Positions 1 to 32,000 of a stretch of 32,000 nt of DNA are shown here, piece after piece (positions within the stretch are counted from its first letter, which is position 1; the number at the start of each line of letters is the position of its first letter). Under the pieces are notes generated by a model. That model saw only the letters and a program-made list of their open reading frames with translations, ran no database searches and was not told where the DNA came from. The DNA is from Nitrososphaerota archaeon (GTDB lineage: Archaea > Thermoproteota > Nitrososphaeria > Nitrososphaerales > UBA57), in contig JABUBF010000001.1 in assembly GCA_013306035.1 (NCBI GenBank), forward strand, positions 12,220 to 44,219, written 5' to 3'. A program made the position numbers and the translations under genes.

Positions 1-348
1 TGGAAATTAGCTGATGTAGCTATGGAAGTCTATGCATCGAAATTTATGTGTTATAACAATCTAACTGAATTAGAAAAATATTATGAAGTTATCGAGTCTA
101 AAGAAAAAGTTCCTCGGCAATTACGCGATCGCGTATCTCGTGGTTCTGCAATATCTAAGGCATATGTTTCTGAAGTTGCATCTCGTGCGATTACCACTGC
201 TATAGAAATACAGGGATTAGCTGGTATTGTTGATGGTTCTGAAATTGAACGCGGTTTTAGGGATTCATTTATTGCTGAGATTTACGAAGGAACAAATGAC
301 ATTCAACGTATGATTATTGCTAAGGAGTTACTAGGATTAGGTCTTTGA
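1..348 (+). CDS. acyl-CoA dehydrogenase, C-terminal fragment (5' end lies upstream of window)
   Basis: Frame 1 is open from base 1 (WKLADVAMEV...). The C-terminal sequence RDSFIAEIYEGTNDIQRMIIAKELLG matches the conserved ACAD C-terminal helical domain. Confidence 0.8.
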   Translation, partial: WKLADVAMEVYASKFMCYNNLTELEKYYEVIESKEKVPRQLRDRVSRGSAISKAYVSEVASRAITTAIEIQGLAGIVDGSEIERGFRDSFIAEIYEGTNDIQRMIIAKELLGLGL

Positions 349-349
349 T

Positions 350-655
350 ATGGTATCTGAATTTAATCTTCTCTGGGAATTTGTTGATTTTCTACCCGCA
401 GGTTTTATCTTTGGCTTCTTTGATAATTTCATTCTACTCATTGGTGCTTATACCGGCATAAATATCGAAAAATACATTGATAATAAAGCAAGCGGTGTGC
501 TTGGCGGGGTTGTTGGAGCTGGTTTAGCTAATTCTATCTCTGATGGTATTGGCGCACTTATCGATCCAAATATGAATAAAATGTTTGTTGGGATAGTTCT
601 AGGAACTATTCTTCCTTTATTCTTAATTCCAATCATTGAAAAATTACGAAAATAA
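350..655 (+). CDS. small integral membrane protein, paralog A (unknown family)
   Basis: 101-aa ORF whose ATG lies 1 nt after the ACAD stop. It has hydrophobic N- and C-terminal segments. It shares LPxGFIFGFFDNF..L.GAY and GG.VGAGLA...S.G.GA..DP.M....GI.LGT..P.F.IPIIEK with the next ORF. Confidence 0.7.
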   Translation: MVSEFNLLWEFVDFLPAGFIFGFFDNFILLIGAYTGINIEKYIDNKASGVLGGVVGAGLANSISDGIGALIDPNMNKMFVGIVLGTILPLFLIPIIEKLRK

Positions 656-695
656 TTTTTTCACTTAACACTGTTAATTAACAACAATAATATAT

Positions 696-1055
696 TTGAA
701 ATACGTAACTGTAAATATGTTACTTCCTGACGGTTTTATCTTTGGCTTCTTTGACAATTTCCTTCTAATCCTTGGGGCTTATTTCGGCATTACAGTAGAG
801 TACCGTCTTCATCGTCTAACTCATGACCATAAACGTGCTAGAAAACTTCGAAATTTTCTTAAAAAAAATTCTAAAGGAGCAATTGGTGGACTTGTAGGAG
901 CTGGCCTAGCTCATGTTGTCTCTAATGGATTTGGTGCATTTCTTGATCCTACTATGAGGAATATGGTTCTTGGAATAGCACTTGGAACTCTAATACCTGT
1001 ATTCTTCATTCCAATCATTGAAAAATATAAATCACAAAGAATTTCTGATGTTTAA
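696..1055 (+). CDS. small integral membrane protein, paralog B (unknown family)
   Basis: 119-aa ORF paralogous to 350-655 with the same motifs. It carries an extra basic insert (HRLTHDHKRARKLRNFLKKNSK) between the two hydrophobic halves. Start is TTG 696 or in-frame ATG 717. Confidence 0.7.
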   Translation: MKYVTVNMLLPDGFIFGFFDNFLLILGAYFGITVEYRLHRLTHDHKRARKLRNFLKKNSKGAIGGLVGAGLAHVVSNGFGAFLDPTMRNMVLGIALGTLIPVFFIPIIEKYKSQRISDV

Positions 1056-1087
1056 ATTAATATACAGATCTTGTTATAATATTTATA

Positions 1088-1498
1088 ATGAATATTCTAC
1101 AACAGAATATTGAATTCAATAAATTTCTCTTCGATTTTATTAATCAACTTAATCTTGAATATATGAATGGAGCAATTATACTTGTTGAAGGGAAAAAAGA
1201 TACTAATGCATTAGTTTCTCTTGGTTTTATAGGAAAAACAATCGAGTATTGTAACAACAATAATCTGTCAAAAATCGAACTAAAAACACAAGTATACGAT
1301 AAAATCATTATTTTATTTGATTATGATGCCGAAGGTAGAAAACTTACACGTAAAGTTCTTCTCAGGCTAAATAAAACATCTATTATTGAATTAAAATATA
1401 GGCGTAATCTCTCCTTTATGTCGAATAATAGTATCAAAAGAATTGAAGAACTTTCTAATTTTAATCCTTATATCGTTTTAACAGAAAATTTTATATAA
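1088..1498 (+). CDS. Toprim-domain protein (small archaeal UPF0292-like)
   Basis: Toprim signature: ILVEGKKDTNAL (conserved Glu) and IIILFDYDAEGRKL (DxD-type acidic motif). The size, about 135 aa, is typical of stand-alone archaeal Toprim proteins. Confidence 0.6.
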   Translation: MNILQQNIEFNKFLFDFINQLNLEYMNGAIILVEGKKDTNALVSLGFIGKTIEYCNNNNLSKIELKTQVYDKIIILFDYDAEGRKLTRKVLLRLNKTSIIELKYRRNLSFMSNNSIKRIEELSNFNPYIVLTENFI

Positions 1499-1538
1499 TT
1501 ATTTACTGAATAATACACAATCTTTTGGTGTTTGTGTA

Positions 1539-1886
1539 GTGAAATTTTGTCCTGAATGTAGTTCGAAGATGAGGCCGAAGAAAATAATAGATGAATCTAG
1601 TTCAAAAACTCGCCCAAAATCTGTTATTGTCTGTTCTTCATGTGGATATCAAGAAAAGTCAAAACTTGTTACGGTTAAAGAAACAACACTTGAAGATTCT
1701 AAAAGCATCAAAGTCGTTGACAGTAAAACACGAAAGCTCCAATCTATGCCCACTACAAAAGCAGTTTGTTCCAAATGTGGTCATACTTCTGCATATTTCT
1801 GGGAAAAACAAACAAGTAGCCTTGAAGAAGCCTCTACTCAATTCTTCAGATGCGCAAAATGCGAACATACTTGGCGCACAAGTTAA
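1539..1886 (+). CDS. tfs: transcription factor S (TFIIS/RpoM-type transcript cleavage factor)
   Basis: GTG start. N-terminal zinc ribbon CPEC...CSSC and C-terminal TFIIS-type ribbon CSKCGH..AYFWEKQTSSLEEASTQFFRCAKCEHTWR. Confidence 0.8.
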   Translation: MKFCPECSSKMRPKKIIDESSSKTRPKSVIVCSSCGYQEKSKLVTVKETTLEDSKSIKVVDSKTRKLQSMPTTKAVCSKCGHTSAYFWEKQTSSLEEASTQFFRCAKCEHTWRTS

Positions 1887-1999
1887 TTCCGGACTATACA
1901 AATTCTAGTTAACAACAAAGTTAACAAATACTAATTAAATATTGAATTTTGACTCAAGCTTTAAATAAATTTAAACAGCCATATTTTGTGTATTCTAAT

Positions 2000-2362
2000 A
2001 TGGTTTCATATGAGTTTGGAATTATTCTGGCAATGGGTCTAGCAGGAGTGGTATTTTCACTTCCTACCTTGATTATTCCTTATTTATTTGCTCCCAAAAA
2101 ACGTAATCCTATCAAATTACAGACATTTGAATCAGGACAACCCCCTACGGGAGAATCTCGTATCCATTTGATTATGCAGTATTATTCTTATTTGATTATG
2201 TTTGTTATATTTGACGTTACTTTAATGTTCTTATTTGCATGGGGACTATCATTTACAAACTTGGGTATTCAAAGCCTTGTTAGTCTGTTACCATTTCTTG
2301 CCGTCATACTTTGTCCAATGATTTATGCTTTACATTTAGCAGGAAGACGAAAAAATTGGTAA
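2000..2362 (+). CDS. nuoA: NADH-quinone oxidoreductase subunit A
   Basis: Three-TM small subunit with FESGQPP...(Y)YSYLIMFVIFDV motifs, first gene of the nuo cluster. ATG 2000 gives a typical 120 aa; the ORF track start is TTG 1949. Confidence 0.8.
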   Translation: MVSYEFGIILAMGLAGVVFSLPTLIIPYLFAPKKRNPIKLQTFESGQPPTGESRIHLIMQYYSYLIMFVIFDVTLMFLFAWGLSFTNLGIQSLVSLLPFLAVILCPMIYALHLAGRRKNW

Positions 2363-2868
2363 ACGATCCAACTCTAAATCTACTTGTTGGTAAAATAAGT
2401 GACATACTTGATACCACTATAGAAAAAAATGTACGGGAACCTATTAGATTTCTTGTTAATTGGGGTAGATTATACTCTTTATGGCCTGTTCATTTGGAAA
2501 CAGCTTGCTGCAGTATTGAATTTGGTGCAGCGTCAGGACCAAGACACGATATTGAACGATTTGGAATGTTAGAAGCCTTCGGTTCACTAAGACAATGTGA
2601 TGTCTTAGTTGTTCAAGGCACAGTAACTCGAAAAATGGCACCTAGGATGAAATGGGTTTATGAACAAATGCCAGAACCTAAATGGGTAATTGCAATGGGA
2701 GCATGTGCAATTTCTGGTGGTTTGTACATGGACTCGTACAACGTCCTCCAAGGAGTTGATAAAATTGTACCTGTGGATGTTTACATTCCAGGTTGTCCTC
2801 CTAGACCAGAAACACTTATTCAAGGAATCATTGAACTACAAAACAAAATAAGGAAATCCAAGGTGTAA
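2356..2868 (+). CDS. nuoB: NADH-quinone oxidoreductase subunit B (N2 Fe-S subunit)
   Basis: SLWP..LETACCSIEF, GACAISGG and PGCPPRPE cysteine motifs. TTG 2356 overlaps the nuoA stop (TTGGTAA). The alternative upstream TTG 2311 would overlap nuoA by 52 nt. Confidence 0.85.
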   Translation: MVNDPTLNLLVGKISDILDTTIEKNVREPIRFLVNWGRLYSLWPVHLETACCSIEFGAASGPRHDIERFGMLEAFGSLRQCDVLVVQGTVTRKMAPRMKWVYEQMPEPKWVIAMGACAISGGLYMDSYNVLQGVDKIVPVDVYIPGCPPRPETLIQGIIELQNKIRKSKV

Positions 2869-2880
2869 TATACATACTCA

Positions 2881-3360
2881 ATGTCTGCTAAATTCGCTAC
2901 TGAAAATCAGCTTGCAAAAAGCTTAAAAGATCAATTTAAAAATAAAATTAAAGAAGAATACGTTGAATCTAACAGAATAAAAATTTCTACTAGTCCAGAG
3001 AATCTAAAAAACCTAGCAATTGCAGTCAAGGAATTAGGTTTCGAACAAGTAATGTCTCAAGGTGGAACTGACTATCCAGAAAACAACGTCTATCGTATAG
3101 AATATCACATTATCTGCGTATCCAAAAAAAAACTTCGGAGTATTATTTTCTCTATAATGACTGAGATTCCAAAGGATAAACCTGAAATCGAAACTTTAAT
3201 TGATGTATTCCCTAGTGCAGAATTTCATGAACAAGAAACTTTCGAAAATTTCGGAATAACATTTATTGGCCATCCTAGAATGGAGAGATTACTTCTTCCG
3301 GAAGATTGGAATGATATACCTCCATTAAGGAAAGACTATATTCTACCTGGAAGAGGATGA
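2881..3360 (+). CDS. nuoC: NADH-quinone oxidoreductase subunit C (30 kDa)
   Basis: Position between nuoB and nuoD. Motifs FPSAEFHEQETFENFGI.F.GHP and LLLPEDW are typical of NuoC. Confidence 0.85.
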   Translation: MSAKFATENQLAKSLKDQFKNKIKEEYVESNRIKISTSPENLKNLAIAVKELGFEQVMSQGGTDYPENNVYRIEYHIICVSKKKLRSIIFSIMTEIPKDKPEIETLIDVFPSAEFHEQETFENFGITFIGHPRMERLLLPEDWNDIPPLRKDYILPGRG

Positions 3361-3361
3361 T

Positions 3362-4483
3362 ATGCAAAACGCAGGAATGAATATTGAAGATAAAGGCGGA
3401 GATAAATTAGTTCTCCATGTTGGACCGCAACATCCAGGTTCTGGACACTTTCGTCTAATTATTACTGTTGATGGAGATTACATAGTAGGAGCTAAACCAG
3501 ATCCAGGGTATGTGCATAGGGGAGCAGAAAAAATGGCAGAATATCGAGATTACATTCAAAATATTCCACATCTTGAACGACCCGTTATAATAGATGCAAC
3601 AGGAGTAACTCTCCCATACGTTCTTGCTGCTGAAAAAATCATCGACGTAGAAGCTCCTGAACGTGCTCAGTATATTCGCATGATAATGGCTGAATTAAAC
3701 CGTGTTATCTCTCATCTGTATTGGCTTGGAATATATGGCATATTCCTTGGACACTCTACTATGTTTATGTGGCCTATGGGAGACAGGGAACTGTTTATTG
3801 ACCTTGCAGAATCTATTGGCGGAACCCGTGTAACTTTCTCATATGTTGTTCCTGGCGGAGTAAGAAACGACATGCCTACTCATTTTAAAGAAAGAGCATT
3901 AAAGACATTTGATTATTTCGAAAAACGTATCGAAGAATACAAAAAAATATTCTTCAATAATCCCATCATGACAGCAAGAACTGAATCTATTGGAATAATG
4001 AGTCAAGCAGATGCAATTAAACTCGGCATAACCGGTTCAAATCTTCGTGCTGCCGGAATAGATTCCGATACTCGCAAGGATGAACCATATTGTCTATATG
4101 ATAGAGTTGATTTTGAAATACCAACACGTAAAGAAGGAGATTCATATGCAAGATGTATTGTCCGATTAGAAGAACTCCAACAAAGTATGAACATTATAAA
4201 ACAAGTCCTTGATCTTATCGAACCCGGTCCAATCAAACAAGTCATTGGCGGAGTTATGCGTGGTGAACCAGGTGAGGCATTTGTCCGTACAGAAGCTGCA
4301 AGAGGAACAATGTTTTATCATATTGTTAGTAATGGAGAAAAATACCCATACAGAGTAAAAATCAGCGTCCCTTCATTTCGAAATCTGATTGGTATGACTC
4401 ATTTATTGGTTGGCTCAAAATTGGCAGACATGCCTGCTATTTATTGGAGTCTTGATTACTGGCCAGTAGAAGCAGATAGGTGA
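3362..4483 (+). CDS. nuoD: NADH-quinone oxidoreductase subunit D (49 kDa)
   Basis: LHVGPQHPGSGHFRL, HRGAEK and the C-terminal SLDYWPVEADR are typical of NuoD/NiFe-hydrogenase large-subunit-like proteins. The ATG lies 1 nt after the nuoC stop. Confidence 0.9.
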   Translation: MQNAGMNIEDKGGDKLVLHVGPQHPGSGHFRLIITVDGDYIVGAKPDPGYVHRGAEKMAEYRDYIQNIPHLERPVIIDATGVTLPYVLAAEKIIDVEAPERAQYIRMIMAELNRVISHLYWLGIYGIFLGHSTMFMWPMGDRELFIDLAESIGGTRVTFSYVVPGGVRNDMPTHFKERALKTFDYFEKRIEEYKKIFFNNPIMTARTESIGIMSQADAIKLGITGSNLRAAGIDSDTRKDEPYCLYDRVDFEIPTRKEGDSYARCIVRLEELQQSMNIIKQVLDLIEPGPIKQVIGGVMRGEPGEAFVRTEAARGTMFYHIVSNGEKYPYRVKISVPSFRNLIGMTHLLVGSKLADMPAIYWSLDYWPVEADR

Positions 4484-4488
4484 AATAG

Positions 4489-5649
4489 TTGGAGACATTT
4501 GAAGAGTTTGTTAAACGAATACTTACAATATTATTCTGGCTCATCATTGTCTTACCTATCATAATCTTTCCTATATTATTCCTTGTTGTTGGCTTATTAG
4601 GTATTGATGTAATTATAGTCAATGAAATCCTGACTGCTGCAATAGATCCTCTAAAAGCTATCAAACTAGCTGAAAGATATGGATTAGGATTTTCTTCTAC
4701 ATTCTTTAAAATAGCTGTTTTTCCTGGATTTACATTTGCGGCTCTTATTGCAACATTTACAATTCTTTACGAGCGTAAATTACTGGCTAAAGTACAACTT
4801 CGTGTTGGCCCATTGTACGCTGGACGATTTGAAGGAATTTTGCAACCTATCGCCGACTTGTTCAAATTACTTGGCAAAGAACTAGTTGTTCCTGAAAAAG
4901 CAGATAAAATGTTTTTCTGGGCTGCTCCAATTCTTAGTATAGGACTTGCAGCATCACTACTTTCAGTAATTCCTTTATCCCCAACAATCTACATTGCACG
5001 TTCTGAGTTTAGTTTACTGATCCCTTTTGCTATTCTCGGATTCAGTCCTCTGGTTGTTCTGATTGCGGCATGGGCTAGCAGTAATAAGTTTGCATTTATT
5101 GGCGGGTTAAGAGCACTGCATCAACTTGCAGCTTATGAAATTCCTATGCTTCTCTCAATCTTAGGAATTGTAATTCTTACTGGCTCTTTCGATTTAATGA
5201 AAATTGTAGAGGCACAAAAAGATATATGGTTTATATTTCCACAATTTCTTGCAGCTATTATATTTTATATTACCATTCTCTCTGAATTAGAAAGAATTCC
5301 TTTTGACTTGCCCGAAGCTGAGACTGAAATAGTTTCTGGATGGTTGACTGAATACACTGGAATGCACTTTGGCTTATTGCAACTTGGCGTATACATGAAG
5401 TTCTATGCGCTTGCCTTACTCTTTACACTACTATTCTTAGGAGGATGGAATGGCCCTGCTTTTCTCCCTCCAATAGTCTGGTTACTAGGCAAATTGTTTT
5501 TCGTAATTACTATAATAATATTTCCGCGCGCGGTTCTTCCTCGTTTACGTATGGATCAATTAATTCGAATTGGATGGGCTTGGCTAATCGCATTATCATT
5601 TATTAATATCTTTATTGCAGTAATTGAATCATCACTTGGTATAATCTAA
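4489..5649 (+). CDS. nuoH: NADH-quinone oxidoreductase subunit H, with N-terminal extension
   Basis: YERKLLAKVQLRVGP, ADL.KL..KE and LSELERIPFDLPEAETEIVSG motifs. There is no in-frame ATG before the conserved core, so TTG 4489 is the only plausible start. That gives about 60 extra N-terminal residues, including a hydrophobic helix. Confidence 0.85.
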   Translation: METFEEFVKRILTILFWLIIVLPIIIFPILFLVVGLLGIDVIIVNEILTAAIDPLKAIKLAERYGLGFSSTFFKIAVFPGFTFAALIATFTILYERKLLAKVQLRVGPLYAGRFEGILQPIADLFKLLGKELVVPEKADKMFFWAAPILSIGLAASLLSVIPLSPTIYIARSEFSLLIPFAILGFSPLVVLIAAWASSNKFAFIGGLRALHQLAAYEIPMLLSILGIVILTGSFDLMKIVEAQKDIWFIFPQFLAAIIFYITILSELERIPFDLPEAETEIVSGWLTEYTGMHFGLLQLGVYMKFYALALLFTLLFLGGWNGPAFLPPIVWLLGKLFFVITIIIFPRAVLPRLRMDQLIRIGWAWLIALSFINIFIAVIESSLGII

Positions 5650-6149
5650 TGAACTACAAACTTATTTCCGGAATCTTAGGGGCATTCGCTGTAGGATTTA
5701 GAAACATATTCAAACGACGTATGACTCTGAGATATCCTGAACAGCGCTTAGATATCGAATCAGGTTATACATTTGATGCAAAATCTAATACTGGCAGCGC
5801 TGGATTCAAAGGAAGACACATCCTATATACTGACAAATGTACTGGCTGTTCTCTTTGCGCCATCGCTTGTGAAAATATCGCTGATTGTATTGATATGGTA
5901 CAAGTTGAGGGTAATTGGCCTATAAATCCCAAAGATATTATGCCACAAATAGACTATGGCAGATGCGTTTTCTGTGGATTCTGTGTTGACGCATGTCCTT
6001 TTGATTGCTTGTTTATGACTCCTGAATATGAACTATCTGTGACAGATAAAAGAAAATTAGTTCATACTCCATTCCAACTCGCTGTATTTCCTGAAAAGAA
6101 AGGAAATGTAAAATTAATTACTGACGATGGAGTAGCTTATCATGACTGA
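5649..6149 (+). CDS. nuoI: NADH-quinone oxidoreductase subunit I (2x[4Fe-4S])
   Basis: Two ferredoxin motifs, CTGCSLCAIACE and CVFCGFCVDACP. The ATG overlaps the nuoH stop (TAATG). Confidence 0.9.
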   Translation: MNYKLISGILGAFAVGFRNIFKRRMTLRYPEQRLDIESGYTFDAKSNTGSAGFKGRHILYTDKCTGCSLCAIACENIADCIDMVQVEGNWPINPKDIMPQIDYGRCVFCGFCVDACPFDCLFMTPEYELSVTDKRKLVHTPFQLAVFPEKKGNVKLITDDGVAYHD

Positions 6150-6633
6150 TGTTGTTTTTCTTGTTGTATCATTGCTTACTGTTTTCTTCGCTATCTTAGC
6201 TCTTGAATCTCGTGAATTAGTTTATGGTGCCGTAGCTTTATCACTTTCTTTTTTAGGTGTAGCAGGACTCTTCATTCTTCTTGATTCTCTTTACATTGCT
6301 ATATTCCAAGTTCTAGTTTATATCGGTTCAATTGCAATTCTAATAGTTTTCGTTATCATGCTTGTCCGCAGAGACAAATGGGCAAATGTAACCAGCGGCA
6401 ACGAAAGAATTCTTGGCATCATTGCAGCAGTTTTATTATTCTCTACAATGACTTATTTCTCTCTCTCATCTAGCTTAACTAGTCAATATCCTAATCCAGC
6501 GGCAATCTCTGACTTTTATGAAATTGGTTCACAATTAATCAACGACTATTGGCTAATCCTCCAGTTGACTGGCTTAGCTCTAGCTGTTTCTATTGTCGGC
6601 GCACTTACCATGGCAAAATTTGAAAATCGGTGA
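6142..6633 (+). CDS. nuoJ: NADH-quinone oxidoreductase subunit J
   Basis: Hydrophobic 163-aa protein with FQVLVYIGSIAILIVFVIML typical of NuoJ. It overlaps nuoI by 8 nt. Confidence 0.85.
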   Translation: MTDVVFLVVSLLTVFFAILALESRELVYGAVALSLSFLGVAGLFILLDSLYIAIFQVLVYIGSIAILIVFVIMLVRRDKWANVTSGNERILGIIAAVLLFSTMTYFSLSSSLTSQYPNPAAISDFYEIGSQLINDYWLILQLTGLALAVSIVGALTMAKFENR

Positions 6634-6947
6634 ACCTGTTGGTACCTCTTATCCATTACTTTATTTTATCATCAGCATTATTGTGTGTAGGTATCTATGG
6701 TTTAATTGCAAAACGAAATGCAATACGTTTACTATTCTCAGTTGAAATTATTATTAATGCAGCTATTATCAACTTTGTAGCTTTTGCTCGATATCATGAC
6801 ACCCCATTGATCACTGGCCAAACCTTCTCATTGTTTGCTATTGCATTGGCTGCCACTGAAGCAGCAGTTGGCCTAGCTATTATTGTTCAGGCTTTTAGGC
6901 TCAATAACGACATTGATGTCCTAGAATTGAAGAAATTACGAGGTTGA
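6630..6947 (+). CDS. nuoK: NADH-quinone oxidoreductase subunit K
   Basis: 105 aa with three TM segments, SVEIIINA and ALAATEAAVGLAI motifs. The GTG start overlaps the nuoJ stop (GTGA). Confidence 0.85.
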   Translation: MNLLVPLIHYFILSSALLCVGIYGLIAKRNAIRLLFSVEIIINAAIINFVAFARYHDTPLITGQTFSLFAIALAATEAAVGLAIIVQAFRLNNDIDVLELKKLRG

Positions 6948-6955
6948 TCTAAGTT

Positions 6956-8485
6956 TTGTTATTACTCCAAGCTGTTTTCTTACCAATAATTCTTGCTCCA
7001 GTAGTTTATCTGGTTGGTTTGCGTATGGGCAAAAATGTCGGATGGCTTGCATTCCTGATTATGCTTTATAGTACTGGTCTAGTGCTATATTCTGGAATGT
7101 CCAATAATGGCTCATTATTCACTAATACAAGACTGGAAACCTATTCTTGGAATCCTATTGGGAATTTTGGACTTTATCTTGACGGCCTAAGCTTTCCATT
7201 TGCTGCAATCATACTTATTCTGTCAACCACTTTGGCAGTCTACTCTATGCCCTATATGGAACATAGAATAAAAGAAGAATTTCATGAAAATAAAAAGAAA
7301 TTCTCTGCAGATGCCTTAAACCGAAAGATGGCTTTATACTATAGTCTCTATGTCGTCTATGTTGCCGGTATGTTGGGTACGGTACTTGCAACTAATTTAA
7401 TTCAATTCTATATCTTCTTCGAACTAATGTTAATTCCATCATTCTTTTTAATCTCTGAATTCGGTTACGGTGAAAGAGCAAAAATCTCTATGATGTATTT
7501 CTTATGGACACATGTCGGTGCAGTTTCTTTACTTGCTGGAATATTAACTGTAGGATATTATGGCGGCAGCTTCAACTTTGTCGAAATAGCTGAGAGCGGA
7601 TTACCTAGTTCGATTAGAGTATGGGTTGCAATTGCCATTAGTTTCGGATTACTTATGAAACTAGCAGCTGTAGGTCTTCATGTTTGGTTGCCATATGCAC
7701 ATGCTGAATCCCCGACTCCAATTAGTGCATTACTTTCTCCTGCCATGATTGGTATTGGCGCTTATGCCTTTCTTAGAATATTTGTATTTATTCTTCCATC
7801 AATCTATCAAAGTATTGTTGTAGTTATTACTCTCTGGGGATTACTAACTATGATTTACGGCGGACTTATGGCTTATGCGCAAGACGATATCAAACGACTA
7901 CTTGCTTATTCAAGTGTCAGTCAAATGGGTTATATCATCTTTGGTATGGGATCTCTTTACTATCTTGGTGTAACTGGATCAGTTTTCCATTATGTAAGTC
8001 ATGGTACTGGAAAAGCTCTGCTGTTTATGGCAGCAGGTTCTATAATTATGCAAACAGGAGGTGTCAGAAGTATCCGAAAATTAGGAGGCCTTGGCAGTAA
8101 ACTTCCTATAACAGGTATTGCTGCAATGATTGGTTTTCTCGCTATCGTTGGAGTTCCACCTACCAATGGTTTTCAATCTGAATGGATGATATTTGCTGGT
8201 GCATTTGGCGGTGCTTTGGAAAGTGGTTCTACATCTAAGTTAATTATTGCTGCTCTGGCATTGGCTGTAACTCCTATCACTGCAGGCTATGCTTTACTTA
8301 CTATGCGTAAAGTCTTCTTTGGAAAACTTCCAAAAGAGTTTGAAAATATAAAAGATCCTTCTTTGTTAATGACCATTCCGTTACTATTTCTTTGTGCTTT
8401 AACTATTCTACTTGGTGTATTCCCTTCAGTTATTACTGATGGTCTTATTCCATTGCTTCAATCTGCTTTCGGTGGAATGAAATAG
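6956..8485 (+). CDS. nuoM: NADH-quinone oxidoreductase antiporter-like subunit, additional NuoM-type copy
   Basis: Mrp/NuoLMN fold motifs FFELMLIP, KLAAVGLHVWLPYAHAESPTP and HG.GKALLFMAAG. The TM12 motif is GFQSEW (Glu), as in NuoM rather than the Lys of NuoL/N. TTG start. Confidence 0.8.
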   Translation: MLLLQAVFLPIILAPVVYLVGLRMGKNVGWLAFLIMLYSTGLVLYSGMSNNGSLFTNTRLETYSWNPIGNFGLYLDGLSFPFAAIILILSTTLAVYSMPYMEHRIKEEFHENKKKFSADALNRKMALYYSLYVVYVAGMLGTVLATNLIQFYIFFELMLIPSFFLISEFGYGERAKISMMYFLWTHVGAVSLLAGILTVGYYGGSFNFVEIAESGLPSSIRVWVAIAISFGLLMKLAAVGLHVWLPYAHAESPTPISALLSPAMIGIGAYAFLRIFVFILPSIYQSIVVVITLWGLLTMIYGGLMAYAQDDIKRLLAYSSVSQMGYIIFGMGSLYYLGVTGSVFHYVSHGTGKALLFMAAGSIIMQTGGVRSIRKLGGLGSKLPITGIAAMIGFLAIVGVPPTNGFQSEWMIFAGAFGGALESGSTSKLIIAALALAVTPITAGYALLTMRKVFFGKLPKEFENIKDPSLLMTIPLLFLCALTILLGVFPSVITDGLIPLLQSAFGGMK

Positions 8486-10584
8486 TGTCCACAGAAATTA
8501 ATTTTCTTATTCCTTGGTTAGTGTTTGCCGTTCCAATTCTTGGAGCATTATTAATGCCGGTAGTTGCCCGTGCTGGTAACAAAATCAGAGATTATTATGC
8601 GGTATCTCTGACACTAATTTCTGCTATTCTTTGTGCATTGATGTTACCTCTTGCAATTGCAGGAGAAACCTTCCATCACCAAGTTATGTGGATTGCTGCA
8701 TTGGATATTACCGCCGGTGTTCTAGCTGACCCATTAAGCATACTAATGTCAAACCTCGTTGGCTGGTTATCATTCTCAATTATGATTTACAGTCTTGGTT
8801 ACATGAAGGGAGAAGAAAACATGACCAGATATTGGTTCCTGATGGTATTCTTTATCGGAAGCATGCAACTCATTATTTTCTCCGATAATTTCCTTCAATT
8901 ATTCTTTGGATGGGAAGGAGTCGGTTTATGTTCTTATGCCCTGATCAGTTTCTGGAATAAAGACCTCAAGAAAGATTATGTCGGAACTGTCGGAAAGAAA
9001 GCCTGGGGAATACCTCTTGCATTTTCGCCTACGCACGCAGGTAGCAAAGCTTTTCTTATGACAAGAGTTGGTGATGTGTCATTTCTTATTGGCATTCTTA
9101 TTCTGTTCTTCTTCTCTGGAACTTTTGATTTTGTTAAATTATCTGAAAATCATAGTTGGGCTGTAGATCTTGCACAATCAGGATTATTGATTCCTGTTGC
9201 TGTATTCATCTTCGGCGGAGCTATAGGTAAGTCTGCACAGTTTCCATTGCAAGAGTGGTTACCTGATGCTATGGCAGGTCCAACTTCTGTATCTGCTTTA
9301 ATTCACGCAGCAACAATGGTCAAAGCTGGCGTTTTTCTAATTGCACGTATTGGCCCTATTTTTATTACTGCTGTAGAAAATGTTGCTACCATAATGCCAT
9401 TCTTTGAATTTGTTGCTTGGATTGGAGCAATTACTGCATTCTTGGCGGCATCTCAAGCTATGGTGTCTAAGGAACTAAAGAAAGTTCTTGCATATTCTAC
9501 TATTTCTCAGATTGGATATATGATGCTGGCCTTTGGAGTTGCAGGGATGACTTCTAATTTTATTGCAGGTTATGTTGCAGGATTCTTCCATCTCGCTAGT
9601 CATGCAGTATTCAAGGCTGGATTATTCATGGCAGCTGGCGCAATAATCCACGCAACTCATACTAAGTATATGACTGACATGGGAGGTCTGCGTACTAAAA
9701 TGCCTATAACTTTTGTTGCGATGACGATAGCTGCTGGTTCATTAGCTGGTATTCCTCTTCTTAGCGGTTTCTGGAGCAAAGATGCAATATTAGCTTCTAT
9801 TCTTGATGTAGAAAGTTCTATGTCTCTCATCTCTCTTTACGCTATAGCAAGCATCACTGCGGTCATGACTGCGTTTTATAGCTTTAGAATGATTGGCATG
9901 GTCTTCTTTGGAAAACCAAGTAAATATATTAAAAAACTGGAATCTAGTGGTAAACATATTCGTGAAGCTCCTGTCTTAATGTATGCTCCTTATGTAGTTC
10001 TTGCAATAATTACTGTTGCCATTGGTCTAACTGGACCTACTGTTGAAGGATTCCTTGAAAATTCCTTGGCGCATCATCTTGAATACGCAGTTCATATGGA
10101 AATTCCCGAACATGTATTTTCTCTCAACCGTATTGCTGTATCGACTTCTATTATTGCTGTGTTGATTGGAGGTGGATTCAGTTATTTGTTCTACATCGGT
10201 AACCGAATGTCTCCTGACCAAGTAATTACTAGAATTCCAATTTTATCTAAGTTGCAAAGCTTTTTTGAAAATCGCTGGTACATTAATTCACTTTATTACA
10301 TCGTTTTCATTAATGGCTCCTTAAGATTGTCAAAATTCATAGATAAATATATAGAAACCGGAATTCTGTCCAAACTTAATACTGTCGTGCCTGATTATTC
10401 AATCTCCTCTTCACAAACTGGAGGTAAATTTGACAAATATGTAGTTGATGGCACCGCTACGCGTATTGCTAATCTTAATCTCTTTCTTTCCCGTAATATC
10501 AGAAAACTTCAAACAGGTATTGCCGAACAATATGTCTTCGTCTTTACAATGGGAATTATCGCATTGATAATATTGCTTGGGTGA
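8485..10584 (+). CDS. nuoL: NADH-quinone oxidoreductase subunit L (long form, 699 aa)
   Basis: FGWEGVGLCSY, KSAQFPLQEWLPDAMAGPTSVSALIHAATMVKAGVFL and GFWSKD are diagnostic of NuoL. The C-terminal amphipathic region ends in a last TM (VFVFTMGIIALIILLG). The GTG start overlaps the preceding stop (TAGTG). Confidence 0.9.
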   Translation: MSTEINFLIPWLVFAVPILGALLMPVVARAGNKIRDYYAVSLTLISAILCALMLPLAIAGETFHHQVMWIAALDITAGVLADPLSILMSNLVGWLSFSIMIYSLGYMKGEENMTRYWFLMVFFIGSMQLIIFSDNFLQLFFGWEGVGLCSYALISFWNKDLKKDYVGTVGKKAWGIPLAFSPTHAGSKAFLMTRVGDVSFLIGILILFFFSGTFDFVKLSENHSWAVDLAQSGLLIPVAVFIFGGAIGKSAQFPLQEWLPDAMAGPTSVSALIHAATMVKAGVFLIARIGPIFITAVENVATIMPFFEFVAWIGAITAFLAASQAMVSKELKKVLAYSTISQIGYMMLAFGVAGMTSNFIAGYVAGFFHLASHAVFKAGLFMAAGAIIHATHTKYMTDMGGLRTKMPITFVAMTIAAGSLAGIPLLSGFWSKDAILASILDVESSMSLISLYAIASITAVMTAFYSFRMIGMVFFGKPSKYIKKLESSGKHIREAPVLMYAPYVVLAIITVAIGLTGPTVEGFLENSLAHHLEYAVHMEIPEHVFSLNRIAVSTSIIAVLIGGGFSYLFYIGNRMSPDQVITRIPILSKLQSFFENRWYINSLYYIVFINGSLRLSKFIDKYIETGILSKLNTVVPDYSISSSQTGGKFDKYVVDGTATRIANLNLFLSRNIRKLQTGIAEQYVFVFTMGIIALIILLG

Positions 10585-12083
10585 TTATGTTGGTAGATGT
10601 TAGTTTTCCACTTATTTCCATTTTAATTGCATTGCCTATTTTAGCTGGTCTAGCAATTCCACTATTGTTTAAGAATTCTCAGAAATATATTATTCATTAT
10701 GCTATTCTTATTGCATTAATTGAATTATTCATCACTTTCTATTCATACGGTCTAATTCTCTCAAACGGCAGTGGAGGAGAATATAATTTTGTCGAGGGCC
10801 CTGTTAAAATCTTAGGTAATTTCGGTATAGATTATCTCGCTGGTATGGATGGACTTAGTGGACCTCTTGTTTTAATTACTTCAATTTTAACTCTGTTAGT
10901 TATATTCGGTTCACGTGACTTGATTGAAGATCGCAAAGTCCTTTATTTTTCTATGATATTCCTCTTTCAAGGATCAATAATGGGTGTTTTCACTCAATTG
11001 AATATGATATTATTCTATGTTTTCTGGGACCTTGTTCTCATTCCGATGTTTCTATTTATCGGAATATGGGGAGGTCCACGCAAACGTTATGCTGCTATGA
11101 AATTCTTCTTGTTTACATTTGTAGGCAGTGTTTTCATGCTTCTTGCGTTTATTCTTATTTACTTTAGTGTTTCACCGCATTCATTTAATATTCCCGAAAT
11201 AGCTGGAAAAATTCCATTAAGCTTGCAAATTATTTCTTCAGTACTTTTCTTTATTGGATTTGGTGTTAAACTTCCTGTAGTTCCATTTCACAGTTGGCTT
11301 CCCGACGCGCATGTAGAAGCTCCTGCACCAATCAGTGTATTTCTTGCAGGTCTGTTATTGAAAATGGGAGGATATGGATTTCTACGTTTTAACATAGGTT
11401 TACTTCCCGAAGCATCGGCTCAATATGCTTGGATCTTTATACTTGTTGGTATAATCACTATGTTCTATGGTGCAATAGTTGCGATTGTTCAAACTGACAT
11501 CAAAAAAATGATTGCATTGACTAGTGTTAGTCACATGGGATTTGTGTTGGTAGGTGCATTCACTGGGACTATTTTCGGAATTTCTGGTTCAGTATTCCAG
11601 ATGTTTACTCATGCTGCAGCAGTCGGACTCATGTTCATGTTATCTGGATATCTACACAAAGCTACTGGAACAAGAAATATCACAGTTATTAAAGGACTAA
11701 AATTCTCGAGTCCTAGATTAGCTACCTTGTTAATATTGGGTTCTATGGCTGCTATGTGTATTCCGATCTTTAGTAGTTTCATAAGCGAATATATGGTAAT
11801 TGTTGGCGCAATTCAAATTAATCCAATCTATGCATTAATTGTTGCTGTACCTGCTATTACTGTTGGATATTTCCTATGGATGTTAAGAAGAGTTGTAATG
11901 TCAGATCCAAAGTCAAATGTTAAAAAGTGGGATCTAAGTAATGTCTCTACTATCGCTTTAGTTCTATATCTTGTTCCATTGGTTCTTACTCTGATTGCAC
12001 CATGGTTAATTCTAGACGTCGTCAATCCATTTTCTACTGTTTATGCCGCTAATTTCAGGTTAATGTCTGGAGGTGCAGCCTAA
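10581..12083 (+). CDS. nuoM: NADH-quinone oxidoreductase subunit M
   Basis: KLPVVPFHSWLPDAHVEAPAPISVFLAG.LLKMGGYG is the canonical NuoM motif. TM12 reads FISEYM (Glu). It overlaps nuoL by 4 nt (GTGA). Confidence 0.9.
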   Translation: MIMLVDVSFPLISILIALPILAGLAIPLLFKNSQKYIIHYAILIALIELFITFYSYGLILSNGSGGEYNFVEGPVKILGNFGIDYLAGMDGLSGPLVLITSILTLLVIFGSRDLIEDRKVLYFSMIFLFQGSIMGVFTQLNMILFYVFWDLVLIPMFLFIGIWGGPRKRYAAMKFFLFTFVGSVFMLLAFILIYFSVSPHSFNIPEIAGKIPLSLQIISSVLFFIGFGVKLPVVPFHSWLPDAHVEAPAPISVFLAGLLLKMGGYGFLRFNIGLLPEASAQYAWIFILVGIITMFYGAIVAIVQTDIKKMIALTSVSHMGFVLVGAFTGTIFGISGSVFQMFTHAAAVGLMFMLSGYLHKATGTRNITVIKGLKFSSPRLATLLILGSMAAMCIPIFSSFISEYMVIVGAIQINPIYALIVAVPAITVGYFLWMLRRVVMSDPKSNVKKWDLSNVSTIALVLYLVPLVLTLIAPWLILDVVNPFSTVYAANFRLMSGGAA

Positions 12084-13533
12084 ATTGGATACTCCTCTAG
12101 TAGTTCTTGTCGTATTAACTTCGGTTGCAGTTACCTCACCACTATATGAAATGATATTTGGTAAAAAATCTCTAAAATACGTACAATATCTTACCATTCT
12201 TTCGTTGTTAGTTTCTTTGATTCTACTAATTAGTTCCACTCTATCTCTAACACCTCAAGAATCTACTGTTCCTCATCTGCTTCGTAATGACACTCTGGGT
12301 TCATTCTTCAGTTTTATAGTTATATTGGTAACATTGTTCGTTTCTATAACCTCCTTTGATTATATGAAAGGTAATCCCAATGAGCGTGTCTACTATTCAC
12401 TGTTATTATTTACAGCAATTGGAATGACTATGCTCTGCTTTGCAGTTGATCTTCTTGTTATATTTGTTGCATTTGAACTGATGAGTCTTCCAACATTCAT
12501 CTTGGCAGGATATAATAAACAAGATAAACTCTCAAATGAGGCTGCTGTTAAATTCTTTATTCTTGGCGCATTATCGTCTGGCATTCTTCTCTATGGAATA
12601 TCAATCATGTTCGGAATAACAGGTTCAACAAACCTTGAAGTAATCTCACAATCGCTTACTTCGCTCTCTCCTGATATGCTTCCGTTTGTCATATTTTCTA
12701 CTGTCTCAATGCTTGCAGGTCTTGGACTTAAATTATCAATTGTTCCATTCCATATGTGGATTCCAGATACCTATGAAGGTTCACCTACAACTGTTAGTAC
12801 ATTATTATCTGCCGCTACAAAGAAAGCTGGTTTTGCCTCGGCAATAAGAATATTTGCAGTTATATTCCCATTATTCTATTTCGATCTATCACTTGCACTG
12901 GCTATCATTGCTTTGGTAACAATGACTCTTGGTAACCTTGCCGCACTTACTCAAAAATCAATTACAAGAATGCTGGCATATTCAAGCATTGCACAAGCAG
13001 GATATCTTCTTATAGGTATAGTAGTGTTACCGTATACCAATCTAGGACTGATTGGTTTATTATATCATTCTTTCAACCATGCAATTTTACAAGCTACAGC
13101 TTTCTTAGCTGCTGGATTAGTTAGATTGAAAACTTCAAGTAGTTCTTTGGATAGTTATAACGGTCTTTCTAAAGTTATGCCTATAACTTCCTTCTGTTTA
13201 GCATTATCATTATTGGGACTTGCAGGAATTCCGCCACTGAATGGATTCTGGAGTAAATTGATATTATTTTCTGCTGCAGTTGACGGCGGATATGCTTGGT
13301 TAGCTCTTGCAGGATTAGTTAACACTGCAATATCAGTTGCATATTATTTACTAGTTATAAAACGAATGTATATGGACGAAACATCAATAAAAGCCATAAA
13401 AGAACCTCTCATATTCATCTCAGTTCTTGTATTTGCTACTGCTATAATAATAGTAACAGGTTTACTTCCAAATGTACTCTATGATATTGCCGAAGATATT
13501 ACGATCTCTTTTTTGGCTAATAATCCCGTCTAA
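12073..13533 (+). CDS. nuoN: NADH-quinone oxidoreductase subunit N
   Basis: FELMSLPTF, KLSIVPFHMWIPDTYEGSPTTVS, MLAYSSIAQAGY and GFWSK are typical of NuoN. It overlaps nuoM by 11 nt and is the last gene of the operon. Confidence 0.9.
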   Translation: MQPKLDTPLVVLVVLTSVAVTSPLYEMIFGKKSLKYVQYLTILSLLVSLILLISSTLSLTPQESTVPHLLRNDTLGSFFSFIVILVTLFVSITSFDYMKGNPNERVYYSLLLFTAIGMTMLCFAVDLLVIFVAFELMSLPTFILAGYNKQDKLSNEAAVKFFILGALSSGILLYGISIMFGITGSTNLEVISQSLTSLSPDMLPFVIFSTVSMLAGLGLKLSIVPFHMWIPDTYEGSPTTVSTLLSAATKKAGFASAIRIFAVIFPLFYFDLSLALAIIALVTMTLGNLAALTQKSITRMLAYSSIAQAGYLLIGIVVLPYTNLGLIGLLYHSFNHAILQATAFLAAGLVRLKTSSSSLDSYNGLSKVMPITSFCLALSLLGLAGIPPLNGFWSKLILFSAAVDGGYAWLALAGLVNTAISVAYYLLVIKRMYMDETSIKAIKEPLIFISVLVFATAIIIVTGLLPNVLYDIAEDITISFLANNPV

Positions 13534-14395
13534 TTGTAAAATCTGCTAAATCACGGAGAAATTCTTTTTGTTCAGACTCTTTAATCACGTCTAATGAATT
13601 CTTTGCATTTTCTGAATATACATTTGCCATTTCCTTTAATTTTGTCAGAGTCACATGTTGATTCTCTTCATTATTGTTGCTAAATTTCATCTCATTTGAG
13701 AACTTTCTGTCCATTTCCCAATCTAAAATATCATCATGAATCTGATATGCAATTCCAAGATTTACACCAAAACCCGCTAAAGCATCTATTTCTTCTTCAT
13801 TTCCGCCTCCAATAATTGCGCCTAATTTTGATGATGTCTGGAATAACGCTGCAGTTTTCTCGCTAATCACTGCTAAATATTCTACCCATGGAACTTTTCT
13901 TACATTCATGTTTAATTCTCTTTGTTCACCTTCGCACATCTTAATTGATGCTGACGATAATTCTTTCGCCACTCGTGAATCATTGTATCTTGATGCAATT
14001 TCTAGAATAATACCAAATACAAAATCAGCAGTTAAAATTGACGTATTATTTCCATATCGTTTATGGAATGAATCTCTGTCACGTCTCTTTATTTGTTCAT
14101 CAATTATATCATCATGTATTATTGATTCTGTATGTAAAAGTTCCACTGCCACCGAAGCCAAATCTGTTTTAGTGGAAGGTACACCTACAGCTTCAGCTGA
14201 TAACATTAAAATCAGCGGTCTAATTCTTTTTCCTCCATATGTTGCATACAATAAAGGTTCATGAAAACTTGACCATAAATGATCATCAAATACTTTGATC
14301 ATAGCTTTGTCAAATTTTATTATATAGCTCTTAGATCTAATTTCGAATTTTTTAATTAATTTTTCTCTATTCAATAACACATCTCCCCTTTTCAT
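13517..14395 (-). CDS. idsA: polyprenyl diphosphate synthase (probable geranylgeranyl diphosphate synthase)
   Basis: First aspartate-rich motif LLHTESIIHDDIIDEQIKRR and second motif YQIHDDILD. 292 aa. The 3' end overlaps nuoN by 17 nt (convergent). Confidence 0.85.
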   Translation of the reverse strand: MKRGDVLLNREKLIKKFEIRSKSYIIKFDKAMIKVFDDHLWSSFHEPLLYATYGGKRIRPLILMLSAEAVGVPSTKTDLASVAVELLHTESIIHDDIIDEQIKRRDRDSFHKRYGNNTSILTADFVFGIILEIASRYNDSRVAKELSSASIKMCEGEQRELNMNVRKVPWVEYLAVISEKTAALFQTSSKLGAIIGGGNEEEIDALAGFGVNLGIAYQIHDDILDWEMDRKFSNEMKFSNNNEENQHVTLTKLKEMANVYSENAKNSLDVIKESEQKEFLRDLADFTIRRDY

Positions 14396-14460
14396 TATTT
14401 ATAATTCTTGAATTACAATTTTAAAAGTTGACACTATTTATTAATACTATGTTGATTTTA

Positions 14461-14625
14461 TACCCCGCCTCTGACTGAAATAGATCATCGTTTAGGCATT
14501 AGAGCCAGTACTTACCACTCCTCTTAAATCGGGGCTATTTGTGGTCTGTCACATCGCTGGGTGGCCAAAAAATCATCAAAGTGTAAATCACACAACTTCA
14601 TAATCGGCCGTCACAATGTATTTAT
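14461..14625. ncRNA. G+C-enriched island in the idsA / cyclophilin divergent intergenic region; candidate structured RNA or leader (class unknown)
   Basis: About 165 nt that is visibly richer in G+C than the flanks (CCCCGCC, CGGGGC, GCTGGGTGGCC, CGGCCG). Short complementary segments are present, for example CCCCG 14463-14467 with CGGGG 14530-14534. No ORF of 60 aa or more on any frame. Confidence 0.2.
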
Positions 14626-14703
14626 AACCACAATTATCCAATGTTCTGCTAATTTATCTATTTTTAAAGAATTAAATAATAATTGTGTCTTTTTTTATTT
14701 ATT

Positions 14704-15315
14704 ATGTTGAGTGGAAATAATAGAATCGCCGCTATTGTTGGCGTGGTTATTTTAGTTGGAATTGGATTCTTCTTATTTAATCCATTTAATAGTAACTCAG
14801 ATAGTACGAGTGCTAGTTCTGCTCCAATAGCAGTTATAGAAACTACTTATGGCATTATAGTTATTCAGCTATTTCCTGATGTTGCTCCTGGACATGTTGA
14901 TAATTTTGTACGATTAGCTAATGAAGGATATTATGACGGAACTACTTTTCATCGAGTTATCCCTGGATTTATGATACAAGGAGGCGATCCCAATTCTAAA
15001 GATGACGATCGAAGTAATGATGGTCAGGGAGGACATTCTGCAAATGGACCAAATACCTTTGTTAATGCTGAATTTAGCCAAGACTTGACACATAAACGAG
15101 GTATATTATCGATGGCCCGAGCACAGGACCCTAATTCCGCAGGTTCACAATTCTTTATTGTTGTTGCAGATTCTAATTTCTTAGATCGACAGTATTCTAT
15201 ATTTGGTGAAGTAATCGAAGGTATGGACGTTGCCGATAAAATTGTAAATGTTAAAAAAGATTCTGCGGATAATCCTCTGGAAAAAATTACCATGAAGGTT
15301 ACTATTCGTTCTTAG
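14704..15315 (+). CDS. cyclophilin-type peptidyl-prolyl cis-trans isomerase with N-terminal membrane anchor/signal
   Basis: FHRVIPGFMIQGGDP and SMARAQDPNSAGSQFFIV cyclophilin motifs. N-terminal hydrophobic helix IAAIVGVVILVGIGFFLF followed by a Ser-rich linker. Start is ATG 14704 or upstream TTG 14683. Confidence 0.85.
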   Translation: MLSGNNRIAAIVGVVILVGIGFFLFNPFNSNSDSTSASSAPIAVIETTYGIIVIQLFPDVAPGHVDNFVRLANEGYYDGTTFHRVIPGFMIQGGDPNSKDDDRSNDGQGGHSANGPNTFVNAEFSQDLTHKRGILSMARAQDPNSAGSQFFIVVADSNFLDRQYSIFGEVIEGMDVADKIVNVKKDSADNPLEKITMKVTIRS

Positions 15316-15383
15316 AAATTATCTTTTTCAAAATCGTAATTGGATTCTTCTTATTTAATAGTACCTCTGACTCATCAGATATT

Positions 15384-15878
15384 ATGAATAATAGTTCTGG
15401 ACCAATTGCAGTTATTAAAACTAAATTTGGTGATATAAAAATTCAATTGTTTCCTGACGTAGCTCCAGGACATGTTGAAAATTTCGTTAAATTAGCTCAG
15501 GATGGATTTTATGATGGAACTACTTTCCATCGTGTAATACCTGATTTTATGATTCAAGGAGGAGACTCTAATTCTAAAAATGAAGATCGAAATACTCATG
15601 GTATTGGCGACCCTGGATATTCTATAAAGGCTGAATTTAGCAAAGACTTGACACACAAACGTGGCATATTATCAATGGCTAGAGGAACAGATCCTAATTC
15701 CGCAGGTTCTCAATTCTTTATTGTAGTAGCTGATTCAAAATTTTTGGACAAACAATATTCTATCTTTGGCGAAGTAATTGAAGGAATGGAAGTCGCAGAT
15801 AAAATTGTAGATGTTAAAAGAGATGCTAAGGAAAATCCTCTAGAAAAAATTACCATGAAGGTTACTATTCGTTCTTAA
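15384..15878 (+). CDS. cyclophilin-type peptidyl-prolyl cis-trans isomerase (no anchor, predicted cytoplasmic)
   Basis: Tandem paralog of 14704-15315 with the same catalytic motifs. It starts exactly where the linker of the upstream copy ends (SSGPIAVIKT vs SSAPIAVIET). Confidence 0.9.
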   Translation: MNNSSGPIAVIKTKFGDIKIQLFPDVAPGHVENFVKLAQDGFYDGTTFHRVIPDFMIQGGDSNSKNEDRNTHGIGDPGYSIKAEFSKDLTHKRGILSMARGTDPNSAGSQFFIVVADSKFLDKQYSIFGEVIEGMEVADKIVDVKRDAKENPLEKITMKVTIRS

Positions 15879-17524
15879 ATTCTCTTTTTCATCAACTGAT
15901 CCAAATCTATATCAAATAATGAAATCGGAGTTCTTAACGCAAAGTTTTCTAAGACCTGTGGTTTAATCTCACCTATCGCTCCAATCTTGATTCCTCCTTC
16001 ATCAATTATTTCTGCCGCTCTGCCTTTCACGAATATTTCATTCTCGCTAGCTTTCGTTGACAAATCTATGTCGAGTAACTGTTTGCCAAATGCATTTAGA
16101 TATGAACTTGCTTCTGTAAAATTCACTGTTGCATGTGCTAACCCTACCGTAAGCTGGTAATGTTCCTGTATTTCATTATCGATTTTGTTAAACACTCTCG
16201 AAATCTCAAAGATTCTTTGAGGATATTTCTTATGTATATTTTTTGAAAATGTCTTGAGAATAGATGGCACATTGGAATTCTTCAGTACTTTATGTTCAAT
16301 GCTTTTTGTATCAACAACTTTTAACAAATTATCTGTACTCATTTCAGATTTTTTTAGCATATCTTCACTGATTAGCCCAATTGTCATTATCTCAATTAAT
16401 CCTAATCCTGTAAGAACATCTCTTGCTTTATCCAAGAATTGTTGATTTTTATCAAATCCACCAGTCATATCCGAACCTGGCAGTGTTGGTTTTAGGTTGT
16501 GTATACCGTAGCCTAATACAATTTCTTCAATTACATCTACTGGATGAATCAAATCAAATCTGAAAGGCTCTGTTTTTACTATTACCTTATTATTTTCTAT
16601 ATTTGCTGAAATCCTACATCGACGTAAATATGTAATAATTTCCTTTTCTGATAATTCCAATCCCAGAAGCGATCTTACATATTCTAACTCAACTTCCATT
16701 ACCTCTTCTTTGATTTGCGGTGTCTTAATCTTGGAGTTATCCGAATTAATCTCTACTGTATGAACCTTTCCACCTGCATCATTTAGAGTTGTAAAAATTA
16801 CCGATAATGCATTACACACTGAATCTAAATCAGTTCCCGTTACATCTATAAACAAATTAGTTGTTTTCGAATCTAATCGAGTTAAATCTCCATTAATTAT
16901 TGGAGGAAAAGACAAAACTTGTTTGTTTGCATCCCTAATGATAGGATATAGATTCTTCCCTGCAAGTATACTTGCATATTGATTTCCTATTTCTGAATCC
17001 AATATTTCTTTTATAGTCATATCTGAATCCTTGTTTAAAGGAATAAATGAAAATGAATCATCTACTGTGATGTATTCCAACGGTGATTCTATAACATCCA
17101 AATTATGAATTCCTATTGCAACTTTCTTCCTTTTTCTTCCAATACCATTGTGCAGATCCTCCTGCATTGTAATGATCTGCCTTATTGTTTCATCCTCTAA
17201 TTTGATATCTTTTATTACTGCTGCAACAATATACGGTCTAACATCTCTAGTTGATTTATCAATATTAATCACTAAATCACTTTCATATACATCATATTTT
17301 GAATATTGAGTCTCAAAATCTAAAAAACTATTCAAAGATCTTGCTATTCCATAATCAGTAGAATAATCTGGACGATTCGGATTATATTCTATCTTTATGT
17401 ATTCCTCAGTTTGTTCTTCAATATCCAAACCTAGGTACGGAATCTTATCAATTAATTCATCCTTCGATATCTCACCTTTCAACATCGAAAATATTCTATC
17501 ATAATAAACTGTGACTACGGGCAT
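15875..17524 (-). CDS. pheT: phenylalanine--tRNA ligase beta subunit (archaeal type)
   Basis: The archaeal PheT N-terminus MPVVTV... begins at ATG 17524 (the ORF track start 17545 is 7 codons upstream). About 550 aa, immediately downstream of and overlapping pheS. Confidence 0.85.
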   Translation of the reverse strand: MPVVTVYYDRIFSMLKGEISKDELIDKIPYLGLDIEEQTEEYIKIEYNPNRPDYSTDYGIARSLNSFLDFETQYSKYDVYESDLVINIDKSTRDVRPYIVAAVIKDIKLEDETIRQIITMQEDLHNGIGRKRKKVAIGIHNLDVIESPLEYITVDDSFSFIPLNKDSDMTIKEILDSEIGNQYASILAGKNLYPIIRDANKQVLSFPPIINGDLTRLDSKTTNLFIDVTGTDLDSVCNALSVIFTTLNDAGGKVHTVEINSDNSKIKTPQIKEEVMEVELEYVRSLLGLELSEKEIITYLRRCRISANIENNKVIVKTEPFRFDLIHPVDVIEEIVLGYGIHNLKPTLPGSDMTGGFDKNQQFLDKARDVLTGLGLIEIMTIGLISEDMLKKSEMSTDNLLKVVDTKSIEHKVLKNSNVPSILKTFSKNIHKKYPQRIFEISRVFNKIDNEIQEHYQLTVGLAHATVNFTEASSYLNAFGKQLLDIDLSTKASENEIFVKGRAAEIIDEGGIKIGAIGEIKPQVLENFALRTPISLFDIDLDQLMKKRI

Positions 17525-19032
17525 AATGGAACTCCCCTTAACCAATCAAGATCATTTTCATATAACTTTCTAACATCATCTATTCCATATCTTAACATAA
17601 CAAGCCGTTCTAATCCACTTCCCCATGCAAGAACTGGATTGTCTACACCAAGCGGCTTAGTAACTTCAGGTCTAAATATTCCCATACCTCCCAATTCTAT
17701 CCACTTGCCTAGACCTTCATGATATACCATTGACTGTAGCGACGGTTCAGTATAAGGGAAAAATGAAGGCCAAAACTTTATCTTATCAAATCCTAATTTC
17801 TTATAGAATTTTGTCAATAATCCCATTAAATCTCTAAGTGTTACATCTTTGCCTACTACAATTCCTTCAATCTGATGAAATTCAACCAAGTTCTTGAAAG
17901 TAACTTTCTCATTACGGAATACTCTTCCAACTGAAAATACTCTCGCCTCATCTGGTTTGTTGTCAGCTAAGTTTCTTACTGATACACAAGTTGTATGTGT
18001 TCTCATGACCATTCTTCGTGCTTGTTCGATGTTCCATTGATACCCCCAACCTTTTGAGCCCGTATCTGCACCATTTTTATGTACACCTTCTACATTTTTC
18101 AATATTTGTTTGTCTACATTAAGTGACGATTTCTCATTTGCAATGTAAAAAGTATCTTGAATCTCTCTTGCAGGATGATCTTGAGGCGTAAACAAAGCAT
18201 CAAAATTCCAAAACGAAGATTGAACAATCGATCCTTCTACTTCTTGAAAACCTAACGATACAAAAATCTCTCTTACTTCATCTATGAATATCCTTACCGG
18301 ATGTTTCTTTCCAGAATATATTGTTGGAGCTGGCGATTCTACATTTAATGGTCTTAAAGTATTGTTTCTCCATTCTCCTGATTCTAACATCTTCGGCGTT
18401 AGCACATCAATGTAATTATCATCTTTAATATTTCTTGCAATCTCTAAACCATCTTTTGTAATCTTTATACGTGTTTTCTTTACTATTTCATATGAAATAT
18501 AATCAGGTCTTTTTACTAGCGAACGTAGTATTTCCTGTTCTTCCGAGACGAAATTCGAAAGTTCTGTAGGCCCGGAAATTTTATTTAATACCTCTTCCAC
18601 TCTTGATACTGCACTATTACCTTCCTTTCGTATCATAACTCTGTTATCTTTCTTGAAAATCTTGATCCATTTCTCTGACCTTGCATATCCTAATGCTGCT
18701 GATAATTCATCTTGATTCAAATCTATCTTTTTTGGTAATTCCGATAATTCAATATCTTCTCCAGTTTTTAACTTATCTACAAGTCTTTTTTCAGGTAATC
18801 CTTTCTGCTTTGCACTTTCTCCTTCCCTACCAAGAGTGATTAATTTAATTTCATTCATTTTTACCTCAATCAGATTCTTCTCTTTCAACCATTCTACTGA
18901 TCTTCTTATTTGGTCTAAAGTAAGCCCCGAATCACTAACTAAATCCTCAAGCTCAGCCTCGTTCCTACCAGACATCACTTGCAATAATTTTCTTTCTAAT
19001 AAATGCAAGTTATTTGTGTTCATATCCGCCAA
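17515..19032 (-). CDS. pheS: phenylalanine--tRNA ligase alpha subunit (archaeal type)
   Basis: Class II core motifs HPAREIQDTFY, MRTHTT, FSVGRVFRNE and GMGIFRPEV...AWGSGLERL. N-terminal winged-helix repeats. Confidence 0.9.
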   Translation of the reverse strand: MADMNTNNLHLLERKLLQVMSGRNEAELEDLVSDSGLTLDQIRRSVEWLKEKNLIEVKMNEIKLITLGREGESAKQKGLPEKRLVDKLKTGEDIELSELPKKIDLNQDELSAALGYARSEKWIKIFKKDNRVMIRKEGNSAVSRVEEVLNKISGPTELSNFVSEEQEILRSLVKRPDYISYEIVKKTRIKITKDGLEIARNIKDDNYIDVLTPKMLESGEWRNNTLRPLNVESPAPTIYSGKKHPVRIFIDEVREIFVSLGFQEVEGSIVQSSFWNFDALFTPQDHPAREIQDTFYIANEKSSLNVDKQILKNVEGVHKNGADTGSKGWGYQWNIEQARRMVMRTHTTCVSVRNLADNKPDEARVFSVGRVFRNEKVTFKNLVEFHQIEGIVVGKDVTLRDLMGLLTKFYKKLGFDKIKFWPSFFPYTEPSLQSMVYHEGLGKWIELGGMGIFRPEVTKPLGVDNPVLAWGSGLERLVMLRYGIDDVRKLYENDLDWLRGVPLCP

Positions 19033-19042
19033 TCTTAATCAC

Positions 19043-20161
19043 TTAATCTCTCAAAATAAATTTATCGAAAGTTTTCTTTGCAGACTCTCTTTTTCTTTGA
19101 TGTTCTTTTAAAAATATTTTGATCTTTTCTGCAGCTATTTGTTTTAATTCTCCTGATAATAGATTACCTGCTCTATAATCTCTCTCAATCTCTTCTATTT
19201 TCTTGTCATCCTCCTCTAAAATCATGTAAAGGTATTGGAATGCGCTATCTATATCTGGATTACCTCCATGTTTTCTATGTTCTTCTATCGTATCCCTACC
19301 TCCTGTAAACGCACTTTTTATTTTCTTCTCAGCTACTTCTGGTTCATCAGTTGTGAATATTGCAGTGTTTGGTTTTGATGAACTCATTTTTTCTCCCCTC
19401 TGCAATGCTGGTAAAAATTTCGAATGTATCTGAGCTGGCTTATAATATCCAAGTTTTGGAGCAATCTCTCTAGCAATTCCTCTCCAATAATCATCTTGAT
19501 CTATTGCTGCTGGAATCAAACATGGAATATTCTTTCCTTTTAATTCTGAAGGCAAAAAACAAGTCGCAGCTTGTAACGACGGAAAAAAAATCATTCCAAT
19601 ATTTGAACTGTTCTGGAAACCAAAGATACCTTTTACTGTGGAAAATGTTACGTGTTTTGCTATATCTGTTGAAATTTTATACATAGTTTTTATGTATTCA
19701 GTATTCTTGAAAATGAATGTTTTATCTGGATCAAAACCCAATGCTATTATGTCTAATATATTTTCATAAGAGAAATCCGATACTTGTTTCCTTGTTAATG
19801 ATCTATCATGCATGTATTTCTCGTCATCAGTAATCTGAAAATATAATTCTACATCAAATTTTTCTTGTAAATATTGGGTAAAAATCCAAGGTAGTAAATG
19901 CCCTAAATGTGTATCTCCTGAAGGTCCTCTTCCCGTGTATAAAAAGAATTTTTCGTCTTTTTCATATTTATCAAGAATCCAGTTGAAATCTCTATGACTA
20001 AAAAATACCTTTCTTTTTAACATAAAATGCGGTTTTCCAGTATGCTTTTCCACCCTATTTATTAAAGATTGGTCAATGTACGATGTTCCAAAATCCCTTA
20101 CCAATCTATCGTAATCTATATCTCCTTTTACTTCCCATGGAGTTACTGAATAATCTGCCAA
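19043..20161 (-). CDS. trpS: tryptophan--tRNA ligase (archaeal/eukaryotic type)
   Basis: VTPWEV.G.IDYDRLVRDFG, FFSHRDFN, LYTGRGPSGDTHLGHLLPW (HIGH region), ITDDEKY and KMSSSKP (KMSKS). Close collinearity by eye with eukaryotic/archaeal TrpRS. Confidence 0.9.
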   Translation of the reverse strand: MADYSVTPWEVKGDIDYDRLVRDFGTSYIDQSLINRVEKHTGKPHFMLKRKVFFSHRDFNWILDKYEKDEKFFLYTGRGPSGDTHLGHLLPWIFTQYLQEKFDVELYFQITDDEKYMHDRSLTRKQVSDFSYENILDIIALGFDPDKTFIFKNTEYIKTMYKISTDIAKHVTFSTVKGIFGFQNSSNIGMIFFPSLQAATCFLPSELKGKNIPCLIPAAIDQDDYWRGIAREIAPKLGYYKPAQIHSKFLPALQRGEKMSSSKPNTAIFTTDEPEVAEKKIKSAFTGGRDTIEEHRKHGGNPDIDSAFQYLYMILEEDDKKIEEIERDYRAGNLLSGELKQIAAEKIKIFLKEHQRKRESAKKTFDKFILRD

Positions 20162-20258
20162 TTTTATACCTGCATTTAATAAGTTATCTTTCGTTAATAT
20201 GATTTTATCGTGTGAATAATGAAAAAGTTAATGTATGTGTAATTTTTATAATGTATTG

Positions 20259-20376
20259 CTGCCGGCCATAGCGACGGGGTTCCACCTGGTCCCATTCCGA
20301 ACCCAGAAGTTAAGACCGTCGACGCCAGTGTGTTAGTGAGGTCCTAACGGTCTCGTGAAGCAATGGTGCCGGCACT
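20259..20376 (+). rRNA. rrf: 5S ribosomal RNA (stand-alone gene)
   Basis: G+C-rich block GCCGGCCATAGCGACGGGGTTCCACCTGGTCCCATTCCGAACCCAGAAGTTAAGACCGTC... with terminal helix TGCCGGC/GCCGGCA. The CCGAAC and AGTTAAG loop motifs are diagnostic of 5S. Ends are accurate to about 3 nt. Confidence 0.92.
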
Positions 20377-20439
20377 TTATTTTATCTAATAATGCTTATT
20401 TTCTAGTGATAACATAACTGTCTTGATTGAGTTGATTTT

Positions 20440-21558
20440 ATGGATTTAGTATTTATAATCGGAGCAGGAAACGCGCAAATAACAAGTAATCCAATTATTA
20501 ATCTTGCAATTGTTTATCTTCCGTTAGCTCTTTTAATCTTATACGGACAAAGATTACAAGTTTGGCTTATTACTAATGACTTATCCAAAACTGTTGGACG
20601 TCTAAAGGAAATGAAAGATAGGTCAAGACAAGAAACTATTGATCATATTACTGAAGGAATAGATAACAAAGAAGAAACAATAAAACGCCTCGATTCATTT
20701 CTTGAATATTTTACCATTATGCCTGTTGATTTAGATCCCGCCGGTGTGATAAATAAACTTGATCATATTATGACTAGTCGAGACATACGAATGAAAAGTG
20801 AAATTAAACAACTGTTTCCTGATTTAGATAAACTTAAGGCGAACTCTGTCGAGAATGTTATTGAAATTGCCACGTCATTTAACTTTGTGTATAAAATTGT
20901 TCGTCATTTCTATTTAGTTGGTAAAAAGACAAATAATTTTATTATTCTAGCACAATTACAAATGATTATACCATTTCTTATGTTACAAGCTGATGCGTTA
21001 AGCCAAGCAATGACTACATTCAAAAAGAATCAACCTGTCGGCGATGCGATTGGACCTATGATTGTTGGTAAATTAATGTTAGAGCATGAAAAACATGACA
21101 TCGCTGTAGATACCATTTATGCCGAATCTGATATATCAGGCCGTAAAGCAATTCTTGTTACTGCTAAAGGACCTGTTGGAACTGTAGGTCAGCCTGGTAA
21201 TGCTGTTCAAGAGTTAATTCAGAAAGAAAATCCATCTCTTTTAATTATGATTGACGCTGCCCTAAGACTAGAAGGTGAAAAAACAGGCGAAGTTGCCGAA
21301 GGGGTAGGAGCTGCAATAGGAGGAATTGGAGTAGATAAATTCAAAATTGAAGAGGCTGCTACAAATAATAATATCCCTGTTTATGCAATAATTGTAAAAC
21401 AGACTATTGTTGAAGCGATCTCTGTTATGACCAAAGAGATTGCAGAAAGTGTTGATTCTGTTCACGATATTATTCATAGAATTATTGACGAAAGAACCAA
21501 GCCTAATGATAAAGTAATAATTGTAGGCGTTGGTAATACCATAGGCGTGATTCAGTAG
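20440..21558 (+). CDS. conserved archaeal protein of unknown function with N-terminal TM helix (possibly DUF1512 family)
   Basis: 372-aa ORF with N-terminal hydrophobic segment NLAIVYLPLALLILYG. The size and architecture recall the archaeal family of about 370 aa, DUF1512 (from memory, not searched). Confidence 0.55.
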   Translation: MDLVFIIGAGNAQITSNPIINLAIVYLPLALLILYGQRLQVWLITNDLSKTVGRLKEMKDRSRQETIDHITEGIDNKEETIKRLDSFLEYFTIMPVDLDPAGVINKLDHIMTSRDIRMKSEIKQLFPDLDKLKANSVENVIEIATSFNFVYKIVRHFYLVGKKTNNFIILAQLQMIIPFLMLQADALSQAMTTFKKNQPVGDAIGPMIVGKLMLEHEKHDIAVDTIYAESDISGRKAILVTAKGPVGTVGQPGNAVQELIQKENPSLLIMIDAALRLEGEKTGEVAEGVGAAIGGIGVDKFKIEEAATNNNIPVYAIIVKQTIVEAISVMTKEIAESVDSVHDIIHRIIDERTKPNDKVIIVGVGNTIGVIQ

Positions 21559-21765
21559 ATGTCATTACCAATAATGGGAGTACCCGACAAGAAACGAAAA
21601 AAACTCACAGTCTACACAATTGAAGAATGTATTAACTGTAAAAAACCAACTAAAAGAGAATTTAAAGACGGAGATTTGGTTCATAAAATTCTTGATAAAT
21701 GCAAAGATTGCGACAATAACATTATGATTTCTTTAATATACGGCGAAGAAATAAAAAAGAACTAA
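21559..21765 (+). CDS. small zinc-ribbon protein (4 Cys)
   Basis: 68 aa with CINC...CKDC. The ATG immediately follows the stop of the upstream gene (TAGATG), which suggests translational coupling. Confidence 0.55.
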   Translation: MSLPIMGVPDKKRKKLTVYTIEECINCKKPTKREFKDGDLVHKILDKCKDCDNNIMISLIYGEEIKKN

Positions 21766-22667
21766 GTCTTTGTTAGAATTACTGCCCCATTCTCTGTAGG
21801 CGTTATTGTATGTTCAAATTGTGCAACCGTTTGATTATTTGCTTCTAATAAATCAGGATATACACGCATGATTTTCTTTGCTACAAGTTTATTCAACATC
21901 GCATTCAATTCCTCTTTTTTATAATCGTCCAGATACCATCTTGGCGAAAATGGTAGAGTGTTTCTACTATCCCAAATCTTTTTTGTAAATTCATCTATTT
22001 TCTTATCACCGGTCTTCTTTCTTTTTATCAACATGTAAATTGTTTTTGTTTTACCATCTACAACATGTCCTGATCCATCTTTAACAGTAAGAAATGGTTC
22101 GATTGCATATACGTTTCCTATTCTTAAATTTGAACCTAATGCCGTCCATACATTAGGTATGGAAACCCCTGCATGAACTTTGAATCTCTCAATCGAATGA
22201 CCTGAAAGATTTGATATTGGTATGAATCCAAATTTATCTGCCGTATCAGAAATTACTTTTCCGATATTGGAAGAAGAAATCTTATCCTTTACAATTTTTA
22301 TCGCATTGTTCAGTGCTGTTTCAGTTGCTAATGTTAATTCTTGATAATCTGGATCATAACAGATTGTTGTAGCTGTATCTGCTACATAGCCATCAATATG
22401 CGCTCCTAAATCTAATTTAATTACGGCATCGTCTCTTATTGTCTGGTCGTCAAATAATTCTCCACTATAGTGAGCAGTAACACTATTGATTGATACGCCA
22501 CATGGAAAACCCGGTTCTGCTCCCAATCTTCTTGTCATTGATTCTACTTCTTCACAAACTTGATTTACTGTCATTCCGACTAAATCTTTTTTCTTAAAAT
22601 GTTCTCTAACAGTTGCCGCTATTTTTCCCGCCGTAACGAATCTTTCATCTATCTCCAGTTTATCCAT
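21762..22667 (-). CDS. map: methionine aminopeptidase, type 2 (archaeal)
   Basis: Metal-ligand context AHYSG, DLGAHIDGYVADTA, GHSIERFKVHAG, YAIEPF and FEHT. 301 aa. Confidence 0.9.
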   Translation of the reverse strand: MDKLEIDERFVTAGKIAATVREHFKKKDLVGMTVNQVCEEVESMTRRLGAEPGFPCGVSINSVTAHYSGELFDDQTIRDDAVIKLDLGAHIDGYVADTATTICYDPDYQELTLATETALNNAIKIVKDKISSSNIGKVISDTADKFGFIPISNLSGHSIERFKVHAGVSIPNVWTALGSNLRIGNVYAIEPFLTVKDGSGHVVDGKTKTIYMLIKRKKTGDKKIDEFTKKIWDSRNTLPFSPRWYLDDYKKEELNAMLNKLVAKKIMRVYPDLLEANNQTVAQFEHTITPTENGAVILTKT

Positions 22668-22753
22668 TATTTGATTCTAAATTTATTTTCTTGAATATAA
22701 AATCTATTCACATTCTTAAGATACATCTAAATCCCAATCATGTCGTATATGTT

Positions 22754-23224
22754 ATGATGAGTAAATACAAACGTAGCGCAGTCGGCGGGACATTTGATAT
22801 TTTACATATGGGTCATAAACATCTATTAGAAGCAACATTTCAAATATCTGACGAAGTAATAATCGGAGTCAGTTCTGATAATTTTGTAAATAAATTAAAT
22901 AAAACTGTCATTAATAACTACGAAAATCGAATAAAGAATATAGAATATTTCATAAAATCCACATTTCTAAATATTCCATATAATATCTATAAACTAGACG
23001 ATTACTTTGGACCTGCAAGTTTTCTAGACAATATAGATGTAATCGTTCTAACATCTGAGAATTCCCATCGTTTAGGCTCCTTAAACGATGAAAGAAAATC
23101 TCGAGGTTTAAGTCGACTTAATGGAGAAATTATCGAACTTCTTAATGCAAAAGATGGCCTTCCTATCTCAACAACTCGTATTAAGAAAGGAATAATTGAT
23201 TCCAATGGCAATTCTTTAATTTAA
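22754..23224 (+). CDS. coaD: phosphopantetheine adenylyltransferase (archaeal cytidylyltransferase-like)
   Basis: VGGTFDILHMGHKHLL nucleotidyltransferase motif and C-terminal ISTTRIKKG. ATG 22754 gives about 156 aa; the ORF track start TTG 22691 adds 21 non-conserved residues. Confidence 0.8.
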   Translation: MMSKYKRSAVGGTFDILHMGHKHLLEATFQISDEVIIGVSSDNFVNKLNKTVINNYENRIKNIEYFIKSTFLNIPYNIYKLDDYFGPASFLDNIDVIVLTSENSHRLGSLNDERKSRGLSRLNGEIIELLNAKDGLPISTTRIKKGIIDSNGNSLI

Positions 23225-23240
23225 AATAAGTACATTCGAT

Positions 23241-23251
23241 ATATATTATAA
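23241..23251 (+). promoter_or_regulatory. TATA-like box upstream of tRNA-Trp
   Basis: ATATATTATAA is centred about 30 nt upstream of tRNA position 1, the usual archaeal promoter spacing. Confidence 0.35.
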
Positions 23252-23308
23252 CTTGAATATTAATTCAAGAAGTAGGGGGGGGACGTAGCCTAGCTCGGTT
23301 ATGGCGTC

Positions 23309-23328
23309 AGCACTTGTTGTGCCGCTAA
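23309..23328 (+). other. tRNA-Trp intron 1 (20 nt, non-canonical position 28/29) with bulge-helix-bulge motif
   Basis: Central 4-bp helix GGCG (23303-06) / CGCT (23323-26). It is flanked by 3-nt bulges TCA (23307-09) and AAC (23327-29), with splice sites after the second bulge nucleotide. The inner hairpin is GCAC-TTGTT-GTGC. Confidence 0.75.
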
Positions 23329-23337
23329 CGGCTCCAG

Positions 23338-23400
23338 AAGCTAATAGTATAATTTAGGTAGAACTGACTTATTGGATGATGTACCTTTGGAGCAGCAGTG
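23338..23400 (+). other. tRNA-Trp intron 2 (63 nt, canonical position 37/38)
   Basis: Relaxed BHB: CTCC (23332-35) pairs with GCAG (23395-98) at 3 of 4 positions. The bulges are AGA (23336-38) and TGA (23399-401). GCT/AGC forms the inner helix. The intron contains CTGA (23364-67) and ATGATG (23376-81). Confidence 0.7.
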
Positions 23401-23483
23401 ACCGGGAGATCGTGGGTTCAAATCCTGCCGTCCCCATTTCCTCATCTTTCTTAATGGCATACGTATTTAGTAATTAGATTATG

Positions 23484-24341
23484 TTAAGCAGGAACTAAAT
23501 ATTTAATTTCCTTCAAATTATCTTCTAATGTATTTTCATTCGGCATTACTATGGCTGGTAGAAATCTCTTTGAGGTACTTTCTGTTAATGCCTGACCTCC
23601 GACTACTATAGGTTTGTCATATCCTTTGGATATGTTCTTAACAAGATTTATACCACTTTGTACATTTGCAGGCAGTGTTATAGATACTAATACCATATCT
23701 GGTTCGATATTTGCTACGTATTTTATTACATCCTTGCTTGGAGTCGACGGAGATATATTATATACATTATAACCCTTGTTAGTTAATATCGATTCAAGCA
23801 TATTACATACAATATTATGACGTTCACCAGAAGGATTACATATCAATAATTTAGATTTTTTCTTCTTCTTCACGTCTTTCTTATTCATCTCACTAATTAT
23901 TCCAAGTAATCTATTACTTACAACATGTTCTGTTCCTATCATCAATTCATTTCGCCTCCAACGATCACCTACGTCATATAGAATGTGTTTCACTATTTTA
24001 TCATAAAATTCTAGTATTGAAAAATCATCACTATATTCATCATATACAATAGATAAGTTAATAGGTCCAGGACCTGCTAATTTTTTGAATAAATCTTTAC
24101 GTACCTTTTCAACATATTTATTATAATTTTTACCTGATGCGTTCTGGTCCTTGGCAAAGAATTTAATTATATTCTTGTTATCTATATAATCTTCTGGAAT
24201 ATCATCTAATGTGATTTTCTCAGTTCTTCCAAGATATTTTATCGTTTCCTGTTTTGATACCTTTTTCTTCTTGTCCCAGATACTTCTTACTAGGTACGAA
24301 TAATCCATTCCTTTTACTCGTTTATTTCTTATGTAGACCAT
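23484..24341 (-). CDS. CarH-like cobalamin (B12)-binding protein with a non-MerR N-terminal domain; putative B12/light-responsive regulator
   Basis: C-terminal Rossmann-type B12 domain LLICNPSGERHNIV...DMVLVSITL...PIVVGGQAL (E-x-H lower-ligand motif). It is preceded by a helical-bundle cap motif VGDRWRRNELMIGTEHVVS. Both are collinear with CarH (VGEAWHRGEIGVAEEHLAS ... PPGERHEIG). The N-terminus reads YIRNKRVKGMDYSYLVRSIWDKKKKVSKQETIKYLG. Confidence 0.7.
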   Translation of the reverse strand: MVYIRNKRVKGMDYSYLVRSIWDKKKKVSKQETIKYLGRTEKITLDDIPEDYIDNKNIIKFFAKDQNASGKNYNKYVEKVRKDLFKKLAGPGPINLSIVYDEYSDDFSILEFYDKIVKHILYDVGDRWRRNELMIGTEHVVSNRLLGIISEMNKKDVKKKKKSKLLICNPSGERHNIVCNMLESILTNKGYNVYNISPSTPSKDVIKYVANIEPDMVLVSITLPANVQSGINLVKNISKGYDKPIVVGGQALTESTSKRFLPAIVMPNENTLEDNLKEIKYLVPA

Positions 24342-24384
24342 TGAGACACTAAATCACATTCTAATATATATAGTATTTAGCACT

Positions 24385-24396
24385 AGAATTAATTCT
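24385..24396. promoter_or_regulatory. perfect 12-bp palindrome AGAATTAATTCT flanked by GCACT direct repeats, between divergent promoters
   Basis: Read directly: GCACT-AGAATTAATTCT-TGGCACT. It lies between TATA-like elements facing the B12-binding gene (about 24361-24376) and the epimerase gene (about 24431-24440). Confidence 0.3.
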
Positions 24397-24454
24397 TGGC
24401 ACTATGAAGAATCTTCTATATGTATTATAAATGATAATAAAAAATATCTGACGT

Positions 24455-25348
24455 ATGAAGAAAATACTAGTTAGCGGTTCTACTGGTTTTATTGGCAAGA
24501 ATTTTATAAATTTCATCACACACGAATCATTTTCCGTAACAAAATTAGTAAGAAAAAATAATCATGTTGATGATTCTAGTATATTTTGGAATCCATATGA
24601 GGACGTATTAAACATAGATAAATTCGAAGATTTTGATGTAATAATTCATCTGTCAGGACGTTCTCCTATAACAAGAATTACTCAAAATGTAAAACAGGCC
24701 TTGTATTCAAGTCGAGTCGAAACAACAAAAAATTTAGTTAATATGATAACTAAATTAAAAAAACCTCCTGACGTTTTTCTCTGTGCGTCAGCTACAGGTT
24801 ACTATGGCGATCAGGGAAATACTGATTTATACGAGTCTTCTAATGCAGGAAATGGATTCTGGTCGGATATGTGCAGTGATTGGGAAACTGCCACTATACC
24901 TGTAAAAGAACTTGGTATAAGAACAGTAAATCTTCGTATTGGCAATGTTATTGATAAGGTAATGAATTTAATATTATTGAAACTTCCAATATTCTCAGAT
25001 TTTGGTCATGGCAATCAGTATTATCCATTTATCTCAATGCATGAATTAAATAATATTCTTCTTCATGTAATACAGAACGACAATATTAACGGTCCAGTTA
25101 ATTTAGTATCTCCTCAACCCATAACCAATCACATGTTTAATCAAGCATTAAGTAAGGTTTATCACCGCCCTGCAATATTATCTATTCCCGAAATTCTTCC
25201 AAGATTGTTTCTAGGACGAGAAATTGCAAATCTTCTATATGGTAGTAGTAAAGTTTTCCCTAAAAAATTACTTGATTCAGGTTATAAATTTGCTGAAAAT
25301 ACTCCTGAAGAATCGATAATTCATTACAAAAATTACCGAGTCAAATAG
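24455..25348 (+). CDS. NAD-dependent epimerase/dehydratase family protein (YfcH/SDR39U1-like, TIGR01777-type)
   Basis: N-terminal Rossmann motif ILVSGSTGFIGKNF. Internal IHLSGRS, SSRVETTKNL, CASATGYYG and WE motifs, plus a C-terminal extension collinear with YfcH-type proteins. Confidence 0.7.
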   Translation: MKKILVSGSTGFIGKNFINFITHESFSVTKLVRKNNHVDDSSIFWNPYEDVLNIDKFEDFDVIIHLSGRSPITRITQNVKQALYSSRVETTKNLVNMITKLKKPPDVFLCASATGYYGDQGNTDLYESSNAGNGFWSDMCSDWETATIPVKELGIRTVNLRIGNVIDKVMNLILLKLPIFSDFGHGNQYYPFISMHELNNILLHVIQNDNINGPVNLVSPQPITNHMFNQALSKVYHRPAILSIPEILPRLFLGREIANLLYGSSKVFPKKLLDSGYKFAENTPEESIIHYKNYRVK

Positions 25349-25364
25349 GTGAATAAGTGTATAA

Positions 25365-25830
25365 TTGATTTATCTGGATTATGTTATTATTGGACTCATA
25401 TCTGGTATTTTCCCCACAATAGTTATGTCAATCTTTGAATTTCCATTCTATAAAATTTGGGGCATTAAGAGTGTATATGAACTTCATGAAAGTGAGATGA
25501 TTGTGTGTAAATTGATGAAAAGAAAATTCCAGAATAATATCTCCCGTATGGGAATCTTGACACATCTGCTCAACGGATCTTTGCTCTCCGTACCTTTTGT
25601 TATTTTCATTAATCTAACAAAATACCAATCCTAGTATAATTATTGGAATACTTTATTCTGTTGTTATTTGGCTTGTTACATTATTACCTGTTCATAAACT
25701 GATTACTGGTGAATCTATTAGTGAAAATCCTTACGGATACCAACCTGCTTTGGTCAGTATAATTGGACACTTTATCTATGGCATTATGTTGTACTATAGC
25801 TATATGACTCTTGGAGGTCTTTTGAATTGA
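25365..25830 (+). pseudogene. small 4-TM membrane protein, paralog of 25827-26291, interrupted by a +1 frameshift at about 25632
   Basis: Frame 0 (25365-25634) aligns to the first about 90 aa of the downstream paralog and ends at TCC-TAG. The +1 frame (open 25618-25830, IIIGILYSVVIW...GHFIYGIMLYYSYM) aligns to the second half of the paralog. That frame has no start codon of its own near its 5' end. Confidence 0.65.
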
Positions 25831-26291
25831 ACTTTGATTTTCTTCTTAATGGATTAATTGCTGGTTTTATAGCCACCGGCGCAATGTCTATCCTTCAAAT
25901 TCCAATGTACAAAAAATGGGGAATGACTTCTGTTCTTGAATGGCACGAAAACCAGGTTATTACATCTAAAATTATTAAAAATAATCCTGAAGAATTATTA
26001 ATCCCGAGCTTCTTTTTTCATTTTCTCCACGGCGGGCTTGGAGGCATAGCTTTTGCCATTACTGTAAGTATAATTAATTTTCAGGTGTCATATTTGATTT
26101 CTGGAACCGTTTTAGGATTTCTTTTTGCTTTAGTTGTTCTAATTATTCATGAGCCAATTACAAAAGTCAAACCTCTTCAGCATCCATTAGGAAATCTTCC
26201 AGTTATTGCAAGTTTCGTAAATCACGCAATTTATGGCGCTGCATTAGGATATTTTCTTTTTCATCTTTCTCACTTTGATATTATTTTATAA
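25827..26291 (+). CDS. small integral membrane protein (4 predicted TM, unknown family)
   Basis: 154-aa hydrophobic ORF with a TTG start overlapping the stop of the upstream paralog (TTGA). Motifs shared with the paralog are G.IAG......MS....P.YK.WG..SV.E.HE and NH.IYG..LGY. Confidence 0.7.
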   Translation: MNFDFLLNGLIAGFIATGAMSILQIPMYKKWGMTSVLEWHENQVITSKIIKNNPEELLIPSFFFHFLHGGLGGIAFAITVSIINFQVSYLISGTVLGFLFALVVLIIHEPITKVKPLQHPLGNLPVIASFVNHAIYGAALGYFLFHLSHFDIIL

Positions 26292-27629
26292 TTGTGTTGT
26301 GTAAATCTCTTTATCATAAAATGTAAAGTGTGCTACTACTAGTAATACTGCAACTATACATAGACCTATTATGTTCAATATTGACGTGTTTACATCAGGA
26401 AAACTTCCTAAAATTGCCATTCCTTTACTAACTTGATATGGTCCAATTTTTGGTAAATATGAAATCAAATACATGGTGTCTGTTAACCAGAATAACGCTG
26501 CAGTCCAACCTACTATTCCTGCCAACAACGATCCTAGTCTAGCTCTCTTTCTTACGAAATAATAACCTATTCCAATTACTGTTAACCAGACCAAAGTTAC
26601 TATGCCTGTTAATGGTTGCATTGTCATCAATCTTTGATCTATGAGATAATGTAAGACCCCTGTAATTCCTAATATTATCAATAAATAAGAAAGGTAATTT
26701 TCTTTTTTTGTGAATTCTTCTTTATCTTCCTCATGCGAAGTTAATTTTAATGATTCATCTACTCCTTTTAGTGGAATTGGTATCAAGTCCATTATTGATT
26801 TCTCAGTCATTACTGATTCATTTTTTAATCCTTCCACTAATGGCCGCGCTAATGATGCTTTTATCGGCGTAACCAAATCTACCCAATATGAGGTGAATCT
26901 CAGGCTTAGAAATGGTATAATTATCATTATTATAGATTTGTTATTTATTTTTCCATACTTTTTCATCATTTCTCTATATTCTAGTATGTCAGGTCCTCCA
27001 ATATCGAATGTTCTCGCTTCAGTTTCTTTAACATTCAAACTTTCATAGAGATATCGTACTACATCGTCTATGTATATTGGCTGTAATTTTGTCAGAACCC
27101 ATTTTGGACAGACCATTATTGGTAATCTTTCTACTAAATACCTCATCATTTCAAAGCCTCCGCCTCCTTTACCTAGAATGACTGAAGCACGAAACACTGT
27201 GACCTTAGCTTTCGACGTTTTTAAAATCTCGCCTACTTCTTGTCTACTTGACATATGTTTAGACATCTCATTATCTGGGATACTCACTAATCCTCCTACA
27301 TATATTATTCTCTTTACATTGCATTCTGTCGATGCATCGGCAAAGTTCTTTGCAATCCTTTTATCCAGATCTACAAATCTTTCCCAATCCTTTGATTCAC
27401 CCTCCATTGAATGAATAAGGTAATATACAACATCAATTCCTTCTAGAGCCTTCAGTACTTGTTTATAGTCTTGTGCATCAGCTTTTATTTTCTCTAGATT
27501 ATTATGTTCTAAATTATCTAAACTCTCTAAATTCCTCGACATTACTCGAACGGATATTTTTTTTCCTAATAGAAATCGAACAAGTTTCTTACCAATAAAA
27601 CCACTTGCTCCCGTGATCAGTATTTTCAT
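26286..27629 (-). CDS. NAD(P)-binding SDR/NmrA-like protein fused to a C-terminal multi-TM domain
   Basis: N-terminal ILITGASGFIGKKLVRFL Rossmann motif and about 300 aa of atypical-SDR fold. After an acidic linker (HEEDKEEF), about 130 aa contain four hydrophobic helices. Confidence 0.7.
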   Translation of the reverse strand: MKILITGASGFIGKKLVRFLLGKKISVRVMSRNLESLDNLEHNNLEKIKADAQDYKQVLKALEGIDVVYYLIHSMEGESKDWERFVDLDKRIAKNFADASTECNVKRIIYVGGLVSIPDNEMSKHMSSRQEVGEILKTSKAKVTVFRASVILGKGGGGFEMMRYLVERLPIMVCPKWVLTKLQPIYIDDVVRYLYESLNVKETEARTFDIGGPDILEYREMMKKYGKINNKSIIMIIIPFLSLRFTSYWVDLVTPIKASLARPLVEGLKNESVMTEKSIMDLIPIPLKGVDESLKLTSHEEDKEEFTKKENYLSYLLIILGITGVLHYLIDQRLMTMQPLTGIVTLVWLTVIGIGYYFVRKRARLGSLLAGIVGWTAALFWLTDTMYLISYLPKIGPYQVSKGMAILGSFPDVNTSILNIIGLCIVAVLLVVAHFTFYDKEIYTTQL

Positions 27630-27657
27630 TTCTTACACTATATCTTTCATAATATTA

Positions 27658-27987
27658 CTAAATACTTTCCATGTACATAGATACAGGATTATCATTTGCC
27701 ATTTTATTCCATAATTCAGTATCATGTATCTGAATTAATTGTATGTCGTTCATTTCTGTTTTTCCTGTTGTAGTTACTATGTTTTCATTTTCGGTTGTAA
27801 AATTTATTTTAATGTTCTTTCCAACATCATGAAATTCTTCAGGAATAAGAATTTCTTTTTCTCCATATTTGATATATATTGGAATTTCTAAATCATCATT
27901 AAAAATTTTTCCTGAAATATTAGATTCTGTTAAACTTACATCAACTTGAAACTTTATTGGGAATTCAATTTTTATATTCATAAACAT
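27658..27987 (-). CDS. hypothetical protein (no recognisable motif)
   Basis: 109-aa ORF, acidic, no TM. The coding call rests on length and its position downstream of nothing else on this strand. Start could be M1 or M3. Confidence 0.45.
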   Translation of the reverse strand: MFMNIKIEFPIKFQVDVSLTESNISGKIFNDDLEIPIYIKYGEKEILIPEEFHDVGKNIKINFTTENENIVTTTGKTEMNDIQLIQIHDTELWNKMANDNPVSMYMESI

Positions 27988-28051
27988 TCTTGAGATTCTT
28001 TATTTAAATCTGTACAACTATTTTTTCTCAATTTATCTCTATGAATCTTTA

Positions 28052-28252
28052 TTATTTTATTATATTTGCTATATTTTTATATATATAATGCCATTTGGCT
28101 AAAGACAGCGGCGTCAAACTCCATGCTTGTTCACCTACTATGGGATTCATGGATGTTAAAGAAGAAAATCTTATTCCTGAAGTCGATGATATTGTTGGAG
28201 CATCTGCATTCTTATCATAGGCCAGCGAACTTGATGCATTGACACTATTCAT
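28052..28252 (-). CDS. hypothetical small protein (66 aa)
   Basis: This is the only ORF in an otherwise 290-nt gap, and its G+C is slightly higher than the flanks. No motif recognised. Confidence 0.3.
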   Translation of the reverse strand: MNSVNASSSLAYDKNADAPTISSTSGIRFSSLTSMNPIVGEQAWSLTPLSLAKWHYIYKNIANIIK

Positions 28253-28278
28253 TTAAGTATTAGAAATTTAGATTCAAA

Positions 28279-28653
28279 GTGAGAAAGATGAAAATAAGCT
28301 CCAGACCAGTTAAAGAATATATTATTTCTAGTTTGATTAAACATGATTCTTCTGATAATTTGGCACGCCGAACTGCAATACAGTCCCATTCAATGACTTC
28401 TCCATATGTTAAATGGATTGATGGTATTGTTTATCGACTTCTTAATTTAACTTTTGGTGGCGTAGATGAACGACTCACTGAACAATTTGTTGACAATGGT
28501 ATTATGTGGATAGACATTGAATATGCAGAAATGCCAACTTTTACATCTACTATTAATTCTCCTCAAGAAAATATTGTTGTTCCAGTTATTAATAACAGCA
28601 GTGACTCAAATGAAAAAGCATTAATTACGTGGATTAAGGATAATAGTCAATAA
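28279..28653 (+). CDS. hypothetical protein (124 aa)
   Basis: ORF with a GTG start (alternative ATG 28288), ending 4 nt before the MTHFS gene. No motif recognised. Confidence 0.45.
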   Translation: MRKMKISSRPVKEYIISSLIKHDSSDNLARRTAIQSHSMTSPYVKWIDGIVYRLLNLTFGGVDERLTEQFVDNGIMWIDIEYAEMPTFTSTINSPQENIVVPVINNSSDSNEKALITWIKDNSQ

Positions 28654-28657
28654 GTAT

Positions 28658-29218
28658 ATGACTGATTCTCGTGAATTAATTCGTAGCCAGATTAAACATA
28701 CACGCACATCACAATCTGTAGATGATATTAATCTCAAATCTCAAAGTATACAGAATAAATTATTCTCTAATGAAATCTTCATGAAGAGTGACTGTGTTGC
28801 TTTTTATTATTCTTTGAATACGGAAGTTAATACTCATAATATGATTGATAAAACCCTGAATATTGGAAAAACAGTTTGTCTGCCCAGGATTAATGTTGAA
28901 TCTAAAAATATGATATTTCATATAATCAACAATACCTATACTATGAAAACAAATAATCTTGGCATTCTTGAACCCACCGATGGAGAAATTTGTACGAATA
29001 TTGATGTTATTATTGTTCCTGGCCTTGCTTTTGATCAATCAGGTAATAGGTTAGGTTTTGGTTCTGGATATTATGATAAATTCCTAAATTCTCAATCTAT
29101 TGAATATAAAATTGCACTAGCATTTGATTTCCAGGTTGTTGATAAGATTGATATTATCGAACATGACGTCCCTATGGACCTGATTATTACTGAAAATCGC
29201 ACAATTAAAGTTAGATAA
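28658..29218 (+). CDS. 5-formyltetrahydrofolate cyclo-ligase
   Basis: ILEP, VPGLAFDQSGNRLGFGSGYYDKFL and HDVPMD motifs are characteristic of the MTHFS family. 186 aa. Confidence 0.85.
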   Translation: MTDSRELIRSQIKHTRTSQSVDDINLKSQSIQNKLFSNEIFMKSDCVAFYYSLNTEVNTHNMIDKTLNIGKTVCLPRINVESKNMIFHIINNTYTMKTNNLGILEPTDGEICTNIDVIIVPGLAFDQSGNRLGFGSGYYDKFLNSQSIEYKIALAFDFQVVDKIDIIEHDVPMDLIITENRTIKVR

Positions 29219-29263
29219 ATTATAAACATTTTAACTATTGTAATGTTTACATGATTATAGAAA

Positions 29264-30070
29264 TTGCAAAGCACTATTAATTCAAAATTACACGATTTAG
29301 AATCATGGTTTAAAAATTATGATTCCGTTTTGATTGCATTTTCAGGTGGAGTAGATAGTACTTTGTTAGCAAAAGCAGCATTTATTAGCATAGGTAAAAA
29401 AGCAATTGCAGTTACAGCTGATTCACCTAGTATCCCAAGAAGTGAATTAACTAACGCAAAATCTCTTGCTAAAATGATTGGAATCAAACATCTTATAGTA
29501 AATACTAATGAAATGGAAAATCCACAATACACTCAAAATCCATCTAATCGATGTTATTATTGCAAGTCTGAATTATTTTCGACTTTGTCCAATCTTTTAA
29601 AGGAAAAAGATATTGAGATTATAGTAGATGGCACAAATATAGACGACTTATCTGATTTTCGTCCTGGTCTACAAGCAGCAAATGAAAATCAAATTCATCA
29701 TCCCTTTGTAGATCTTAAATTTACTAAACTTGATATTCGAAATATTTCCAAACATCTACAATTATCAACTGCAGATCGACCATCTGCACCGTGTCTTTCT
29801 TCACGTGTCTCTTATGGCCAGCCTATAACTCTTAAAACATTAACAAAAATCGAAAAAGCTGAAGCATTCATTAAAGAACTTACAGGAATTGAAGTTTTAC
29901 GTGTGCGAGATCATAATAATATGGCAAGAATTGAAGTGGGAAAACACGAACGCTCCTTGTTGTTTGACGAAATAATTATGGATAGAATCGATAAAGAATT
30001 AAAACACATCGGTTTCAAGTACATAACCTTGGAACTATCAGGTTATAAATCAGGTAATCTAAATAAATAA
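29264..30070 (+). CDS. larE: LarE-type ATP-dependent sulfur transferase (PP-loop ATP pyrophosphatase, NPN cofactor synthesis)
   Basis: PP-loop AFSGGVDST. The only three cysteines are C97/C100 (RCYYCK) and C177 (APCLSSR). Size and gene context (next to larB and larC) fit. TTG start. Confidence 0.75.
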   Translation: MQSTINSKLHDLESWFKNYDSVLIAFSGGVDSTLLAKAAFISIGKKAIAVTADSPSIPRSELTNAKSLAKMIGIKHLIVNTNEMENPQYTQNPSNRCYYCKSELFSTLSNLLKEKDIEIIVDGTNIDDLSDFRPGLQAANENQIHHPFVDLKFTKLDIRNISKHLQLSTADRPSAPCLSSRVSYGQPITLKTLTKIEKAEAFIKELTGIEVLRVRDHNNMARIEVGKHERSLLFDEIIMDRIDKELKHIGFKYITLELSGYKSGNLNK

Positions 30071-30080
30071 TCTTACAAAA

Positions 30081-30845
30081 ATGATCATTGATGAAATATT
30101 GAAAAAAGTTTCAACTGGTGAACTTACTCCTAGTGCTGCAAAAAAACAAATTCAATTAAATTCTATACACGAAGTTCAGAATATCGCAAAGATTGATACT
30201 GGACGTTTATTTCGAAAAGGTGTTCCTGAGATCATTCTTGCAGAAGGAAAGTCTCCAGATCAAGTTGTTAAAATTGCTAAAAACATGTTCTCAACTTCAG
30301 GTCATGTGATAATTAGCCGTACTGATAAATCTCATATTACTGCAATCTCTAAATCTTTTACTAAAAAATACATTTGTAAAAATGTTCTTGCAAATACTGT
30401 CGTAATATCTAATAAAAAGAAGCAAAAAGTTCATGGACATGTTGCAATTATTACTGCAGGTACTGCAGATATTCCTGTTGCTGAAGAAGCTAAAGTAATA
30501 GTTGATGAAGTAGGATGTAAAAGTACTACATATTATGACGTTGGAATTGCGGGAATACATAGATTATTTTCCTCACTTTCATCTGTTATTCAAGACGATG
30601 TAGATGTAATAGTGGCCGTTGCAGGTCGTGAAGGAGCTATGCCTTCTATTATTGCTGGTATGGTTGACATACCTGTTATTGGAGTACCAACATCAATCGG
30701 TTATGGCTATGGTGACAAAGGAACTGCTGCATTGATGAGTATGCTACAATCCTGTGCACTTGGTATTGCAACTGTAAATATTGATTCCGGTATTGCTGCA
30801 GGAGTTCTTGCATCAATTATTGTTCAAAAAAAATCAATTAAATAA
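30081..30845 (+). CDS. larB: LarB-type nicotinic acid adenine dinucleotide carboxylase/hydrolase (PurE-like)
   Basis: PurE-like core HVAIITAGTADIPVAEEA, VAVAGREGAMPSIIAG and IGVPTSIGYG. About 250 aa with the N-terminal extension typical of LarB. Confidence 0.8.
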   Translation: MIIDEILKKVSTGELTPSAAKKQIQLNSIHEVQNIAKIDTGRLFRKGVPEIILAEGKSPDQVVKIAKNMFSTSGHVIISRTDKSHITAISKSFTKKYICKNVLANTVVISNKKKQKVHGHVAIITAGTADIPVAEEAKVIVDEVGCKSTTYYDVGIAGIHRLFSSLSSVIQDDVDVIVAVAGREGAMPSIIAGMVDIPVIGVPTSIGYGYGDKGTAALMSMLQSCALGIATVNIDSGIAAGVLASIIVQKKSIK

Positions 30846-32000
30846 TTCTTTTTGTATCTGTTTTGAAATGTCATCTTTTAACACTATTAAATTCATTTTA
30901 TGTTTCTCAGATAATTTGATAATCTGATCAAATTCTGGCTTAAATTGAATAATTTCTCCAGATTCTGATTTGACTACTTTTACATCAATTTCTTCATCAT
31001 CATTATTTATCCTTACATTTATCTTCACATTCTCCCTCATCTGTATGAATCTTGATATTGGATATACTCTCACACCCAGTGTTCCTGTTTCTCGCATAAC
31101 AATATTGGAGAAAAACTCTGTTTTGCTTAAGTTTGTAATTACTTTTAATACATTACTTGGACGACCCTTCTTTCCTATTGTCGGTATTAACGATACATCT
31201 AATGCACCATAATCAATTATCTTCTGCATCGCATAACCTAATTCTTCTCCCGTTCTATCATCTATGTTTGTTTCAATTATTGCAACTTCGTCAGTAACTA
31301 ATTTGGATTTCTGTCCTAGTGTAATTCTTAGAATGTTTGGTATTTCTTTAAAATCAGACGAACCAGCTCCTATCCCTATTATGTCTGGTTTTATTCCTGG
31401 GAAAAATTCTTGACTGTCTTCTACCAATGCCGCTAGCATCGACATGCCTGTCGGAGTTGCAGTTTCATACATTCCTGGCCCTCCTTTAATTATTATGTTA
31501 TTTCTTCTAGCAATCTCTAATATCGCCGGTGCCGGATTCTGCATTTTTCCATGTGAGAATGTTATATCTCCCCCTCCGATTGAAACTGGTGTAGTTATAA
31601 TCTGTTTTAATTTAAATAATCCTAAATTATCTAACGCAGTTCCTGTTCCAATAATATCAACAAATGTGTCTATCGAACCAGCTTCATGTAAATGCATCTC
31701 TTCTTTTGTCACTCCGTGTAATCTCTTTTCTGCAGAAATTAAATTCTCAAACGACCTCTTTATGAATGACTTGGCATCTTTAGATATGGAAATATTTTTG
31801 ACGCAATTCTCCAAGTTATTATTTAATTCATTTACATTGTGTGTCGTATTATCTTCTTGAATTACAATATCTGCTTTTTTCGCACGAAACCCATTTTTTA
31901 TTACATCAATAAAACTTATTTCTAGACGATTACAATTCTTGAAATAATCTTTAATACTTTCTATGTTATCGATTACTAATTCTTCATCTGCTCCTAAATC
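30834..32000 (-). CDS. larC: LarC-type nickel insertion protein (DUF111), 5' end beyond window
   Basis: The minus-strand frame is open from the window edge (DLGADEELVIDNIESIK...). It continues through HLHEAGSIDTFVDIIG and GGGDITFSHGKMQNPAPA (LarC/DUF111 motifs). The ORF-track start at 31814 is an internal TTG. Confidence 0.8.
   Translation of the reverse strand, partial: DLGADEELVIDNIESIKDYFKNCNRLEISFIDVIKNGFRAKKADIVIQEDNTTHNVNELNNNLENCVKNISISKDAKSFIKRSFENLISAEKRLHGVTKEEMHLHEAGSIDTFVDIIGTGTALDNLGLFKLKQIITTPVSIGGGDITFSHGKMQNPAPAILEIARRNNIIIKGGPGMYETATPTGMSMLAALVEDSQEFFPGIKPDIIGIGAGSSDFKEIPNILRITLGQKSKLVTDEVAIIETNIDDRTGEELGYAMQKIIDYGALDVSLIPTIGKKGRPSNVLKVITNLSKTEFFSNIVMRETGTLGVRVYPISRFIQMRENVKINVRINNDDEEIDVKVVKSESGEIIQFKPEFDQIIKLSEKHKMNLIVLKDDISKQIQKELFN

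Follow-up and report, generated by a model that had tools for sequence, protein, structure and literature searches.

Gene organization of the putative regulator locus

The window analyzed here, a 32,000-nucleotide stretch of DNA from a Nitrososphaerota archaeon, carries on its minus strand a gene (23484–24341, ATG start, taken from the ORF list) whose 285-aa product is probably a light- and AdoCbl-dependent transcription regulator with an undescribed, putative DNA-binding head. On the plus strand, divergently from this gene, lies a likely target encoding a TIGR01777 (YfcH-type, DUF1731) NAD-dependent oxidoreductase (24455–25348), identified by NCBIfam TIGR01777 (238 bits against a cut-off of 207) and by the Pfam families Epimerase and DUF1731. 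It is followed on the same strand by two likely co-transcribed targets encoding DUF6789-like membrane proteins. The first (25365–25829) is frameshifted near 25630, its ORF ending at 25634 and the homologous C-terminal part resuming in another frame, and the second (25827–26291) matches Pfam DUF6789 weakly (25.4 bits against a cut-off of 27.1). The next gene (26286–27629, minus strand) encodes a 447-aa NAD(P)-binding SDR/NmrA-like protein with a C-terminal membrane domain, as assigned by Pfam, here called NADTM. On the other side of the regulator gene, at 23279–23439, ARAGORN found no tRNA, and Rfam returned only a sub-threshold match to a tmRNA model.

The cobalamin-binding module

On the evidence of sequence and of the AF2 model, residues ~68–285 of the regulator are a CarH-type cobalamin-binding module; the initial annotation had proposed such a module for residues about 113–285. 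The module comprises a helical bundle predicted to lie over the upper corrin face (residues 68–155; 23877–24140, minus strand), delimited by the AF2 model, alignments and conservation, and a Rossmann-type B12-binding domain (residues 160–285; 23487–23864, minus strand), delimited by PF02310, by alignments to MetH, CtMerR and photocobilin, and by conservation. The bundle helices span residues 70–89, 96–103, 109–129 and 135–155 in the AF2 model, and the bundle aligns to those of CtMerR, CarH and photocobilin. The Rossmann domain contains G172-E173-x-H175, S197xxxP201, S220-I-T and G248-G249. Conservation was computed over 79 distinct homologues, and G125xxW128, E138-H139, G172-E173-x-H175, P201 and G248-G249 are invariant in all 79. 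Read directly on the DNA (minus strand), the W128 codon lies at 23958–23960 and the E138-H139 codons at 23925–23930 (H139 at 23925–23927); the codon of H175, the predicted lower axial histidine, lies at 23817–23819.

The resemblance to known B12 domains greatly exceeds what chance would produce. Pfam PF02310 matched residues 166–254 at E = 2.7e-10, its 40.6 bits exceeding the gathering threshold of 32.1. The top NCBIfam model was CarH (NF052513, TransRegCarH; residues 114–267, E = 4.9e-14), with a score of 52.3 bits that falls short of the model cut-off of 400, and the top sequence match in the PDB was the light-responsive B12 domain of CtMerR (8jbs, E = 2.7e-12). With the family profile, the PDB matches were photocobilin (9e-20 for both 8j2x and 8j2w, and 2.7e-14 for AbDPcob 8j2y), CtMerR (5e-18) and TtCarH (4e-10). 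In both profile and fold searches, the CtMerR, CarH and photocobilin domains outranked methyltransferase and MetH B12 domains, so that a placement with methyltransferase- or mutase-type domains lacking the cap, raised in the initial annotation as the outcome that would speak against a CarH-type module, was not found. All computational checks suggested there turned out in its favour.

The motifs first read from the sequence, VGDRW128RRNELMIGTE138H139VVS, PSGE173RH175NIV, DMVLVSITL and VVGGQAL, all occur at the residues originally given. Their spacing had been described as almost identical to that of Thermus CarH, and this holds: W to E is 10 residues, the same as W131/E141 in TtCarH, and the EH histidine precedes the lower-ligand histidine by 36 residues, compared with 35 between H142 and H177. 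The TtCarH numbering given there agrees with the published one (PMC11796333). Of the light-responsive cobalamin-binding signature as defined by SignatureFinder (PMC11796333), the elements GxxW (G125xxW128), EH (E138-H139) and GxxH (G172xxH175) are present. The GxxxP element is not, since position 197 is occupied by Ser in 65, Thr in 7, Ala in 6 and Arg in 1 of the homologues, with P201 invariant; the Gly of this element makes no obvious contact with AdoCbl (PMC11796333). A filter based on the published GxxxP element would therefore miss the whole archaeal family, which has Ser/Thr/Ala at the Gly position. In the clade of the window, the third residue past the lower-ligand histidine is Val, compared with Gly or Ala.

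Comparison with characterized B12 photoreceptors

CarH/LitR proteins, represented by Thermus thermophilus CarH (5c8d/5c8e), have the same one-component layout as the regulator, composed of an N-terminal head (whose DNA binding is putative in the archaeal protein), a four-helix bundle and a Rossmann B12 domain. Both share the W-x9-EH cap and the ExH lower ligand at near-identical spacing, direct repeats in the promoter as operator (a candidate operator in the archaeal case) and an association with photolyase- or photoprotection-type genes. They differ in the head, which is a MerR winged helix in CarH/LitR and a beta-sheet module in the archaeal protein, in the archaeal host with its TATA/BRE promoters, and in the operator, which consists of tandem 11-bp repeats in CarH, whereas the archaeal candidate comprises two 10-bp sites with a 19-bp period. 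The position of TtCarH H132 bears no histidine in the archaeal family.

The best match in both sequence and fold is the B12 domain of Chloracidobacterium thermophilum CtMerR (8jbs/8jbt), which shares with the regulator the motif GxRWRRxEL...EH, with Arg instead of His after the Trp, at an identity of only ~19% over the fold alignment. CtMerR binds AdoCbl and responds to green light by changing from tetramer to monomer (PMC11796333); it differs from the archaeal family in its MerR head and in the Gly of GxxxP, which is replaced by Ser/Thr/Ala in the latter. The B12 domains of photocobilins (Saccharothrix SasPcob, 8j2w/8j2x; AbDPcob, 8j2y; PMC10979010) are the best matches of the family profile, but these proteins have in addition a biliverdin-binding domain at the C-terminus and enzymatic outputs and lack a DNA-binding head, whereas the archaeal regulator stops right after the Rossmann domain.

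The N-terminal head

Residues 1–115 matched no MerR domain, no other HTH and no Pfam family, which bears out the original reading that a MerR helix-turn-helix is absent. The basic, beta-rich N-terminus proposed at the same time is recovered in the AF2 model as a confident basic three-stranded beta-sheet (strands 2–9, 12–23 and 28–39, pLDDT >90) that forms the head, a putative DNA-binding domain (residues 1–45; 24207–24341, minus strand). The head is the best-conserved part of the regulator, with 65.5% mean pairwise identity and invariant residues that include Y3, R5, K7, Y14, Y16, V18, S20, W22, Q31, Y36 and G38. As the initial annotation had also suggested, the module occurs at the N-termini of other archaeal proteins, where it begins HNH nucleases, an AbiEii nucleotidyltransferase and small stand-alone proteins, and its position is N-terminal in every case. 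A 73-aa paralogue consisting of the head only retains both an operator-like repeat and a place beside NADTM.

The head sequence had no match, or only non-significant ones, in Pfam, PHROGs, NCBIfam, a profile search of the PDB and tblastn runs on phage and plasmid collections. A broad head profile used in a second, word-indexed protein search retrieved only proteins of at most 86 aa, all of them lacking annotation. The N-termini of IS1634-type transposases may resemble the head motif, a resemblance that is not claimed here. Foldseek with the confident head-only model returned nothing significant (best E = 0.35 in the PDB and 0.068 in BFVD), and the weak matches to PC4, PI-SceI, AFT2 and HNH endonucleases were set aside as non-significant. 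AP2/ERF-type and integrase arm-binding domains, which are short, basic, N-terminal three-stranded sheets also found fused to HNH, provide an analogy only, as they show no significant sequence or fold match to the head and homology is not established. Since the head has no significant structural relative, its assignment as the DNA-binding domain of an undescribed archaeal family draws on genomic context, and we infer this role from the repeat and the fusions described here.

A direct repeat linked to the regulator gene

The region 24342–24454, which the initial annotation had suggested as the target of the regulator, contains a conserved direct repeat that travels with the regulator family. The repeat, TTAGCACTAG-N9-TTRSCACTA, has a 19-bp period and sits right against the TATA-like box in the promoter of the regulator gene. 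Within the window, candidate half-site 1, TTAGCACTAG (24377–24386, plus strand), is the sole exact match within the 32 kb and scores 19.0 with the PWM (maximum 19.6); candidate half-site 2, TTGGCACTAT (24396–24405, plus strand), follows 19 bp later. The AT-rich TATA-like box inferred for the regulator's promoter (24362–24373, minus strand), read from the sequence, adjoins half-site 1 and occupies the same position relative to the ATG as in homologous loci. The pair lies 48 nt upstream of the divergent TIGR01777 gene in the same orientation as that gene, whose own presumed TATA-like box, TTATAAAT (24425–24432, plus strand), was likewise read about 23 nt before the ATG.

The pair at 24377–24405 is the only PWM pair in the window, and the PWM scan found no second operator pair there, including upstream of 27658–27987 and of the NADTM gene; for this reason, direct control of NADTM at this locus is not claimed. 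Taken singly, the 10-mer TTAGCACTAG shows no enrichment in the window when up to 2 mismatches are allowed (31 matches found, 26 expected), so that only the paired form with 19-bp spacing is informative. The initial annotation had named 24455–27629 as the range in which to look for targets; this range comprises two transcription units, and the repeat lies upstream of only one of them, the plus-strand divergent unit that begins at 24455.

The repeat is found upstream of the regulator gene in both Nitrosopumilaceae and Nitrososphaeraceae, and it also precedes neighbouring genes, among them, in relatives, DUF6789, NADTM and NDH-2-like genes and the DUF1722–photolyase unit; in the clade of the window, it lies in inverted orientation with respect to the regulator gene. 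Since the PWM training set consisted of upstream regions of the regulator itself, and many of the loci are related, the following counts are not independent: in related loci, same-strand half-sites were counted 12 times at a spacing of 18 bp, 71 times at 19 bp and 12 times at 20 bp, compared with about 0.5 times at each spacing from 25 to 80 bp; ORFs make up 78% of the DNA, yet 90 of the 95 pairs fall outside them; and the density of pairs, 3.8 per 10 kb up to 500 nt from the regulator gene, drops to 0.3 or below beyond 4 kb. The 3' end of the pair lies about 27–31 nt ahead of downstream start codons. Three- or four-site arrays at 38-bp spacing showed no excess. When metagenomes were scanned by the DNA pattern alone, 119 loci were obtained, 57 of which encode the regulator and 92 of which have a flanking gene from a regulator-neighbourhood family.

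Neighbouring genes in related loci

The most constant neighbour of the regulator is NADTM, present in 45 of 87 loci; in Nitrososphaeraceae, the gene order is f3>NADTM>f2>T, where T is the regulator and f2 and f3 are further neighbour families. In sister loci, a DUF6789-like gene is divergent from the regulator gene, with the operator between the two. Other recurrent neighbours besides NADTM and DUF6789 proteins are photolyase, DUF1722, Pyr_excise and UvdE, and Pfam confirmed photolyase, Pyr_excise, DUF1722, UvdE and an amine-oxidase-like flavoprotein in neighbouring positions. UV-repair genes occur in only ~18 of the 87 loci, and most of the predicted targets are proteins with no assigned function.

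Proposed mechanism and alternative explanations

We propose that the beta-sheet head stands in for the MerR domain of bacterial CarH/LitR. His175 would serve as the lower axial cobalt ligand, and Trp128, Glu138 and His139 would cap the 5'-deoxyadenosyl group. In the dark, the AdoCbl-loaded regulator would oligomerize via its B12 domains, and two heads of the oligomer would occupy the direct repeat; as the repeat borders directly on the BRE/TATA region of target promoters or overlaps it, binding of TFB/TBP would be blocked, making repression rather than activation the expected mode of action. Green or near-UV light would cleave the Co–C bond, the oligomer would dissociate and the promoters would be freed. 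In the window, the regulator is predicted to act on its own promoter and on the divergent unit that encodes the TIGR01777 oxidoreductase and the DUF6789-like proteins. In relatives, membrane, secreted and redox proteins may make up a local regulon, among them NADTM, DUF6789 proteins, an amine-oxidase-like flavoprotein and an NDH-2-like enzyme; genes for UV repair (photolyase together with DUF1722, Pyr_excise, UvdE) are often interspersed with these. That the protein is a one-component cobalamin-dependent transcription regulator specific to ammonia-oxidizing archaea (Nitrososphaeria) and acts in this manner is the explanation we favour, with reasonable though not high confidence. Several observations count against it: the Gly of GxxxP is replaced and the CarH score is far from the NCBIfam cut-off, the clade of the window has Val past the lower-ligand histidine and an inverted repeat, the head has no significant structural relative, the repeat counts are not independent, UV-repair genes accompany the regulator in a minority of loci, most predicted targets lack an assigned function, and the family extends to soil and possibly deep-water lineages.

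The physiological signal could instead be the cofactor itself. An AdoCbl-binding regulator that follows cofactor supply, in a role like that of a cobalamin riboswitch and with light sensitivity as a side effect, would fit the domain architecture and the operator evidence equally well, for most predicted targets no connection to light is known, and ammonia-oxidizing archaea both make and need cobalamin, which counts toward such a sensor. We nevertheless consider it somewhat unlikely: genes for cobalamin biosynthesis, salvage or transport or for B12-dependent enzymes are absent among the recurrent neighbours and repeat-preceded genes, photolyase, DUF1722, Pyr_excise and UvdE recur near the regulator, and the closest characterized domains are all photoreceptors. 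According to the label 'methanogenic corrinoid protein MtbC1' that JGI gives to some homologues, the protein would be a methyl carrier of a methyltransferase system. Weak NCBIfam matches to the MtgC, MtaC and MtbC models agree with that label, but they reach 24.6–36.5 bits against cut-offs of 310–450, about ten-fold below, and the CarH model scores best; no methyltransferase partner genes occur in the 87 neighbourhoods, and corrinoid carriers have neither the invariant W-x9-EH cap nor a conserved extra N-terminal domain. This annotation was therefore rejected, and a methyl-carrier function appears extremely improbable.

A further alternative concerns what the head contacts. AerR/PpaA (7te2) shares the bundle-plus-Rossmann fold with the regulator and AerR is among its fold and profile matches; AerR lacks a DNA-binding domain and works through CrtJ. 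By analogy, the archaeal head might contact a protein or RNA, leaving the repeat to be bound by another factor, such as a TFB paralogue encoded nearby or a small winged-helix protein. A TFIIB paralogue adjoins the regulator gene in several loci, and the head has no proven DNA-binding relative. Against this, the linkage of repeat and regulator holds in lineages where the gene has neither a TFB paralogue nor a winged-helix gene beside it, the head, which is fused to nucleases elsewhere, is strongly basic, head-only paralogues retain the repeat, and a direct-repeat operator would suit a head-to-tail oligomer of B12 domains as in CarH. The regulator also differs from AerR/PpaA in its conserved extra N-terminal domain and associated cis-element, and no PpsR-like gene was found among the family-scanned neighbours. 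Partner switching of this kind seems quite unlikely.

Significance and distribution

Ammonia-oxidizing archaea perform much of marine and soil nitrification and are inhibited by light, and we know of no light sensor or light-responsive regulator in these organisms; to our knowledge, B12-based photoreceptors have so far been characterized in bacteria only. What is new here is the conserved direct repeat linked to the regulator, the candidate target genes and the undescribed head, which introduces an archaeal module with a putative DNA-binding role. Together, the protein, a candidate DNA site of ~30 bp and the candidate target genes define a testable sensor-operator-regulon system, from which a compact green-light switch for archaeal and eukaryote-like TATA/TFB promoters may follow. 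A broader reading, about as likely as not, is that the regulator may be the general light sensor of ammonia-oxidizing archaea and the first archaeal B12 photoreceptor, with a new beta-sheet class of DNA-binding domain acting on a 19-bp-period repeat that overlaps BRE/TATA and switching on a compact photoprotection regulon of membrane redox and UV-repair functions. If so, it would give molecular access to the photoinhibition that has long been observed in archaeal nitrification, and the head would define a wider archaeal superfamily of nucleic-acid-binding modules, including those of HNH nucleases and AbiEii-type toxins in DPANN archaea.

More than 200 homologues of the 285-aa protein were found in the homologue search. 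In GTDB species genomes, the family occurs in at least 254 species (254 loci), the named ones all belonging to Nitrososphaeria, and both Nitrosopumilaceae and Nitrososphaeraceae carry it. Examples of cultured carriers are Nitrosotenuis sp. DW1, Ca. N. chungbukensis MY2 and strains of Nitrososphaera and Nitrosocosmicus. The initial annotation knew of no such regulator characterized in this lineage; our search of the accessible literature agreed, finding no description of an archaeal CarH-like regulator. The family is known from soil lineages too, and possibly from deep-water lineages.

The cobalamin-binding module

The regulator gene (window 23484-24341, minus strand) starts with ATG and encodes a protein of 285 amino acids. 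The motifs quoted in the initial annotation as resembling the light-sensing module of CarH were all found at the residue numbers given, and the codons of W128, E138, H139, and H175 were confirmed on the DNA. Pfam identified PF02310 above threshold (E 2.7e-10), together with a weak match to the PF02607 cap. The best NCBIfam model was the CarH equivalog (residues 114-267, E 4.9e-14), with a score of 52 bits, far under the cut-off of 400. The top PDB sequence match was the Chloracidobacterium CtMerR B12 domain (8jbs, E 2.7e-12), followed by MetH, photocobilins, and TtCarH, and a family profile built from 23 members ranked photocobilin 8j2x (9e-20), CtMerR (5e-18), AbDPcob (2.7e-14), and MetH (1e-13) ahead of corrinoid proteins, TtCarH (4e-10), and AerR. 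In the AlphaFold2 model (mean pLDDT 86.5), three strands at the N-terminus precede a helical region and a Rossmann domain; Foldseek placed CtMerR, TtCarH, photocobilin, and AerR domains at the top of the PDB matches (target-normalized TM-scores 0.7-0.8). The C-terminal two-thirds of the regulator is therefore a CarH-class cobalamin-binding module, and it did not group with cap-less mutase or methyltransferase domains.

The light-response signature consists of GxxW, EH, GxxH, and GxxxP, and the key AdoCbl-binding residues of TtCarH are W131, E141, H142, and H177 (PMC11796333). Among 79 distinct family members, G125, W128, E138, H139, E173, H175, P201, and G248-G249 are 100% conserved. The family would be missed by the published motif filter because the Gly of GxxxP, which makes no obvious contact with AdoCbl (PMC11796333), is replaced by Ser, Thr, or Ala. 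No member has His at the position corresponding to TtCarH H132, where the window protein has Arg; the same Arg occurs in CtMerR, which retains AdoCbl binding, photolysis, and the change from tetramer to monomer (PMC11796333). At +3 from the lower-ligand His, members carry Ala, Gly, Ser, or, as in the window, Val; the residue is Ala in CtMerR and Pro in photocobilin. None of these three deviations counts against AdoCbl binding.

The regulator looks functionally like CarH/LitR, but since the MerR head that defines those proteins is absent and the cut-off of the CarH family model is missed, it falls outside the CarH/LitR family. It is best described as a putative variant on the theme of B12-photoreceptor transcription factors, new in its archaeal host, its putative DNA-binding module, and its different operator geometry.

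Distribution of the regulator

The protein collection contains more than 200 homologs, of which the few named ones belong to Nitrosopumilaceae, Nitrososphaeraceae, and Nitrosotenuis. Names assigned automatically vary and include 'B12-binding domain protein', 'MtbC1', and 'MerR family light-induced regulator'. With each GTDB species represented by one genome, a scan returned 254 loci, some MAGs carrying two copies; all 80 of the loci listed are from Nitrososphaeria, including Nitrosopelagicus, Nitrosotenuis, Nitrosocosmicus, and Nitrosopolaris. The closest genome-resolved relatives are marine Nitrososphaerales (Thaumarchaeota) MAGs (84-94% identity). In the AT-rich window (31-39% G+C), the gene is flanked by ordinary archaeal housekeeping genes (DUF1512, methionine aminopeptidase, cytidylyltransferase). 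A description of such an archaeal regulator was not found in the searchable literature.

The N-terminal head

No Pfam family matched residues 1-115. Residues 2-39 form three long antiparallel strands (pLDDT >90) in both the full and the head-only models, and this head is the most conserved region, with a mean pairwise identity of 65.5% vs 42-48% elsewhere in the protein and with Y3, R5, K7, Y14, Y16, V18, S20, W22, Q31, Y36, and G38 invariant or nearly so. No relationship to a known domain emerged from Foldseek (best E 0.35 in PDB and 0.068 in BFVD) or from sequence profiles. When 1.84 billion representative proteins were searched with a profile, 536 matched, the module being N-terminal in all. 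Besides B12 regulators, they include fusions to HNH endonuclease domains, one protein fused to an AbiEii-type nucleotidyltransferase (Ca. Diapherotrites), a family of ~170 amino acids with an unannotated C-terminal domain (Woesearchaeota and others), and small stand-alone proteins; the named examples of non-B12 proteins come from Diapherotrites and Woesearchaeota. Fusions are exemplified by P0230, P0221, P0236, P0223, and related proteins. Because it is joined to HNH, AbiEii-type, and ~170-aa partners, the head defines an unannotated archaeal domain family with several hundred representatives, and since the sheet is strongly basic, rich in aromatic residues, and repeatedly found ahead of nucleic-acid enzymes, it is best read as a nucleic-acid-binding module.

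One stand-alone protein, P0310 (73 aa; L206 4001-4222, also L207), is encoded on a Nitrososphaeria contig directly downstream of the gene for NADTM, a protein that combines an NAD(P)-binding SDR/NmrA-like domain with a membrane domain at its C-terminus. The P0310 gene is preceded by an operator-like repeat and a TATA-like box, and tblastn at this locus found no remnant of a B12 domain. P0310 seems to be a natural B12-independent version of the regulator.

A conserved direct repeat

Comparison of the 200-nt upstream regions of the regulator across all loci identified a direct repeat, TTAGCACTAG, nine bases, and TT(A/G)(G/C)CAC/TTA, followed immediately by an AT-rich TATA-like box. It was seen in both Nitrosopumilaceae and Nitrososphaeraceae, and the surrounding DNA was not alignable. 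A 14-nt weight matrix trained on 79 distinct upstream regions (core TT[A/G][G/c]CAC[T/c]A[G/t]) gave 5.4 sites per kb upstream of the regulator vs 0.57 per kb elsewhere, a partly circular comparison, unlike the spacing test, which is independent: same-strand pairs at 18, 19, and 20 bp numbered 12, 71, and 12, against a background at spacings of 25-80 bp with a mean of 0.48 and a maximum of 5 per spacing. Ninety of the 95 pairs lie outside ORFs, which make up 78% of the DNA (nominal binomial P 2e-52, the loci not being independent). Roughly two in three pairs lie elsewhere than ahead of the regulator itself; they precede f5 (a secreted or membrane-anchored protein), f2 and DUF6789, f3, the NDH-2-like gene, the cyclase, and the amine oxidase, or fall in the region that separates f5 from the DUF1722-photolyase unit. 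A pair typically has its 3' end 27-31 nt upstream of a start codon in the same orientation. Pair density is 3.8 per 10 kb at ≤500 nt from the regulator start and drops to 0.06-0.3 per 10 kb at distances above 4 kb. A metagenome scan with the DNA pattern alone (TTAGCACTAG-N9-TTRSCACTA) returned 119 loci (median length 4.2 kb). The regulator is present in 57 of these, and in 92 a flanking gene comes from a regulator-neighborhood family. Spacing, intergenic bias, density decay, and the metagenome scan thus establish the repeat as a real, promoter-associated element genetically linked to the regulator gene family.

Gene neighborhood and alternative explanations

When the ORFs of 87 loci were clustered, NADTM (447-480 aa; window copy 26286-27629) was the most constant neighbor (45/87). 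In Nitrososphaeraceae, the order f3 > NADTM > f2 (DUF6789-like) > regulator recurs on one strand; in Nitrosopumilaceae, NADTM is adjacent to the regulator or divergent. Recurrent neighbors confirmed by Pfam include DNA photolyase, DUF1722, pyrimidine-dimer glycosylase, UvdE, and methylpurine glycosylase, as well as an amine-oxidase/CrtI-like flavoprotein, SRPBCC proteins, an NDH-2-like enzyme, a class III cyclase, a MEDS-domain protein, and a TFIIB (TFB) paralog. DUF1722 is the family of E. coli YbgA, whose gene is co-transcribed with phr. At least one of photolyase, Pyr_excise, DUF1722, and UvdE occurs within 8 kb in ~18 of the 87 loci, many times the chance expectation for a single-copy gene in a genome of 1.5-3 Mb. 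Neither cobalamin biosynthesis or transport genes nor methyltransferase genes recur across the 87 neighborhoods; the latter result and the NCBIfam scores leave the 'MtbC1' corrinoid-carrier annotation unsupported.

The main alternative, a pure B12-status sensor, fits the domain architecture, but it is at odds with this neighborhood, and we consider it unlikely. Still more doubtful is an AerR-like switch that acts through a partner, the repeat being bound by a different protein: a TFB paralog does lie nearby in some loci, but the repeat is linked both to the regulator and to head-only paralogs. In several Nitrosopumilaceae loci, this paralog (L055 1940-2842; homologs in L027, L036, L058, and L077) is found 1-4 genes downstream of the regulator, and a dedicated TFB might contribute to the same response.

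In Nitrosopelagicus loci L037 (7039-7590), L071, L082, and L085, NADTM and the regulator are separated by genes for a MEDS-domain protein and a ~90-aa protein, possibly a winged helix. Output domains reported in fusions with light-responsive B12 domains include MEDS (PMC11796333).

Proposed mechanism

For the regulator as a B12-dependent photoreceptor, we infer the cofactor, the oligomeric state, and the direction of regulation from what is known of CarH and CtMerR. His175 would serve as the lower ligand of AdoCbl, with the adenosyl group surrounded by Trp128, Glu138, and His139. Without light, oligomerization of the B12 domains would place two beta-sheet heads on the two half-sites; since half-site 2 lies at the BRE position, directly next to the TATA-like box, TFB and TBP would be excluded once the operator is filled, and repression is expected. 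In the light, Co-C cleavage would dissolve the complex. CarH forms head-to-tail dimers of B12 domains, with which a direct-repeat operator is compatible. The link between head and operator is supported by P0310, which keeps the operator-like repeat without a B12-domain remnant.

The repeat and its flanking genes in the window

The 113-bp divergent region singled out in the initial annotation holds the only candidate operator pair of the 32-kb window, with half-sites TTAGCACTAG (24377-24386, plus strand) and TTGGCACTAT (24396-24405, plus strand). Relative to the regulator gene, the pair is inverted in orientation, 34 nt from the regulator ATG and adjoining an AT-rich box (24362-24373), and lies 48 nt from the ATG of a TIGR01777/YfcH-type oxidoreductase gene (24455-25348); sister loci L007-L011 share this inverted arrangement. 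The matrix scan found no pair ahead of the NADTM unit in the window. The oxidoreductase gene is followed by two DUF6789-like genes, the first of which (25365-25829, plus strand) is frameshifted: its ORF ends at 25634 (89 aa), and the conserved C-terminal half (…LLPVHKLITGES…GH.IYG…) is read in a different frame, up to ~25829. The break is either an assembly-error frameshift or a pseudogene; sister loci encode intact 162-aa homologs (L008 7397-7885).

A tRNA-like gene of ~160 nt (23279-23439, plus strand) lies between the cytidylyltransferase gene and the regulator. Its acceptor-stem ends match (GGGGACG...CGTCCCCA) and a T-arm is present; at this length, at least one long intron is likely. ARAGORN made no call for this gene, and Rfam gave only a sub-threshold match to a tmRNA model (15.6 bits, E 0.0013). 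Single intergenic half-site matches at 14426-14439 (plus strand, AGTTGACACTATTT) and 20401-20414 (minus strand, TGTTATCACTAGAA) lie in promoter regions without a partner at 18-20 bp and are probably due to chance.
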